Below, piece by piece: positions 1-64,000 of a DNA stretch of 64,000 bases. The stretch is from positions 4,148 through 68,147 of the forward strand of contig CAYOXX010000004.1 of the NCBI GenBank assembly GCA_964408025.1. The letters run 5' to 3'. Each line of letters starts with the position of its first letter. Position 1 is the first letter of the stretch. The translations under genes and the position numbers were made by a program. The notes under the pieces are model-generated. The model had not been told where the DNA came from. It did not search any database and saw only the letters and a program-made list of their open reading frames with translations. This DNA comes from an uncultured Acidobacteriota bacterium (GTDB taxonomy: Bacteria; Acidobacteriota; DATKUA01).

Positions 1-546
1 GGGGGCAGCGTTTCCTCGGACTATTTCGGCGACACCTGGGAGTGGGACGGCAGCAGCTGGACACAGGTCAGCAGCACCGGGCCGAACGCGCGCCACAGGC
101 ACGCGATGACCTACGACAGCGCGCGGCGTAAAATCGTGCTCTTCGGAGGACGCGGCGACGGGCCTTACCAGGGCGACACGTGGGAATACCGGCCGGCTTA
201 CGACCTGAAAGCCAAATTCAAGAAGGCTTCTGCGAGTGCCGTGAGAATCGGCGGACGGCTGCGGCTGATCGCCAGGATCAAAAACATCGGAGAGGCCAAT
301 TCCCTGCCCACCACAGTTTACTTCTACCTGTCGACCGACAGGAAGCTCGACGAGGACGATATCCTACTGGGCGGAAAAGCCATACAGACCTTGGCGCCGG
401 GCGTGAACCAGAAGATCAAGATGAAGTTCACTGTGCCCGCGATTATCAATCCAGGCTTCTACTACGTGATCGTCGAGGTTGTCGCAGCGGACGCCAAGCC
501 GCGCAACAACGTCAGCGCCAGCAGGTCCACGATCCAGATCTACTGA
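1..546 (+). CDS. Kelch-repeat beta-propeller protein with C-terminal CARDB-like domain; the 5' end lies outside the window
   Basis: The frame is open from position 1 and reads GDTWEWDGSSWTQVS...HAMTYDSARRKIVLFGG, the same Kelch-like repeat unit as the next gene. The C-terminal ~110 aa (VRIGGRLRLIARIKNIGEANS...YFYLSTD...DDILLG...NNV) matches the CARDB pattern. Confidence 0.6.
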   Translation, partial: GGSVSSDYFGDTWEWDGSSWTQVSSTGPNARHRHAMTYDSARRKIVLFGGRGDGPYQGDTWEYRPAYDLKAKFKKASASAVRIGGRLRLIARIKNIGEANSLPTTVYFYLSTDRKLDEDDILLGGKAIQTLAPGVNQKIKMKFTVPAIINPGFYYVIVEVVAADAKPRNNVSASRSTIQIY

Positions 547-724
547 CTCAAGCGGGGCCCAGGCCAGCCGCCGGCAATCCAGGATAAAATCAGCCGGGTT
601 GGAGAAGTATCAGGCTCGATACGCTCTGCTCGGAACCGAAAATGCCTACAGAACACCAATGTGTTATCTTGTTTCCCGTAATCCAACAACGGGGTCAACA
701 TATTCGCAGCTATAGGAAAAGGAG

Positions 725-2056
725 ATGGCCGTGAGGCGACTGAGAACCGAGTATAAATCGAGCATAACAATTACAACGCTTGCCTTCGCTCTCTGCACCC
801 TGGCCGCGTTCGTATCGCAAGCCATGGCCCAGAGCTGGACCAAGGTAAGCGAATCGGGACCTTCGGCTCGGCGAGACGCCGCGATGGCCTACGACAGCGC
901 GCGCGGTGTGGTGGTCCTCTACGGCGGATGGAATGGCAGCTACCTCGGCGACACCTGGGAGTGGGACGGCAGCAGTTGGACCCAGGTCAGCACCTGGGGA
1001 CCTACTCGGCGCAACGGTCACGCGATGGCTTACGATAGCGCTCACGGCGTGGTGGTTATGTTTGGAGGCCAGACTATCGGCGGCCGCGAAGACGACACCT
1101 GGATCTGGGATGGCAACAATTGGACGAACGTCACCCCGGTAGGCATCTCACCAGACGAGCGCCACAGGCATGCGATGGCCTATGACAGCGCTCGCGGGCG
1201 AGTGGTTCTCTTTGGGGGAGCGGATGACCCGATGGATCCCGAGTTCGGCGACACCTGGGAGTGGGACGGCAGCGCCTGGACACAGGTCAGCACCTCGGGG
1301 CCTACGTCCCGCCAGTACCATAAGATGGCCTACGACAGCGTGCGCGGAAGGGTGGTGCTCTTTGGCGGAGAACACAACGCCTACACTTCCGACGACACCT
1401 GGGAGTGGGACGGCACTAGCTGGAGCGAGGTCAGCTCATCCGGGCCTTCCAGGCGCTACGAACATTGCATGGCCTACGACAGCGCGCGCGGCGTAGTGGT
1501 CCTTTTTGGAGGACTCGATTTCGCCTGGAACTACACAAACGACACCTGGGAGTGGGACGGCGGCAGTTGGACCCAGACCGGCTCCTCGGGGCCCCCGGTG
1601 CGAAGCAGTGCCGGGATGGCTTACGACAGCGCCCGCGCCAGGACAGTCATGTTCGGAGGAATGGGCTGGCCCTACCTCGGCGACACCTGGGAGTACGGAT
1701 TCTTCCCCGACCTGAGTATCTCATTCAAGAAAGCCAAGCCCAAGACAGTCAGGGTCGGGGGGAAGCTGAAAATCATCGCCATCGTCAGAAATAACGGCCC
1801 ATCCGCTTCCAGCCCCACGATTGTCAACTACTACCTGTCGACCGACAACACATTCGATACCAACGACATTCTCCTGGGCAGCAAAAACGTGAAGGGTTTG
1901 CAGAAAGGAAAAAGAAAAAGGGCGAAATTGAAAATAACTGTACCCGCGTCAGTGCCCGCAGGCACCTACTGGGTGATAGTCAAGCTGGCATCAGCGGACC
2001 CGAACACGAGCAACAACGTCGCTGTAAGCGGCTACACGATCCAGATTACCAACTGA
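725..2056 (+). CDS. secreted Kelch-repeat beta-propeller protein with C-terminal CARDB-like domain; paralog of the upstream gene
   Basis: There is an AAGGAG RBS just before the ATG and an N-terminal signal peptide (TLAFALCTLAAFVSQAMA). Seven or more repeats of MAYDSARGVVVLFGG...GDTWEWDGSSWTQVS are followed by a CARDB-like tail (VRVGGKLKIIAIVRNNGPSAS...YYLSTDNTFDTNDILLG...NNVA). Confidence 0.65.
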   Translation: MAVRRLRTEYKSSITITTLAFALCTLAAFVSQAMAQSWTKVSESGPSARRDAAMAYDSARGVVVLYGGWNGSYLGDTWEWDGSSWTQVSTWGPTRRNGHAMAYDSAHGVVVMFGGQTIGGREDDTWIWDGNNWTNVTPVGISPDERHRHAMAYDSARGRVVLFGGADDPMDPEFGDTWEWDGSAWTQVSTSGPTSRQYHKMAYDSVRGRVVLFGGEHNAYTSDDTWEWDGTSWSEVSSSGPSRRYEHCMAYDSARGVVVLFGGLDFAWNYTNDTWEWDGGSWTQTGSSGPPVRSSAGMAYDSARARTVMFGGMGWPYLGDTWEYGFFPDLSISFKKAKPKTVRVGGKLKIIAIVRNNGPSASSPTIVNYYLSTDNTFDTNDILLGSKNVKGLQKGKRKRAKLKITVPASVPAGTYWVIVKLASADPNTSNNVAVSGYTIQITN

Positions 2057-2083
2057 TCTGATCGGTTTTCCAGTTGACTGGGA

Positions 2084-3436
2084 TCAGACGGTCAGGTAGA
2101 CCAGTACCACCATGCCAACGCTGACCGCGGCCATGACCCAGTTGAGCCAGGAGATCTCCCTGAGCCGCCCGGCGAGCAGCTTGCAGACCGGGTAGGAAAT
2201 GAATCCGGCCGCCAGGCCGTGGTGTATCGACTGCAGGGCGACCATCACCACGATAGTCAAGGCGGCGGGCACAGCCTCGGTCCACTCGCGCCAGGCTATC
2301 TTCCTGGTCTCGGTCATCATGATCAGGCCTACGGCGATCAGCACCGGCCCGACGATGAAGCCCGCCGAGAGGCCGGCCCACAGCGGCGTAAAGAACAACG
2401 CCGCCAGGAAGAACACGGCGGTGACGACCGAGGCCAGCCCCGTGCGCGCGCCGGAGGCCACACCGGCGCTGGACTCTATGTAGCTGGTCACCGTGCTGAC
2501 GCCGCACAGCGATCCGGCCATCGTGCCGACCGCGTCGGCCATCAGCGCACCCTTGGCGCGCGGCAGCGAGCCGTCCGGCCGCGTCAGCTTCGCCTTCTGC
2601 GCCACGCCGACCAGCGTGCCCATGGTGTCGAAGACGTCGATGAAGAGGAAGATGATGATGTAGGGAATCAGCGTCAGCGAGAGCGCCCCGAGTATATCGA
2701 CCTGGAGCAATGTCGGGGCAAGCGACGGCACCGGCGCCACCATCCCGCTGACGTTCAGCACGCCGAACAGCGTGGCCACCACGGAGCCGGCCAGCATGCC
2801 GAACAGCAGACAGCCGGGCACGCGCAGCAGATACAGGATCCCTATGATCGCCAGGTTGATCACGAAGACGAGGAAGACCGACAGGTCGAAGGCGAAGTTG
2901 AACTCCCATCTCAGCAGGTCGAAGCCGGCCGGGGGGTTGTGGCCCGCCAGGGGGTTGACGAAGGCGTTGAGAGCACCCAGCAGGAGAATGAAAAGCCCGA
3001 TGGCGACGGCGATCGAGGACTTGAGCGAGGCGCTGATGAGGGTGATGATCCGCTCGCGTATACGGAAAAGCGAGATGAGCAGGAAGATGAGTCCGGCGAT
3101 AAATATCACGCCCAGGGCTTTCTCCGGCGTGTTGGCCACCCTGCCGATAATCATCGCAAACAGAACGTTTATCCCCATCCCCGGCGCCAGGGCGATCGGG
3201 TAGTTGGCCCCGAAGGCCATCACCAGCGTGGCGAAGGCGCTCACCAGGCATGTGGCGACCATGATCGAGAAGAAAGTTGAATCGCCAAACTGAACCCACG
3301 AGGGCGCGTGCACGCTCATCAGGGCCGGCTGCACGCTGATGATGTAGGCCATCGTCATGAAGGTGACGACGCCGCCCAGCACTTCCCTGCCGAATGTGGA
3401 ACCCTGTTTACTTATCCCGAATATCCGCTCGATCAT
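2084..3436 (-). CDS. NCS2-family nucleobase permease (AzgA/PbuG-like adenine/guanine/hypoxanthine permease)
   Basis: The protein is multi-TM and its N-terminus MIERIFGISKQGSTFGREVLGGVVTFMTMAYIISVQPALM is typical of AzgA-type permeases. I chose the start at 3436 (GGGAGGGG RBS) over the longer ORF to 3559. Confidence 0.7.
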   Translation of the reverse strand: MIERIFGISKQGSTFGREVLGGVVTFMTMAYIISVQPALMSVHAPSWVQFGDSTFFSIMVATCLVSAFATLVMAFGANYPIALAPGMGINVLFAMIIGRVANTPEKALGVIFIAGLIFLLISLFRIRERIITLISASLKSSIAVAIGLFILLLGALNAFVNPLAGHNPPAGFDLLRWEFNFAFDLSVFLVFVINLAIIGILYLLRVPGCLLFGMLAGSVVATLFGVLNVSGMVAPVPSLAPTLLQVDILGALSLTLIPYIIIFLFIDVFDTMGTLVGVAQKAKLTRPDGSLPRAKGALMADAVGTMAGSLCGVSTVTSYIESSAGVASGARTGLASVVTAVFFLAALFFTPLWAGLSAGFIVGPVLIAVGLIMMTETRKIAWREWTEAVPAALTIVVMVALQSIHHGLAAGFISYPVCKLLAGRLREISWLNWVMAAVSVGMVVLVYLTV

Positions 3437-3610
3437 CGCACCCCTCCCGTCCGATTCCCCAACACTGTGCGGACAGTTTAGCAAACCCAAACGCGGCGGC
3501 GCACCAACCGCTCTAAGGCAAATGCGTTTCCCGGAGAACGAGCACCGCTTGACGGTCAACGAGCGGTTACGATATAACCTGAGTGGATCCCGTCACTTCA
3601 AGGTCTCCTT

Positions 3611-4402
3611 ATGTCAACAGCGCTCACCCCCGAACTCTACGAGTTGGCATTCAGCTACCGCGACTACGAGGCAGAGGTCGACTTCATCGAGCTCTGCTGG
3701 CAGAGGCACGCCAGCACCGATAATACGTGTGTGCTCGACATCGCCTGCGGCATCGGCGAGCACCTGCATCAGCTCTGCCTGCGCGGATACGACTGCTGCG
3801 GATTCGACATCGACGAGCGGATGGTCGAGTTCGCAACGGCGAAGTTCGCGGCCGAGGAGCTTCCCATTGAGGTCTGGACTGCTGACATGCGCGACTTCGA
3901 GGTCGAGAGGCCCTTCGGGCTGGCCACAAACATGCTCACCTCGGCTAACCTGCTGCTCACGAACGAGGCTCTCGAAAACCACCTGCGCCTGGTCGCGCGG
4001 GCACTGGAGCCGGGCGGCATCTACCTGCTGGAGATGTTCCACCCGCGCGCGTACGGCTTCGGGCCGGACATCCTGGCCTACGCCTGGGAGGTCCAGCGGG
4101 ACGACGTGCACCTGGAGTGTGACCTGCACCACCAGCGGAAGCCGCTCGATCCTATCAGGCAGTGCCAGGAGACCACGATGCACATAGCAGTAACCAAGGG
4201 CGGAAAGACTGAAGTGATCGAACACCGCCGCCGGCAGCGCGTCTACCTCTATCACGAATTCCGGGCTATCGTCGGCTGCACGCGGAACTTCGAGATTCTC
4301 GACTGCTTTGGCGCCTTCAATGCGGACAGGAAGCTCGACAATTCCCAGCGCTCCTGGAGGATGATCCCCGTCCTCCGCAGAACCGAGGAGGATGTTAAAT
4401 GA
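3611..4402 (+). CDS. class I SAM-dependent methyltransferase
   Basis: It carries methyltransferase motif I (VLDIACGIGEHL) and a downstream acidic motif. The stop overlaps the next gene's start as ATGA. Confidence 0.6.
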   Translation: MSTALTPELYELAFSYRDYEAEVDFIELCWQRHASTDNTCVLDIACGIGEHLHQLCLRGYDCCGFDIDERMVEFATAKFAAEELPIEVWTADMRDFEVERPFGLATNMLTSANLLLTNEALENHLRLVARALEPGGIYLLEMFHPRAYGFGPDILAYAWEVQRDDVHLECDLHHQRKPLDPIRQCQETTMHIAVTKGGKTEVIEHRRRQRVYLYHEFRAIVGCTRNFEILDCFGAFNADRKLDNSQRSWRMIPVLRRTEEDVK

Positions 4403-6126
4403 AATCAATTCAGTCTCGCCTGGTTCCCCTGGCACTAGTTGCCATCGCGCTATCGCTTTCGCTGGCGCTCACAACCACACATACGTCCGCTCAGGAGGCG
4501 GCCGAAGAACCTGCCGATGTCATCCTCATCAACGGCACCGTATATACCGTCGACTCGGAATTCAGTGTCGCCGAGGCGGTAGCCGTACGCGGCAACCACA
4601 TCATCGCAGTCGGCACAACCGAGGAGATTCAGCCGCTCGCCAGCCCCGCAACGCTCCTTATAGACCTGGACGGCCGCACCGTGATACCCGGTCTCGTTGA
4701 CGCCCACGCCCACCTCTTCGGCTACGCCGCCAGCCTCGAGCGGCTCGACCTGGTCGGCACCATCAGCGCCGAGGAGATCGCCGAGATGGTGGCCGCCAAG
4801 GTCCAGGAGATCGAACCCGGCGCCTGGATTCTCGGCCGCGGCTGGGACCAGAACGACTGGCCCGAGCAGCACTTCCCGACTCACGAAATCCTCGATAACG
4901 CAGCTCCGTACAACCCCGTGCTGCTGGGCCGCATCGACGGCCACGCTAACTGGGCCAACTCCGCGGCGATGGAGATCGGAGGAGTCACGCGCGACACTCC
5001 CGATCCCGACGGCGGCGAGATAATCCGCGACGCCGAGGGCAACCCCACCGGCGTATTCATCGATAACGCGGAAAACCTCATTGCTGAACATGTGCCGGAG
5101 ATGCCGCGCGCGAGGCTCAAGATCCTCCTCGCCAGGGCGGTGCGCAACTGCCTGGCCGTCGGCCTCGTCGGCGTCCACGACATGGGCGGCGGACCCGCCA
5201 ACATCGCCCTCACCAGAGAACTTATCGACGAGGGGAACTTCCCGTTCCGCCTCTACTTCAACCTCAGCTCGCATTTAAGCAATCTCGACGAACTATTGGC
5301 CGAAGGTACACAGAGCTATGGCGACGGCCGCCTGTCGGTCCGCAGCGTCAAGGCGTTCATCGACGGCGCCCTAGGCTCGCGCGGCGCCGCCCTGCTCGAG
5401 CCGTACAGCGACCGCCCAGAGAGCACGGGGCTGCTGATGACCACCCCTGAAGAGCTGCAAGAGCTGACCGAGCGCTGCCTGCGGGCCGGTTTCCAGGTCT
5501 CCACACACGCCATCGGTGACCGCGGCAACCGCATCGTTCTCGACGCCTACGAGGCGGCCCTCGAGGCGGTGCCGACGCCCGACGCGCGCCTGCGCATCGA
5601 GCACGCCCAAATTCTCGCACCCGAGGAGATCCCGCGATTCGCGCAGATCGGCGTCCTGCCCAGTATGCAGCCGACTCACTGCACCTCCGACTTCCCCTGG
5701 GCTCTCGACAGGCTCGGCGCGGAACGGGCTCGGGGGGCATACGCCTGGCGCAGCCTGCTCGACACCGGAGTCATTATCCCCTGCGGCTCCGACTTCCCAG
5801 TCGAGCGGATTGACCCGCGACTCGGCCTCTACGCCGCCGTAACCCGCCGGCACGCAGACGGCTCGCCCGCGGACGGCTACTTCCCCGAGCAGCGGATGAC
5901 GCGCGAAGAAGCACTGAAGGGATTCACAATCTGGGCCGCATACGCCGCCTTTGCAGAGGACGAGCGCGGCAGCCTCGAGCCGGGCAAGCTGGCCGACCTG
6001 GTAGTGCTCGACCGCGACATCATGCGCGTGCCGCCGCAAGAGATCCTCGAAGCCGTCGTAATACTGACCATGGTCGACGGCCGCATCGCCTACCGACGGG
6101 GCGCCAACGGTAGCGATACGGAATAA
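4399..6126 (+). CDS. secreted metal-dependent amidohydrolase (Amidohydro_3 family)
   Basis: It has a signal peptide, the metal ligands HAHLFGY...IDGHANW, and a C-terminal VVLDRD motif typical of Amidohydro_3 enzymes. Confidence 0.65.
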   Translation: MKSIQSRLVPLALVAIALSLSLALTTTHTSAQEAAEEPADVILINGTVYTVDSEFSVAEAVAVRGNHIIAVGTTEEIQPLASPATLLIDLDGRTVIPGLVDAHAHLFGYAASLERLDLVGTISAEEIAEMVAAKVQEIEPGAWILGRGWDQNDWPEQHFPTHEILDNAAPYNPVLLGRIDGHANWANSAAMEIGGVTRDTPDPDGGEIIRDAEGNPTGVFIDNAENLIAEHVPEMPRARLKILLARAVRNCLAVGLVGVHDMGGGPANIALTRELIDEGNFPFRLYFNLSSHLSNLDELLAEGTQSYGDGRLSVRSVKAFIDGALGSRGAALLEPYSDRPESTGLLMTTPEELQELTERCLRAGFQVSTHAIGDRGNRIVLDAYEAALEAVPTPDARLRIEHAQILAPEEIPRFAQIGVLPSMQPTHCTSDFPWALDRLGAERARGAYAWRSLLDTGVIIPCGSDFPVERIDPRLGLYAAVTRRHADGSPADGYFPEQRMTREEALKGFTIWAAYAAFAEDERGSLEPGKLADLVVLDRDIMRVPPQEILEAVVILTMVDGRIAYRRGANGSDTE

Positions 6127-6130
6127 ATCA

Positions 6131-7114
6131 GTGGCCGGGAAAGCCGAAACCGTCTTGATCACCGGCATCTCCGGTTTCGTCGGCTCCCACCTGTGCGAAG
6201 AGTTCCTGCGCCGAGGCCTGAAGGTCAAGGGGCTGATCCCCGAGGGGGAGGACATCTCCAACCTCGCGGCCGCGGAGTCTGAGATCCGCCTTCTCCAGGG
6301 CGACCTTCTGGATCCGGCTGGTCTCGAGCGGATCGTGGAGGAGGCCGGAGCCGATCTCATAGTCCACCTGGCCGCCGAGAGCTCGCCCGCCAGGAGTTAT
6401 TTGGATCCGGTAATCTCGTTTGAGGTCAACACTCTGGGGACGCTCCACCTCCTCGAGGCCATCCGGAAAGCGAAGCGGCCACGACGCTTCCTACTCTTCA
6501 CATCGGCCGAGGTCTACGGGGCCGCGGACCCCGCGGCGATGCCGCTGGCCGAGTCGGCGCCGCTGAGGCCGCTCAACCCCTACGCGGCCAGCAAGGCGGC
6601 GTGCCATTACCTCGGCAAGCAGTATGCTATGCACCATGACCTGCCGCTTGTTGAGGTGCGCCCCTTCAACATGATTGGGCCGCGCCAGGGCCGCGGCTTC
6701 GTACTGCCCGATTTCGCCTCCCAGGTGGCTGCGATCGTCTCCGGCCGCGCGGAGCCTCGCATTCATGTCGGCCGCCTCAGCGACCGGCGCGACTTCCTCG
6801 ACGTCCGCGACGCCGTTCGCGCAATCGCCGAACTGGCCGAGCGTGGAAGCGATGGAGAGGTCTACCACGTCTGCTCCGGCGTGGCTACGCCGGTACGACG
6901 CCTGCTCGACCTGCTGCTGGAGGCGGCCGGCGTAGAGATCGAGGTGGTGCGCGACCCGGCGCGGCTGCGCCCGACGGCGACGCCGATACTGCTAGGTTCC
7001 AACACAAAGCTGACCGAACAAACCGGCTGGGGGCCGACGATTACCCTGGAAGACACTGTCAGGGACGCCCTCGAATACTGGCTTGGGAAACCCTCTGCAG
7101 GTGACAACAATTAG
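6131..7114 (+). CDS. NAD-dependent epimerase/dehydratase (GDP-sugar 4,6-dehydratase/reductase-like SDR)
   Basis: It has a GTG start, a Rossmann motif (VLITGISGFVGSHL) and the catalytic YAASK motif. It starts 5 bp after the amidohydrolase stop. Confidence 0.65.
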   Translation: MAGKAETVLITGISGFVGSHLCEEFLRRGLKVKGLIPEGEDISNLAAAESEIRLLQGDLLDPAGLERIVEEAGADLIVHLAAESSPARSYLDPVISFEVNTLGTLHLLEAIRKAKRPRRFLLFTSAEVYGAADPAAMPLAESAPLRPLNPYAASKAACHYLGKQYAMHHDLPLVEVRPFNMIGPRQGRGFVLPDFASQVAAIVSGRAEPRIHVGRLSDRRDFLDVRDAVRAIAELAERGSDGEVYHVCSGVATPVRRLLDLLLEAAGVEIEVVRDPARLRPTATPILLGSNTKLTEQTGWGPTITLEDTVRDALEYWLGKPSAGDNN

Positions 7115-7243
7115 AGATCGAGTCTTAATATCGAACTAATATGTTGTTTAATGCGTCTTATTTAATCGGCTTGTAAAATGCCGGTGGCAACGGAGAGAAA
7201 GCAAACTGAAGCGTATCACTTAAAACAGCTGAGGACCTGTCCC

Positions 7244-8026
7244 ATGAACAGAATTCCGAATACGGCGTTGGCATTAGCCGCGCTCGCGGCGGCTACCGCG
7301 CTGCCGTTCGCCTCGGCCCAGCAGGAGCCGACGGCGCTGGAGATCATCCAGCGCATCGAGGACCTGATGCGCAGCGACCGCTCATACGCCGAGCTGACGA
7401 TGGAGATCATCACTCCTGACTGGCAGCGGACGGTCACCATGCGCAGCTACGACGACCGCGAGGGCGAGCGCAGCTTCATCCACATCCTCAGCCCCAGGCG
7501 CGACGAGAACACCACCTTCCTGCGCGTCGAGTTCAACCTCTGGATGTACCTGCCGCGCGCCGAGCGGACGATCCGCATCCCACCATCGATGATGCTCAAC
7601 AGCTGGATGGGAAGCGACTTCACCAACGACGACCTGGTCAGGGAAAGCTCGTACATCGATGACTACGACCACGAGCTTACCGGCATCGAGGAGCTCGAGG
7701 AGCTGGACGCCATCCCCTGCTACCACATCGTTATGCGCCCGAAGCCCGACGCGCCGGTCACCTGGGGCTGGGTCGAGGTTTGGATAAGCGTCGAGCCGCT
7801 GCTGCCGGTGCTCTACCGCTACTACAACCAGCGCGGCGAGCTGCGTAAAGAGATGATCATGAGCGAAATCGGCGAGATGGACGGCCACCTTCTGCCCACC
7901 GTATGGACCATGCGGACGATGGACAAGCCGGGCCATAGCACCGTCATCCGGCTCGAGAGCATGGACTTCGACGCCGACATTCCCGACCGGGTGTTCACGC
8001 GCCAGCACCTGCGCAACCCGCGATAG
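7244..8026 (+). CDS. LolA-like outer-membrane lipoprotein-sorting family periplasmic protein
   Basis: A signal peptide (ALALAALAAATALPFASAQ) is followed by a LolA-like fold signature (ITPDWQRTVTMRSYDD...FLRVEFNLWMYLP). It is the first gene of a four-gene co-directional cluster. Confidence 0.55.
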   Translation: MNRIPNTALALAALAAATALPFASAQQEPTALEIIQRIEDLMRSDRSYAELTMEIITPDWQRTVTMRSYDDREGERSFIHILSPRRDENTTFLRVEFNLWMYLPRAERTIRIPPSMMLNSWMGSDFTNDDLVRESSYIDDYDHELTGIEELEELDAIPCYHIVMRPKPDAPVTWGWVEVWISVEPLLPVLYRYYNQRGELRKEMIMSEIGEMDGHLLPTVWTMRTMDKPGHSTVIRLESMDFDADIPDRVFTRQHLRNPR

Positions 8027-8035
8027 GAGGAAACG

Positions 8036-9292
8036 ATGCGTATTTTCCTTGCCATCGCCTGGCGAAACGTGATGCGCAACAAAAAGCGCTCCTTCATCAC
8101 CATCTTCGCCATCGCCTTCGGCCTCATCTTCCTGATCTTCATGTGGTCGATCATCGACGGCGTCTACCCGGTGATGATCGACAACATGACCGGCCTGTTC
8201 ATGGGCCACATGGAAGTGAGCACCCCGGAATTTGTCGATCGGCCGGCGCTGGAGAACGCGATCCGGGACGGCGACCCGGTGATCGCCGCGGTGCGGGACC
8301 ACCCGAACGTGGAAGCCTACTCGCCCCGGATGCGCTTGTTCGGCCTGCTCAGCTATGCCGAGAACAGCCAGGGCGGCGTCGTCATCGGCATCGACCCGGA
8401 GCTGGAGCGCGAACTCGGGCGCCTTGATGATGACGAGTTCATCATCGAGGGCCGCTTCATCACCTCCGACGACGTGCGGGGCGCCGTCATCGGCGCCACG
8501 CTGGCCAAGAACCTCGACGCCAGACTGGGCGAGCGTATCTTCTTCCTCACCCAAGGTCCGCACCAGGAGCTGGCATACACCAACCTCAACGTCATCGGAA
8601 TCCTGAAATCCCACGTCCCCGAGATCGACGGCTCGATGGTCTTCGTACGCCGGGCTGACCTGACCGACGCCGATGTGCTGGACATGCCGGGGGCGGTCAC
8701 CGACGTCGCCATCCGCCTGCGCGACCAAAACCTGCTGGAAGAAACCAAGGCCGAACTGCAGTCGGCGCTGGAGGGGCACGACGAGCAGAAGCTGGTACGC
8801 ACGTGGAAGGAGATCGTCCCCTGGATCGAGCAGGCGCTGGCGATGGACGAGGCTTTCTTCTACTTCATCGTTCTAATCATGTTCACCGTCGTGGTCGCCG
8901 GCATCCTCAACACCGTTCTCATGTCGGTGATGGAGCGCACGAGGGAGTTCGGCATCATGCGCGCCCTGGGCACCAAGGGATGGCAGATCGCAACCGTAGT
9001 CAGTCTTGAATCGGTGATGCTCGGCGTCATCGGGCTGGTGATCGGGGCCACCTGCGGCATCGTCCTCACGCTGATCCTCGGCCAGACGGGACTCGACCTC
9101 TACAGCGGTATCGACGAGTCATTCATGGGAGAGTTCTACTTCTTCGAGACGAGAATCTACCCGCTTCTCAACCTCGACCACTTCATCACCACCTGCGTCG
9201 CCGTGATGGTCATGATTGTCCTGGTCTCCCTCTACCCCGCGCGCAAGGCGGCAAAACTCGAACCGGTAGTAGCTATCAAGGCCCTGGGGTGA
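8036..9292 (+). CDS. ABC transporter permease, FtsX/MacB-LolCE-like with large periplasmic domain
   Basis: It has an AGGAGG RBS and an N-terminal TM helix. A roughly 200-aa periplasmic domain is followed by three C-terminal TM helices (FtsX fold). Confidence 0.7.
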
Positions 9293-9296
9293 CGCG

Positions 9297-9977
9297 ATGA
9301 TCGTAAAGACGGAAGAACTCAAGAAGGTTTTCTCGAGCGACCACGTCGAGCACCCCGCACTGCGCGGCGTCGACGTCCAGATTGACGAAGGCGAGTTCGT
9401 GGTGGTCGCCGGACCCTCCGGCTCCGGCAAGACGACGCTGCTTAACATGATCGGCACACTCGACTCGCCGACCGAGGGGAAGGTGTTCTTCAAGGACCGC
9501 GACGTCGGCGCCATGTCGGTAGGCGAAAGGACGGAGCTGCGACTACACAAAATCGGCTTCGTCTTCCAAGCATACAACCTGATCAACGTGCTGACCGCGG
9601 CCGAGAACGTCGAATACGTGCTCCTGCTCCAGGGCCTGGCCGGCGAGCAGCGCCGGCAACGCGCCCACGAACTGCTCGAGGCCGTGGGCCTCGAGGGCCT
9701 CGAGAACCGCCGCCCGGAGCAGCTCAGCGGCGGCGAGCAGCAGCGTGTGGCCGTCGCCAGATCGCTGGCCTCGGAGCCGGAGTTGGTGCTGGCCGACGAG
9801 CCGACGGCCAACCTCGATCAGGCCACCGGTAAAGAGCTGATCGAGCTGATGCTCGAGCTCAACCGCGAGCGCGGCATCACATTCGTCATCTCCTCGCACG
9901 ACCGCATGGTGATCGAGCACGCCCGCCGGCTGCTGCGCCTCCTCGACGGTAGAATCGTCGCCGATGAAAAGCCGTAA
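9297..9977 (+). CDS. ABC transporter ATP-binding protein (LolD/MacB-type)
   Basis: It carries Walker A (GPSGSGKTT), the signature motif ([15 protein letters not shown]) and Walker B ([12 protein letters not shown]). Confidence 0.85.
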
Positions 9978-11112
9978 GATCAGCGCAGCCGCAACCGCAT
10001 TCAGCATCTTGCTGCTGCTGTGCGGAATCCTCGCCACACCCGCTGCGGCGCAGGAGTGGGACCTGAGCGGCTACCTGAAGACGCTCTTCATTGGAAGCCG
10101 CACCTTCTTCGACGAGGATTTCTCCCTCGCCACGCACCGCCTGCGCACGCAGCTAGTTTTCAGACCCATCAGCGCGGTAGAAATCCTGGCGGCTCTGGAC
10201 AACCAGCTTCGCTGGGGCGGCTACCTCGGCACGGAGCAGCACGCCCTCGCCCGGCCGCTCGAGGAGCGCTACTACGTCGACATGACCCTCACGCCCTACG
10301 ACAACACCGCGGCCCAGTGGCGCGCCGAGTTCTACAGGCTCTATCTGCGCGCCAGCGGCGAGGCGGCCGACCTTTGCATCGGCCGCCAGAGGATCGCCTG
10401 GGGCACGGGGCGGCTCTGGAATCCGACCGACCTCTTCAACCCGGTGAGCCCGCTGGCGATCGAGCCGGCCGAGAAGCGCGGCGCCGACGCGGTGGCGGTG
10501 GCCCTGCGGCCTTCTGCAGACGTGCGCCTCGAGCTGGCGGCAGCGGTGGGAGCGGACAGGGACGACGTCCGCTGGGGCGCCCGCGGCGGCACCACCGTCG
10601 GCAGCTACGACGTCTCGCTGATGGCCGGACGCTTCCGCGACAGCGACGTCATCGGCCTCGACTTCTCCGGCTACCTCGGCGACGCCGGCTTCCGCGGCGA
10701 GTTCACCCACACCTGGGATCCCGAGCGCCGCTACCTGCGCGGCGTCCTCAGCTTCGAGTATACGTTTCCCCCAGGCATAGACCTGCTGTGCGAGTACCTC
10801 TACAACGGCGGCAACATCGGCGAGATCACTCCGGAGGCGCTCGACAGCCTCGCCATCTTCGACGCCATCACCACCCTCAACCGCCACTTCCTGGCGGCGC
10901 GCGTCGGCGGATCCGCCTCCCCGCTTCTCACCGTCGGCCTGATGGGCATCGTCGAGCTTGAGGACGGCGGACTCTTCCTATCCCCCACCCTAACCTACTC
11001 ATGGAAGCAGGACCTCGACGTCACCATCGGCGCCCAGCTCTTCTTCGGCGACAGCGGCGATTTCGCGCTCGGCAACCACGCGGTCGTTCTGGCAGCGGAG
11101 TGGTATTTCTGA
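9964..11112 (+). CDS. outer-membrane beta-barrel protein (porin-like), fourth gene of the Lol-like/ABC cluster
   Basis: It has a signal peptide ending AAAQE, alternating-polarity beta-strands and a C-terminal aromatic residue (EWYF). It overlaps the ATPase gene by 14 bp. Confidence 0.5.
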   Translation: MKSRKISAAATAFSILLLLCGILATPAAAQEWDLSGYLKTLFIGSRTFFDEDFSLATHRLRTQLVFRPISAVEILAALDNQLRWGGYLGTEQHALARPLEERYYVDMTLTPYDNTAAQWRAEFYRLYLRASGEAADLCIGRQRIAWGTGRLWNPTDLFNPVSPLAIEPAEKRGADAVAVALRPSADVRLELAAAVGADRDDVRWGARGGTTVGSYDVSLMAGRFRDSDVIGLDFSGYLGDAGFRGEFTHTWDPERRYLRGVLSFEYTFPPGIDLLCEYLYNGGNIGEITPEALDSLAIFDAITTLNRHFLAARVGGSASPLLTVGLMGIVELEDGGLFLSPTLTYSWKQDLDVTIGAQLFFGDSGDFALGNHAVVLAAEWYF

Positions 11113-11141
11113 ATCCGGGGCGAGACGGGACGAATGGCGCT

Positions 11142-12026
11142 TTATCCACTCAGCCGGGTAGTGATCCGATCCCCTCGCTCGGCGTCCAGAGTATCCGCGG
11201 CGGAGCCGCCGCGCACGGCCAGCTCCAGGTAACCGCCGCTGCTAAAGAGTAGGAACGGCACCTCGCGCGGGCCGGCGGCGTAAAAATCAGCGAAATCCTT
11301 GACCGACTCTCCGGCGATAGTCGCCGCCATAATTTCCGGCTTCAGGCCGGCAGCGGCGAGGTGCTCGGCGCGGATGTTGGTGATCAGGTTGCCGAAGCGG
11401 TCGACGTGGATGATGGCGCCGCGAACCTCCCTCTCGGCGACAATCACCTCAGGGAGGTCCAGCTCGACCGGCTTTTCAATCGGGGGGCCGACCTCATCGA
11501 GTGGCATACCCGAAGCCAGTGCCGCGGCTGTAGGAGCGAAGATATCGCGGCCGTGGAAGGTGGCGCTGACCGGAAGGCGAAGCAGATCTTCGGCCGCGAT
11601 CCGACGTGCGCTCCATTTTTCTGTTTCGCGCAGGATGTGGGTGAAGACGCCGTTGTCGGGGCCGACGAAAAACTGACCCGCGGCGGCCAGAGCCATCGGC
11701 AGGCGCTCCGAACCGACACCCGGATCGACGACGGCCAGGTGGACCGTCCCGGCTGGGAAATCCCGCCAGCAGCCGGCCAGCAGGTAGGCGGCCTTGGCGA
11801 TGTCGCGGGGCAGAACGTCGTGGCTGATGTCTACAAGGACGGCTTCCGGGAATCGGGTAAGGATAACTCCTTTCATCGCCGCGACGTAGTGATCGCGGGT
11901 GCCGAAGTCGCTCAGCAGCGTTACTATTGAGCTCACAGTTCCCACCGAGAAAATCTGACAACGGAAGTATATCTCATCGAAGCCGGCCGCATAAATGTAG
12001 AGCCCGCTCGCCACGGGCTCATTCAA
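11142..12026 (-). CDS. SAM hydroxide adenosyltransferase (DUF62; fluorinase/chlorinase-family SAM-cleaving enzyme)
   Basis: Family signatures are SIVTLLSDFGTRDHYVAAMKGV, VDPGVGS and HVDRFGNLITNI. A GTG at 11936 (..GTVSSIVTLL) is a plausible alternative start. Confidence 0.7.
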   Translation of the reverse strand: MNEPVASGLYIYAAGFDEIYFRCQIFSVGTVSSIVTLLSDFGTRDHYVAAMKGVILTRFPEAVLVDISHDVLPRDIAKAAYLLAGCWRDFPAGTVHLAVVDPGVGSERLPMALAAAGQFFVGPDNGVFTHILRETEKWSARRIAAEDLLRLPVSATFHGRDIFAPTAAALASGMPLDEVGPPIEKPVELDLPEVIVAEREVRGAIIHVDRFGNLITNIRAEHLAAAGLKPEIMAATIAGESVKDFADFYAAGPREVPFLLFSSGGYLELAVRGGSAADTLDAERGDRITTRLSG

Positions 12027-12045
12027 AACAGAGAGTAATTAATCC

Positions 12046-13683
12046 CTAATGCCTGACCAGTGCTCCGACGCCGCCCTCGGAACGCGTCTCGATGACGACA
12101 TTATTGCTATCCAGCATCGTGCCGGTAGCCCTGTCGTAATCTACGAGGGCTCTCTGGTAGCGTGCCAGGGCCAGTATGACGTTGTAGCGGGCGGTTGCCA
12201 GGCGGTTCTGATACTCGAGCACCTGGAAGTTGGTGCTGCTGCCGACCGCGAACTTCCGCTGCTCCGCTTCGAGCTGCCTCTCGGCATACACGAGCGCGCG
12301 GCGCCGCGCTTCGAGCTGGGTGATGCTGATCTCCAGCTCGCGTATAGCGCTGCGCACTTCGACGGCGATGTCGTAACGGGTCTGCTCGATGCGCAACGCG
12401 TTCTGCCGCCGCTGGACCTGGTTGACCATCATCGAGGAGCGGGCAGTGCTGTTACCGAAGATGTAAGTGAAATTGGCGCCGATGGTCCAGTCGTGGTTCG
12501 TGCCGTCTAAGACGTCGCGGAGCGTGGAGACGAAGCTCAGCGGCAGGCCGGGAGGCGGCTCGGGAGCGAATAACGGATTGGGGATGAAGTTGCCGCCGAA
12601 GCTGAACAGGGCGACATCCGCGGTGAGGTTGAGAGAGGGGAGCAGCTGGTTGCGGGCGTAGGAGATCGAGACCTCGTTGTTCTCGATCTGCAGCTCGAGA
12701 CGCCGCATCTCGGGACGGTTCTCCAACGCGGTCTCCAAGCTCTCGCCGAAGTCGACATCGAGCTCTTCCGGCTCCTCCAGGGAGTCGGTGGGAACAATTC
12801 TGACAGCCCAGTCTTCCATGACGATCGCCTGCTTGAGGCGGTCCTCGGCGCGCTGCAGGTTGGCCTGAGCGTCGACCAGGTCGGCCTCCGCGCTGGCCAC
12901 TCTCTCCTCGGCGGAGACGATCTCGATTGGCGGCAGTGTGCCGACGTTCACCTTCACTCTGTTGATCTCGAGCTGCTCCCGCGCCAGAGCCAGCGCGTCC
13001 TCGGCTACCTCGAGGGCGTCGTAGAAGCTTACCAGATCCCAATAGCGGGTCATCAGGTCCACCAGTGTGGCTACCACCTGGTTCTCGAAGTCCGCTTCGC
13101 TGATATCGACGTTGTTGCTGTTGATGATGATCTGCCGCTCAGTCGCCAACTTGCCGAAGTCGCGCAGGATCGGCTGCGAAACGCCGATCGACCAGGAGTC
13201 GTTGAACATGGGATTGATGGAGCTGGTGATCGAATTGGAGCCGGAGCGGCGCATGTAGAGCGATGTGCTGACGTCGGCGCCGGTGAACAGCCGCCGCGAG
13301 AGCCGCATGATGATGTCCTGATAGTGGGTTTCGCTGCCTCTGAACGAGGAGAACGAGCGCTCGGCGTGGCGGTTGAAGCCGAAGTCGGCGAAGAACGTGT
13401 AGTCGTAGACGGCGTTCGCCCCGATCAGGTTGCCGTAGGCGCTCTCGTTGTCCAGGCCGCGAATCTGGATGTTGAAGTTGCGCTGCAGCGCCAGCGAGAC
13501 CGCCTCCCGCAGGCTGAGCTCCATCGTCCGCCGCTCAACCTCCTGGGCGCGCAGCGGCGCCGTCAGCAGCAGGGCGAGGAAAACGGCCAAGGCCAGGGCG
13601 AGCAGCAGCCGGTAATCCTGGATCGGCAGTGTGGCCGCCGCGGTGCGGCGGTCACTTGTGCGTTCCGGGGAGTGCGTCCACAT
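12046..13683 (-). CDS. TolC-family outer-membrane efflux protein
   Basis: A signal peptide is followed by two outer-membrane-efflux-protein repeats with coiled-coil segments (LSLREAVSLALQRNFNIQI...; ...ARYNVILALARYQRALVDYDRATG). Confidence 0.75.
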   Translation of the reverse strand: MWTHSPERTSDRRTAAATLPIQDYRLLLALALAVFLALLLTAPLRAQEVERRTMELSLREAVSLALQRNFNIQIRGLDNESAYGNLIGANAVYDYTFFADFGFNRHAERSFSSFRGSETHYQDIIMRLSRRLFTGADVSTSLYMRRSGSNSITSSINPMFNDSWSIGVSQPILRDFGKLATERQIIINSNNVDISEADFENQVVATLVDLMTRYWDLVSFYDALEVAEDALALAREQLEINRVKVNVGTLPPIEIVSAEERVASAEADLVDAQANLQRAEDRLKQAIVMEDWAVRIVPTDSLEEPEELDVDFGESLETALENRPEMRRLELQIENNEVSISYARNQLLPSLNLTADVALFSFGGNFIPNPLFAPEPPPGLPLSFVSTLRDVLDGTNHDWTIGANFTYIFGNSTARSSMMVNQVQRRQNALRIEQTRYDIAVEVRSAIRELEISITQLEARRRALVYAERQLEAEQRKFAVGSSTNFQVLEYQNRLATARYNVILALARYQRALVDYDRATGTMLDSNNVVIETRSEGGVGALVRH

Positions 13684-13701
13684 CGATCTCCTCCTCTCTT
13701 A

Positions 13702-14721
13702 TTACCCTCTTAGACGATGATGGCGGGTGGAACGTTCGCTCGCACGAGCGGGCGATTTCGGACCGCGTCGGCGGCCGGCGACGCGCTGCAGCTGGCTCAG
13801 TCGAGTCCAACCCTTCTCGCGCGCCAAATCGATGAGCCGCAGGAAGACGACAGCGGTGGCGGCGGCATCGCCGAGGGCGCGATGCCGCCGCTTGACCTCC
13901 ACTCCGAAGTAGCGGGCCACCGAATCGAGACGGTAGTCCTCGAGGCCGGGGACCAGCGCCCGCGAGAGCCGCACCGTGCACAGGGCGCTGTTGAGCAGCC
14001 CGACGTCAAGGGTCCGCCCCAGCTCGGCGTTGATGAAGTTCATGTCGAAGGGGCTGTTATGGGCCACCAGAACCCTGTCGCCCAGCAGCTCCAGTAGCGG
14101 TGCAGCAACCTCGGCGAAGGGCGGCGCATCGGACACCATGGCGTCCGAAATGCCTGTCAGATCTTCGATCCGGGCCGGGATCGGGATGCCCGGATTGACG
14201 AGCGTGACGAAGTCGTCCACGACCTCACCGGCGTCAACCAGGATGACAGCGATCTCGGTAATCCGGTGCTCCGCCGAGGGCATGCCGGTGGTCTCAACGT
14301 CGACCACGGCGAAGGAGACTTCGGCGATCCCCGGATCGCCTTTGTCTCTCTCTACGAGGACGACCTCGCCGGAGCGGCTAACGCGGATGCGCCCGTCGGG
14401 CGCCAGCCCGCGGGTGACGATGCTGCGGGCTGCCGCCTCGTCGCAGTTGGCCAGCCCGAGCAAATCGCGGCAGACCTCTGCGGCGCCGGCGCGGCCGCCG
14501 GATAGACGCAGGTGAGCGATGATTTTCTCGATCAGTTGCGACTGCGAAGCCAACGCCGTCACGGCTTCCTCCCTGGCCGAAGCGCGCGATTCTACCACAC
14601 CGCGCGCGGCGAGATCACCGGGCTTGTGGGGCCCGAGGCCGCTTGCTATGCTGTCCACAGGGGAGGAGCAGATGGCCGATATCATGACGAAAGAGGAGCT
14701 CGAAGCCGAGCTGACGCGCAC
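13702..14721 (-). CDS. DnaQ-like 3'-5' exonuclease domain protein (DNA pol III epsilon family) with N-terminal extension
   Basis: It carries the Exo I motif FAVVDVETTG, the Exo II motif LVAHNSPFDMNFI and the Exo III motif HRALGDAAAT. The true start is uncertain because the ORF overlaps the pyrE start. Confidence 0.65.
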   Translation of the reverse strand: MRVSSASSSSFVMISAICSSPVDSIASGLGPHKPGDLAARGVVESRASAREEAVTALASQSQLIEKIIAHLRLSGGRAGAAEVCRDLLGLANCDEAAARSIVTRGLAPDGRIRVSRSGEVVLVERDKGDPGIAEVSFAVVDVETTGMPSAEHRITEIAVILVDAGEVVDDFVTLVNPGIPIPARIEDLTGISDAMVSDAPPFAEVAAPLLELLGDRVLVAHNSPFDMNFINAELGRTLDVGLLNSALCTVRLSRALVPGLEDYRLDSVARYFGVEVKRRHRALGDAAATAVVFLRLIDLAREKGWTRLSQLQRVAGRRRGPKSPARASERSTRHHRLRG

Positions 14722-15268
14722 CGGCGCGCTGATGGAAGGGCACTTCCTGCTCGCCTCAGGCCTCCACAGCGGCTACTACCTGCAGTGCGCCCGCCTGCTG
14801 CAGCACCCCGACCTTGCCGAGCGGATCGGCGCGTCGATAGCGGCGCTTTTCCCCGGAGTGGAAATCGACGCCGTGGCAGCGCCGGCCGTCGGCGGCGTCA
14901 TCGTCGCCCACGAGGTGGCGCGCGCCCTCGGCGTGCGCGCCATCTTCAGCGAGCGCGAAGCGGGAGTGATGACCTTCCGACGCGGCCTGGGCATCTCCGA
15001 GGGCGAGGGCGTGGCCGTGGTCGAGGACGTGATAACGACCGGCGGCTCGATCCGCGAGACGATCGAGGCGGTCGCCCGGCTGGGCGGCCGCGTGGCGGCC
15101 GCGGGCTGCATACTCGACCGCAGCGGCGGCGAGGCAAACCTCAGCACTGCCACCCCCCTGAGGGCCCTGCTTACCATCACCTTCCCGACTTACGCGCCCG
15201 AGGGCTGTCCCCTCTGCGCCGAGGGGATGCCCCTGGAAAAACCAGGCAGTAAAATTCAAGCGCGATAG
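14672..15268 (+). CDS. pyrE: orotate phosphoribosyltransferase
   Basis: It has a PRPP-binding motif (VAVVEDVITTGGSIRE) and the conserved N-terminus ...GHFLLASGLHSGYYLQ. I chose the start at MADIMTKEE. Confidence 0.8.
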   Translation: MADIMTKEELEAELTRTGALMEGHFLLASGLHSGYYLQCARLLQHPDLAERIGASIAALFPGVEIDAVAAPAVGGVIVAHEVARALGVRAIFSEREAGVMTFRRGLGISEGEGVAVVEDVITTGGSIRETIEAVARLGGRVAAAGCILDRSGGEANLSTATPLRALLTITFPTYAPEGCPLCAEGMPLEKPGSKIQAR

Positions 15269-15810
15269 GAGAACGATTTAGACAGGCCAACGTCGACGAT
15301 GCCGGCGCCCTAGCCCGCATATTGCACAAGATTCGGCCGCCCGGCGGCCCCTTTTCCCGAATCTCCTTGTTGCGGCCGATTTTGGACCCTTGACGTGGCG
15401 CAGCCACGCCTGCGGGTCCAAAACCGCCCCCGCCGCGACCTTCGGGAAAATCGGCTCGCCGGTGACAATATGTAACCTCACAGTCCAGTGGAGAGAGCGC
15501 TGGAAAGATCAAAATATCAATCAATTATCACCAGAGCCGGCCAAACCTAGTGCAATATGCGGGATAGTAGCGCTGCCCGTCGAAGTCGAGGCAGTAATGG
15601 AATTTCCGCAGCGGGCGCTACCTGTCCTCGGGCAGTTGCTCCTTTACGTCGCCTAAGTTGGAGACGAATAGCCAGTTTCCGATCCGCGGTCAGGCTCGCT
15701 TCCGGGCGCCGACACGTGCGGCTGCCCGCGTGCGAGAAAAAGATATGCAGCGGAGGATTTGCTTTTAGCTCAAACAATGTGAGCGAGGCGGCGTGCAGTC
15801 AAGTAGTCCA

Positions 15811-17772
15811 CTACGCCTCGGCCGCTTCCGGGTCCCCACCCCGGTCGGGACTCTTCAGCAAGGTAAAATGGAAGGCCGCTCCCTTACCCGGCTCTGAATC
15901 GACCCATATCCTGCCGCCGTGGTTCTCTACAACCTTCTTCGCGATGGCCAGGCCGACGCCGGTGCCCTCGACGTCCGCCGGAGCAATCCTGAAGAACACA
16001 TCGAAGATCTGATCCCTGATGGCGGGGTCCAGTCCGACGCCGTTGTCTTCGACTGAAAAGTGGTAGCCGTCGTCATCGTCGATACAGGAGATCTTTACCG
16101 CCAGCGGGCGGGATTGGTCGCGATACTTAAAGGCATTGCCGATCAGGTTGCTGAACAGCTGCTCGATCTGTCGCTCGTCCGCCACCAGCTCGGGCATCTC
16201 CTCGATCTCTACTTCAGCCCCCTCGGGGCCGCACCGTGCGCGCTCCTCCAGCACCACCGTGCGCACCAGTAATCCCAGATCCAGCGGCGCAAACTCGGCT
16301 CCGGCGATGCCGACGCGGCTAAGCTCCAGCAGGTCGTTGATCATCTGCTCCATGTGCCCGAGGTTGGCGACGATGCGCCCTATCAGCTTCCGCAGCGTCG
16401 GATTCGGAGCATCGCCCACCTCTCTCTCGAGTATCTGGACCATCCCGGAGACGGAGAAGAGCGGAGACTTTAGATCGTGCGACACGGTGTAGACGAAGCT
16501 TTCCAGCTCCTTGTTCTTGGCCAGCACCCTGTCCCGGGCCAGCTTCTGCTCGGTTACGTCCTCGCTGAACAGAATGATGCCGTGCAGCTTGCCCTCCAGG
16601 TCGAAGGTGGGAAAGAAGTTGTGGACAAACCAGTGCTCGCCGCCCGGGGGCGCGTGCCGAACGGGGTCCGTACGCCGGCTCTCGCCGGCCAGCGCGCCCC
16701 GGAAGGCAATCTCCAGCGCCTCGTCCGAAAGCGAAGAGCTCGAGCTCAGGCGGGTGCTGCCGACAACCGCGTCCTTGTCGCTCGCGCCGACCAGCCGCAG
16801 GAAGGCTTCGTTGCAATCGCTACATACTCCCTCCCTGTCGAATATTGCGATGCTCACCGGCGAGCCGTAAATGATGCGCTGTAGGAACCTCTCGGACTCG
16901 GCCAGCGCCTTGGTCCGCTCTTCTACCTTCTGCTCCAGCGTCATGTTCAGGGTTGTGATCTCTCTGTTGAGCCGCTCCAGCGCGGCGGTCTTCTCCGTGA
17001 TCTCACTTCGGTTCACGCGTAGCCTGGCCACCATCAGGTTGAACGAGCGCGCCAAAGTACCGAGCTCGTTGTGAACCTTCAGCTCGACGACCGTGTCGAA
17101 ATGGCCTTCGGTTACGCGCTCGGTAGCACGGATCAACTCCCTGGTGGGAGTCAACACGGTCCGCTGTACGGTGAACAGAAACAGCACGGATATGACAGCC
17201 ACCCCGAAGATGATACCGCAGCTAACCAAGCCGAAACTGATGAGGGAATCCTGGAGTTCAGACGTGACGTCGGAGCTGCGGCTGATTCCGACTTCATCAA
17301 GGGACCGCAGGCTCTCCGCCATCGACTCGACACGGGAATTCAACTCCACCAGGGTCTCCAACGCCTCTTCCTCCCGGCCCAGATCCCTGGCGGCGAACAA
17401 CCGCATAGAAAGGTTCTCAAATTGGAAGTGCTCCGCCTTGAGTTCGTTGATCTCCTGCAGCTCCTGCACGCCGGCGCTCGACTCCTCGAGCTGGTAAAAC
17501 TTCTCGTAGACCGCAAAGCTGAGCTCTACGAACTCCTCTTTGTCCTCCTGCCGCTGGTGGAAGTGATAGTGCTGGCTCAGGAAGTATTGGCGGAACATCA
17601 AGGCGGAGATCTCGGTTGACAGCCGACTACTTATCTGCATCGTCTCCGCAGCATCCTGCACCCCGCCGGCGAGGGAAATAGTATGCTGGACAATGTAAGT
17701 GCCGGCCGCGACGAAAATTACGAGCACAAGAAAAAAGCCGGTTACCATAAGGAGCCTGATCGACAGCCTCAC
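15811..17772 (-). CDS. sensor histidine kinase (TM-HAMP-PAS-HisKA-HATPase_c)
   Basis: Two TM segments are followed by a HAMP region, a PAS-like region, an H-box (VSHDLKSPL) and N/G boxes (LIGNAFKY..., GTGVGLAIAKKVVENHGGRIWV). Confidence 0.85.
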   Translation of the reverse strand: MRLSIRLLMVTGFFLVLVIFVAAGTYIVQHTISLAGGVQDAAETMQISSRLSTEISALMFRQYFLSQHYHFHQRQEDKEEFVELSFAVYEKFYQLEESSAGVQELQEINELKAEHFQFENLSMRLFAARDLGREEEALETLVELNSRVESMAESLRSLDEVGISRSSDVTSELQDSLISFGLVSCGIIFGVAVISVLFLFTVQRTVLTPTRELIRATERVTEGHFDTVVELKVHNELGTLARSFNLMVARLRVNRSEITEKTAALERLNREITTLNMTLEQKVEERTKALAESERFLQRIIYGSPVSIAIFDREGVCSDCNEAFLRLVGASDKDAVVGSTRLSSSSSLSDEALEIAFRGALAGESRRTDPVRHAPPGGEHWFVHNFFPTFDLEGKLHGIILFSEDVTEQKLARDRVLAKNKELESFVYTVSHDLKSPLFSVSGMVQILEREVGDAPNPTLRKLIGRIVANLGHMEQMINDLLELSRVGIAGAEFAPLDLGLLVRTVVLEERARCGPEGAEVEIEEMPELVADERQIEQLFSNLIGNAFKYRDQSRPLAVKISCIDDDDGYHFSVEDNGVGLDPAIRDQIFDVFFRIAPADVEGTGVGLAIAKKVVENHGGRIWVDSEPGKGAAFHFTLLKSPDRGGDPEAAEA

Positions 17773-18959
17773 CGCTCGCTCCCCTCGCTCCCCTCACCCC
17801 CTTGACGTCCGGGCGGTGCGACAATCGCACTCGACAGCGCCGGCATTCCCTCCTCGTACGCCAGCACCGACACCCGCCGCCGGCACTCGCCGTCCCGGAA
17901 AATCCTTATCGTCCCGGTCACGCCCCGGAATACCGGACGAGAACCGCCGACTTCGCCGATGTAGCGGCGGATCATCTCCCTGTTCGCGCCGGCGCTACTC
18001 ATCGCCTCGGCCAAAAGGAAAACCGCATCGTAAGACAGCGCGCTCACGCTCTCAGGATCTTGGCCGAACCGTTCCACGTACGCTTGTCTGAAACGCACAC
18101 CTTCAGGCTCGTCCAGATTCGGGTTGTAAAAGGAGGTAACAAAAATCCGGCAATCGCCACGCACATCCATTACCGCTGCAGCGCTTTCTATGTTCAAACT
18201 GCCGTCGCCGCACAATACCGTCAAGCTTAATTCGCTATCTCTAAACAATTCCAACATCCGGACAAGCTGCGGAGGGCTGCCGGTGAAGAAGACAAGGTCG
18301 CACCCCGCCGCCCGGAGCTGCTCGACAACCAACTCCAGCTCCACAGTGCCCTGCCCATCGTACCAGCCGATATAACGGCACTCAGCACCCAGCTCGGCGA
18401 GCCTGTCCAGAAACGCACGGGCCAGGAGTTTGCCATAGTCGTCGTTGACGAAGATCACGCCGATACTGCGCCCCCCCAGCTCGCTCAGCGCCACTTCAGC
18501 TAGATACCGTCCCTGGGCGTCGTCGTTTGCGCATATCCGGAAGATGAACGGCCCTACGTGTGCCACAAGCGGATTGGTGCTGTTGGGAACGAGGTTAACT
18601 ACCTCGTAGCGATTATAAATATGCGCCGCGGGAAGGCTCTCGGCGCTCGTCACGTGACCCACGACAGCGAGAATGCGAGGATCGCGAGCCAGCCTGTCCG
18701 CGATGGCAACCGCCGCCTGCGCCGGCGGCAGGCCGTCGTCGCTCCCCACAAACACCGCTCTCAGTGGGCGCCCGCCAATACCACCACAGGCGTTTATCTC
18801 TCCGAGCGCCAGCTCGATCGGCTCGCGAATCAAAGCCACGTCGGGAGCCCCTATATAGTAGGCTCCCCGAGAGGAGTTGCAGGCGCCCAGAAGGGAGACG
18901 ACGACCAAGGCGCTGCAAACCAGAAGCAGCGACGATACAACGCGCTTGCGAGCAGGCAT
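17769..18959 (-). CDS. periplasmic substrate-binding protein, type 1 (Leu/Ile/Val-binding family, Peripla_BP_6)
   Basis: A lipoprotein-like signal (LLGACNSS) and a type-1 periplasmic binding fold are present. Its start overlaps the kinase stop by 4 bp, which suggests a co-sensor. Confidence 0.65.
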   Translation of the reverse strand: MPARKRVVSSLLLVCSALVVVSLLGACNSSRGAYYIGAPDVALIREPIELALGEINACGGIGGRPLRAVFVGSDDGLPPAQAAVAIADRLARDPRILAVVGHVTSAESLPAAHIYNRYEVVNLVPNSTNPLVAHVGPFIFRICANDDAQGRYLAEVALSELGGRSIGVIFVNDDYGKLLARAFLDRLAELGAECRYIGWYDGQGTVELELVVEQLRAAGCDLVFFTGSPPQLVRMLELFRDSELSLTVLCGDGSLNIESAAAVMDVRGDCRIFVTSFYNPNLDEPEGVRFRQAYVERFGQDPESVSALSYDAVFLLAEAMSSAGANREMIRRYIGEVGGSRPVFRGVTGTIRIFRDGECRRRVSVLAYEEGMPALSSAIVAPPGRQGGEGSEGSER

Positions 18960-19266
18960 AGGCGTCCCTTTTTAGGAAGATTATCCCCGATTGAGCCTAA
19001 TCACAAGGGCCATCTGAACAGCCACGAAAGACAGGTAAGAAGTAATCCCAGCGACTCGATTAGGAACGGCGCTGCGACATGCTTCCAGTGTCAGACGAAA
19101 GCCCCAATCAGCCAGCCCCCAGGCTGTCCTGTGAGGGTCCGGGAAATCCAATTCGGTTGCAGCCGGGCTTAATGCATGGTATCATTATCATACTTTTAAG
19201 AGGGATCGTGCAGTAATTGGCAATAATGCCCGCCATGGCTCATACAACCCGCGGAGTACTTAGGGG

Positions 19267-20385
19267 ATGGGGCAACGCGATTCAGAGAGCATCTATCTCT
19301 CCCACTTCGGCTTGAGGCGCAATCCTTTCGCGCTGACGCCAGACCCAAGGTTCTTCCTCAAGAGCAAGACGCACCTGGACGCCCTCGCCTCCCTTATCTA
19401 CGGCATCAAGGAACGCAAAGGATTCATACTGCTCACCGGCGAGGTCGGTACTGGCAAGACCACTGTGCTGCGCACGCTGCTGGAGAGCATCGACCCGAAC
19501 GTGCTCTTCTCCCACATAATCAACACCGACGTCTCCTTCATCCAGCTCCTGCGAATGGTCTGCATCGACTTCGGGCTGCCGGTTGACAACCGCACCCGAG
19601 TTCAGCTGGTCGATGATCTATACGATTTCCTTGTCGAGACCAGATTGGAAGGCAGAACCGCTTTGCTGATAGTAGACGAGGCGCAGAACCTGAGCCCGAA
19701 GGTTATGGAGAGCCTGAGGATGCTCTCCAATCTCGAAACGCCGCGCGAGAAGCTCCTGCAGATTCTGCTCTGCGGTCAACCGGAGCTCAGAAAAAAGCTG
19801 ACGCTCGGCTCCATGCGCCAGCTGGCACAAAGGATCGCAGTAAACGCAGAGCTGTCGCCCCTTTTACCCCGGGAGGTGGAGCGCTACATCTACCACCGCC
19901 TCAAGATCTGCAACTGCAGCGGCGACAAGCTCTTCCCCAACCCGATCGCCGCCCGCATAGCCGGGCTTTCGCGGGGAATTCCCCGGCTTATAAACATCCT
20001 CTGCGACGCCTGCCTGATGCTCTCTTACGCCGAGGGGAAGCGCGTAGTGAGCCGAGATGTGCTCAGAATCGCGGCCGACCAGTGTATGGTTATCGACACG
20101 CAGCCGGGAGCGGAGGACGCCTCGCCGGTGCCCTTATGGGCCACTGGACACGAAAAGATGGAGGAAAATACGGGCGCCAAGAAGGGCTTTGTTCTACGAA
20201 GCCTCGCCGCGATCGTCGCCCGTGTGGCGGCGATATTCCTCATCTTCCTCTTGATCGTCGTCTCAGGCGTACTGGCCCGACCGGCCGACCCGGCAGCCCC
20301 CTCGAAACCGCCAGAGGTGATGTGTAATAATGATTCCGCCAGCCGCTCGTCGCCGGAGATGGAGGTGGGGGTGGGGGGCGACTGA
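19267..20385 (+). CDS. ExeA-like AAA ATPase of the exosortase/PEP-CTERM polysaccharide locus type
   Basis: It has Walker A (LTGEVGTGKTT) and Walker B (LLIVDEAQNL), and is ExeA/GspA-like. It is the first gene of the polysaccharide locus. Confidence 0.65.
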   Translation: MGQRDSESIYLSHFGLRRNPFALTPDPRFFLKSKTHLDALASLIYGIKERKGFILLTGEVGTGKTTVLRTLLESIDPNVLFSHIINTDVSFIQLLRMVCIDFGLPVDNRTRVQLVDDLYDFLVETRLEGRTALLIVDEAQNLSPKVMESLRMLSNLETPREKLLQILLCGQPELRKKLTLGSMRQLAQRIAVNAELSPLLPREVERYIYHRLKICNCSGDKLFPNPIAARIAGLSRGIPRLINILCDACLMLSYAEGKRVVSRDVLRIAADQCMVIDTQPGAEDASPVPLWATGHEKMEENTGAKKGFVLRSLAAIVARVAAIFLIFLLIVVSGVLARPADPAAPSKPPEVMCNNDSASRSSPEMEVGVGGD

Positions 20386-20419
20386 TCTCAAGAAGCAACC
20401 ACAACGGAGTGACAAGCCG

Positions 20420-21202
20420 ATGGGAAAACTATGGGATGCTCTCAAGAAGGCCGATAGGGAGGGCGACGCGAACTACGTAAGCAAGTACGAAGGCTCCCTG
20501 GAGGACCCCCCCGCCGAATACGCCGGCGATCTCGATCTCTGCCTGACGACGAACATGGCCGAGGAGTACCGCAAGCTCATGAAGATCCTGAGCAAGTTGG
20601 GTCAGGAGAAGAACCTGGAGATCACGATGCTGATGGTGACCAGCTCCAGCGCCGGCGAAGGCGTCACCACAATCGCCGCCTCGCTGGCGGCGGGGATCGC
20701 CAAAGACATGCGCAACAGAAGCGTGCTGCTGGTTGACTCCAACCTCCGCACCCCCGACATCCACACGATGTTCAACCTGCTGCCCGCGCCTGGCCTGATC
20801 GAGGTGGTGACCGACTTCGAGCACCGCAAGGAGTTCCTGAGGGCCAGCCCGATCCGCCTGGTGCCCAACCTCCACATCCTCACCGCCGGCAACATCGACA
20901 TCATCGACTCCAACCCGCTCGAGATCCTGGAGAGCAAGCGCCTGATCACCTTCCTCGACGAGCTTCGGGGCGCCTACGACTTGGTTGTTCTCGATTGCCC
21001 CCCCGTCAACCCGTACTCCGACGCCCTCAGCCTCGCTCCCCACCTGGACGGCGCAATCCTGGTGGTCGACGCCGTCTCTACCCGCTGGGAGGTTGTTCGG
21101 AAGGCGCAGGAGAACCTTGATTTCGCCAACGCTAATCTGCTGGGAGTGTTGCTCAACAAGCGTAAGTTGGTCATCCCGAAATCAGTCTACAAACGTCTGT
21201 AA
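20420..21202 (+). CDS. polysaccharide-locus tyrosine-kinase-like P-loop ATPase (EpsG/CpsD-like, MinD/ParA fold)
   Basis: It has a deviant Walker A context (MLMVTSSSAGEGVTTIAASLAAG) and a Walker B context (LVVLDCPPV). The start at MGKLWDALKK is preferred over the longer ORF from 20330. Confidence 0.65.
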   Translation: MGKLWDALKKADREGDANYVSKYEGSLEDPPAEYAGDLDLCLTTNMAEEYRKLMKILSKLGQEKNLEITMLMVTSSSAGEGVTTIAASLAAGIAKDMRNRSVLLVDSNLRTPDIHTMFNLLPAPGLIEVVTDFEHRKEFLRASPIRLVPNLHILTAGNIDIIDSNPLEILESKRLITFLDELRGAYDLVVLDCPPVNPYSDALSLAPHLDGAILVVDAVSTRWEVVRKAQENLDFANANLLGVLLNKRKLVIPKSVYKRL

Positions 21203-21233
21203 ACGAACCTGGAGAAAGGGGCAGCTAGTAGCC

Positions 21234-22262
21234 ATGAGAAATCGATTCGGAAACCTCAGCCTCGCCGTCGCTGCCGCTGTCGTCGCGTCGGCTCTGCTCG
21301 GCAGCGGCTGCGCGACCGGAATCAGGCCGCCGGCGATCGAGATCCCGGAAGACGAGGCGTTCGACCCCTACGCCCCCGTACCGCCGCCGCCTCACTACTC
21401 GATCCGCCGCGGCGATACGCTCAGCGTCCACTTCCTCTACAACCCGGAGCTCAGCGTCGAGGGGGTTCCGGTCAGAGAAGACGGCATGATCACGTTGCCG
21501 GTGATCGGCGATATCGCCGCTGCCGACCAGTCGCCGGACCAGCTAACTGAGGACGTGCGCCAGCGCTACCTTCAATATGTTGAGGAATCGGGATACGGCA
21601 CCTACCTGCGCGCCGGCGACGAGTTGCAGCTGCGGTTCACCTACAACCCGCAGCTCAACCAGCGCTCATTCGTGCGGCCCGACGGCAGGATCTCCCTGTT
21701 GCTGCTCGGAGACCTGGAGGCCGACGGCATTCCGTTCACCGAGTTCGAGCAGACAGTTCGCGAAGGGTACGCCGAATACATCCAGGGCCCGGAGCTGTCG
21801 GTATACCTGCTGTCGACCAGGACCAAGCGGATCTATACCGATCCGGGGGACATCACCGTCCTCGTCTACACCACTCAGCCCAAGCAGGTCTTCGTCGGCG
21901 GCGAGGTAATGGAGGCGACGATCATCGAATTCCACGATTGGCTGACACCCTGGCAGGCGATCATGCAGGCCAAGGGTTTGACGGAGCGCGCCGATCCGCG
22001 CAGGGCGATCTACATCACGCGCGACGCCGACGGTCGCGCGGTGGCCACTAAGCTCGACCTCTCGGCCTACCTACACAGCGGAATGCGCAACACCAGCCTC
22101 TATATGCGCCACGGCGACGTGCTGATCATCCCGCGTACCGGCGTGTCCAAGCTCAACATGTTCGTCGAACAATACATCCGCAACAACCTCCCGATCCGTA
22201 CAAGCTTCGTCTTCTCCTACGTGGTAAACAGGTACGGTGGTGGTGGAGGTATCATCTATTAG
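21234..22262 (+). CDS. polysaccharide export protein (Wza/EpsE-like) with a duplicated Poly_export domain
   Basis: It has a lipoprotein signal (ALLGSGCATG). Two Poly_export-like repeats are present (IRRGDTLSVHFLYNPELS...LPVIGDI and LRAGDELQLRFTYNPQLN...LLLLGDL). The start is at 21234 rather than 20985. Confidence 0.7.
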   Translation: MRNRFGNLSLAVAAAVVASALLGSGCATGIRPPAIEIPEDEAFDPYAPVPPPPHYSIRRGDTLSVHFLYNPELSVEGVPVREDGMITLPVIGDIAAADQSPDQLTEDVRQRYLQYVEESGYGTYLRAGDELQLRFTYNPQLNQRSFVRPDGRISLLLLGDLEADGIPFTEFEQTVREGYAEYIQGPELSVYLLSTRTKRIYTDPGDITVLVYTTQPKQVFVGGEVMEATIIEFHDWLTPWQAIMQAKGLTERADPRRAIYITRDADGRAVATKLDLSAYLHSGMRNTSLYMRHGDVLIIPRTGVSKLNMFVEQYIRNNLPIRTSFVFSYVVNRYGGGGGIIY

Positions 22263-22269
22263 GTCAGAC

Positions 22270-22908
22270 ATGATGAGACACGCTTTCCTCGCAATGATCG
22301 TCCTCCTGACCGCTGCTGCCGCGCCGGCTCAGGAGTCATTAGACGAGAGAGTGCTGCCCGTGGCCACTTACAACGTGGCCGATCCCGACTTCGGGCTGAA
22401 CATGCACAGCGCACCAATGGTCGACCTGGGCGATGCGAGCCTTGTGCCCATCCGCGTGGATACGGAACCCGATACTTTCGGACCGGGCGGCGACATCCTC
22501 CAGTTCGAACCCTCATTCGGAGAAGACTCGGTCAAGATATTCCTCTTCCGCACGCCGCGGCCATTGTATGTGCGTACGGATCAGTCGATCCGCTTCCGCG
22601 TTCGCACCGAAGGCATATCCGAAGTCCTTTTCTGGCCGGAGTCGTACGCGGCCCCCTCGCAGTGGAACTTCAAGGTCGTAGAACTCCTGGGGGACGGAAC
22701 CTATTCCGTCCTCTACTCCAGCACGGTCCTCAACAACCAGTATATGCATGTCAGATTCAGCCGAGAGTCGACTCTAGAGTTCACCATTACACTACTGCGA
22801 TGGGACCGGGAGTTCACCCGTCGGCTTTGGTTAACCGTCAGCCCCTTTAGAATTTACGAAGACCACAACGGGCGTGTTATGCCGCGCGCCACCTATGATT
22901 GGCCCTGA
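22270..22908 (+). CDS. hypothetical secreted protein inside the polysaccharide locus
   Basis: It has a signal peptide (MMRHAFLAMIVLLTAAAAPAQE) and no motif I recognise. Confidence 0.4.
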   Translation: MMRHAFLAMIVLLTAAAAPAQESLDERVLPVATYNVADPDFGLNMHSAPMVDLGDASLVPIRVDTEPDTFGPGGDILQFEPSFGEDSVKIFLFRTPRPLYVRTDQSIRFRVRTEGISEVLFWPESYAAPSQWNFKVVELLGDGTYSVLYSSTVLNNQYMHVRFSRESTLEFTITLLRWDREFTRRLWLTVSPFRIYEDHNGRVMPRATYDWP

Positions 22909-22949
22909 TGGAAGGGAGCATCCGCTACTATTGCCTGGGGAGGTAAAAG

Positions 22950-24389
22950 ATGGCAACTGAGATGACAGATCAGACCAAAGCTGGCCGCCCGGGCCTCACG
23001 GCGCGGGATGTCCTCCACTCGACTTTCAAGCGCCTGCGCCTCTTCATCGGCATTCCGCTGGTAATAATCATCCTGATCGTCGCCGGCTCGCTGCTACTGG
23101 CGCCGGTATACGAGGCGAGCACAGACATCAAGATCGAAGACACCAACTACGAGAATGTCGGGTTGATAACTACGCGCTACGATTCGCGCAGCGACATTTT
23201 CCTGCGCAAGGAGCAACAGATCAATTCGGAGATCAACATCGCGCGCAGCGAGACGGTGCTGGAGGCGGTGGTGCGCCGCCTGGGCCTCTGGGAGCAGTGG
23301 ACACCCTCGAGCGGATCGGAGGCCGAAAGGATCAGTTCGGCCGTGAGCATTCTTCGAGACGAGCTCGAAGTCGAACCCTCGCTCGATTCGTGGGTTATCA
23401 CCATCAGGTACCGCAACCACGATCCGGCACTCGCCACAGAAGTCGTAAACGCGATGGCCGAAGAGTACATCAACCACAACATCAGCATGCACACGCTGCC
23501 ACAAGCAGCCCAGTTCTACGAGGAAACAATCGAGAGCGAAAGGGAAGAGCTTCGGCAGCTGCAGACGAGATTCCGGGAACTTGTGGAGAGCGAACAGGTG
23601 GTCGATTACGACGTCGAAATCGAGCAGAAGCTCGTCACCCGCACCGTCTTCGAGGAGCAGTTGACAGACGTCCAGACGCAGATCCTGAGCAGGGCGGCCA
23701 AGATACGCAGGATTAACGAATTCATGCGCGAGAACGTCGACGTGCTGATCCCGATCCCCGAGATCGCGCAAGTGCGCATCATCGAAGACCTCAATTACCG
23801 AATGGCCAACCTAAGGCTGGAGCTGGAGGCGTTGTTAGAGAAGTATACCGAGCGCGAACGCCGGGTCCAAACTGTGAGGGCGCAGATCGAGTCCGTCGAG
23901 GCTCAGATACGTGAGGAGGTGCGCAATTTCATCAACCAGGAGACGACGGAGCTGCGCAGGTTCGAGGCTGAAGAAGAAGCACTGGTGGAGGCGATCGCCG
24001 AGATCGACCAGGGGCTGATTAGCCTGCAGTCGGTGCAAGCGCCTTTCCAGAACCTGGTGCAGCAGATCGCAGACAAGCAGGAGATCATTAGCCAGCTCTC
24101 GCGGCAGTATACTGACAGCCTCCACGCCGGCCAAACCGATACCCGTTTGGCTAGGGCGAGGCAGATCAGCCCTGCGCTGGTGCCGCAGAAGCCGGTTTTC
24201 CCTGACCTGGGGCTGAACCTGCTGATAGGGATCCCGATTGCGCTCCTGATCGGCCTGTCGGTCATCATCTTCCTCGACTTCTTCGACCGCACCTTCCCGA
24301 CGCCCGAGAAGGTCGAGCGGGTGACCGGATTGCCGGTGCTGGCCACAATCAACTATACCGACCCGAAGAAGCAGCCAGTTTTCAGGTAA
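22950..24389 (+). CDS. polysaccharide chain-length determinant protein (Wzz/EpsF-like)
   Basis: An N-terminal TM (LFIGIPLVIIILIVAG) is followed by a long coiled-coil periplasmic region and a C-terminal TM (LLIGIPIALLIGLSVIIF). Confidence 0.7.
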   Translation: MATEMTDQTKAGRPGLTARDVLHSTFKRLRLFIGIPLVIIILIVAGSLLLAPVYEASTDIKIEDTNYENVGLITTRYDSRSDIFLRKEQQINSEINIARSETVLEAVVRRLGLWEQWTPSSGSEAERISSAVSILRDELEVEPSLDSWVITIRYRNHDPALATEVVNAMAEEYINHNISMHTLPQAAQFYEETIESEREELRQLQTRFRELVESEQVVDYDVEIEQKLVTRTVFEEQLTDVQTQILSRAAKIRRINEFMRENVDVLIPIPEIAQVRIIEDLNYRMANLRLELEALLEKYTERERRVQTVRAQIESVEAQIREEVRNFINQETTELRRFEAEEEALVEAIAEIDQGLISLQSVQAPFQNLVQQIADKQEIISQLSRQYTDSLHAGQTDTRLARARQISPALVPQKPVFPDLGLNLLIGIPIALLIGLSVIIFLDFFDRTFPTPEKVERVTGLPVLATINYTDPKKQPVFR

Positions 24390-24437
24390 GCCCTTTAGGA
24401 ACAGCTTTTTCGCCGGTCGAGGGGAACGATTGAGGCA

Positions 24438-25946
24438 GTGGCCGGTAGAGGAGTAGTAATGGGAACGGCGGTAAGTCGAGCGCGGGGGAATGGGATTCTC
24501 TCGGCCGTTCTGGTCGGCGCCTTTTTCGGTATACTACCTGCTGCCATTCTCCTGGCTACACCGCTTCTGCCCTTCAGGTGGTATCTATTCGCCGTCCTCC
24601 TGCTCGGCGCCGTGGCCCTTGTCCTCGTCTTCCGCAATAACAGGCTCTTCCACATCGGCCTGCTGGCCTTCTCCCTCTGCCTCAACCTCGACATCCATAT
24701 CGTCACATTGCCGATGGTGAGCTACCAATCCCTGTACGGGTACATCATCCCAATTACTCTCTTCCCGCTGATCTTTCTTTACGTTCGCCGTATTTGGGAA
24801 TTCTGGGCCGACAAGGAGCGGCGCGAGCCGATGAAGCGCGCCATGCTGCCGCTGGCCGTATTCGCCGCATTCTGCCTGGTCAGCATTTTGCCAAGCGGGT
24901 CGCCAGAGCACACGCGATACGAACTCTTCGCCCTGGCCCAGAGTTTGCTCATCTACTACTATCTCGCCGGAAATATCCGCACCCGCAAAGAGGTGCGCAT
25001 AATCGTCTACGCGCTCATCGCCGGCGTCGCACTGCAGGCGGTGCTGGCGACGCTGCAGTACCTCACCGGCTCTTACCTCGGTCTCGGGATATTCGGCGAA
25101 TCGGAACGGCAATTCGGCGAGATGGTCAGCCTGTTGTCCATCACCCGAGTTTCGGGCACGATGGGGCACCCCAACTCGCTGGCCATTTATCTGGAATTCC
25201 TGCTCCCGGTATCCCTGGCGGCGGCGCTGACAAGCAGGGCGGGACCCAAACGCTGGCTCCTGATGGGAATCGCCGCGTTCGGTGTACTGGCACTGATATT
25301 CACTCTCTCCCGGGCGGGATTGTTAGTAAGTGTTTTCTCCTTGATTACCGTGCTGCTAGTCTGGGGAAAGAGAAACCGCCGCCTGGGATTCGTCCTCGCG
25401 GCGATTCTGGCCTGCCTGGCTATCGGTATGGCAATATTCTCGCTCGTCGAGAACCCAATCAAAGCGCGGTTTTTCAAGGACCGCTACCAGGCCGCGTACA
25501 GCCGCCTGCCGATGATGTCGGTGGCCTTCCGGATGATCGAGGACAACTTCCTCTTCGGCGTCGGGCTCAACACATACACGTGGGTTGCGCCGCGTTACGA
25601 TTCCACGACCGAGAAAATCTCCCGCATCTTCCCCCTGCCGGTGCACAACATGTACCTACTGATGCTGGCGGAGATCGGCATATTCGGTTTCCTGGCCTTC
25701 ATTGTGTTCATGATTACCCTGCTAACGAAGGGCTTGAAAATCGCCAGGGCAGCGGATAAGGAGATGGCCCTGATCGGCCTGGGAATAACCATGGGAATCC
25801 TCGCCTTCTCCATTCACGGAATGGTCGACGTAAACCACATATCCAAGAACTTCACCTTCTGGCTACTCGCCGGCACACTCGTCGGCATCTGGAACCTCCT
25901 GCGCAGGAAGCCCGTTTCCGCCGGCCTTCCCAACCATACCGAATAG
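24438..25946 (+). CDS. O-antigen ligase/polymerase-like membrane protein (Wzy_C domain)
   Basis: It has about 12 TM helices and a Wzy_C-type loop (FTLSRAGLLVSVF...). Confidence 0.65.
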   Translation: MAGRGVVMGTAVSRARGNGILSAVLVGAFFGILPAAILLATPLLPFRWYLFAVLLLGAVALVLVFRNNRLFHIGLLAFSLCLNLDIHIVTLPMVSYQSLYGYIIPITLFPLIFLYVRRIWEFWADKERREPMKRAMLPLAVFAAFCLVSILPSGSPEHTRYELFALAQSLLIYYYLAGNIRTRKEVRIIVYALIAGVALQAVLATLQYLTGSYLGLGIFGESERQFGEMVSLLSITRVSGTMGHPNSLAIYLEFLLPVSLAAALTSRAGPKRWLLMGIAAFGVLALIFTLSRAGLLVSVFSLITVLLVWGKRNRRLGFVLAAILACLAIGMAIFSLVENPIKARFFKDRYQAAYSRLPMMSVAFRMIEDNFLFGVGLNTYTWVAPRYDSTTEKISRIFPLPVHNMYLLMLAEIGIFGFLAFIVFMITLLTKGLKIARAADKEMALIGLGITMGILAFSIHGMVDVNHISKNFTFWLLAGTLVGIWNLLRRKPVSAGLPNHTE

Positions 25947-26228
25947 CCGAAACCCGCCCCAATGCGCGGCGCACCCGCTCCCTATGTGGCCAGCCGGCAG
26001 GCCTTTGTCTCGCCGGCGCACCGAATCGACATGTCCACCCGCTCCGGGAGTTCCCCGGAAACGGTTTACGGTTTTCACTGTCTTACTGGAGGGATCACCG
26101 TTTCCACATCCTGAAATCCCGGGACATCCGAGAAATCAGCACCGTATTTTGGGGCAATTCCTGAAACTACACCAGTTGACCGCGGATTGGGTATCGCCTA
26201 CACTTTCGGAAAGCCAGAAGGTTTGTAG

Positions 26229-27311
26229 ATGGTTCTCCTGAGAACGCTTGTTGTGGCGACGAAACGCGGCTTAAGCACCCTGGCGACCGGCCTCTCCATG
26301 CGAACGGGCGTGCCGGTCGGCAAGCCCACGATGGTCTACATCCAGGTGACCGATAAGTGCAACTCGCGCTGCCCCATGTGCGACATCTGGAAGCGCTACG
26401 ACACAGTCCGGCACATAGAGTTCGAGATCATCAAGAAGAGGATCGACGACATCCACGACTGGCTCGGGCGAACCCACATTCAGCTGGGGACCGGCGAGCC
26501 GTTTCTCCATCCAGACATCATGAAGATCGTCGAGTACGGCAACTCCAAAGGGATGCTGATGGGCACCGTCACCAACGCCCTTTTGATCAACGATAGAATA
26601 GCCCGCGGCATCATCGCCAATAACTTCTTCAACCTGAACATCTCACTGGACGGCGTCAAGCCGGAAACGCACGCCTTCACGCGCGGCATCCCCAACGCCT
26701 ACGACAGAGTGATGGAAGCTATCGACAGGCTGCTGTTCTACAAGAAAGAGCTCAACGGCGGCACAAGGATCATGCTCAAGCCGATAATATTCAATGGCAA
26801 CATCGACCAGCTGATTCCGCTCGTCGAGTTCGCCAAGGAGAAGGGATTGAGCGGCGTCAACTTTCAGCCGGTTCAGCTCATCAACGAGCAGTGCAGGAAG
26901 ATGCTCGTGTTTGAAGACCCCGAAAAGCTACGCGGCACAATCGCCGAGCTGAAAGAGATGAAGAAGAGGGGCTACCCGATTCTCAACACCGACCGCGAGC
27001 TCGACGCCTTTATTCAGTACTTCGAGAAGCCTGACCGCAGGCCGCCGCTTCTGGACAAGAAGTGCCCGGTCGGCTACTCGAACCTCTGGGTACTCGACGG
27101 CGGCGTCGTCCATTTCTGCACGCTCATAGATGCGCCGGTGGGCCACGTGAATGACTTCGGCAGCTTCAAGAAGCTATGGCGCTCCGGCGCGGCCAAGAAG
27201 GTGAGGAAAAGAATCGCCGCCTGCAAGCGCCCCTGCCTGGCGGTCTGCCTCATCAGAAGAACCCTGCGGGAGCAGATCAAGCGCTTCCTCACCTTCATGA
27301 GGAGTCATTGA
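26229..27311 (+). CDS. radical SAM protein with C-terminal SPASM-like cysteine cluster
   Basis: It carries a CxxxCxxC motif (CNSRCPMC) and a C-terminal Cys-rich region (CPVGYSNLWVLDGGVVHFC...CKRPCLAVC). The start may instead be the internal Met at about 26298. Confidence 0.7.
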   Translation: MVLLRTLVVATKRGLSTLATGLSMRTGVPVGKPTMVYIQVTDKCNSRCPMCDIWKRYDTVRHIEFEIIKKRIDDIHDWLGRTHIQLGTGEPFLHPDIMKIVEYGNSKGMLMGTVTNALLINDRIARGIIANNFFNLNISLDGVKPETHAFTRGIPNAYDRVMEAIDRLLFYKKELNGGTRIMLKPIIFNGNIDQLIPLVEFAKEKGLSGVNFQPVQLINEQCRKMLVFEDPEKLRGTIAELKEMKKRGYPILNTDRELDAFIQYFEKPDRRPPLLDKKCPVGYSNLWVLDGGVVHFCTLIDAPVGHVNDFGSFKKLWRSGAAKKVRKRIAACKRPCLAVCLIRRTLREQIKRFLTFMRSH

Positions 27312-27514
27312 GTCAGCCCCGCACGGATAAGCCGGCTGTTACCTTCTCCCTATTCGTCCACAAACCTGTGCGAGGGCATCGGCCAAGTTGGTTACCGGCC
27401 GCTTCAGTATCGCCATGGCGCCGCGCGACGAGTGGGTATTGCCGGGGTAGTCAGCGGGAGTCGTTCCCGACGTCGATGGAAGAATGGCCCAAGAATCAGC
27501 AGTTGAGTTTATAA

Positions 27515-29044
27515 TTGCGGGGCGGCCAGAGAGGAAAACTAGGGGACTTAATCCAAATGGCGCGACCTCCTGAGGACATGGTCTCGCGTCCGCAAAGTGC
27601 CCGCACACTGATAGCGGACCCAAGTCTAACCGGATCACGATTTGTCCGAAACAGTATCCTTCTAATCGCCATTGAGATGTTTAGCAAGCTCCTCGGCCTG
27701 ATCTTGTTCGCGTTCATAGCCCGCTTTCTAGGAGCGAATGAACTTGGACTATATGCTTTCGCCATCGCACTTGCCAACTTCTTTGCGATCGCTACTAGGT
27801 TCGGCTTCGAGAAGCGCGTAGAAAAGGAGGTTGGCCGCAACACCCGCCTGCTCTATTCCTATTTCAGGGAGATTAATTCAATTAAAGCCATCTTTTCCAT
27901 TTGCTCTCTTGCCTTGCTCTGGCTATTACTTCAGCTCGTCGGCGAAGCCGACTCGCCAATGGTGATGCTGATCGCATGCTTCGTTTTCACCTTCACATTC
28001 CTCGAGTTCACTAACGCGCTCTTCCGCGGCATCGGCAAGGCTGAATTCGAGGTGTTTGCGCGAACCGTTTTCTCTTTGCTCAACACAACTCTGGGCATAG
28101 CCGCTCTTTTCGCCGGCTGGGGGCTTCAAGGAGTGGTGACGGCGCAACTGATCAGCGTCTCCACGGCGATACTCTATTGCTTCTTCATCGTCAGGAAAGT
28201 TGCCATTAAAACCAGCTACAGTGGGAACTGGCGCACACTCTGGAGTCACGTGAAAGCCACCGCCCCATTCGCCGTCATGCTATTCATCCTTTACTTCGGA
28301 AATCAAATCACCATCGTTCTCATACAGGCCCTGACGAGAAGAGAGGAAGTGGGTTACTTCGCAGCCTCGATGAGGCTTTTCGAAAGCCTCACTCCCATCC
28401 CAGCCGCTATTGCGGGAGCCTTCCTGCCTGTAATCAGCAGGCTCTATAGCACTTCAGTGGACGGGTTCGCGCAGATCCTCCGCTTCGCCGTGAAATACCT
28501 TTTCGTAATCTCGTCTCCGATTGTGCTCGGCGCAATATTAATCGCTCCGCAGGCGATCCCCCTCCTTTACGGAGAGGAGTTCATGCCGTCGGTTATAGTC
28601 CTTCAGATCTTACTGGTCGCACTGATCTTCAGCTTCTGGAACAACTCCATGGCGAGTGCGTTGATCGCTAGCAACCGCGAGAAGTTACTTATCTGGTTGT
28701 TCGCCTGCGGAGCTGTTTTTCATGTCGGGGCTAATTTATTGCTAATCCCGATGCTCTCGTTCGTCGGCGCCGCTTGGGCGATGCTGGCCAGTTGCGCAGT
28801 TCTCTTCATCGGCAACCTCGTTTGCCTGCGACGTCACCTGAAGATCGGCGTCTTCTTCAGGGACCTGGCTTCACCTGCCCTCTGCGCGGCAGCCATGGGG
28901 ATAGTGGTTTTCACAATCCGCGACTGGAATATCGGCCTCGTGATCCCGATCGGAGCGATTGTCTATATCGCAGCACTATTTCTAACCGGTACGGCCAGCA
29001 GGCGCGATCTGGACAGCCTCAAAGGCACAATCGGGGCCCCGTAA
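27515..29044 (+). CDS. polysaccharide flippase (Wzx/MOP-family oligosaccharide flippase)
   Basis: It has about 12-14 TM helices and a Wzx-type N-terminal region (SILLIAIEMFSKLLGLILFAFIARFLGANELGLYA). The start may be at 27557 (MARPPE). Confidence 0.65.
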   Translation: MRGGQRGKLGDLIQMARPPEDMVSRPQSARTLIADPSLTGSRFVRNSILLIAIEMFSKLLGLILFAFIARFLGANELGLYAFAIALANFFAIATRFGFEKRVEKEVGRNTRLLYSYFREINSIKAIFSICSLALLWLLLQLVGEADSPMVMLIACFVFTFTFLEFTNALFRGIGKAEFEVFARTVFSLLNTTLGIAALFAGWGLQGVVTAQLISVSTAILYCFFIVRKVAIKTSYSGNWRTLWSHVKATAPFAVMLFILYFGNQITIVLIQALTRREEVGYFAASMRLFESLTPIPAAIAGAFLPVISRLYSTSVDGFAQILRFAVKYLFVISSPIVLGAILIAPQAIPLLYGEEFMPSVIVLQILLVALIFSFWNNSMASALIASNREKLLIWLFACGAVFHVGANLLLIPMLSFVGAAWAMLASCAVLFIGNLVCLRRHLKIGVFFRDLASPALCAAAMGIVVFTIRDWNIGLVIPIGAIVYIAALFLTGTASRRDLDSLKGTIGAP

Positions 29045-29087
29045 GCCTATCCGACCACCGGCCGCCGAGGGAGATCACGAGTTCGCG

Positions 29088-30038
29088 CTAAGCGCGCTTG
29101 CGGCGGAAGAACAGATACGTCCCCTTCCTGAAGAGCCTCCTATACAGAGGTCCCAATAGGGCTTTAAGCGCGGAAACGATCGGCTTCCTGGCCACCCCGT
29201 ATGCGTAGCGGATACGGTAGGGTATGAAGGCGAGCTCGAGGTCGGCTATCTCAGCCATCCTCACAACAGACTTGAAGACGTAACAATTGATATGCTCGAG
29301 CGGGGCCACCGGGTTGAGGGAGTTCCTGGAGCCGGTGGGCGCGCTCCAGTCGCCGCGCTTCAGCTTCCGCCTTATTCCGTTGCCCTCTGGAACGCTGATC
29401 TTAATCAGGCCCTCGGGGCGCAATCCCCGCTTCAGGTAAAGTAGTGTTTCCAGCGGTCGCGGGATGTGCTCGAAGACCTGCTCGGCGTTGATGAAATCGA
29501 ATTCGGAGCCCGGAATCTCCTCCCAGCCAATCGCCTCGACGCCAAGCCCGCGGGCGTGTTCGATACGCGCTGCGGAGAGCTCGCTGCCGCGAGCGTGGCA
29601 GCCGAACGCCTTGGCCATCAGGCACCACTCGCCCCAACCCATGCCGAAATCGAGGAAGCTCAGGCGGCCTGGCTCGCCGCCGAGCCAGGCGATGACCATC
29701 ATTATCTCTCTCGCCGCGGTGGCGCGGCTGGCGAGGCCGGTCTCCTGAAACTTGCGCCCGAACGCCTTCGCCGGGTCGATCCATTCCTCGTACAGCTTCC
29801 CCATCATCTCATCGCTGAGGATGTTCCTCTGGAACACCAGTCCGCAGTGGCTGCACTCTTCCAGAACGTATTCAGCTCCCTCCAGGTACTCGAACTCCAC
29901 ACCGCCCTGGGGTGAATAGAACGTCTCCAGGTAACTTCTTATCGGTTCCTCGAGGAAGCGACAGCGATAGATGGTTTCGAATTCCGCCGCCCCGCAGGCC
30001 GGGCAGGCAATCCGTTCGACAAAACTATCCAATTGCAT
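29088..30038 (-). CDS. SAM-dependent methyltransferase with N-terminal zinc-ribbon (CPACG...CSHCG)
   Basis: It has the methyltransferase motifs LSFLDFGMGWGEW and an acidic loop. A GGAGG RBS sits 8 nt before the ATG at 30038, so the longer ORF to 30116 was rejected. Confidence 0.65.
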   Translation of the reverse strand: MQLDSFVERIACPACGAAEFETIYRCRFLEEPIRSYLETFYSPQGGVEFEYLEGAEYVLEECSHCGLVFQRNILSDEMMGKLYEEWIDPAKAFGRKFQETGLASRATAAREIMMVIAWLGGEPGRLSFLDFGMGWGEWCLMAKAFGCHARGSELSAARIEHARGLGVEAIGWEEIPGSEFDFINAEQVFEHIPRPLETLLYLKRGLRPEGLIKISVPEGNGIRRKLKRGDWSAPTGSRNSLNPVAPLEHINCYVFKSVVRMAEIADLELAFIPYRIRYAYGVARKPIVSALKALLGPLYRRLFRKGTYLFFRRKRA

Positions 30039-30386
30039 CCCGTCGCCTCCCGAGCGGTGGGGAAAAGGACACCCCAGTATATTTGAGCCAGCGGGGCCCT
30101 TCAACAGCGCCGTCAACTCCGCAGCTCGTATACATCTGATCGCATGCGCGTTTGCATTGCGATCTTCAACTCAAGCAGATGTGGGTGTTCAGTCTCTTTT
30201 GCTTCACCGTGGGGAATGAGAATAAAAAAAATATGTTCGATCACGATCTCGATAGCCGGAAGGGAGTACTGCCCGAGCCATCATCAGAGCGGCGATCACC
30301 CCACCACCCTCCAGCCCTAATCCCCAGTTCATGCGAGCAGTATAGACGGCCCCACCCCAGGGGACCGGTTAAACCGTCGGCGTGGA

Positions 30387-31946
30387 TTAGCTTTTCCCGC
30401 GAGAGGCGATGAGGCTCTTGGATGCCCTGTATGCGCCTCTGACATAAGGTTTGACGGCGTCGGGGATCATAGACTTCAGCTTTTCCCGCAGCCGCTCGCC
30501 GCGCGGAACCAGTGTCTTGTGTAGGACCTTCTTCCTGCGCCGCAGCTCGCGCTCGTCGAAGTCGGGGGTCCTGATGAAGAACCCGTCGACCGCCGAGAAC
30601 CTGAACATGGAGTCGATGCTGGAGTAGCTGTGCGCCGGCAGATACCCCTCTTCCAGGCAAAGCTTGTAGAGGTTCGTCCCCGGGTACGGCTGGGCGACGA
30701 GACAGTGGAATCTGATGGCCGGGGCTATTTCCTTTAATCTTGAATAGAATCTCAAGCCGTTCTCGAACCGCTCTCTCGTTTCGCCCGGGTAGCCGAAGAT
30801 GACGAAAACATAGCACTCGATATCGTACTTACGTATCAGTTTCACCATTTCGACCGCCTTGGAGAGGTCCAGCCTCTTGTTCATCAGCTTGAGCATCTCC
30901 TCGTCGCCGTGCTCCAAGGCCAGCGTAAGGCTCAGGCAATTAGAACGGCTCGCGAGAGCCATGAAGCCGTCGTCCAAGGCGTCGATGCGCAAGCCGTTCG
31001 GCGTCGACCAATAGATCTGCGCGGAGCCCGGACAGGCGTTTCTTTCCACGATGCCTTCGAGGATCTCCAGGGTCCTGTCCTTGTCTATGGTGAAGTTGTC
31101 GTCGTCGAATTCGATGTGGTTGACGCCGTAATCTTCCACCAGGTAGTCGATCTCCTCCAGGACCAGTCGGGGCGAACGGCGTCGCCATTTGTAGCCGCAG
31201 ACCGGATGAACGGAGCAGAAATTACACCTATACGGGCAGCCCCTGGAGGTGATGATGCTGGCGGTGATCCTCCCGCGGCTCCCGCCCCGCTGCGATGCGG
31301 AACAGTAGTCGCCGAAGGGCAACAGATGCCTGGCAGGTTTCGGCAGGACGTCGAGGTCGTCTACGTACTCCCCCTTCACGTCCGTCGGCGAGCATTCGCT
31401 TTCCGGGCCGTAAACAGGATCGGCGACCACGACGCCCGGCGGGAGAATCCGTAACCGATCATCGAGGTATTCAAGCAATCTGAGGAGAGTGAATTCCCCC
31501 TCGCCGATGACGAGATAATCGGCCGCGGAGCTGATGGCCAGCTCGGGCTGCGTGCTCGGGTGGACCCCGCCCATGACCAGGGGCACGCTCGGAAGAGCGG
31601 CCTTGATCTTCCCGGCCAGCCGGTGGCACTCCGGAGCCATCTGCGAGAACGGCACGGACAGACCGATCAAGTCGGTGTCGCCCGGTATCCTGGCCAGGGT
31701 TTCTCGATCGCTGAGCCCGACCCGCCACCACTTGTCGCCGAGCCGCGCAGTGTTGCTGCGCCCCTCGAACAGCGCGTCGATTACCGTTACCTCGTGTTTG
31801 CCGAATTCGATCAGGGCGGCGGCGATGGAAAGGATCCCCATGCACTCGCTGAGGATGACCTTGTCTTTGCTGGAGAAATTGAAGGGCGGATTGATTAGAG
31901 TGATTTTCTTGCCGCCTCGATTCCCGGGCTGCACGAATTGGGGCAC
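30387..31946 (-). CDS. B12-binding-domain radical SAM protein (class B radical SAM family)
   Basis: The N-terminal half is cobalamin-binding-like. It also carries a radical SAM CxxxCxxC motif (ITSRGCPYRCNFCSV). Confidence 0.7.
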   Translation of the reverse strand: MPQFVQPGNRGGKKITLINPPFNFSSKDKVILSECMGILSIAAALIEFGKHEVTVIDALFEGRSNTARLGDKWWRVGLSDRETLARIPGDTDLIGLSVPFSQMAPECHRLAGKIKAALPSVPLVMGGVHPSTQPELAISSAADYLVIGEGEFTLLRLLEYLDDRLRILPPGVVVADPVYGPESECSPTDVKGEYVDDLDVLPKPARHLLPFGDYCSASQRGGSRGRITASIITSRGCPYRCNFCSVHPVCGYKWRRRSPRLVLEEIDYLVEDYGVNHIEFDDDNFTIDKDRTLEILEGIVERNACPGSAQIYWSTPNGLRIDALDDGFMALASRSNCLSLTLALEHGDEEMLKLMNKRLDLSKAVEMVKLIRKYDIECYVFVIFGYPGETRERFENGLRFYSRLKEIAPAIRFHCLVAQPYPGTNLYKLCLEEGYLPAHSYSSIDSMFRFSAVDGFFIRTPDFDERELRRRKKVLHKTLVPRGERLREKLKSMIPDAVKPYVRGAYRASKSLIASRGKS

Positions 31947-32735
31947 CTGGCTCCGCCTTCTGCAAATTCAATTCATGTAAAATATAGTTAGCATCTACTC
32001 ACGCGCGTGGGCTCGAATTTCAGTATGCGCACCGTAACACTGAGGGGGTTATCAATCCAGCCGGAAAACGGCAAGCCCCCTGAACTGATCCGACGGATTG
32101 TGGCCGGGGGAGCCGCGAGTGAAGGGGGAACGGCCAGTAAGCGATCTTACCGTTATGCCGGCAGCAGACATCGAATTCCCTTTTTCCTTACCCGCTTCCG
32201 CCAGCACCACCATCATAAATCAAGCCCTAGCGGAGGCTGTAATTGCTCAAAAACCATCCAACGGTCTGGTGGACGTATGACTGAGCAAAAGACGCGAAGA
32301 GAGGAAGCATCGGGTACTCCGGGCACCCAGGGTCGCTACGTCAAGCACTGGGCCGTCCTGGCGGTGATTTTCCTCATCTTGTCGGCGGACGAGGCGGCGG
32401 CCATTCACGGACTGACTATCCACCCGATTCTGACCGCTTTACGACATCTAGGCTGGAGGAAACGCTGGAATGGTCGGCCTGACCGTTTTCATAATGGCCT
32501 TAGTTGATTACATCGCGGTCGAATGCGGGAACGTCAACTTGACGTTCAGCAGCAGGATAAAAGGCTGCGCCGATCTCCGCGACCCGTAAGGATTTGACCG
32601 CGCAGGCATTTCTAGGGCACACTTTAAATAAAGTATGTATGAGGAATTCCCGCGCTTCCGCTGTGCGATGCCCGGGACGATCAGAACAGCCCATGCCGGT
32701 GTCACGACCCGGCGCGTGGAAAGGCGAGGGACGAG

Positions 32736-33986
32736 ATGGGCGGCAAGCGGAAGGTGATCGGCTACCTCGGCCATATCCTCCCCATCCTCTCCGAGACCTT
32801 CGTAGTGCGCGAGATCGTAGCCCTCCGCGACCTGGGCGCGGAGGTGAAGGCGTTCAGCGTCCACAGGCCTGACAAAACCGCGATCCACCCCGAGGCACCC
32901 GGCCTCGCCGAAGAGGTCGGGATCCTCGCGCGGCCCCTCAACCCGCTCTTTTGGCTGGCTCATCTCTTCTTCGCCGTGCGACACCCGATCCGCTACTTCC
33001 GCTGCCTCTGGCGCTACGTTTTAACGTCCGGGGAGCCCCCGCGGCGGCGCCTGCGTTGCCTCACACAGTTCGCCGTTGCACCGTTCGCTGCCCTGTTGAT
33101 GCACAGAGCCGGCGTTGAGCACCTCCACGCCCACTTTGCCAACACTCCTGCCGGCGTGGCGATGATGACCGCCGGGCTGGCCGCCATCCCCTTCTCCTTC
33201 ACGGCCCACGCGCACGACATCTTCGTCGATAACCTCCTACTGCCGGCCAAGCTCGAGAGCGCCGCTTTCGTCGCCACCATCAGCCGCTTCAACCGCCGCT
33301 ACCTGCGCGACCGCTACACGGAAGCGGAGAACGCGAAGATCGAAATCGTCCGCTGCGGCGTCGACACATCGGCTCTCTCTCCCCAGCCGCACGCGGCTCA
33401 CGAACCACCCGTCGTCCTAGCGGTTGGACGCCTGGTCGACTTCAAGGGATTCGAGACGCTGATCGAGGCTTGCGCCAGGCTAAAAGACGGGTCGACGGAG
33501 ATCCTCTGTTACATCGCCGGCGACGGCCCCGAGCGCGGGCGCCTGGAGCGCACGCGCGAGGATCTCGGCCTCAGCGACCGCGTTCGCCTCCTGGGAAGGA
33601 TGCTGCCCACGGATCTGCTCGAGTATTACCGACGCGCTGACCTGATGGTGGCGCCGTCCTGCGAGCGCGACGGCTTCGCCGACGGCATACCGGTGGTGCT
33701 GATGGAGGCGATGGCGATGGAAATCCCGGTAGTCTCCACACGCGTATCCGGCATCCCCGAGCTGGTGCGCGACGGCGAGACCGGCCTCCTGGTCGAGCCG
33801 GACGATCCGCAGGGCCTGGCCGAGGCCATCGCCCACCTGTTGAGCGACAGGGCCCTGGCCCGCAGGCTGGCGGTCGCCGGCAGAGAGCTAGTCGACGCGG
33901 AGTTCAACATTCGCCGCAGCGCCGAACGTATGCACGAATTGTTAGTAGCCACGGAACGCAAGCCCACGGAAGGCGCGACGTCATGA
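32736..33986 (+). CDS. glycosyltransferase family 4
   Basis: It has the GT4/GT1 C-terminal motif (PVVLMEAMAMEIPVVSTRVSGIPELVRDGETGLLVEP). Confidence 0.75.
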   Translation: MGGKRKVIGYLGHILPILSETFVVREIVALRDLGAEVKAFSVHRPDKTAIHPEAPGLAEEVGILARPLNPLFWLAHLFFAVRHPIRYFRCLWRYVLTSGEPPRRRLRCLTQFAVAPFAALLMHRAGVEHLHAHFANTPAGVAMMTAGLAAIPFSFTAHAHDIFVDNLLLPAKLESAAFVATISRFNRRYLRDRYTEAENAKIEIVRCGVDTSALSPQPHAAHEPPVVLAVGRLVDFKGFETLIEACARLKDGSTEILCYIAGDGPERGRLERTREDLGLSDRVRLLGRMLPTDLLEYYRRADLMVAPSCERDGFADGIPVVLMEAMAMEIPVVSTRVSGIPELVRDGETGLLVEPDDPQGLAEAIAHLLSDRALARRLAVAGRELVDAEFNIRRSAERMHELLVATERKPTEGATS

Positions 33987-34858
33987 TCGGACGCTTTGTC
34001 GTAGTCAGTCCCTGCCGCAACGAGGAGCGGTTCATCGAACTGACGCTGAACTCGGTCGTCAGGCAGACTCGCCGCCCGGACCGCTGGATCATCGTCGACG
34101 ACGGCAGCAGCGATGCCTCCCTCAGGATCGTCGAGCGCTACGCCGCCGAGCACCCCTGGATCGAGCTCCTGCGGCTACCCGACAAGGGCAAGCGGCCGCC
34201 AGGCGCCCACGAGGCGGTCGCCTTCAACGATGGGATCAAGCACCTCGGCGACGATCCCTACGAGGTCATCGCCAAGCTGGACACAGACCTCGAATTCGGC
34301 TCCCAGGCTTTCGCCGAAGCCCTGGCCCACTTTGACGACGAGCGGGTCGGCCTCGCCGGCGGCATCACCTATCTGGTGGAGGGTGATAAGCTCGTCTCCG
34401 AGAGGCCGTCGCCCTCCCACGTCCCCGGCCAGGCCAAGTTTTACCGCCGCGCCTGCTTCGAGGATATCGGCGGTGTTCAGCCTGTCCTCGGCTGGGACAT
34501 CCTGGACGAGACAGACGCACGGCGCCGCGGCTGGCGCACCGTCGGCGACCGCGAGATCGTTTTCAAGACCTTCAGGCTACAGGGGGCTCGAACCGGCGCC
34601 GTCCATGGCCGCTACATCTATGGGCTGGGAGCCTACGCCATCGGCACCCACCCGCTCTTCGCCGTCGCCCGCGGCATCTTCCGCATGACCGAGCGGCCCT
34701 GGATCGTCGGCGGCCTCGGCTTCATCTGGGGATTCTTCGCCGGCTACTTCCACCCCGCTGTCAAGAGAATCGGCAACGTGGAGTTGATCCGCCACCTGCG
34801 CCGCGAGCAGCTATACAGGCTCTTCCACGGCAACCGCCTGCCGCCCGAGGAGGGCTAG
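33983..34858 (+). CDS. glycosyltransferase family 2
   Basis: It has a GT2 N-terminal signature (VVVSPCRNEERFIELTLNSVVRQTRRPDRWIIVDDGSSD). Its start overlaps the previous gene's stop. Confidence 0.75.
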   Translation: MIGRFVVVSPCRNEERFIELTLNSVVRQTRRPDRWIIVDDGSSDASLRIVERYAAEHPWIELLRLPDKGKRPPGAHEAVAFNDGIKHLGDDPYEVIAKLDTDLEFGSQAFAEALAHFDDERVGLAGGITYLVEGDKLVSERPSPSHVPGQAKFYRRACFEDIGGVQPVLGWDILDETDARRRGWRTVGDREIVFKTFRLQGARTGAVHGRYIYGLGAYAIGTHPLFAVARGIFRMTERPWIVGGLGFIWGFFAGYFHPAVKRIGNVELIRHLRREQLYRLFHGNRLPPEEG

Positions 34859-34860
34859 CA

Positions 34861-35649
34861 GTGAACGGGGCTGAAAGGGTAAACATCCTCGGAGCACCGG
34901 TGCGGGCGCACACAATCGATTCTCTCCTGGCTCACATGGAGGAGCTGATCTCGGCTCCCGGGACCGCCGTCGCCTACGCGGTCAACGCCCACGCCCTCAA
35001 CCTTACCTACCGCCATCCCGATTACCTCGAGGCGCTGAGACGTGCCGACCTGGTCTACGCCGACGGCGCCTCGCTGCAGCTCGCAGCCCGCGTGCTGGGC
35101 AGCCGCATTCCGGAGAAGCTGACCACCACTGACGTTTGGCCACGACTCTGCGACCTGGCGCGGCGCCGCGGCTATCGCTTTTTCCTTCTCGGGGGCGAGG
35201 AGGGATTGGCCGAACGCGTGAAGTCAAAAGCTCTCGAGCAGCACCCCGAACTGCGGATCGTCGGCACCCACCACGGATACTTCGACTTCGATGACGATCA
35301 TGTGATTTCGATTATCAACGATGCCCACCCCGACGTTCTCTGGGTCGGGATGGGCGATCCGCGGCAGGCCCTATGGTGCGAGAGCGTCAAGGAGCGGCTC
35401 GAGGTCGGCTTGGTGATCACCTGTGGCGGGATGTACAAGATCGTCTCCGGCGAACTCAAACGGGCCGGGGAAAAGTGGAGGAGGCGGGGCTTCGAGTGGG
35501 CCTATCGTCTTTTCCAGGAACCGAAGACCTGGCGCCGCTACCTGATAGGGCTGCCCGCATTTGGCTTCAGGGTGCTAGCGCAACGCTTCTGCGGGCACAG
35601 GCGGTCCTGGGATACCATGATAAACGGCGATGAAAATCCTCTTCCTTAA
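34861..35649 (+). CDS. WecB/TagA/CpsF-family glycosyltransferase (GT26)
   Basis: Its family-typical core reads VNAHALNL...ADLVYADGASLQLAARVLG...FLLGG...DVLWVGMGDPRQ. Confidence 0.7.
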   Translation: MNGAERVNILGAPVRAHTIDSLLAHMEELISAPGTAVAYAVNAHALNLTYRHPDYLEALRRADLVYADGASLQLAARVLGSRIPEKLTTTDVWPRLCDLARRRGYRFFLLGGEEGLAERVKSKALEQHPELRIVGTHHGYFDFDDDHVISIINDAHPDVLWVGMGDPRQALWCESVKERLEVGLVITCGGMYKIVSGELKRAGEKWRRRGFEWAYRLFQEPKTWRRYLIGLPAFGFRVLAQRFCGHRRSWDTMINGDENPLP

Positions 35650-36814
35650 CTATCACTACGACGTCGAGGGAATCGGCCGCGGCGCCGCGGCCCAGGTGCG
35701 CTCCATCGCCGCAGCCCTCGAGAGGCGGGGCCACCAAGTTGACCTCCGGTTTCAGGCGGCGAAGAAGGGGGGAGCCGCCGCGGGCGAGCCGCGCGAGGCA
35801 AAACAGATTGGCTGGCTGCGCCGATACGGGCATGTGCCGCGCCACCTGCTTCGCAATATTCCACTCGCCCGGGGGGAACGGCGCATCATCGACGAGACAC
35901 GTCCCGACGTAGTGATGGCCATCAACTCCTTTTGCAAGCTCTCTGCCTTGAAAGCCGCGCGCAGCCGACACATCCCTTTCGTGCTCTTTGCCGATGCGCC
36001 GATGGAATACGAATACTCGCTGTTTTTCGCCGAGTATTACCGTTACCCGATAATCAGCCGCTGGATTGAGGGTATCAACGTGCGCCGGGCCGACCGAGTG
36101 ATCTGCATTTCGGAAGTGCTCAAGGATTACCTGATGCGCTTCGCCCCCCCCGCGACGCGGCTGCACGTGGTGCCCAACGGCGTTGACCACCACCTCTTTA
36201 AGCCACGGCCGCCCGACGAGGAGTTGCAGAGGACCTTGCAACTCAACAACCGGATCGTCATCGGTTACGTCGGCAACTTCCTCTTCCTACCCGACGCGCA
36301 GCGGCTCGCCGGTGCGATCAAGACGGTCTGTGACCGCCGGCCCGAGGCGACCTTCCTCTTCGTCGGCGAAGGAGAAGCTGGCCAGGAGCTGAGGCGCATA
36401 GGAGAGGAACTCGGTGTCGGTGAACGGCTTATCTTCTCCGGCGCCGTGGACCACCTTCAGGTGCCCCGCTACATCAGCCTCATGGACATCGGCATCTGCC
36501 CCTACCGCGGCGACTACCTCTTCTACGGCTCCGCCCTCAAGCCGCTCGAATACATGGCCTCCGGCCTGCCGGTCGTGGCGCCGGCGCTGGGCCAGATCAA
36601 AGAGCTTATCGTCAACGGGCGCAATGGTCTCCTTTACCGCTGGGACGATTACGAAGCCTGGGCTACCAGACTGCTTTCGCTGACCGAAAATGGCGAACTG
36701 CGCCGGAGTCTCGGCGATATGGCGCGCAAGACAATCGAGGACAGCTGGACCGGGGACTTGCAGGCGGAACGTATCGAGCACGTACTGCAGCTCGCCGTCC
36801 AAGAATACAAATAG
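35630..36814 (+). CDS. glycosyltransferase family 4
   Basis: It has a GT4 C-terminal motif (EYMASGLPVVAPALGQIKELIVNGRNGLL). Confidence 0.7.
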   Translation: MKILFLNYHYDVEGIGRGAAAQVRSIAAALERRGHQVDLRFQAAKKGGAAAGEPREAKQIGWLRRYGHVPRHLLRNIPLARGERRIIDETRPDVVMAINSFCKLSALKAARSRHIPFVLFADAPMEYEYSLFFAEYYRYPIISRWIEGINVRRADRVICISEVLKDYLMRFAPPATRLHVVPNGVDHHLFKPRPPDEELQRTLQLNNRIVIGYVGNFLFLPDAQRLAGAIKTVCDRRPEATFLFVGEGEAGQELRRIGEELGVGERLIFSGAVDHLQVPRYISLMDIGICPYRGDYLFYGSALKPLEYMASGLPVVAPALGQIKELIVNGRNGLLYRWDDYEAWATRLLSLTENGELRRSLGDMARKTIEDSWTGDLQAERIEHVLQLAVQEYK

Positions 36815-36858
36815 ACTTTACCGTAAATCCATCAGAACTACCGGTTGCCGGAATCGAG

Positions 36859-38339
<1,481 letters not shown>

Positions 38340-38343
<4 letters not shown>

Positions 38344-39686
38344 AGCGCCGCCTCCAGCCCCGCTGCCAGGCTGTCGATCGCCTCCCTAGTAGTCAGCTCG
38401 GTGGCGCATACCAGCAGGTCGTGTGACCAGGCTTGATCGAAGCGCCCCAGGTCGAGCCCGCCGAGGATCCCCTTTCCTTCGAGCGCTGCGAGCGCGTCGG
38501 CGGCCGGCACCGGCAGGCGCACGACGAACTCGTTGAAGTACGTCGGCGGGTGCGGCGCCTCTACGCTGTCGATCTCCGTCAGCCGCCGGCGCATGTAGGC
38601 TGCCTTTTGCAGGTTCAGCTCCGCCAGGCGCCGCAGGCCGACCTTGCCGAGCGTTGCCAGGTAGATGGTGGCCATCGTCATGCAGAGTCCCTGGTTGGTA
38701 CAGATGTTCGAGGTCGCCCTCTCGCGGCGGATGTGCTGCTCGCGGGTGGCCAGCGCCATCACGAAGCCCTCGCGGCCCTCGACGTCGAAGGCCCGCCCGA
38801 CCAGGCGGCCCGGCATCTGGCGCACCTGCTTGAGCCGTGCGGCGAGGAATCCTAACCCCGGTCCGCCGAACGAGACGGGTATACCGAAGCTCTGAGCCTC
38901 GCCGCAGACGATGTCGGCGCCCAGCTCCCCCGGCGGCCGCACGATGCCCAGGCTCAGCGGCTCGGCTACGGCCACGGCCAGCATCGCTCCAGCGCCGTGG
39001 GCCGTCTCCGCCAAGGCTGCCACGTCTTCGAGAACGCCGAGGAAGTTCGGCGATTGGATCAGCACGCCCGCGGTGTCGGCGTCGGCAGCACGAGCCGCAG
39101 TCTCGCCGCAGGTGCGGCCGTCGGGCCGCACCGGCAGGATCTCCAGCTCGAGGCCCAGGTGCCGCAGGTACGTATCGCAGACCTCGCGGTAATGGGGGTG
39201 GACGGCACCCGAGATAAGGATCTTCCTGCGCCCGCGGCTGACGCGCTCGGCCATCAGCAGCGCCTCGCTGCAGGCGGTGGCGCCGTCGTAGAGGCTGGCG
39301 TTGGATACCTCCATGCCGGTCAGCAAGCAGATCATCGTCTGGTACTCGAAGATGGTCTGCAGTGTCCCCTGCGACACCTCGGCCTGGTAGGGCGTGTAGG
39401 CCGTATAGTACTCGGAGCGCAACACGATCTGGTCTACGTGGCTCGGCACGAAGTGGCTGTAGGCCCCACCGCCGAGGAACGAGGTCATTCCCGCCCCTTC
39501 GCTGGCCGCCGCAAGGTCGCGGAAGAACGCCTCCAGCTCCTGCTCCGAGAGTGCCGGCTCGAGCGCCATCCTGCCGGCGAAACGTATCCCCTCCGGTATC
39601 GAGGCGAAGAGCTCATCGACGCTCCCGACGCCGATCTCTTCCAGCATCAGCCTCTCGTCTTCGGGAGCTGTCGGTAGGTATCGCAT
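38340..39686 (-). CDS. gcvPA: glycine dehydrogenase (decarboxylating) subunit 1
   Basis: It is typical GcvPA (LSEQELEAFFRDLAAAS...YTPYQAEVSQGTLQ). Confidence 0.85.
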
Positions 39687-39837
39687 CGGCTAATCCTATG
39701 CAGATGAACGGGACGATCACGCCGCCGCGTCTTCGGCAGGCGCACTGCCGGCCAAGCCCGGCACGGAAACCTCGTCCCGCCCGGGCAGGCTCTGTGCGCG
39801 GCGGACCATCACCTTGCGGACGGGACTAAGCGGCTTC

Positions 39838-40224
39838 CTATTCCTCGACCTCCTTGAGGAACTCCTGGTACTGGGCGGCGTCCATCAGGTCCTCGAGTTC
39901 GCCGTCGTCGCGAACATCGATCCTGCAGATCCACCCCTCGCCGTAGGGATCGGCGTTTATCGTCTCGGGCGCGTCCTCGAGGGCTGAGTTGGCCGCGGTC
40001 ACCGTTCCGCCGACGGGAATGAGGATGTCCGACACCGCCTTGACGCTCTCGATGCTGCCGATCACGTCGCCCGCGTCGAAGCTGTCATCCTGCTCGGGAA
40101 GCTCGATGAAGACGATGTCGCCGAGGGCCTCCTGGGCGTAGTGGGTGATGCCGACGGTGCCCTCGTCGCCGTCCATACGGATCCACTCGTGGTCCTTGGT
40201 GTACCGCAAATCCTTGGGATACAT
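39838..40224 (-). CDS. gcvH: glycine cleavage system H protein
   Basis: It has the lipoyl-lysine context (GSIESVKAVSDILIP) and the N-terminus YTKDHEW. The start is at MYPKDL. Confidence 0.8.
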   Translation of the reverse strand: MYPKDLRYTKDHEWIRMDGDEGTVGITHYAQEALGDIVFIELPEQDDSFDAGDVIGSIESVKAVSDILIPVGGTVTAANSALEDAPETINADPYGEGWICRIDVRDDGELEDLMDAAQYQEFLKEVEE

Positions 40225-40262
40225 CTCCTGCTCCTTTCCCTCCCGGTTGCGCGACACCCTGG

Positions 40263-41372
40263 TCAGCGCTCCCGCTTGTAGAACGGGGTCTCCACCACGC
40301 GGGCGCGCTGCCGCTTCCCGCGCACCTCGATCTCGAACTCTGTGCCAACCTCTGTAGCTTCTATTGGCAGGTAGGTCAGGCCGATGTTTTTTTTCAGGAA
40401 GGGCGCGTAGGAACCACTGCCCACGGTCCCGAACTGCCGCCCCCCTACGAAGACGGTGTAGCCGTGGCGGGCGATCGCCCTGTCAACCATCTCGAAGCCG
40501 ACCAGCTTGCGCTCGACGCCCTCTTTCTTCTGCCGCAGCAGCAGCTCCTTGCCGTGGAAGTCTAACGGTTTTTTGAACTTCAGATACTTTCCGAGGTCGG
40601 CCTCCAGCACTGTCGTCGTCTCGTCCATGTCGTTGCCGTAAAGGAGCAACTTGGCCTCAAGGCGCAGCGTGTCACGAGCAGCAAGGCCGCAAGGGACGAG
40701 TCCATGCGGCTCGCCCGCCTCGATCAACTTGAACCAGAGCGGCTCGGCGTTCTCGGGCGCCGTGTAGATCTCGAAGCCGTCCTCGCCCGTGTAGCCGGTG
40801 CGGCTGACGATCGCCGGGGCGCCGTCGACCTCTCCCTCGACGAACCTGTAGTACTTCATCTCGTCTATGTCGACGCTAGTCAGAGGACGGAGTATCTCCA
40901 CCGCCAGCGGGCCCTGTAGTGCGATCTGTGCGTAGCGCTCGGTAGCGCAGTCTACGCCGACGCAGGCGTCGGCATGCTCGCGCATGAATTCGCAGTCCTT
41001 GTCGTAGTTGGCGGCGTTGACGACTGTGAAGTAGCGGTCCTCGTCGAAGCAATAGATCAGCAAATCGTCGACGAGAGTCCCCTCTGGATAAAGGAGCCCT
41101 GCGTACTGGATCTTGCCCGGTACGAGCTTGGCGACGTTGTTGGAGCTGATCCTCTGCAGGAACGTCTGCGCCTCGGAGCCGGTGACGATGATCTCGCCCA
41201 TGTGGCTGACATCGAAGAGTCCGGCTGCGGTTCGCACTGCCATGTGTTCGGCAACGACGCCGGAGAATTGCAGCGGCATTTCCCAGCCGACGAAGGGGAC
41301 CATCTTGCCCCCCAGCTTGCGGTGAGCCGCGTTCAGCGGGGTTTTCTTCAGGGGAAGGTCATCGGCAGTCAT
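40263..41372 (-). CDS. gcvT: glycine cleavage system aminomethyltransferase T
   Basis: It has GcvT motifs (KTPLNAAHRKLGGKMVPFVGWEMPLQF; LFDVSHMGE). The start is at MTADDLPLKKT. Confidence 0.85.
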   Translation of the reverse strand: MTADDLPLKKTPLNAAHRKLGGKMVPFVGWEMPLQFSGVVAEHMAVRTAAGLFDVSHMGEIIVTGSEAQTFLQRISSNNVAKLVPGKIQYAGLLYPEGTLVDDLLIYCFDEDRYFTVVNAANYDKDCEFMREHADACVGVDCATERYAQIALQGPLAVEILRPLTSVDIDEMKYYRFVEGEVDGAPAIVSRTGYTGEDGFEIYTAPENAEPLWFKLIEAGEPHGLVPCGLAARDTLRLEAKLLLYGNDMDETTTVLEADLGKYLKFKKPLDFHGKELLLRQKKEGVERKLVGFEMVDRAIARHGYTVFVGGRQFGTVGSGSYAPFLKKNIGLTYLPIEATEVGTEFEIEVRGKRQRARVVETPFYKRER

Positions 41373-41423
41373 GATCGGAACTCCAAATCCTCGAGCCACA
41401 ACCAGCGTGCGACGGCGGGCAGC

Positions 41424-41451
41424 ATATTAGCACCGGGCACACCTGCTGACA
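41424..41451 (-). promoter_or_regulatory. putative sigma70-type promoter for the gcv operon (TTGTCA-17 nt-TAATAT read on the minus strand)
   Basis: Read on the minus strand it is ttgtcagcaggtgtgcccggtgctaatat, about 50 nt upstream of the gcvT ATG. Confidence 0.35.
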
Positions 41452-41602
41452 ACAAAATCGCTGGGCAAGGATGATCCTTTTGTTCCGACAAGCACGAAAG
41501 CTGAAAAAGCCTATTCGGCCGTTCGGGATTCGTCTTTCAGGTAAACTACTTCAGGCAGAGAACAAAACACGATAGAACATCGTTTCAATAAAGGGCGGGA
41601 TT

Positions 41603-42985
41603 ATGCACAGTATGTTCCTGATCGCTGGAAAAGAGCTGCGGACCTCCGTACGCTCCGTCCGCTTCGCCGTCGTGGTCCTGATCGTCGTGCCGCTCTTTCT
41701 CAGCGCCACCATCCTGGGCGCGAACAAGATCGCCTTCCTCGAGCAGTCCTACCACGACACGCTGCGACAGCAGGCCGAGAGCTTCGGAGCCATCGAAACC
41801 TTCTATCCCCTGCTGTTCATCCGCGTCGCCGCCTACCGCCCGCCGAACCCGCTGGCCGTCATTGGCGCCGGCGTGACGACGCTTACGGGCGACACGTTCT
41901 TCCAGTACAACTGCCAGAACCCGCCGTCGCTGCAGACCGAGCTGATCCACAACCCCCTGCAGCGCCTGCACGGCGAGTGGGACCTGCTGACGATCGTCGG
42001 CGTGGTGATCGGCTTCCTGGCGCTGCTGGTTTCTTACGACTCCTTCTCCGGCGAGAAGCGCGACGGCACCATCCGCCAGCTCTGTTGCGCGCCAGTAAGG
42101 CGCACGGCCATCGTCCTGGGAAAGGTCCTGGGGCTGACGCTTACACTGGCCGTCCCCCTACTGCTGGCCGCGGTGCTTTCCGGCCTGGCGATATTCTTCA
42201 TCATCCCCGCGCACAGCGACCGGGTGCTCCCCGAGCTGGCGGCGCTGTGCGGCATGGCGGTTCTCTACGCCGCCGTGTTCACCAGCCTCGGCGTCGCCAT
42301 CTCGGCTCTCATCCACCGCCCCTTCCGCACGCTGATCTCACTGCTGGCGATCTGGATTCTGCTGGTCTTCGCAATCCCACAGCTCGTGACCTATATCGCC
42401 GCGTCGTCTCACCCCGCTCTCAGCGATGAGGAAACCTCCGAGCGCTACGCCGCCGTTTCCAACGAATTCTACCGATTCGTCATGGGTCTGCGCGAAAGCC
42501 ACCCCGATCCTATCGACAGAATGAGCGCCTGGTTCGAGGGCACGAAGAACTACCAGCGGCAGCTGCGACTGATCTCCTCCGACGCCAACAACAGGCTCCT
42601 GCGGCAGGAGGGCACAGCCTGGGCATGGTGCTGGGTCTCGCCGACCTTCGCCACGACGCTCTCGATGACCACACTGTTCGGCACCAACCCCGCCGCCGAG
42701 GTGCGGAACGAGGAGGAGATCTGGGACTCCCTGGCGCGCTACACCGGCTACCTCCAGACGCGCTTTGTAGCCGACATGGAGGAAGCCGCGCACGCCGGCA
42801 GGCGCGAGCTGCGCACCTACCCGGGCGGCGTCCCCTGGGGCGAGATGCCGAAGCCGACGTTCCACAAGCCAAGCGCCGCCGCACGCTGGACGAGCGCCGT
42901 GGTTGGAGCCTTAATCCTGCTCGCCTGGTTGGCGGTCCTGCTCACCTGCGCGTTGTTGCTGGTCCGGAGGTACGATCCGAGATGA
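41603..42985 (+). CDS. ABC-2-type transporter permease-like membrane protein
   Basis: An N-terminal TM and an extracytoplasmic loop are followed by a five-TM ABC-2/NosY-like block. The stop overlaps the next start as ATGA. Confidence 0.55.
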   Translation: MHSMFLIAGKELRTSVRSVRFAVVVLIVVPLFLSATILGANKIAFLEQSYHDTLRQQAESFGAIETFYPLLFIRVAAYRPPNPLAVIGAGVTTLTGDTFFQYNCQNPPSLQTELIHNPLQRLHGEWDLLTIVGVVIGFLALLVSYDSFSGEKRDGTIRQLCCAPVRRTAIVLGKVLGLTLTLAVPLLLAAVLSGLAIFFIIPAHSDRVLPELAALCGMAVLYAAVFTSLGVAISALIHRPFRTLISLLAIWILLVFAIPQLVTYIAASSHPALSDEETSERYAAVSNEFYRFVMGLRESHPDPIDRMSAWFEGTKNYQRQLRLISSDANNRLLRQEGTAWAWCWVSPTFATTLSMTTLFGTNPAAEVRNEEEIWDSLARYTGYLQTRFVADMEEAAHAGRRELRTYPGGVPWGEMPKPTFHKPSAAARWTSAVVGALILLAWLAVLLTCALLLVRRYDPR

Positions 42986-44295
42986 GCGCCAAGTCGCAGA
43001 TTGCCACGCTGCTCGGCAAGGAGCTCACTAGGCTGCTCTTCAACCCGATTGTGGTCATCACGCTGGTGACCTTCCTGCTGGCGCTCTGCCTGGCCACCGT
43101 CCGCTCGGTCGACGCCTACAACTGGAACCTCGATCAATACAACTCGATCACCGGCCCCCAGCCCGAGGGCGAGGTTTCGAACTTCGGCACCAACGTGATG
43201 GTCGCGCCGCGACCGAACCACATCCTCGCCAGGGGCGTCAGCGACATCATGTCCCGTCCCGTGGGCGTCATGCGGCAGATCAGGGCCAGCTTCAACATGA
43301 AATACAGCGTCGGCCAGGAACGCCGGCAGACGGAGCTGATCTACTCCCTGGTACCCGACGTCGACCCGATGATGGCCATGCGTTACCTGCTGGCCGTCCT
43401 CGCCCTGCTGTTCGCCTTCGACCAGGTCTGCGCCGAGCGCCAGCGGGGAACCCTGCAGCAGTCGCTCGCCAACCCGGTGCGCAGGCGGACGCTGCTGACG
43501 GCGAAGATCCTGGCCGGCCTCTTGGCCCTGGCAGTAGTCGTGGCGATGGCGGCCCTCCTGGTTTTCGCCACCCTCTGGGCGATGGAGACCTCCATCCCGA
43601 CCGCGGAGCTCTGGCGAACCGGCGCCATCTTCGTCGCCGCCTTCCTTTACGGCGCTTCCTTCCTCGCCATCGGCATACTGGTCTCGGCTTCGGTGCGCAC
43701 GGCTGGCGTATCGATACTCGTCTGCCTGGCGCTCTGGTGCCTGCTGGTGATCGTGGCGCCGGGGGCCATAAGCCAGCTGGCCGGGGCCCTCTCACCCACC
43801 CCGCCGGCGCACAGCATCTACATGACGAAACTCTCGATCGAGAGAAACATGAGGGGCAGCGAAGTCCAGGAAGGGACGCTCGAGTACCTGCGCGAGTTCA
43901 ACCGGGAGAAGCTGGACGCGATCAGCAGGGAGGACGAGAACTTCCACAACCTGGTCATGCGGCAGGAGGCGCTGGCCCAGGGCATGGGACTGATCTCCCC
44001 CGCCATCGCCTTCGAGTCCGTCGCCACCGCCTTCGCCGGAACCGGCGTGGCCGAGGAACACGAGATGCTGCGCCAGCTCTACAGGCACTTCCGGGCGCTC
44101 GCCGAGGAGGACGCCTTCGAGGCCGAACTGGCGCAGCGGACGGAGCCTGACGAGCTGCCCGAGTTCGACTACCGGCCACTGCCGCCGGAGGCGCTCGTGC
44201 GCGGCTCTCTGGCCCAGTGGGGCGCCCTCGTAATCATCACCGTCATCCTCTTCGGCCTCGCCTACTGGCGGTTCAACCGCTACGACGTGCGCTAA
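42982..44295 (+). CDS. ABC-2-type transporter permease-like membrane protein (paralog of the upstream gene)
   Basis: It has the same architecture as the upstream gene. It ends in an acidic cytoplasmic tail. Confidence 0.55.
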   Translation: MSAKSQIATLLGKELTRLLFNPIVVITLVTFLLALCLATVRSVDAYNWNLDQYNSITGPQPEGEVSNFGTNVMVAPRPNHILARGVSDIMSRPVGVMRQIRASFNMKYSVGQERRQTELIYSLVPDVDPMMAMRYLLAVLALLFAFDQVCAERQRGTLQQSLANPVRRRTLLTAKILAGLLALAVVVAMAALLVFATLWAMETSIPTAELWRTGAIFVAAFLYGASFLAIGILVSASVRTAGVSILVCLALWCLLVIVAPGAISQLAGALSPTPPAHSIYMTKLSIERNMRGSEVQEGTLEYLREFNREKLDAISREDENFHNLVMRQEALAQGMGLISPAIAFESVATAFAGTGVAEEHEMLRQLYRHFRALAEEDAFEAELAQRTEPDELPEFDYRPLPPEALVRGSLAQWGALVIITVILFGLAYWRFNRYDVR

Positions 44296-44554
44296 TCCCC
44301 ACAACTCTACACAGCACTCGACAAAACGCTCTCAAAGATGCGCCCTGGCGGGGCGGGTTGAGGGCTTCTGTTTGAAAGAGTTTGCGTGGGGCCTAAATGG
44401 CCCCACCTACGACAAAGGATTCGTATGCTTGCGCCATTGAACGTAGGCGCGGGCATTCAGCCCGCGTGGCGTAGAGGAAGTATCGTGATTCTACTGTCCT
44501 GAACTGCTATTCTTATAAGGTCTCTCTAGGGTCCCCGAACGAAAGGCGGCGAAA

Positions 44555-45652
44555 ATGACCCGGCGGCAGCTAGTCATCCTGCTCTCCGCCCTGGCCGCGG
44601 CCGCGCTGCAGCTCCACTGCGCCCCCGCGGATACCCATCCCTTCGTGGTCGGCGTCCACCACCAGCAGGGCTGCTACTCCTTCACCCCCGGCGACTACCT
44701 CAGCGAGGGCTCCGACCGCGTCGCCGAGCTCGGCGCCCGCGCCATCGGCGTCTTCATGGGGCCGGAGTACGAGACCTACTACCCGGGCGTCGGCGGCGAC
44801 GTCGGCAGCCTCGCCGAGCTGGCGCAGACCGACGCCTACCGCCGCCTCTTCGACCGCTTCGAGGTAGTCTCGATCACCTGCTACGCCTTCGCCGGCGGCC
44901 TCGACACCCGGTGGCGCAACGGCATCGAGAGCTACGACCCGTTCGCCGAGTACCGCGGCCTCCGCGCCCTGGCCGAGCACCTGCTGCGCCAGTACTCCGG
45001 CAGCGGCAAGGTATTCATCCTCAAGAACTGGGAGGGCGACTGGATGCTGCGCGGCGGCTACGACGTCGAGGCCGAGCCGACACCGGCTGCGCTGCGCGCC
45101 ATGACCGCCTGGCTCGAGGCCCGCGTCGCCGCCGTGGTCGACGCCCGCGCCGCCGTCCCATCGGCCGAGAACGTCGGCGTCTACAGCGCCGTCGAGTTCA
45201 ACCTCGTCGCCCAGGCCCAAGCCGACCGCGCCACCGTCCTCACACGCATCGTGCCAAGGCTGCGCGCCGACCTCTACTCCTACAGCGCCTGGGACTCGCT
45301 CACACAGATCGAGACGATCGGCGAGCGCCTCGACCTCATCGCCTCCCTGGCCCCCGACTCCGTGGACTTCGGCGACCGCAACGTCTTCGTCGGCGAGTTC
45401 GGCTGCCCCGACGACGTGCCGCTCAAGCTCGAGCGCGTGCGCATGATGCTCGGCGCTTTCCGCCGCTGGGGGGTTCCCTACTGCTTCTACTGGCAGATAT
45501 TCGACAACGAGTGCGACGCCCGCGCCCTCCACCCCGCCGCCGATGCCGAGCGCGCCGCGCTGCGCTGCCGCGGCTACGGCCTGATCGACCAGAACGGCCG
45601 CACAACGCCCGAGTGGGAATTCTTCAGGCAAGACGTTTTCACGGAACGGTAG
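44555..45652 (+). CDS. secreted hydrolase, possibly a TIM-barrel glycoside hydrolase
   Basis: It has a signal peptide (LLSALAAAALQLHCAPA). Motifs LKNWEGDW and VGEFGCPDD resemble the acid/nucleophile pair of GH5-like enzymes. The family assignment is tentative. Confidence 0.35.
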   Translation: MTRRQLVILLSALAAAALQLHCAPADTHPFVVGVHHQQGCYSFTPGDYLSEGSDRVAELGARAIGVFMGPEYETYYPGVGGDVGSLAELAQTDAYRRLFDRFEVVSITCYAFAGGLDTRWRNGIESYDPFAEYRGLRALAEHLLRQYSGSGKVFILKNWEGDWMLRGGYDVEAEPTPAALRAMTAWLEARVAAVVDARAAVPSAENVGVYSAVEFNLVAQAQADRATVLTRIVPRLRADLYSYSAWDSLTQIETIGERLDLIASLAPDSVDFGDRNVFVGEFGCPDDVPLKLERVRMMLGAFRRWGVPYCFYWQIFDNECDARALHPAADAERAALRCRGYGLIDQNGRTTPEWEFFRQDVFTER

Positions 45653-45682
45653 CGGCTATCCGCCGCGTACCGCGGCCCTCTT

Positions 45683-45995
45683 TTTCACCACAGAGACCAC
45701 AGAGGAAGCGATTGTAGGGGAATCCTTAAGGGCTCCCGAACGAGGTGACGGCAGGTGTGTATTACCCGCGGGGGGCCTAAAGGCTCCCCCCTACGCCGAA
45801 GCGAGGCGCTAGGCACACGCCTGTAGGGGAGTCCTGAACTTGTCCGCAGCGGCGATGCCCCCCTTAAACACCCGGGGCGGCATAAAGGCCGCCCCTACAA
45901 TCGGACGAGATAACCTATGAAATCATTGTAGGGGGGTAGGAACTTGTCCGCCGCGGCGGATGCCCCCCTCCTAGTTAGCGGTCAATATCCGGCGT
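45683..45995. repeat. cluster of REP-like hairpin repeats (TGTAGGGG...CCCCTACA type and GGGGnGnC-TAAAG-GnCnCCCC-TACA type)
   Basis: The unit caccacagagaccacagaggaagcgattgtaggggaatccttaagggctccc occurs here and at 49985-50190. Several hairpins carry a TAAAG loop and a CTAC(A/G) tail. Confidence 0.6.
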
Positions 45996-46009
45996 ACGAG
46001 CGGCGTGGA

Positions 46010-47587
46010 CTAGTAGCCGGGCAGCTTGGAGAAGTAGAAGCTGTGGTACTGTCCACTGCTCCCCTCGAGCCTGAAGAGGTTCAGGCTGCGCAGGGCGGGA
46101 CCGAAAGCGCGCAGCAGCGGCCCGCCGCTCCATATTTTCCCCTTGTAGTTTGACCCCGCCAGGCGGTCGACCTGGCCGCTGCCGGGGTCGAAGGAGTAGC
46201 AGTCGAGCTGCAGCTCCTGCCAGGTGCGGGAGCCGTGAAGCTCTCTATAATACCCGGAACGCGAGTGGGTGATGAGGACGCGGCCGCCGTAGGTAAGCAC
46301 AACATAGTTGGAGAAAAAACTGAAGGTTTCATAGGATAACCGGTCAGGAGTGCCCCAATACGGCCTGAACCAGGGGGCTGCCTTGAACTTGGCACGCTTC
46401 CCCATCCTCCCGCCTTCGGCGGAGATCTGCTGATAGAAGTAAGTGTAACTCTTTGAGTTGCTTCCTATATATGGGCCTTCAGCGGGCGCGGCATGGGTGT
46501 AAAGCAGGTAGAGAGGCTCGCCCCCCTGCGTCGGGCTCGGGGGCACGCTAACGCGCGGCAGGAACACCGGGCTGACGAATGTTGGGTAGTGGATATTCGT
46601 CCTGTCGTTGGCGATCTTGCGCATCCTCATATCGAAGGAGTTTCCACCTTGGTCCGGTGTCACCCGCAGGACGTGGACCTGGTAGCCGATCTGGTCCACA
46701 TAGTCTCGCGGGTCGTAGGGCATCCGCTTCAGCAGCGTTACGACACCGGGAACCATCCAGCTCTCGCCGTTCCAGGCCGGCCTGTAGGGGCGGAAGAGGC
46801 GGTAATTGCCGCCCTTCGGCAGCCTCACGTCGGCAGCGCCCGGCTCCTGCAGCACGCCGGTCGAGGAGACCTCCATGAAGTAGGCCTCCCCCGCACGTCT
46901 CCCATAGAGGTCGTCGGAACTCTCATTTATGTTGGCGCCGGCGAACACGCCGACCACGTCGCCGCGCACTCCCGCGGTGAGCCAGAGCATTTGGTAGTAC
47001 ATGTCCTCCGGAGCGTTTATCTCCAGCAGTGTCTCGAAGTCGGTGGTCAGCTTGCCGGATGCGTTGAACCTTGCCGCTGCGAAGCGGCCCACGTCGCTTA
47101 CGCCCTCGGGGTAGTAGGCGATGAGCAGGAGCCCGTGATCGGGCGAGGGCGCCTGTTCGGCGAACCAGCAGGCGGCGGCCTGGCTTATCCTGCCTCCGGT
47201 CATCGTCAGCACGTCGGTCGCGGTGCCGACTTTGCCCTTGCTGTTGAGTGTGAAGGAGCGGAGCGTGTAGATGTCGAGCGACGGTGGCACATCCGTCTCC
47301 TCCATGTTCAAGGCGAAGACGACGCTGGAGTCGGCGCCCACCACTGCCCAGGCCAGCAACCGCACGTGGTGCTCGAAGCCCGTCACCTTGACCTTCTTGA
47401 GCTTATACTTCGCCGTCCCCGGCGCGGCCACGTCGTCCGCCGCCGCCGCACCCGCCAGCAGCGCCAGCGCTGCCATTACGCCCACAAAACTGCGGATAAG
47501 CTTGCTTTTCATGGCGAATTCCCCACTAGCCTGATAAAACTCGTTGAATATAGTCAGCAATGTAGCCGTTGTTAGACGCGATGGCAA
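46010..47587 (-). CDS. hypothetical secreted protein, tandem paralog A
   Basis: It has a signal peptide (LALLAGAAAADD). It is about 75% identical to the next gene along its full length, and no domain is recognised. Confidence 0.55.
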   Translation of the reverse strand: MPSRLTTATLLTIFNEFYQASGEFAMKSKLIRSFVGVMAALALLAGAAAADDVAAPGTAKYKLKKVKVTGFEHHVRLLAWAVVGADSSVVFALNMEETDVPPSLDIYTLRSFTLNSKGKVGTATDVLTMTGGRISQAAACWFAEQAPSPDHGLLLIAYYPEGVSDVGRFAAARFNASGKLTTDFETLLEINAPEDMYYQMLWLTAGVRGDVVGVFAGANINESSDDLYGRRAGEAYFMEVSSTGVLQEPGAADVRLPKGGNYRLFRPYRPAWNGESWMVPGVVTLLKRMPYDPRDYVDQIGYQVHVLRVTPDQGGNSFDMRMRKIANDRTNIHYPTFVSPVFLPRVSVPPSPTQGGEPLYLLYTHAAPAEGPYIGSNSKSYTYFYQQISAEGGRMGKRAKFKAAPWFRPYWGTPDRLSYETFSFFSNYVVLTYGGRVLITHSRSGYYRELHGSRTWQELQLDCYSFDPGSGQVDRLAGSNYKGKIWSGGPLLRAFGPALRSLNLFRLEGSSGQYHSFYFSKLPGY

Positions 47588-47639
47588 GCGTGAGCAGGCA
47601 CTTAATTACACAAGTTTATTGCTAAGTCGCCCCGCCTAG

Positions 47640-47880
47640 AGTGTTGTGAGTCAAGCAAGCTCTACCTGTAGGGGAGTCCTTAAGGGCTCCCGTCTCCAAG
47701 TCATTGTAAGGGAGTCCTGCACTTGTCCCACAAAGCTTCAGCGTAGTCGGAGGCGGATGGTCCCCTTGAACACTCCGGGCTGCATAAAGGCCGCCCCTAC
47801 AATCTGACGAGATAACCTGTAAAGTCATTGTGAGGGGGGTCGTATATGCCCCCCTCTGAGTCAGCTGGTCAACATCCGGC
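47640..47880. repeat. REP-like hairpin repeat cluster between the paralog genes
   Basis: Elements here are tgtaggggagtccttaagggctcccg and ggctgcataaaggccgcccctaca, near-identical to those at 45822-45900. Confidence 0.6.
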
Positions 47881-47896
47881 GCGCGGGCGGTGTGGT

Positions 47897-49435
47897 CTAG
47901 TAGACGGGCAACTTGGAGAAATAGAAGCTGTGGTATTGTCCATTGCTCCCCTCGAGCCTGAAGAGGCTAAGGCTGCGCAGGAGGTAAGGGTAGGGGTAGC
48001 CGAAGGGGCGGATCAGCGGCCCGCCGCTCCACACCTTTCCCTTGTAGTTTGCCCCCGCCAGGCTATTGACCTGGCCGGTGCTGAGATTGAAGGAGTAGCA
48101 GTCCAGCTGTAGCTCCTGCCAGGTGCGGGATCCGCCGCTGAGCTCGGTATAGTAAGCGGAGCGCGAGTGGGTGAGGAGGGCGCAGCCGCAGTAGGTAAGC
48201 ACAAGATAACTGGAGAAAAAACTGAAGGTTTCTCTGGATTTGCGGTTGGGAGTGCCTAAATACGGCCTGAACCAGGGGGTTGCGTTGAACTTACTACGCT
48301 CTCCGATCCTTTCGCCTTCGGCGGAGATATGCTGATAGAAGTAGGTGTATCTCTTTGAGTGGGGACCTACAAGCGGGCCGTTTGCGGGTGCGGCATGGGT
48401 ATAAAGCAGGTTGAGCGGCTCGCCTTCCTGCACCGGGCTCTCGGTCATGGGAGTGTGCGGCAGGTACGGCAGGAACACCAGGCTGACGTATGTCGGCCAG
48501 GGGACATTCGTCCTGTCGCTGGCGATCTTGTGCATCTCCATATCGAAGGAGTCCCCGGCCTGGTTCGGTGTCACCCTTAGGACGTGGATCTGGTAGCCGA
48601 TCTCGTCCACCCAGTCTGGGCGTTCCCAGGGCACCCGCTTCAGCAGCGTTACGACACCGGGAACCATCCAGCTCTCGCCGTTCCAGGCCGGTCCGTAGGG
48701 GCGGAAGAGGCGGAAATCGCCGTCCCTCGGCAGCCTCACGTCGGCAACGCCCGGCGTCCGCAGCACGCCGGTCGAGGATAACTCCATGAAGTAGGCCTCA
48801 CTTGCGCGACTGCCCCACAAGTCGTCGTAGTCCATCTCTAATATATCGGCGCCGGCGAACACGCCGACCACGTCACCGCGCACTCCCGCGCTGAGCCAGA
48901 GGTCTTGAAAGACCATGTCCTCCGGAGCGCTTATCTCCAGCAGTGTCTCGAAGTCGGTGGTCAGCTCGCCGGATGCGTCGAAGCTTGCCGCCGCGAAGCG
49001 GCCCACGCTTCTTTCATCGTCTAAGCCTTCGGGGTGGTAGGCTATGAGCAGGAGCCCGTGCGCGGTCGAGGGCGTCGACTGGTCGTCGAACCAGAAGGCG
49101 GCTGCCTGGCATACCCTGCCTCCGTCCATCATCAGCAGGTCGTTCGAGGTGCCGACCTTGCCCCTGCTGTTGAGGGTGAAGGAGCGGAACGTGACGATGT
49201 CGGGCGCCGTCGACCTCAACGGCTTCTCAGTGTCCAAGGCGAAGACAACGCTGGAGTCGCCCACACCTGCCCAGGCCAGCAATTGCACCTGGTGCTCGAA
49301 GCCCGTAACCTTGACCTTCTTGATCCTATAGTTCGCAGTCCCTGATGCGGTCACGTCGTCCGCCGCCGCCGCACCAGCCAGCAGCGTCAACGCTGTTAAT
49401 AAGCCAATAAAACTGCGGATAAATTTACTTTTCAT
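47897..49435 (-). CDS. hypothetical secreted protein, tandem paralog B
   Basis: Same family as 46010-47587. The 5' and 3' ends are about 90% identical at the nucleotide level. Confidence 0.55.
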   Translation of the reverse strand: MKSKFIRSFIGLLTALTLLAGAAAADDVTASGTANYRIKKVKVTGFEHQVQLLAWAGVGDSSVVFALDTEKPLRSTAPDIVTFRSFTLNSRGKVGTSNDLLMMDGGRVCQAAAFWFDDQSTPSTAHGLLLIAYHPEGLDDERSVGRFAAASFDASGELTTDFETLLEISAPEDMVFQDLWLSAGVRGDVVGVFAGADILEMDYDDLWGSRASEAYFMELSSTGVLRTPGVADVRLPRDGDFRLFRPYGPAWNGESWMVPGVVTLLKRVPWERPDWVDEIGYQIHVLRVTPNQAGDSFDMEMHKIASDRTNVPWPTYVSLVFLPYLPHTPMTESPVQEGEPLNLLYTHAAPANGPLVGPHSKRYTYFYQHISAEGERIGERSKFNATPWFRPYLGTPNRKSRETFSFFSSYLVLTYCGCALLTHSRSAYYTELSGGSRTWQELQLDCYSFNLSTGQVNSLAGANYKGKVWSGGPLIRPFGYPYPYLLRSLSLFRLEGSNGQYHSFYFSKLPVY

Positions 49436-49974
49436 TGCGGAATCCCTCTCTAGCCAAATAAAAAATCGTTAAACCAGCAACCTGGCGCCTGTTAGACTTG
49501 AATTCAAGCGTGAGCACGCGCCTCTACGTATTTGCAGATAAATCCATAGTCGCCCCCCCCAGAGGAAATCCAATTCATCCCCTCCAAGGAATTGGTAGAA
49601 AAGCAATTAAAAGCCTAATGATCAAGGCAAAGAGTCCGAGCCCAGGTTATTAGGCTCTATGCAACCATATTGCTTTTCAACCAGACTAAAACAGTAAGTA
49701 GCTTATTAGATATTAGGGAGGCTGGAAGTAACGGTGGTTACACCATGATTGATACTAATCTCTTGGCTATCCTGCGACACCGCATATTTATGTGGCCATG
49801 CGCGGGATTCATTTCAGGTCGTCCGCGAGGACGGCAGCCTGTAATGGGTGGGATCCTGAGGGGGGCCTTTACTTGTCCACCGTCGCTGAAGCTTTGGCGG
49901 ACTTGTCCGCCGTAGCTTTAGCGGAGGCGGATGCCCCCCTCTCTTCGCTGGCAGTCAATATCGGCAGAGGGAAG

Positions 49975-50260
49975 TAACCCACAGCTCCCGTTTTCACCAC
50001 AGAGACCTCAGAGACCACAGAGGAAGCGATTGTAGGGGAGTCCTGAATTTATCCGCCTCTGGCGGAGGGCTCCCGTGCCATTGTAGGGGAGTCCTTAAGG
50101 GCTCCCGTTTTCACCACAGAGACTCGAAGACGCGCCGTGGTGGGCACAGAGACCACAGAGGAAGCGATTGTAGGGGAGTCCTTTAGGGCTCCCGTTTGAA
50201 AATGAATCACTGTTTCGGGGGCGCTAAAGCACCCCCCTACACCAAGATTAGCGCATTATA
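49975..50260. repeat. REP-like hairpin repeat cluster (three copies of the caccacagag...tgtaggggagtcc unit)
   Basis: It is directly repeated within the cluster and shared with 45683-45735. Confidence 0.6.
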
Positions 50261-50564
50261 AAAGCTTGTGTTGGCTTCTTAATCCGCCGTCCTCACCGCA
50301 CACCTCGGCGCGCCCTGGCGGGGCGTATCGACGCTACCCCTGGTCGGCGTCCGCCGACCTCGGGTAGTCCTTCCTCGACCTGAACTCGATGATCCCCACC
50401 GGGCACACCGCCGCTCAACGCCCATCCCGCACGCACTTCTCCGTATCTACATAAAAACCAATCGCTGCTCCCTCCAGAGAAAATACAATTCAGCCCTTCC
50501 AAGGGATCGCCAGAATTGCACTCAAAAGGTGCAAATGCACGGTGGAGCGTAGACATGTAGCGGC

Positions 50565-50748
50565 AACTGTAACGACGACCTGTAGCGGCGGCTGTAGCGG
50601 CGACTTTTAAGTCGCCTACTCCCGCCGCCGGCGGGAGCAATTCATCGCGCAGTGGCGCGATTAGTCGAGCTGAAGCTCGACGCTACCTGCCGCTCCTTTC
50701 CTGTAGCGGACACCTTTAGGTGGCCTGGTCGGCCTAAAGGCCGACAAA
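50565..50748. repeat. composite REP array (ctgtagcggcggctgtagcgg / gcgattagtcgagct..agctcgacgctac / cacctttaggtg / gtcggcctaaaggccgac)
   Basis: It is an array of short perfect hairpins. The same blocks recur in a different order at 55745-55925, and the last block recurs again at 61338-61361. Confidence 0.65.
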
Positions 50749-50751
50749 TAA

Positions 50752-51042
50752 TTATGCAAACACTCCGTCCAGATTCTTAGCGGACTTCAGCCTTTCATAA
50801 GTCGTGTAGCGCAAGTTCTGCGGAGCCCTGACTTTCCCGCCTTTGATCATTTTAATCGGCTTTATCTCCTTGGCCGGCTCGGCGAAGTAGATAATCACCT
50901 TGCCCGAGTCTTTGTATGGCTCGATGCTCTTTACGGGAGCGACATGAGTGATCGCCGAAATCGGGGCTACCTGGTACGAGGCTATATACTTGATCTGTTC
51001 GATCATACTGGCGTGAATGCGTACCTTGTACCAGCAACACAA
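50752..51042 (-). CDS. hypothetical small protein encoded in AT-rich DNA
   Basis: It is AT-rich, about 85-96 aa (MIEQIKYIASYQ...YTTYERLKSAKNLDGVFA), and I recognise no motif. Confidence 0.35.
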   Translation of the reverse strand: MCCWYKVRIHASMIEQIKYIASYQVAPISAITHVAPVKSIEPYKDSGKVIIYFAEPAKEIKPIKMIKGGKVRAPQNLRYTTYERLKSAKNLDGVFA

Positions 51043-51086
51043 GTCATGGGTCTACATTGATCATTCTCTATCGACATTTTCTATAA

Positions 51087-51284
51087 TTACTTTTTGCTTT
51101 TCATTTTCTTGCACTCCTCACACAACGGTAAATTCCCCGTGCCAGTTTTTCTATATTTTCTTTCTATGTTATTTCCTTTTGTGCAGTCACCATAAATATG
51201 ATGCACAGTACCGTGTTTAGAGTAATAAGAATTTACTTTTCTTGGCATTTCACACTCCTTGATATCAATCAACAACAGATTCAA
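51087..51284 (-). CDS. hypothetical small Cys-containing (zinc-ribbon-like) protein
   Basis: It reads MPRKVNSYYSKHGTVHHIYGDCTKGNN...LPLCEECKK, with paired Cys/His. It is AT-rich. Confidence 0.3.
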   Translation of the reverse strand: MNLLLIDIKECEMPRKVNSYYSKHGTVHHIYGDCTKGNNIERKYRKTGTGNLPLCEECKKMKSKK

Positions 51285-51308
51285 CAGTTATACTACCCAC
51301 TATTTAGC

Positions 51309-51572
51309 GGTGCCCGGGGATGAGGTCCCTATTCATAGTAATACCTCATTTTGGCTTGTGCCGCCTATGCGGACGGACTCTCGTACCGTCTTGTCGAGTA
51401 TGACCTCTGACAGGTACTGTCATTGGTCCTCGACGTGGCGGCTTCTCAGAACATCTGTTCTTCGATTTTGCCATAAAATAGCACCTCCTTTCTAGGTGAT
51501 AGCTTCACCGTGCCGTTTCAGTGTTACTATCCCGAGTCAATGGAGGTTCCCCGGGCACCTAAACTCATTCTA
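51309..51572. repeat. element bounded by a perfect 12-bp inverted repeat (GGTGCCCGGGGA ... TCCCCGGGCACC), 240 bp apart
   Basis: The arms lie at 51309-51320 and 51561-51572. No ORF spans the interior, which is mixed-GC. Confidence 0.5.
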
Positions 51573-51657
51573 ATGATTTTTCTTACACTTGTCAAGCCGA
51601 AGTATTCCAAGGTGACTCTTTAATGATAGGATATTGAAAAGTTATTTTAAATCACTA

Positions 51658-51756
51658 CTATGATACGCTCTCCTCGACTATCGCTATTTCTTCATCTGTC
51701 AGACCGTAAAGCTCGTAGACGAGCTGGTCGATCTGGCGGTATCTTGTTTTTCCCAT
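51658..51756 (-). pseudogene. vestigial copy of a Type IIG RM enzyme C-terminal tail (MGKTRYRQIDQLVYELYGLTDEEIAIVEESVS*)
   Basis: It has host-like GC. It shares the 17-nt identical run ctcgtctacgagcttta and the motif LVYELYG(L/M)TDEEI with the 3' end of the RM gene at 52648. Confidence 0.55.
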
Positions 51757-51803
51757 TTAATTATATCATCTTCTTTACAAATTATCTAGCCATATAAGAT
51801 TAT

Positions 51804-52613
51804 TCATATGAGTTTTAATTCATGCAATTTTTCTGTTATTTCATCTCTATAATTTCTCGGAACTATCAAGCCATAACCAACAACCTCTCCATTCTCTCCT
51901 TTTCTAAAATTATCGAAATACTTTCGAAAATACTTATTAACATTTTCATCCCTTTCACCTGTAAAACACCACTTAAAAAACTCTCCCGTTGAGCCTACTA
52001 AACAATCGTTAATCTGAAGTGCAAAAGAAACCCTTGTAGAAGTACAAACCAAACAAGGACATGCACAAAACCTTCTAAGTGGTTTTACAATATTTTGTTC
52101 AAATCTATACCCTTCATAATATGCTTTTTGATATACATTCAAATATTCCATTATTTTAATTTTTGAATCAGGCAACCAATCAAATACAGTGTCCAGATAT
52201 GGATAATCATCTTTTTCTTTCAATAAATTATAATTCTGCTCCAAATCAAATGATAGTCTCTGCAATATATTTGTAAATGACCATTTCCAACTTTCCGCAC
52301 GATATTCTTTAGACCCTTTCCATACAAATGACATTATAAGTGTCATATTTAAATCTTTTGGCAATTTAAAGATGTCAGATCTTAACTCTGGTATTTTTTC
52401 CCTTAAATCTCTAAGTTTTTCACATTCCTTATCCATATAATTATATTTAATAACATCAGATAAGTCAAGCTGATATTTTTTCTTTATTCTTGCTACAGAT
52501 AAATCTAATTTACGTAACATTGACCTTGGTATATAATATCCCCCAACAAGCATTCCATAATCTAAGTCATATTCATCGAGAAAACAAATAATGCTCTCAG
52601 AAAGCGTACTCAT
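51804..52613 (-). CDS. hypothetical protein (269 aa) encoded in AT-rich DNA immediately downstream of the RM gene
   Basis: It has about 30% GC, no recognisable motif, and starts 35 bp after the RM stop on the same strand. Confidence 0.5.
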   Translation of the reverse strand: MSTLSESIICFLDEYDLDYGMLVGGYYIPRSMLRKLDLSVARIKKKYQLDLSDVIKYNYMDKECEKLRDLREKIPELRSDIFKLPKDLNMTLIMSFVWKGSKEYRAESWKWSFTNILQRLSFDLEQNYNLLKEKDDYPYLDTVFDWLPDSKIKIMEYLNVYQKAYYEGYRFEQNIVKPLRRFCACPCLVCTSTRVSFALQINDCLVGSTGEFFKWCFTGERDENVNKYFRKYFDNFRKGENGEVVGYGLIVPRNYRDEITEKLHELKLI

Positions 52614-52647
52614 AAATCACCTATCACATTGAATATAAAAACGTACT

Positions 52648-55638
52648 TTATTCTGTATTATTCTCAACAATTTTAATTTCCTCATCCGTCATACCATAAA
52701 GCTCGTAGACGAGTTTGTCAAGATGGCGATCAGTGGCCTCGATCTGGCGCTGGAGTCGTGTTATTTCGTTTGGATCTTTTGACATCTCAATTCTCATATT
52801 TTTGTCTATAAGAATCTCTACTAATTCAACTATTCTATCATATATTATCTTATTATCTACCTTGTCCACGGTGGGGATAGGCAGCGATTTTAATTGACTT
52901 ATTTTTATTTGTGGAAAGGCATCATGGAACTCATCATAATATGCTCGAATAAAAAAGGAAATAAGACGGCTACCGAGTATCCCAGCAATAAATTGTGCTT
53001 TGAATTTTCCATTTTTAGGAATAGTTATATAGACTTGTTGATCCGCTACTGAATTAGTTTTTTCAATAGTAACAACTAGACGATCACCAAGAATCTTGCG
53101 TGAATAAACCCTTTCCCCTTGGAAAAATTCAGGTTTTCTTGGCTCTGCAAGCCATAGACCATATCTAATATATTCAGTAGGTTTGGGAGGTGTAAATCTG
53201 CGAAGGTCACGGCCGTAAATAAATGCTCTATAACCTTCTCCTCCCAATTTGCTATGATATGGCTTTTCATCTAAGTCTCTTTTGATTTGAGGCCCTTTAC
53301 CAAACGCCGTTTGTCCATATCCTCCTAAGCGGTATGAGTGTACTCCACGAGTAACATAAGCAAATCTCTGTAATTCCGGATAACTATCCTTTAATCTTTC
53401 TACCAAAATAGCGCTAGTACTATCTAAAACTGTTGAAATTGGTCTGGAACCATCAAGATATAGTTTGACCTCATGTGTGGCAATCTCAATAATATTTCCA
53501 TTACACATATTCTTAATTGAAAATATATCCGATGGCTTAGGGCGTTTTTGTAAAGTGTAAATAATTGTATCAACCGTCAGACCTGAAAAAACATTAGCCC
53601 CTGGAGTCGTTATGCACAAATCATTACTATAACTAAGAATGAAAGATCTCGTGCTATATGAATATGTATTAGAGAGCCATACGTTAGGTACTATTAAGCC
53701 TACCCGTCCGAAATTGCGACTAAGCATGTGGGCTTTCTCCATAAATATAGAAAACATGTCAAGTTGATAAGGTGAACTCTTATAAATTCTACCAAGATAA
53801 ATCTTAGACTCTTCGGTGATATTTAGATCCTTCCAATCTCTCCCAAAAACATACGGCGGATTCCCTATAACTACGTCAAACCCTCCCTTCTTCATGATTT
53901 CGGGGAATTCTGTGTCCCAGTCAAATGGGTTGATGCGGCGGAGCTGCTCGTCGTCGAACAGGACTCCCTGGTGGTGGTCGAAGAAGTCGGTGCCGATGAG
54001 CGAGTTTCCGCACTTGATGTTGCCGCCCAGGTCGGGCAGGGCGCGCTCACGGAAGAGTTTTAGCTGCTGCTCGAGCGATTCCTTGCTCTCGCCCTCGAGG
54101 GCCTTGAGCAGCAGGTTGAGCTTGGTGACCTCGACGGCCTGGGGGTCGATGTCGACGCCGTGGATGCAGTCGAGCAGTAGTCGCTTTTTTTCGGCCGTGG
54201 AGAGGAACCACTCGCCTCCCCTGCCGCGGAAAACCTTGTTCTTGTGCTTTTCGGGATTGTTGGCGGCGTACCAGTCGCGGCAGTAGTCGAGCAGGTACTG
54301 GTAGGCGCCGATGAGGAAGGAGCCGGAACCGCATGCGGGGTCGAGTATCTTGAGCTTATGAACATGGCTCGCGGTCAGGGGTTTATTAGATTTCTTACCC
54401 TTGACGGCCGAGGTTGAACCTTCCACAAGCGGGCGGCCCGCCGCGGCGGGCTCGCCCCTACAGCCCTCGCACAGTTTGCCGACGGTGTTTTTGACGATGT
54501 AGTCGACGATGTAGGTGGGGGTGTAGTAGACGCCGCCGGCCTTGCGGACCTCCGGCTTCTCCTCGACCTTGGCGTGGTGTGCGGGCGTGAGGCGGATCAC
54601 CTTGCCGAGGAACTGCTCGTAGACGTGGCCGAGTATGTCGGCGCCGATCATCGAGAACTCGTAGGGCGACTCGGGGTAGTAGAGGCCCTTGAAGACGGTT
54701 TTGAGTGCGGCGTCGTCGATCTCGAGCTCGTGCGTTAGGCGGTCGGGCTCGGTGGCGGCGCCGCGGTCCTTCTCGAAGTGGAAGAGGCCGGAGTTGTAGC
54801 GCTCCTCGGCGCGGTCGAAGAGCTCGAGCAGGCGCCCGTAGGCGTTGGTGCCGCTGCCCAGGGCCTCGAGGCGGCCGTAGCCCTCGATGCCGCGGTCCTC
54901 GCAGATGCGCAGGAAGATGATGCGGTCGATGGTGCGCTGGACTGCGAAGTTTAGCTCGTGGACGGAGAGGCGCGGGTTGCGCAGTGCGATGTTGCGGGCC
55001 AGCAGGTCGCGCCAGCACTCGATCTCCTTGAGGAACTCCTTATCGACCGGCGCGGTGCCGCGAATGCGCTTGGATTCGGCGTAGCGGTCGAAGCTGCCCT
55101 GCAGGACCGCCTCCTTGCCGAAGAGGCCGTGGATGTCGTCGAACTGCTCGGGGTACTGCTCGAAGCCGATGTACTGGACGCGGGCTGTCGAGACCTTGTC
55201 ACTCTCGTGCGGGCGCACGCGGCAGTCGTAGACGGCGAGCTCCTCGAAGTCGGTGAGGATAGAGAGTTTCAAGTTGGCGCTCCAGCCGTAGCGGCGGAGC
55301 TGGTAGGGCAGGTGCGGGTTGTCGCGGATGTTCAGCGCCGGCTTTTTTGCCTCGACGAAGAAGATCTTTTCGGAGCCGATGCGGAAGCAGTAGTCGGGAG
55401 CCTTGGTGCCGCCGGCGACCTTGATCGAGTCCTCGTGAATGACGTCTTTGTACTGCTCCGACGTGTGCGACTTGTTGTAGATGTCCCAGCCGAGGGCCTC
55501 GAAGAAGGGGTCGATGAACTCGACGCGCAGTTGCGCCTCATTGTAGGCCGGGCTCTTAAAACCCTTCAGCCCGCGCCGGAAGGCCTCTATTAATTCCTCG
55601 GTCCGGCGCAGGCCCTCGTCTTTCGGCACTTGGAACAT
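52648..55638 (-). CDS. Type IIG restriction-modification enzyme (fused PD-ExK endonuclease plus gamma-class N6-adenine DNA methyltransferase plus C-terminal TRD)
   Basis: A PD-(D/E)xK-like motif (PDYCFRIG...IFFVEAKKP) lies at aa 81-99. SAM motif I (ILDPACGSGSFL) is at aa 431-442 and catalytic motif IV (GNPPYV) at aa 592-597. A C-terminal region of about 400 aa follows, ending with the tail LVYELYGMTDEEI. The 996-aa size fits the MmeI-like class. Confidence 0.8.
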   Translation of the reverse strand: MFQVPKDEGLRRTEELIEAFRRGLKGFKSPAYNEAQLRVEFIDPFFEALGWDIYNKSHTSEQYKDVIHEDSIKVAGGTKAPDYCFRIGSEKIFFVEAKKPALNIRDNPHLPYQLRRYGWSANLKLSILTDFEELAVYDCRVRPHESDKVSTARVQYIGFEQYPEQFDDIHGLFGKEAVLQGSFDRYAESKRIRGTAPVDKEFLKEIECWRDLLARNIALRNPRLSVHELNFAVQRTIDRIIFLRICEDRGIEGYGRLEALGSGTNAYGRLLELFDRAEERYNSGLFHFEKDRGAATEPDRLTHELEIDDAALKTVFKGLYYPESPYEFSMIGADILGHVYEQFLGKVIRLTPAHHAKVEEKPEVRKAGGVYYTPTYIVDYIVKNTVGKLCEGCRGEPAAAGRPLVEGSTSAVKGKKSNKPLTASHVHKLKILDPACGSGSFLIGAYQYLLDYCRDWYAANNPEKHKNKVFRGRGGEWFLSTAEKKRLLLDCIHGVDIDPQAVEVTKLNLLLKALEGESKESLEQQLKLFRERALPDLGGNIKCGNSLIGTDFFDHHQGVLFDDEQLRRINPFDWDTEFPEIMKKGGFDVVIGNPPYVFGRDWKDLNITEESKIYLGRIYKSSPYQLDMFSIFMEKAHMLSRNFGRVGLIVPNVWLSNTYSYSTRSFILSYSNDLCITTPGANVFSGLTVDTIIYTLQKRPKPSDIFSIKNMCNGNIIEIATHEVKLYLDGSRPISTVLDSTSAILVERLKDSYPELQRFAYVTRGVHSYRLGGYGQTAFGKGPQIKRDLDEKPYHSKLGGEGYRAFIYGRDLRRFTPPKPTEYIRYGLWLAEPRKPEFFQGERVYSRKILGDRLVVTIEKTNSVADQQVYITIPKNGKFKAQFIAGILGSRLISFFIRAYYDEFHDAFPQIKISQLKSLPIPTVDKVDNKIIYDRIVELVEILIDKNMRIEMSKDPNEITRLQRQIEATDRHLDKLVYELYGMTDEEIKIVENNTE

Positions 55639-55744
55639 GCTAACTCGCCGCCCGCGATGCGTTGTCTGACCTAAGAATAGCGTATTAAGTTATTTATGTG
55701 AAGAGAGCGGTTCTACCGTTTATTTCGACAGTGAACTGTTTCTG

Positions 55745-55925
55745 CGGCATGTAGAGGCCGTAGCGGCGGCTGTAGCGGAGATTGTAGCGGCCACCTTTAG
55801 GTGGCCTAGTCGGCCTAAAGGCCGACGCTACCGGCTGCATATTCCCGCCTGCGGCGGTAGCAACTCATCGAGCAGTTGCGCGATTAGTCGAGCTCCGCCT
55901 GAGGCGGATAAATTCAGCTCGACGC
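55745..55925. repeat. composite REP array homologous to 50565-50748
   Basis: It contains gtagcggcggctgtagcgg, cacctttaggtggcctagtcggcctaaaggccgacgctacc and gcgattagtcgagct...agctcgacgctac. Confidence 0.65.
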
Positions 55926-55932
55926 TACATTT

Positions 55933-56640
55933 TTAAATAACGTATCTCATGATCGGGCGTGTTGGGGAGCGGCGTGCGACCTCTTTGAAGCCGGCCTGCC
56001 TGTAGGCCGAGACGTGGCCGTGGAAGACGTAGAGGTCCGGGACCTTCGCCTTCTTCGGCTCGGCGGCGTAGCCCTCGACTATCTTCGCGCCTTTGAGGGC
56101 CGCGTACTCGACCGCCGCTTTCATCAGCTCCACGCTGACGCCGCGCAGCCTGTATTCCTTATCGATGAAGAAGCAGACGATCGACCAGACCGGCTGGTCA
56201 TCGACCGGGCTGAGGACGCGCGATGTCTCCAGCCTCGGGAAGCGCTCGCGCGGCTCCACCGAGCACCAGCCAATAGCCCGGGTCAGGGACCCGAACCGTT
56301 CATCGCGTTCAGGTGCCGTGCCGGCCGAAGAATTGCCGGGACTTATCGCCTCCGGCTCAGCGTCCCGGCCCTCGCGTGCCGATCCCTGAGGGATCCGACC
56401 GGTTTCTTTAATATACGCAAGAATACCCGGGACGCGTCCGGACTCGACGATGGCCTTCATGGCGCGCCTGTTCCCCTCGCCCTTGTTCTTCTCGAACTCG
56501 GAGCGGGTCTGGCGGAACCACATGCACCAGCAGCCGCCGCAGGCGCCATTCTCGCCGAACAGCTCCTCGAAGTCGTCCCAGCGCTCGGTGGTGAGCGGAT
56601 GGAACTCCAATTCCAGCGAGGAATCCGATAAAGGTGTCAT
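55933..56640 (-). CDS. GNAT-family N-acetyltransferase (CWCMW-motif subgroup)
   Basis: It has the GGCWCMWFR motif and a C-terminal acetyl-CoA-binding-like region (KEYRLRGVSVELMKAAVEYAALKGAKIVEGY). Confidence 0.55.
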   Translation of the reverse strand: MTPLSDSSLELEFHPLTTERWDDFEELFGENGACGGCWCMWFRQTRSEFEKNKGEGNRRAMKAIVESGRVPGILAYIKETGRIPQGSAREGRDAEPEAISPGNSSAGTAPERDERFGSLTRAIGWCSVEPRERFPRLETSRVLSPVDDQPVWSIVCFFIDKEYRLRGVSVELMKAAVEYAALKGAKIVEGYAAEPKKAKVPDLYVFHGHVSAYRQAGFKEVARRSPTRPIMRYVI

Positions 56641-56722
56641 CAGTGACCCCCCCGACGGGATTAACAGGATCATACACCACAGTAGAGGTCCGGAGCCTAA
56701 TCCTTCTTAGGCTCGACGGCAA

Positions 56723-57271
56723 CTACGTGCCTAAACGTCGCCTCCAGTTCGCCCGGAAGATGAGCGAGCCGATGATCACCGAGGCGAGGCCTCCCCAGAT
56801 CGCTCCGTTGCCCGAGCCGCCAACCCAGACGAAAGCCAGCATCGGGCCGAATCCCTCGGGAACCCTGTAGGTGTTGCGAATGAACTCGGGGCTGAGCGTC
56901 GCAAGGCCTATGGCGATCAGACCGCCGAGCACCCAAAACGCGATCACTACCAGATAGATCACTAGAATGTGCAGGAAGGCGAAGCCGAACGGACAGGCCG
57001 CCTTTGATACGAAGCCGACAACCGTCGTGAAGATCAGCGAGAAGATAATTCCGAAGATCAATCCGGCGAGGATTCCGGACGCCAGTGCGGAACGCCATAC
57101 TTCCGTGACGTTCTCCCATCCATACACGTTGATAAAGAAGTCCTTGCTTATCAAGCTGTTGACTACGCTGGTGGCACCTCCGAGGACCGCTCCGGCCAGA
57201 ATCCCTACAAGCCCGATCGCCGCCAGGGCCAGTGGCCGGTTCCTGGTCTCTCCTTCCACTCCGATTCCCAT
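56723..57271 (-). CDS. hypothetical integral membrane protein (about 5 TM)
   Basis: It has hydrophobic helices throughout. The start was chosen at MGIGVEG. Confidence 0.4.
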   Translation of the reverse strand: MGIGVEGETRNRPLALAAIGLVGILAGAVLGGATSVVNSLISKDFFINVYGWENVTEVWRSALASGILAGLIFGIIFSLIFTTVVGFVSKAACPFGFAFLHILVIYLVVIAFWVLGGLIAIGLATLSPEFIRNTYRVPEGFGPMLAFVWVGGSGNGAIWGGLASVIIGSLIFRANWRRRLGT

Positions 57272-57565
57272 CGCACACCCCCTATCGATAGAAGTCCTCA
57301 AAAGTATACCGTTAAACCGACAACAAATCTTTGTACCTTGGCATTGTCTGTTCCCCCGAGGGAAAAGGGAAGAGTGAATCCGCGCTTTCCGGCGCGAACG
57401 GAACAAATGCATCGCTTTTGTACCGCAAGGATACGAACCGGCTTGACGGCACCCTTGTTGCTCCGATAATCTCAGTTCACCGATACCGCTCATCGCAGGT
57501 AATGCCGTGGCCGATTATGCGAGACAACGCGTATAAACGTCGTGGCACCAAGATAGGAGGGCGTC

Positions 57566-58624
57566 ATGTATAGACTGAAGATGTTCCGCAGCGCCGTCGT
57601 GGCGGTGACGATCCTGAGTTTCACGGCGGCGCTCGCCTACCCGGCCGGCCTGCCGCAGGAGACGCGGACGGCGACGCCGGGCACCGACATCAAGGTGCGG
57701 CTGACCGAGGAGGTCGGCAGCCACCGCAACCAGGTCGGCGACACGGTCCACGCCCGCCTGGCGGAGCCGATGGTCAGCAACGGCGCGGTGGTCTTCCCGG
57801 CCGGCGTGCAGGTGCTGGGCAGCGTGATCGACGTGACGCCGGTGGGGCGGATGTCGCGCAACGGCGAGATCGAGTTCGTTTTCAACCGCATATTTACCGA
57901 CGACGGGCGCCAGTACTCGATCGTGGCCAACCTGCGGGGCGCCAGCCGCTACACGCGCGACGGCGTGGCCCGGAACCTCTACAGGATCGGCATCGCACTG
58001 GGCGCCGGGGCGCTTATCGGGCTGATCCTGGGCGGCAGGTCGGGGATGCTGCGCGGCATCCTGCTGGGCGGGGCCGCCGGCACCGGCTACATCCTCTACA
58101 AGGAGGGCGAGGACGTGATCCTGCCGGCCGGCACCACAATCGACCTGGTGCTGGAGGAGACGGTGAGCGTCGAATACGGCTTCCCGGGCGAGGTTGAAGA
58201 GGAGGTCGAGGAGGAAGAGGAGCCGTGGCCCGACGAGGTGGTTGAAGCCGAGGGCGAAGGCGAGGAGCCGTCCTTCTACTTCGGCGCCGTCCTGGTGGGG
58301 CCGAACGTTGAGGTTTTCCTGGCGGCCGGCGGGAAGCTGAACGGCGTCTTCAACGGGATCACCGAGGAGCGCGAGATCGTGCTGGGCGTTATCTACGGCA
58401 GCCTCGAGGTGCCGATGGCCGACATCCAGAAGATCGTCTTCGAAGCCGGCCCGAGCAGCGAGCCGCCGGTAGTCGATGAGGACAGCATCTGCATCGGCGG
58501 CGAGCAGTGGCTGTCGGGCGAGTTCCTCGGCATCGACGACGAAGAGTTCGTGCTCGAGACTGACTACGGCACACTGCGAGTGCCGCTTAACGACACGCTC
58601 TGCATCGCTTTCCGCAACCGCTGA
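57566..58624 (+). CDS. hypothetical secreted protein with Glu-rich acidic tract
   Basis: A signal peptide is followed by a Gly-rich TM-like segment and an EEEVEEEEEP acidic run. Confidence 0.45.
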   Translation: MYRLKMFRSAVVAVTILSFTAALAYPAGLPQETRTATPGTDIKVRLTEEVGSHRNQVGDTVHARLAEPMVSNGAVVFPAGVQVLGSVIDVTPVGRMSRNGEIEFVFNRIFTDDGRQYSIVANLRGASRYTRDGVARNLYRIGIALGAGALIGLILGGRSGMLRGILLGGAAGTGYILYKEGEDVILPAGTTIDLVLEETVSVEYGFPGEVEEEVEEEEEPWPDEVVEAEGEGEEPSFYFGAVLVGPNVEVFLAAGGKLNGVFNGITEEREIVLGVIYGSLEVPMADIQKIVFEAGPSSEPPVVDEDSICIGGEQWLSGEFLGIDDEEFVLETDYGTLRVPLNDTLCIAFRNR

Positions 58625-58990
58625 GATGAAATAAGGTTTATACCGAAAGCCTGTCTATAAGCACGGTGCCATACAGGGCTGTCTTTGCGAGGCCGTCAGC
58701 AACGGCGCCGAAGCAATCTTTTAGCTTTTAAGATTGCTTCGGTTGCTACGCTCGCTCGCAATGACAAGCAGGTATACAGAACGCTCGAGAGCAACTCGAG
58801 GCAGACCAGAGGCCCGCAGCGGGGGCAGGGCCAAACGTGGGGCCTGAATGACCCCACCTACGGTGCCAATTCGTTGTAAGCCAAACGTGGGGCCTAAATT
58901 GCCTCACCTACAGTACGAAGCCTTTGTAGGGGAGCGTTTATGCTCCACGTGAGCATCGCGGGCAGCATAATCCGCCGCGGCGGATCGCCC

Positions 58991-60283
58991 CTACTGCGGC
59001 CGCTCGAAGGTCAGGGTTACGGTCAGCTCGGATTCCCCGCGCCGCACTTCCAGTTCCGCGCCGTCGCCCCATCCCTTGGCCGCCAGGCGAATGCGCAGGT
59101 CGGTGACGTCGGCTACCGGCCGGCCGTCGATGCCGGTGACGACGTCGCCGCTCTCGAGTCCGGCGCGCTCTGCCACCGAGCCGGGCGCAACCCTCGATAC
59201 CACCACCCGGCCGTCGCTGTCGCGCAGGCTTGCGCCGAGCGATGGGTAGTACGAGGGATCGGTGTCGCCGGCGATGCCGTAGAGGTAGTCGGCGAGGCTG
59301 CGCACCGCCCTGGCGCTCGCGCCCGGCTCGACGTCGACCGCGAGCACGGTGGCGTAGGGCAGCGGCAGCCGCTCGGCGACGCGGCGGTTGATGCCGAGGT
59401 TGTACGCGCAGTGGCCGCTGCCGGCGATGACGACCACGATGCCGTCGAAGCCCTCCATCGCCCGGCGAACGCTGGCCGCCATCGCCGCGTCCCAGGTGCT
59501 CTGAGCGGCGTACATGCGCTCGAAGCGCGCCGCGGCCTCGTCGGGATCGCCCGGCTGCGGGCCGTGGGCGGCCGGGCCGCTGAAGTAGAACTCGATCAGG
59601 CGACGGTGCTCGGTATGCGTCACGTCGACCTCGCCGACGATCTCCCGCTCCTCGGGCGAGAGTGAGTCGAGGCCGGCCATGGCGACCTTGTGGACGATGC
59701 TGCGCGGGATGTTTAGTCCGACGACCGGAAGGCCGTGGTCGCGGGCGAACTCCATGATCGGCCGGTAGTAGCCGAAGTTGTAGCTGCCGCCGGCGTACCA
59801 GCCGGTGGCGCGCAGCAGCTCCTCCTCACCCAGGCAGCCGGCGCTCCAGTCCGCCAGCGCCGCCGCGTCGGAGCGCTGGAAGAACTCCATGCCGATCACC
59901 AGGTTCGGATTTATAGCGTGGATACCCTCGATGATTCGCAACTGCATGCGGTGCGTGGCCATGCTGGTGTGCGACTCGCCGAGGTAGACGATGCGCACCG
60001 CAGCCAGCCGCGCGACGAGGTCGTCGAAAGCGATCTGCTCGCCGGCGCAGGCGGAGTGGATCTCGCCGACGCGGATCGCCAGCTCGCGCGTCCGCAGCTC
60101 GGCCGGGCCGAGGGGCAGCGTGTCGGCGGTCGGCGGCCGCACGGACGCGCAGGCGGACAGTAAGGTCAGCATCGTCGCGATGGCGAGAGCCGCAGTGGCT
60201 GAACGGACGGTTCCGGAAGAGTAACTCGTGTTCTCCATCCCGATACACCGGTTGAGAGCGAAGCGGGCGACGTCTAACAGCAA
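58991..60283 (-). CDS. ChaN-family (Tiki/haem-binding uptake superfamily) lipoprotein fused to a C-terminal PDZ domain
   Basis: It has a ChaN core (IVYLGESHTS...GMEFFQR...) and a PDZ-like C-terminus (GRVVVSRVAPGSVAERAGLESGDVVTGIDGRPV). Confidence 0.55.
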   Translation of the reverse strand: MLLDVARFALNRCIGMENTSYSSGTVRSATAALAIATMLTLLSACASVRPPTADTLPLGPAELRTRELAIRVGEIHSACAGEQIAFDDLVARLAAVRIVYLGESHTSMATHRMQLRIIEGIHAINPNLVIGMEFFQRSDAAALADWSAGCLGEEELLRATGWYAGGSYNFGYYRPIMEFARDHGLPVVGLNIPRSIVHKVAMAGLDSLSPEEREIVGEVDVTHTEHRRLIEFYFSGPAAHGPQPGDPDEAAARFERMYAAQSTWDAAMAASVRRAMEGFDGIVVVIAGSGHCAYNLGINRRVAERLPLPYATVLAVDVEPGASARAVRSLADYLYGIAGDTDPSYYPSLGASLRDSDGRVVVSRVAPGSVAERAGLESGDVVTGIDGRPVADVTDLRIRLAAKGWGDGAELEVRRGESELTVTLTFERPQ

Positions 60284-60385
60284 GCAGTCGTCCGATCGAT
60301 CGCGCTATGCGACGCTATTGTCGGGGCTCCGTGCAATCTTGTCCAGCGGGCGTCGAGCTCAATCCCGAATCGGAGAGGGCTACGC

Positions 60386-61297
60386 TTGCCTCCGGCTGTG
60401 CGGAATGGTAGCTTTCGGTTCCACTTCACCGGCCGGGAGCATTCAGTGGACCTTGAGAAAGCTCTAGAACGGGCGCGCGGCGGCGCCGAGATCGCCTGCG
60501 GGCTGATGATGCGGCACTACCGCGGCGACTACGCAGTCTACACCAAGGGTGACGCCGCCGACCGCGCCGGGGCGGTGCTGACGGAGCCGGACCTGCTCTG
60601 CGACGCGGCCCTGCTTGAGCACTTCGGCACGCTCTACCCCGACCACGCCGTGGTCTCGGAGGAGTCGTACGGCTCCCTCCCCGAGGGCTGGCACGAGCGC
60701 GAGTGGGTTTGGCACATCGACCCGATCGACGGCTCGCTCAGCTACCTCGAGGGCACCGACAACTTCGGCGTCTCGATCGGCCTGGCGCGCGGCGGCGAGC
60801 CGGTCCTGGGAGTGCTGCGCAACCCGGCTCAGGGTATCGAGGCCTGGGCGGCCGCCGGCCTGGGGGCATTTGTCAACGGCGAGCCGGTCGGCTTCAAGGA
60901 GCCCTGTGGCGAGCCGCCGCGGCTGCTGCTGAGCAGCAACCAGGCCGGACGCCGTTCTTACCGGCGGGCGGTCGAGATCCTGCGCCCGGGCGAGATCATC
61001 AAGCTCGAATCGGTGGTCACCAAGGCGATCTACCTGCTGCAGGGGCGCGGTGACTACTATTTCTCGCTTCCGGCCGAGGTCTTCGGCGGCGGCCGCCCCA
61101 GCGTCTGGGATCTGGCCGGGGCAGCGGCCATTGTCGCCGAGGCCGGCGGTGCGGCGACCGATATCTACGGAGAACCGCTGCATTTCTCCGGACCCGAACT
61201 CGCCTGGTCAAGCGGCCACCTCTTCGCCCACCCAGAGGCCGCGGACGCGGCACTCAGGCAACTCGAAAAATTGATCGCCGAACGCCGTAGACTGTAA
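60386..61297 (+). CDS. inositol monophosphatase-family phosphatase (IMPase/CysQ-like)
   Basis: It has motif A (VVSEES) and motif B (WHIDPIDGS). The exact start is uncertain and may lie downstream of 60386. Confidence 0.6.
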   Translation: MPPAVRNGSFRFHFTGREHSVDLEKALERARGGAEIACGLMMRHYRGDYAVYTKGDAADRAGAVLTEPDLLCDAALLEHFGTLYPDHAVVSEESYGSLPEGWHEREWVWHIDPIDGSLSYLEGTDNFGVSIGLARGGEPVLGVLRNPAQGIEAWAAAGLGAFVNGEPVGFKEPCGEPPRLLLSSNQAGRRSYRRAVEILRPGEIIKLESVVTKAIYLLQGRGDYYFSLPAEVFGGGRPSVWDLAGAAAIVAEAGGAATDIYGEPLHFSGPELAWSSGHLFAHPEAADAALRQLEKLIAERRRL

Positions 61298-61476
61298 CGC
61301 TGACCCGAACTTGTCAGCCTTTGGCTGAGGTCGCCTAGTCGGCCTAAAGGCCGACGCTACCATCAGTTTAGTGCGGAGCACTCATCTGTTTTTGCTTTTA
61401 CTGAACGCGTCAATTGGCGATAATATTGTAGATTCAGACACGATAATTGGGCCCATTTCGAGGAGAGCGGTTTGCC

Positions 61477-62499
61477 ATGGAGAAGACTTTAAAATCTGGC
61501 AGGCGTCGCTGCGACCGGCGGCAATTCCTCAAGACTACGGCCGCGGCGGGTGTCTGCACTGCCGGCCTCGCGGCGATGGGCCTTGTGGGCACGAAACGGG
61601 AGGCCGACCGCGGCCGGCAGGGCGAGCGCTCCCCCGGCGAAGTCGCCGCGATCGTGCTCGGCAGCGCCCAGGACGGCGGCGTTCCGCACGCTGGCTGCCG
61701 CTGCGCGCACTGCGAGGCGGCCCGCCGTGACGCGAACCTGCGTCGCAGGAGCCCCTGCCTGGCTCTCCTGCACCATGACGAGCGCAAGGTCTTCCTGATC
61801 GACGCCGGCCCCGACTTTCCCGAACAGCTCGAGGAACTACCGGCCGACTGGAGAGCGGGCCGCAATCCCGTCGACGGCATATTCCTCAGCCACGCCCACA
61901 TCGGCCACTACGCCGGCCTGGTCCACCTGGGGCGCGAGGTGATGAGCACCTCCGGCCTGCCGGTCTACTGCAGCGAGAGGATGGCGTCCTTCCTGCGCCA
62001 AAACGGCCCCTGGAGCCTGCTGGTCGAGCTGGGAAATATCGAGATACGCGTGATTGCGCCGGGTCAGACGGTGCAGCCGGCGCCCGGCCTATCCGTCAAG
62101 CCGCTGGCCGTTCCCCACCGAGCCGAGTTCACCGACACGCTGGCCTTCGCCGTCGGCGGACCGAACTCGCGACTGCTTTACCTGACCGACATCGACAGCT
62201 GGGAGCAGCTTCAGCCGCCGATCGAGGAGTTAGTATCGGGAGTCGATATCGCGCTGCTCGACGGCACCTTCTACTCGACCGAGGAGCTGCCCGGACGCGA
62301 TCCGGCCGAGGTCCCGCACCCGCCGGTCGCCGAGACCGTAGAGCTCCTGGGAGGGATAGCGGAAAGCGGCGCTACGAGGATTCTCTTTACTCACATCAAC
62401 CACACCAACCCGCTGCTCGACGCCGACGGCGAGCTGCTGCGCCGCTTGAGAAGCCGCGGCTTCGACATCGCCTACGACGGCCTGACTCTGAACCTCTGA
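61477..62499 (+). CDS. Tat-signal MBL-fold metallo-hydrolase (PqqB-like)
   Basis: It has an AGGAGA RBS and a twin-arginine motif (RRQFLKTTAAAG). A PqqB-like core follows (ILGSAQDGGVPHAGCRCAHC...SHAHIGHYAGL). Confidence 0.6.
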   Translation: MEKTLKSGRRRCDRRQFLKTTAAAGVCTAGLAAMGLVGTKREADRGRQGERSPGEVAAIVLGSAQDGGVPHAGCRCAHCEAARRDANLRRRSPCLALLHHDERKVFLIDAGPDFPEQLEELPADWRAGRNPVDGIFLSHAHIGHYAGLVHLGREVMSTSGLPVYCSERMASFLRQNGPWSLLVELGNIEIRVIAPGQTVQPAPGLSVKPLAVPHRAEFTDTLAFAVGGPNSRLLYLTDIDSWEQLQPPIEELVSGVDIALLDGTFYSTEELPGRDPAEVPHPPVAETVELLGGIAESGATRILFTHINHTNPLLDADGELLRRLRSRGFDIAYDGLTLNL

Positions 62500-62592
62500 A
62501 GCCCCGAGCTTCTGGAAACCTTTATTAATCTGGTTAGAAATCGACCAGCCGTGCTAAAGTAAGGAATAGCCGGAATACCTAAGGGGGAGCGT

Positions 62593-63456
62593 ATGAAGTA
62601 TGCCGAGGTTGTAATCGTTGCGGGTTTGGCGGCGGCGCTGATGATGATGCCCGCCTGCGGCGGACCGGCCCTCCCGAGCGAGGAGGAAGCTGCGGATTTA
62701 ATCGCGGACGAACTCGCCGAGGCTTTCGAGGAGCTGAATATCGACATCGACCTCGACGAGGACGACATCGAGGGCATCGAGATCGGCCCGCTGGAAGGGG
62801 AAACCTGCGAGGTCGAGTTCAGGATTGAGGCAGAAGGTCTCAGCGACCGCAAGGTGACAATCGATCTCACTTACGACGCCGACGACGCGGAGTGGGGGAT
62901 CCGGGCGCGCGAGGCGCGCAAGATAGCTCGCAGGCTGCTCGGCACCGAGGAGGGCAGAGAGCCCCCCGAGCCCGATGCGGGCGCCGAGGAAACGGAGCCG
63001 GTTGAACGAGAAGACGAGGTGGCGGAAGGCGACCGGACGCCCTTAACGCGCGAAGAGCCGCAAGCGGAGCCGACGGAAAGCGAAGTCGATGCTGGCGGGC
63101 CCTGTGCCAACGCGATTCCGGTGAGTGGCGGGCGGGCTGCCGGGACGGCGAGCGGTATCGACCGCCTCTATTACAGCTTTGTTATCGAAAGGGCCGATAT
63201 CTACTCTATTTTCACGGAGAATGGTGTCGACACCGTTGGAGAACTTCTGGACGAGAACTGCTCGCTGATCGATCTCGACGACGACAGTGGCCCGAACGCC
63301 AATTTCCTTATCAACCAGTATCTGACGCCCGGCACCTATTACGTTGCGGTACGCGGCTACTCCGCACTCTCGCGCGGGGAATTCACCCTGCGCATCTTCC
63401 GAGGAGCCGTAGCCACCGACTCTTCAGATGAAGAGCCGGAGCCCGGACCCAGATAA
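62593..63456 (+). CDS. acidic lipoprotein with C-terminal pre-peptidase-C-terminal-like beta domain
   Basis: It has a lipobox (MMMPACGG) and an extremely acidic middle region. The C-terminus reads ...GTYYVAVRGYSA...GEFTLRIF. Confidence 0.4.
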   Translation: MKYAEVVIVAGLAAALMMMPACGGPALPSEEEAADLIADELAEAFEELNIDIDLDEDDIEGIEIGPLEGETCEVEFRIEAEGLSDRKVTIDLTYDADDAEWGIRAREARKIARRLLGTEEGREPPEPDAGAEETEPVEREDEVAEGDRTPLTREEPQAEPTESEVDAGGPCANAIPVSGGRAAGTASGIDRLYYSFVIERADIYSIFTENGVDTVGELLDENCSLIDLDDDSGPNANFLINQYLTPGTYYVAVRGYSALSRGEFTLRIFRGAVATDSSDEEPEPGPR

Positions 63457-63461
63457 GTCGG

Positions 63462-64000
63462 CTACTGACTGTAGAAACGGAGGAACTCGACCGGATGGGA
63501 CCAGGGGGCGAGGTCCGGGCGCTTGGGATTCCAGTAGCGCGGACCGCGATCGCCGCCCGGCAGCGGCCCGCCCCAGCGGCCGCGCCAGGCCAGCCACGGC
63601 TCCTCGCCGGTTAGAATAGTCAACTCGTAATCATCCTGGGCTCGGAACCCACCGCCGCCCTCGATCCGCCGCAAGGCTATGGAAAAGACGCGTTCCTCGT
63701 CCAGGCAGATTCGGTAATCGCCAGCACGCGGGTAGAGCGAGTGGCATCCCGGCGAGACATAAACAATCGGGCGGTCCCCGGATAACTCCACATCGATCCA
63801 CTCCGTAACAGATCCGTACCAGCCCTGAGTCAGCGCCAGGTGAAGTGGCGCGCCCTGCTCATCGAGATAGACGGCCGCCATCTGCCAGTCGCCGGTCCGG
63901 CGTATCGGCACCTCCTCGACGGCGAAGAAGAGCCAGTACTGGATGACGGTCCAACTCCGGCCGCCCTCCGCAACGCTGCAGGCGTGCACGTAAACCCGCG
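63462..64000 (-). CDS. hypothetical protein; the 5' end lies outside the window
   Basis: The reading frame is open to the window edge and no motif is recognised. Confidence 0.35.
   Translation of the reverse strand, partial: RVYVHACSVAEGGRSWTVIQYWLFFAVEEVPIRRTGDWQMAAVYLDEQGAPLHLALTQGWYGSVTEWIDVELSGDRPIVYVSPGCHSLYPRAGDYRICLDEERVFSIALRRIEGGGGFRAQDDYELTILTGEEPWLAWRGRWGGPLPGGDRGPRYWNPKRPDLAPWSHPVEFLRFYSQ

What the first reader, a model, noticed from the sequence alone, without database searches (positions are those of the whole stretch)
52648..55638. Type IIG RM enzyme with a compositionally foreign target-recognition half
The gene splits into two composition domains. The 5' part encoding aa 1 to about 575 is host-like GC (about 62%) and covers the PD-ExK nuclease, the helical region, SAM motif I and the run up to NPPY. 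The 3' part encoding aa about 597-996, the remainder of the MTase fold plus the TRD, is about 33% GC. The composition break sits within about 70 nt of the NPPY codons (about 53870-53930). This is the pattern expected if the specificity (TRD) module was replaced by a horizontally acquired cassette while the catalytic module stayed native. In a single-chain nuclease/methylase that would imply a recent change of DNA specificity.
Basis: partly seen in the sequence, partly recalled or inferred. Interest (0 to 1): 0.75.

Follow-up and report, generated by a model that had tools for sequence, protein, structure and literature searches.

The report
Restriction enzyme with swapped recognition half
One gene for a combined DNA-cutting and DNA-marking defence enzyme is a splice of a native, GC-rich front half and a foreign, AT-rich back half that chooses the DNA target; this is a very clean example of a known way bacteria change what their defence enzymes recognise.

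Summary
The gene at 52648..55638 (- strand, 996 aa) is an intact Type IIG restriction-modification enzyme. Its third-codon-position GC falls from 0.88 to 0.28 at codons 569-588, just before NPPY (aa 593-596, window 53862..53851).

- **Native front half.** It is 94-99% nt identical to a sister genome and sits beside the same GNAT gene in a more distant relative.
- **Replaced back half.** Similarity to the sister stops one base after the NPPY codons. The two back halves share 32% aa identity.
- **Longer foreign block.** The low-GC block runs on to about 51040. It carries an unrelated 269-aa gene (RNase H-like fold in a predicted model) and a 66-nt leftover of the ancestral 3' end (51673..51740).
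- **Recurrent, not a one-off.** All four syntenic relatives carry different low-GC back halves. Across 81 family members the front half tracks host GC and the back half is lower in 80. Identities of the two halves are uncorrelated.
- **Not an artefact.** Three metagenome assemblies are identical here.

Recognition-domain replacement between Type IIG alleles is already published (Furuta 2010). This is an unusually sharp new member of a known kind. Modest extras are synonymous-site conservation of AATCCGCCGTAT and stacked 3'-end remnants with effector-like genes.

The parts
52648..55638 (-). Intact Type IIG restriction-modification gene, 996 aa
   Evidence: ORF. Pfam HSDR_N, N6_Mtase, Eco57I, MmeI_Mtase and TaqI_C. 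PADLOC REase_MTase_IIG, E 5e-191.
53851..55638 (-). Native front half (aa 1-596). It holds the PD-(D/E)xK nuclease (D82, E96, K98), a helical region, and methylase motifs up to NPPY.
   Evidence: GC 0.62 and GC3 0.88. It is 94-99% nt identical to L096/L001 outside two variable patches. It is syntenic with the GNAT gene in L007/L008. The catalytic residues are invariant in alignment A1.
53851..53862 (-). NPPY codons AAT CCG CCG TAT, which mark the left junction of the exchanged block
   Evidence: Similarity to L001 ends at 53850. The L007/L008 pair breaks at the same codon. These synonymous codon choices are conserved across the family beyond host codon bias.
52648..53850 (-). Foreign back half (aa 597-996). 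It holds the rest of the methylase fold, the TaqI_C recognition domain (aa 806-921), and a C-terminal helix.
   Evidence: GC 0.365 and GC3 0.28. It is 32% aa identical to the sister allele. It is 53-65% identical to back halves in unrelated hosts: L030, L006, L005, L010, L009.
52663..52728 (-). The gene's own conserved 3' segment (..LDKLVYELYGMTDEEIKIVE..). This is copy 1 of a 66-nt direct repeat.
   Evidence: Repeat family D4, 77% identical to 51673..51738. Sequence read.
51804..52613 (-). Passenger gene, 269 aa. A rare family whose predicted model has an RNase H-like fold.
51673..51740 (-). Remnant of the ancestral 3' end of the restriction gene (copy 2 of the direct repeat). It has a GC-richer, host-like codon style.
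   Evidence: It encodes QIDQLVYELYGLTDEEIAIVE, 21 of 21 aa identical to the C-terminus of sister allele P0002. It is 91% nt identical to L001 3447-3513 and 87% to L001 4700-4762.
51043..51672 (.). AT-rich filler with no long ORF. It replaces the 5' 717 nt of a 333-aa gene that is present in the sister locus.
   Evidence: GC 0.35-0.50. Three-frame translation shows no long open frame. No similarity to L001.
50752..51042 (-). Truncated 3' remnant of the 333-aa gene. It marks the right edge of the variable block.
   Evidence: 92.6% aa identical to aa 240-333 of the L001 333-aa gene. 87% nt identical.
55760..55894 (.). Cluster of REP-like hairpin repeats upstream of the gene. It is the direct-repeat partner of 50557..50745.
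   Evidence: Repeat families D1, D3, D5 and D10, 78-95% identical. The motif is enriched in the window: 6 matches against 0.56 expected.
50557..50745 (.). Cluster of REP-like hairpin repeats downstream of the island
   Evidence: The same repeats flank the island in L001.

Best explanation
This is an intact single-chain Type IIG restriction-modification enzyme. It has an N-terminal PD-(D/E)xK nuclease, a gamma-class N6-adenine methylase, and a TaqI_C-type recognition domain.

**What happened.** Its back half was replaced by recombination with a homologous gene of low-GC origin. The replaced part runs from the residue after NPPY to the stop codon.
- The left crossover lay in the nucleotide-conserved stretch that encodes GGFD(A/V)VIGNPPY.
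- The incoming block carried its own recognition domain, its own C-terminal helix and stop codon, and a downstream passenger gene with a predicted RNase H-like fold.
- It was joined just upstream of the resident gene's last 22 or so codons. Those codons survive as a non-functional remnant.

**Consequence.** The front half stayed native. The enzyme therefore keeps its catalytic machinery but should now methylate and cut at a different DNA sequence.

**Context.** The same kind of exchange has happened repeatedly in this clade and throughout the family.

**Shown.** The composition break, the exact end of homology, different back halves on near-identical front halves, the remnant, and the family-wide pattern.

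**Inferred.** The recombination mechanism, the enzyme's activity, and the change of specificity.
For: **The break and the domains**
- The break is abrupt: GC3 0.88 to 0.28, log-likelihood ratio 199.5.
- The domain set is complete and the catalytic residues are invariant.

**Sister locus L001/L096**
- Flanks are 97-100% nt identical and the front half 94-99%.
- Similarity stops at 53850, and the back half is 32% aa identical.

**Second independent pair, L007/L008**
- These are syntenic loci with GNAT upstream, from one sample.
- They are 96.7% identical up to the NPPY codon and 97.5% again from 55 nt before the stop, with unrelated low-GC sequence between.

**Remnant of the ancestral 3' end**
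- 21 of 21 aa match the sister's C-terminus.

**At least two nested events**
- The window and L001 share AT-rich codons for the last 11 or so residues before the end of NPPY. L007/L008 keep GC-rich codons there.

**Family survey, 81 loci**
- Front-half GC tracks the upstream flank: mean difference -0.005, r 0.86 (61 loci with an upstream flank).
- The back half is lower than the front half in 80 of 81, on average 0.09 below the flank.
- Wilcoxon p = 1.7e-11 (61 loci with an upstream flank).
- Front-half and back-half identities are uncorrelated: Spearman 0.03 over 3157 pairs.

**The same recognition-domain type in unrelated hosts**
- It occurs at 53-65% aa identity with GC from 0.35 (Bacteroidales) to 0.51 (Planctomycetota).
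- That range fits transfer followed by gradual adjustment to host composition.

**Not an assembly artefact**
- Three JGI assemblies are 100% identical over 10-21 kb.
- The sister allele appears in two assemblies.

**Precedent**
- Allelic replacement of the recognition domain in Type IIG genes of closely related genomes is published (PMC2853133).
Against: - No close donor was found. The best back-half relative is 65% aa identical, so direction and source are inferred from composition alone.
- No enzymatic or methylome data exist, so activity and the change of specificity are untested.
- The mechanism at the right junction is unclear. The two copies of the 3' segment are only 77% identical.
- The AT-rich block continues about 630 nt past the remnant, so more than one event is needed.
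- All four syntenic alleles have similarly low GC (0.36-0.39). That could mean long-lived alleles exchanged within the clade rather than fresh imports from low-GC organisms.
Confidence: 0.8

Rival explanations
1. The whole chimeric allele was imported from a related high-GC strain. That strain already carried the GC-rich front half joined to the AT-rich back half and the passenger gene. Homologous recombination used the flanks or the front half on the left and the 3'-end remnant on the right. On this reading the splice of native and foreign DNA is older and did not happen in this lineage.
For: - All four syntenic alleles have the same two-part composition.
- The window and L001 share the AT-rich 11 codons before the end of NPPY, so an earlier junction predates their split.
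- Both also share the architecture of gene, passenger ORF, then 3' remnant. That gives a right-hand homology arm.
- The front half has patches of lower identity to L096: 86% at 55650-55551 and 81-84% around 54550-54335.
Against: - Most of the front half is as similar to the sister as the flanks are. No imported tract is visible in it.
- Similarity ends exactly at NPPY.
- Only two alleles of this species-level group are available.
- This rival changes the timing and the donor. It does not change the fact of a back-half replacement.
Confidence: 0.35
2. The low GC of the back half is an intrinsic property of the family with no recent transfer. It would be kept by amino-acid composition, by selection for AT-rich DNA, or by relaxed codon selection in the fast-evolving recognition half.
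For: - The back half is lower in GC than the front half in 80 of 81 family members, including hosts of moderate GC.
- In one locus (L005) the front half at 0.59 is above its flanks at 0.46-0.49.
Against: - GC3 of 0.28 in a host with GC3 0.88 cannot come from amino-acid composition.
- Sister genomes with 94-99% identical front halves have back halves at 32% aa identity. In-place divergence cannot produce that.
- The size of the deficit ranges from 0 to 0.26, as expected for cassettes of different ages rather than a fixed property.
- The passenger gene and the filler are equally AT-rich.
Confidence: 0.05
3. Metagenome assembly chimera. Two organisms' homologous genes were joined at the conserved NPPY region.
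For: - The sequence comes from metagenome assemblies.
- The junction sits on a nucleotide stretch conserved across the family.
Against: - Three separate JGI assemblies (3300028837, 3300008517, 3300008516) are 100% identical across the junction and 10-21 kb around it.
- The low-GC block is embedded in high-GC sequence on both sides. An artefact would need two chimeric joins, and it still yields an in-frame intact ORF.
- The sister allele has the same architecture in two further assemblies.
- The shared exact stretch is only about 15 nt, shorter than assembler k-mers.
Confidence: 0.02
4. A programmed switching system. Silent recognition-domain cassettes stored downstream would be shuffled into the expressed gene by a site-specific recombinase, as in phase-variable Type I hsdS loci.
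For: - A second copy of the gene's 3' segment lies 990 nt downstream.
- Several family loci carry one to three extra 3'-end copies.
Against: - The downstream copy is only about 22 codons long and has no recognition domain attached.
- The sequence between the copies is an unrelated gene with a predicted RNase H-like fold.
- The repeats are direct, not inverted. The only inverted repeats in 49400..56700 are two weak pairs.
- No recombinase, integrase or reverse transcriptase gene is called within 10 kb.
Confidence: 0.03

Closest known systems
[quoted passage not shown]
   Same: Closely related genomes share the flanks and the N-terminal part of a Type IIG gene. They carry unrelated sequence in the C-terminal recognition part.
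   Different: - Here the swapped part begins exactly at motif IV (NPPY), so it includes part of the methylase fold.
- The two halves differ by 26 points of GC, and by 60 points at third codon positions.
- The block drags a passenger gene along and leaves a remnant of the old 3' end.
- The published passages I read do not describe a composition contrast.
Domain movement of recognition domains in Type I hsdS, Type III mod and Type IIG genes of Helicobacter pylori (Furuta et al. 2011 PMC3077401; 2014 PMC3983042), and allelic variation in Haemophilus Type III mod (PMC1557822)
   Same: Variable recognition modules are bounded by conserved segments that act as recombination arms. Exchange creates new specificities on a constant catalytic scaffold. 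For these three papers I saw only abstracts and search passages.
   Different: - Those cases are exchanges within a species, among genes of similar composition.
- Here the cassettes appear to circulate across phyla and keep a foreign composition.
Insertion with long target duplication (Kobayashi group; described in PMC2853133)
   Same: A gene (the 269-aa ORF) is bracketed by direct repeats of tens of bases: 66 nt, 990 nt apart. Relatives without the insert have a single copy (L007/L008).
   Different: - The two copies are only 77% identical and differ in composition. One matches the incoming cassette and the other matches the sister's resident gene.
- They therefore look like two stacked allelic 3' ends rather than a duplication made at insertion.
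Displaced C-terminal modules of polymorphic toxin loci (CdiA-CT/CdiI and Rhs orphan arrays). This comparison is from my own knowledge and was not tested here.
   Same: The variable C-terminal part of a large conserved protein is replaced together with a downstream gene. Fragments of earlier alleles pile up downstream, as in L025 with three extra 3' ends.
   Different: - The protein class and function are different.
- The leftover here is the conserved tail of the old gene, not an orphan module that begins with the conserved pre-toxin motif.
- The downstream genes are not immunity genes.
Solved relatives by sequence: CamA adenine methyltransferase (7LNI, 8CXZ) and BREX PglX/BrxX (8C45, 9EWZ)
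   Same: They share the gamma-class N6-adenine methylase core (E 9e-11 to 9e-7 over 120-160 residues).
   Different: - They are only distant, partial matches.
- None has this nuclease-methylase-TaqI_C architecture.
- No solved structure of a close relative was found by sequence.

Membership tests
Type IIG restriction-modification enzyme (single-chain nuclease plus methylase plus recognition domain) | Nuclease, methylase and recognition domains in one polypeptide | tested here: met
   There is one intact 996-aa ORF. Pfam finds an HSDR_N-type N-terminus, N6_Mtase/Eco57I/MmeI_Mtase and TaqI_C in that order. The best PADLOC model is REase_MTase_IIG, E 5e-191.
Type IIG restriction-modification enzyme (single-chain nuclease plus methylase plus recognition domain) | PD-(D/E)xK nuclease catalytic residues present | tested here: met
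   D82, E96 and K98 (PDYCF...FVEAKKP) are invariant in a 16-sequence family alignment.
Type IIG restriction-modification enzyme (single-chain nuclease plus methylase plus recognition domain) | Gamma-class N6-adenine methylase motifs: motif I (DPACGSG) upstream of motif IV (NPPY) | tested here: met
   Motif I starts at aa 433 and NPPY is aa 593-596. Both are invariant in the family.
Type IIG restriction-modification enzyme (single-chain nuclease plus methylase plus recognition domain) | Sequence-specific methylation, and cleavage at a fixed distance from the site | not testable with these tools
   This needs methylome sequencing or a purified enzyme.
Allelic recognition-domain replacement (as in PMC2853133) | Closely related genomes share the flanks and the N-terminal part but have unalignable C-terminal parts | tested here: met
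   Window against L001/L096. L007 against L008.
Allelic recognition-domain replacement (as in PMC2853133) | The alleles recognise different DNA sequences | not testable with these tools
   This is inferred only, from 32% aa identity of the back halves.
Horizontally acquired segment | Composition deviates from the host, and the closest relatives differ from those of neighbouring native sequence | tested here: met
   GC3 is 0.28 against 0.88. Relatives of the back half are in unrelated hosts.
Horizontally acquired segment | An identifiable donor lineage | tested here: not met
   The best back-half relative is 65% aa identical. The exact-junction scan of metagenome contigs found only the sister allele and one unrelated member.
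Phase-variable shufflon of recognition domains | Silent recognition-domain copies, inverted repeats, and a nearby site-specific recombinase | tested here: not met
   The downstream copy is a 22-codon tail with no recognition domain. There are no meaningful inverted repeats. No recombinase is called in the neighbourhood.
Insertion with long target duplication | Near-identical direct repeats bracket the insert, and the repeat is single at the empty site | tested here: inconclusive
   Direct repeats bracket the 269-aa ORF, and relatives have a single copy. However, the copies are only 77% identical and differ in composition.

The most novel reading that the evidence does not exclude
The 3' part of this very widespread Type IIG family may act as a cassette-exchange site.

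**The proposed unit.** A unit made of a recognition half plus a downstream effector-like gene would move between genomes of different phyla. The downstream genes seen here are a protein with a predicted RNase H-like fold, TIR proteins, Fic domains and a membrane protein.

**The anchors.** The left anchor would be a nucleotide stretch (AATCCGCCGTAT) kept constant even at synonymous sites. The right anchor would be the conserved last 20 or so codons.

**The footprint.** Stacked 3'-end remnants would be left behind, much as polymorphic-toxin loci leave orphan modules. On this reading, specificity and an accessory effector are swapped together.
Probability: 0.2. Interest if true: 0.6.

Novelty: new member of a known kind. 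Interest (0 to 1): 0.38.

Why it matters
**For this organism.** Two otherwise near-identical populations should carry different methylation marks and restriction barriers. That affects which phages and which foreign DNA each can accept.

**More generally.** The locus is a textbook-clean natural experiment.
- The exact splice point (after NPPY) shows where a working nuclease-methylase scaffold tolerates replacement. The extent of the swap (methylase motifs after NPPY, plus the recognition domain, plus the tail) shows how much can be replaced. Both are useful for engineering Type IIG enzymes with new specificities.
- The survey suggests the rule holds across phyla in a family with thousands of members. 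The catalytic half has host-like composition, while the recognition half is lower in GC and unrelated to it in ancestry.

None of this overturns current understanding.

Tried and rejected
**Explanations rejected**
- *Assembly chimera.* Rejected because three assemblies are identical here.
- *Passenger gene linked to the recognition domain.* I tested whether the 269-aa downstream gene travels with this recognition domain. Its seven known relatives are solitary genes in unrelated contexts. It is a passenger, not a specificity partner.
- *Silent cassettes or a shufflon.* No recognition domain follows the gene, there are no real inverted repeats, and no recombinase is nearby.

**Searches that found little**
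- *A close donor.* The protein search of the back half peaks at 65% identity. That search also did not list the query's own protein P0001, for reasons I cannot explain.
- *More alleles at this junction.* A scan of metagenome contigs with the exact 37-nt junction returned only the sister allele again (L096) and one unrelated member (L095).
- *Nucleotide-level conservation of the 3' segment.* Codon choices there vary, unlike at NPPY.
- *Host identity.* The window holds no rRNA gene, and the sources give no names for P0001 and P0002. The host stays unidentified.

- In alignment A2 the L005 and L006 rows were taken at wrong coordinates and should be ignored.
Full report
**1. The observation**

The region holds one intact ORF on the minus strand, 52648..55638, 996 aa.
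- Sliding-window GC is 0.57-0.70 from 55638 down to about 53900, and 0.33-0.41 from about 53870 to the stop codon.
- By codon position, GC3 is 0.876 for codons 1-596 and 0.280 for codons 597-996.
- A likelihood change-point on GC3 falls after codon 584, with 2-lnL support at codons 569-588. On all positions it falls at window 53901, with support 53938..53853.
- The log-likelihood ratio is 199.5. The next largest among the window's 49 open frames of at least 300 aa is 58.
- NPPY is aa 593-596, window 53862..53851. Motif I DPACGSG starts at aa 433.
The rest of the 64-kb window is 0.54-0.70 GC.

**2. What the gene is**

- Pfam finds, in order, an HSDR_N-type N-terminus, N6_Mtase/Eco57I/MmeI_Mtase, and a TaqI_C specificity domain at aa 806-921.
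- The best defence-system model is REase_MTase_IIG, E 5e-191.
- In a 16-member alignment, D82, E96 and K98 of the PD-(D/E)xK motif, motif I and NPPY are invariant. Invariant columns are dense up to P595 and sparse afterwards.
- By sequence, the nearest solved structures are only distant methylase cores: CamA and BREX PglX.
- The Eco57I Pfam match runs to aa 671.

**3. It is not an assembly artefact**

- The exact protein is encoded on contigs from three JGI metagenomes. Those contigs are 100% identical to the window over 10-21 kb.
- The low-GC block has high-GC sequence on both sides, and the ORF is in frame.

**4. Comparison with relatives**

*Separate searches with the two halves.*
- The front half has thousands of relatives at about 62-65% aa identity across many phyla. 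It also has three closer ones: P0002 at 89% and P0003/P0004 at 72%.
- The back half has a different set of best hits, at most 65% identical.

*The sister locus.*
- The locus of P0002 (L001, and again L096 from another assembly at 99.9%) is 97-100% nt identical to the window in the flanks. It is 94-99% identical per 100 nt through most of the front half.
- Similarity stops at window 53850, one base after the NPPY codons.
- The two back halves are 32% aa identical.
- The sister's back half is also low in GC, at 0.30-0.44.

*The more distant relatives.*
- P0003 and P0004 (L007, L008) come from one sample and have the same GNAT gene upstream. L007 shares further upstream gene families with the window's contig.
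- They are 96.7% identical to each other up to the NPPY codon, and 97.5% identical again from 55 nt before the stop. Between those points lies unrelated sequence of 0.33-0.43 GC.

*What this shows.*
- The front half is inherited vertically at this chromosomal site.
- The back half has been replaced independently several times.
- The exchanged unit is bounded by NPPY and by the conserved last 18-22 or so codons.

**5. Anatomy of the block in the window**

Reading in gene orientation:
- The new back half, 53850..52648, with its own conserved tail at 52728..52663.
- A 34-nt spacer.
- A 269-aa ORF, 52613..51804, at GC about 0.29.
- A 66-nt GC-richer segment, 51740..51673, which is a 77% direct repeat of the gene's own tail. 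It encodes 21 residues identical to the sister allele's C-terminus (sequence).
- About 630 nt of AT-rich sequence with no long ORF.
- The last 94 codons of a 333-aa gene that is complete in the sister locus.

The 66-nt segment is thus the leftover of the gene's previous 3' end. The sister locus has the same layout with a different passenger, a 324-aa gene with a TIR-like match, followed by its own remnant at L001 4700-4762.

The window and the sister also share AT-rich codons for the last 11 or so residues up to NPPY, where L007/L008 keep GC-rich codons. This explains why the GC3 change point lies a few codons before the point where homology ends. It also implies at least two nested replacement events in this lineage.

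**6. The passenger gene**

- The 269-aa protein has no Pfam or PADLOC match.
- It has only seven relatives in 5.8 billion proteins.
- Those relatives are solitary genes in unrelated neighbourhoods, never beside a Type IIG gene.
- It is therefore a hitch-hiker. It is plausibly a nuclease-type accessory, not a specificity partner.

**7. Family-wide survey**

I fetched 80 loci from species-representative genomes of many phyla.
- For 81 usable genes, front-half GC tracks the upstream flank: mean difference -0.005, r 0.86 (61 loci with an upstream flank).
- The back half is lower than the front half in 80 of 81. The median gap is 0.07, the maximum is 0.26 (the window), and it averages 0.09 below the flank. 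Wilcoxon p = 1.7e-11 (61 loci with an upstream flank).
- Pairwise identity of front halves (median 64%) is uncorrelated with that of back halves (median 26%): Spearman 0.03 over 3157 pairs.
- The window's recognition-domain type recurs at 53-65% aa identity in a deltaproteobacterium, a Bacteroidales genome (gene GC 0.35-0.37), a Planctomycetota genome (back half 0.51 in a 0.62 host) and two metagenome contigs.

This pattern fits recognition halves that circulate horizontally, come on average from AT-richer pools, and drift towards host composition with time. On that reading the window's copy is among the least adjusted and therefore among the most recent. I cannot put a date on it.

**8. Two smaller observations**

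*Synonymous conservation at NPPY.*
- The NPPY codons are AAT CCG CCG TAT far more often than host codon bias predicts.
- In hosts with front-half GC3 of at least 0.72, AAT is used in 68% of loci against 17% at other Asn codons. TAT is used in 74% against 21%.
- In hosts with GC3 of 0.55 or less, CCG is used in 48-57% against 27%.
- Motif I shows no comparable pattern by eye in the same call.
- The peptide patterns used to fetch the loci lie elsewhere in the protein, so this is not a sampling artefact. The loci are not phylogenetically independent, however, so the p-values are only indicative.
- The pattern would fit a short nucleotide anchor at the crossover point.
- The 3' segment shows no such nucleotide conservation.

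*Extra 3'-end copies.*
- Extra copies of the 3' tail occur downstream of the gene in 7 of 86 loci examined. In two more loci the tail motif lies inside a longer reading frame.
- Where an ORF lies between the stop codon and the remnant, or is fused after the tail motif, it is effector-like and different each time:
  - a TIR protein in L025, which also has three extra tails;
  - a small membrane protein in L041;
  - Fic domains fused in frame in L014 and L082.

**9. How it most likely works**

*Shown.*
- A native nuclease-methylase scaffold joined in frame, right after NPPY, to a foreign recognition half.
- An old 3' end left behind.
- The same process repeated in relatives.

*Inferred.*
- Exchange is by homologous recombination. 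One crossover lies in the conserved GGFD(A/V)VIGNPPY-coding stretch. The other lies at or near the conserved tail.
- When the incoming DNA carries its own tail plus a downstream gene, the resident tail is retained as a remnant and can serve as the right-hand arm for later exchanges.
- The enzyme is active and now has a different specificity.

*Open.*
- The immediate donor may have been a low-GC organism, or a related strain that already carried the chimera. I give the latter about one chance in three.

**10. Comparison with what is known, and verdict**

- Allelic replacement of the recognition domain in Type IIG genes of closely related genomes was described in 2010. So was the insertion of genes bracketed by long direct repeats (PMC2853133).
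- Recognition-domain movement is documented for Type I, III and IIG systems. For those papers I saw only abstracts and search passages (PMC3077401, PMC3983042, PMC1557822).
- The finding is therefore a new member of a known kind.
- It is notable for the sharpness of the composition contrast (60 points of GC3 inside one ORF), the exact boundary at motif IV, and the retained remnant.
- I rate interest as moderate-low (0.38).
- The cassette-plus-effector docking idea and the synonymous anchor at NPPY are the parts that could be new if a family-wide analysis confirms them.

Noticed in passing
window 49791..49875 (+): There is an Rfam match to the DUF3800-VII RNA motif (48.1 bits, gathering score 36.2). 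It lies in the intergenic space between the 512-aa gene and the repeat cluster. It was not found in the sister or syntenic loci, nor in loci of the 269-aa gene's relatives. From memory, the 269-aa protein's motifs (F.DE.D near the N-terminus, ALQ..D..VG near the C-terminus) resemble DUF3800. Pfam gave no such hit.
   Followed up: partly
window 50000..50750 and 55760..55930: Clusters of short hairpin repeats (TGTAGCGGCCACCTTTAGGTGGCC, TAGTCGGCCTAAAGGCCGAC, ATTGTAGGGGAGTCC...) lie on both sides of the restriction island. They form direct repeats 78-95% identical about 5.1-5.2 kb apart. The same repeats flank the island in L001. The TGTAGCGG motif occurs 6 times in the window against 0.56 expected, and 5 of the 6 are here. 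They could mark the borders of an older insertion of the whole island.
   Followed up: partly
window 47897..49435 (-) and 46010..47587 (-): Two tandem paralogous genes of 512 and 525 aa are 72% aa identical. They have no Pfam or PADLOC match. The 512-aa copy begins with a hydrophobic, signal-peptide-like stretch. It is 98% identical in the sister locus.
   Followed up: no
L001 3633..6853: Downstream of its restriction gene, the sister locus carries three further low-GC genes that the window lacks or has lost. The first is a 324-aa protein with a TIR-like or nucleoside-deoxyribosyltransferase-like match. The second is a 333-aa protein of unknown family, of which the window keeps only the last 94 codons. 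The third is an EVE-domain plus PD-(D/E)xK-like protein that matches candidate defence families PDC-S02 and PDC-S11. The site behaves as a small variable defence island.
   Followed up: partly
L014 12872..13705 and L082 12995..13831: In two Nitrospirota genomes the Type IIG reading frame continues past the usual C-terminal tail motif into a 277-278-aa extension that carries a Fic domain. This would be a restriction-modification-Fic fusion protein.
   Followed up: partly
window 54335..54550 (aa about 390-425): The loop just before methylase motif I is the one part of the front half that differs between sister alleles. The sister has about 27 extra residues there, and local GC3 dips to 0.57-0.67.
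   Followed up: no
L095 958..994: An unrelated family member from a metagenome shares the exact 37-nt junction sequence (allowing for the degenerate positions of the search pattern). Over the surrounding 79 nt it is only 78% identical. This fits a nucleotide-conserved anchor at NPPY.
   Followed up: partly
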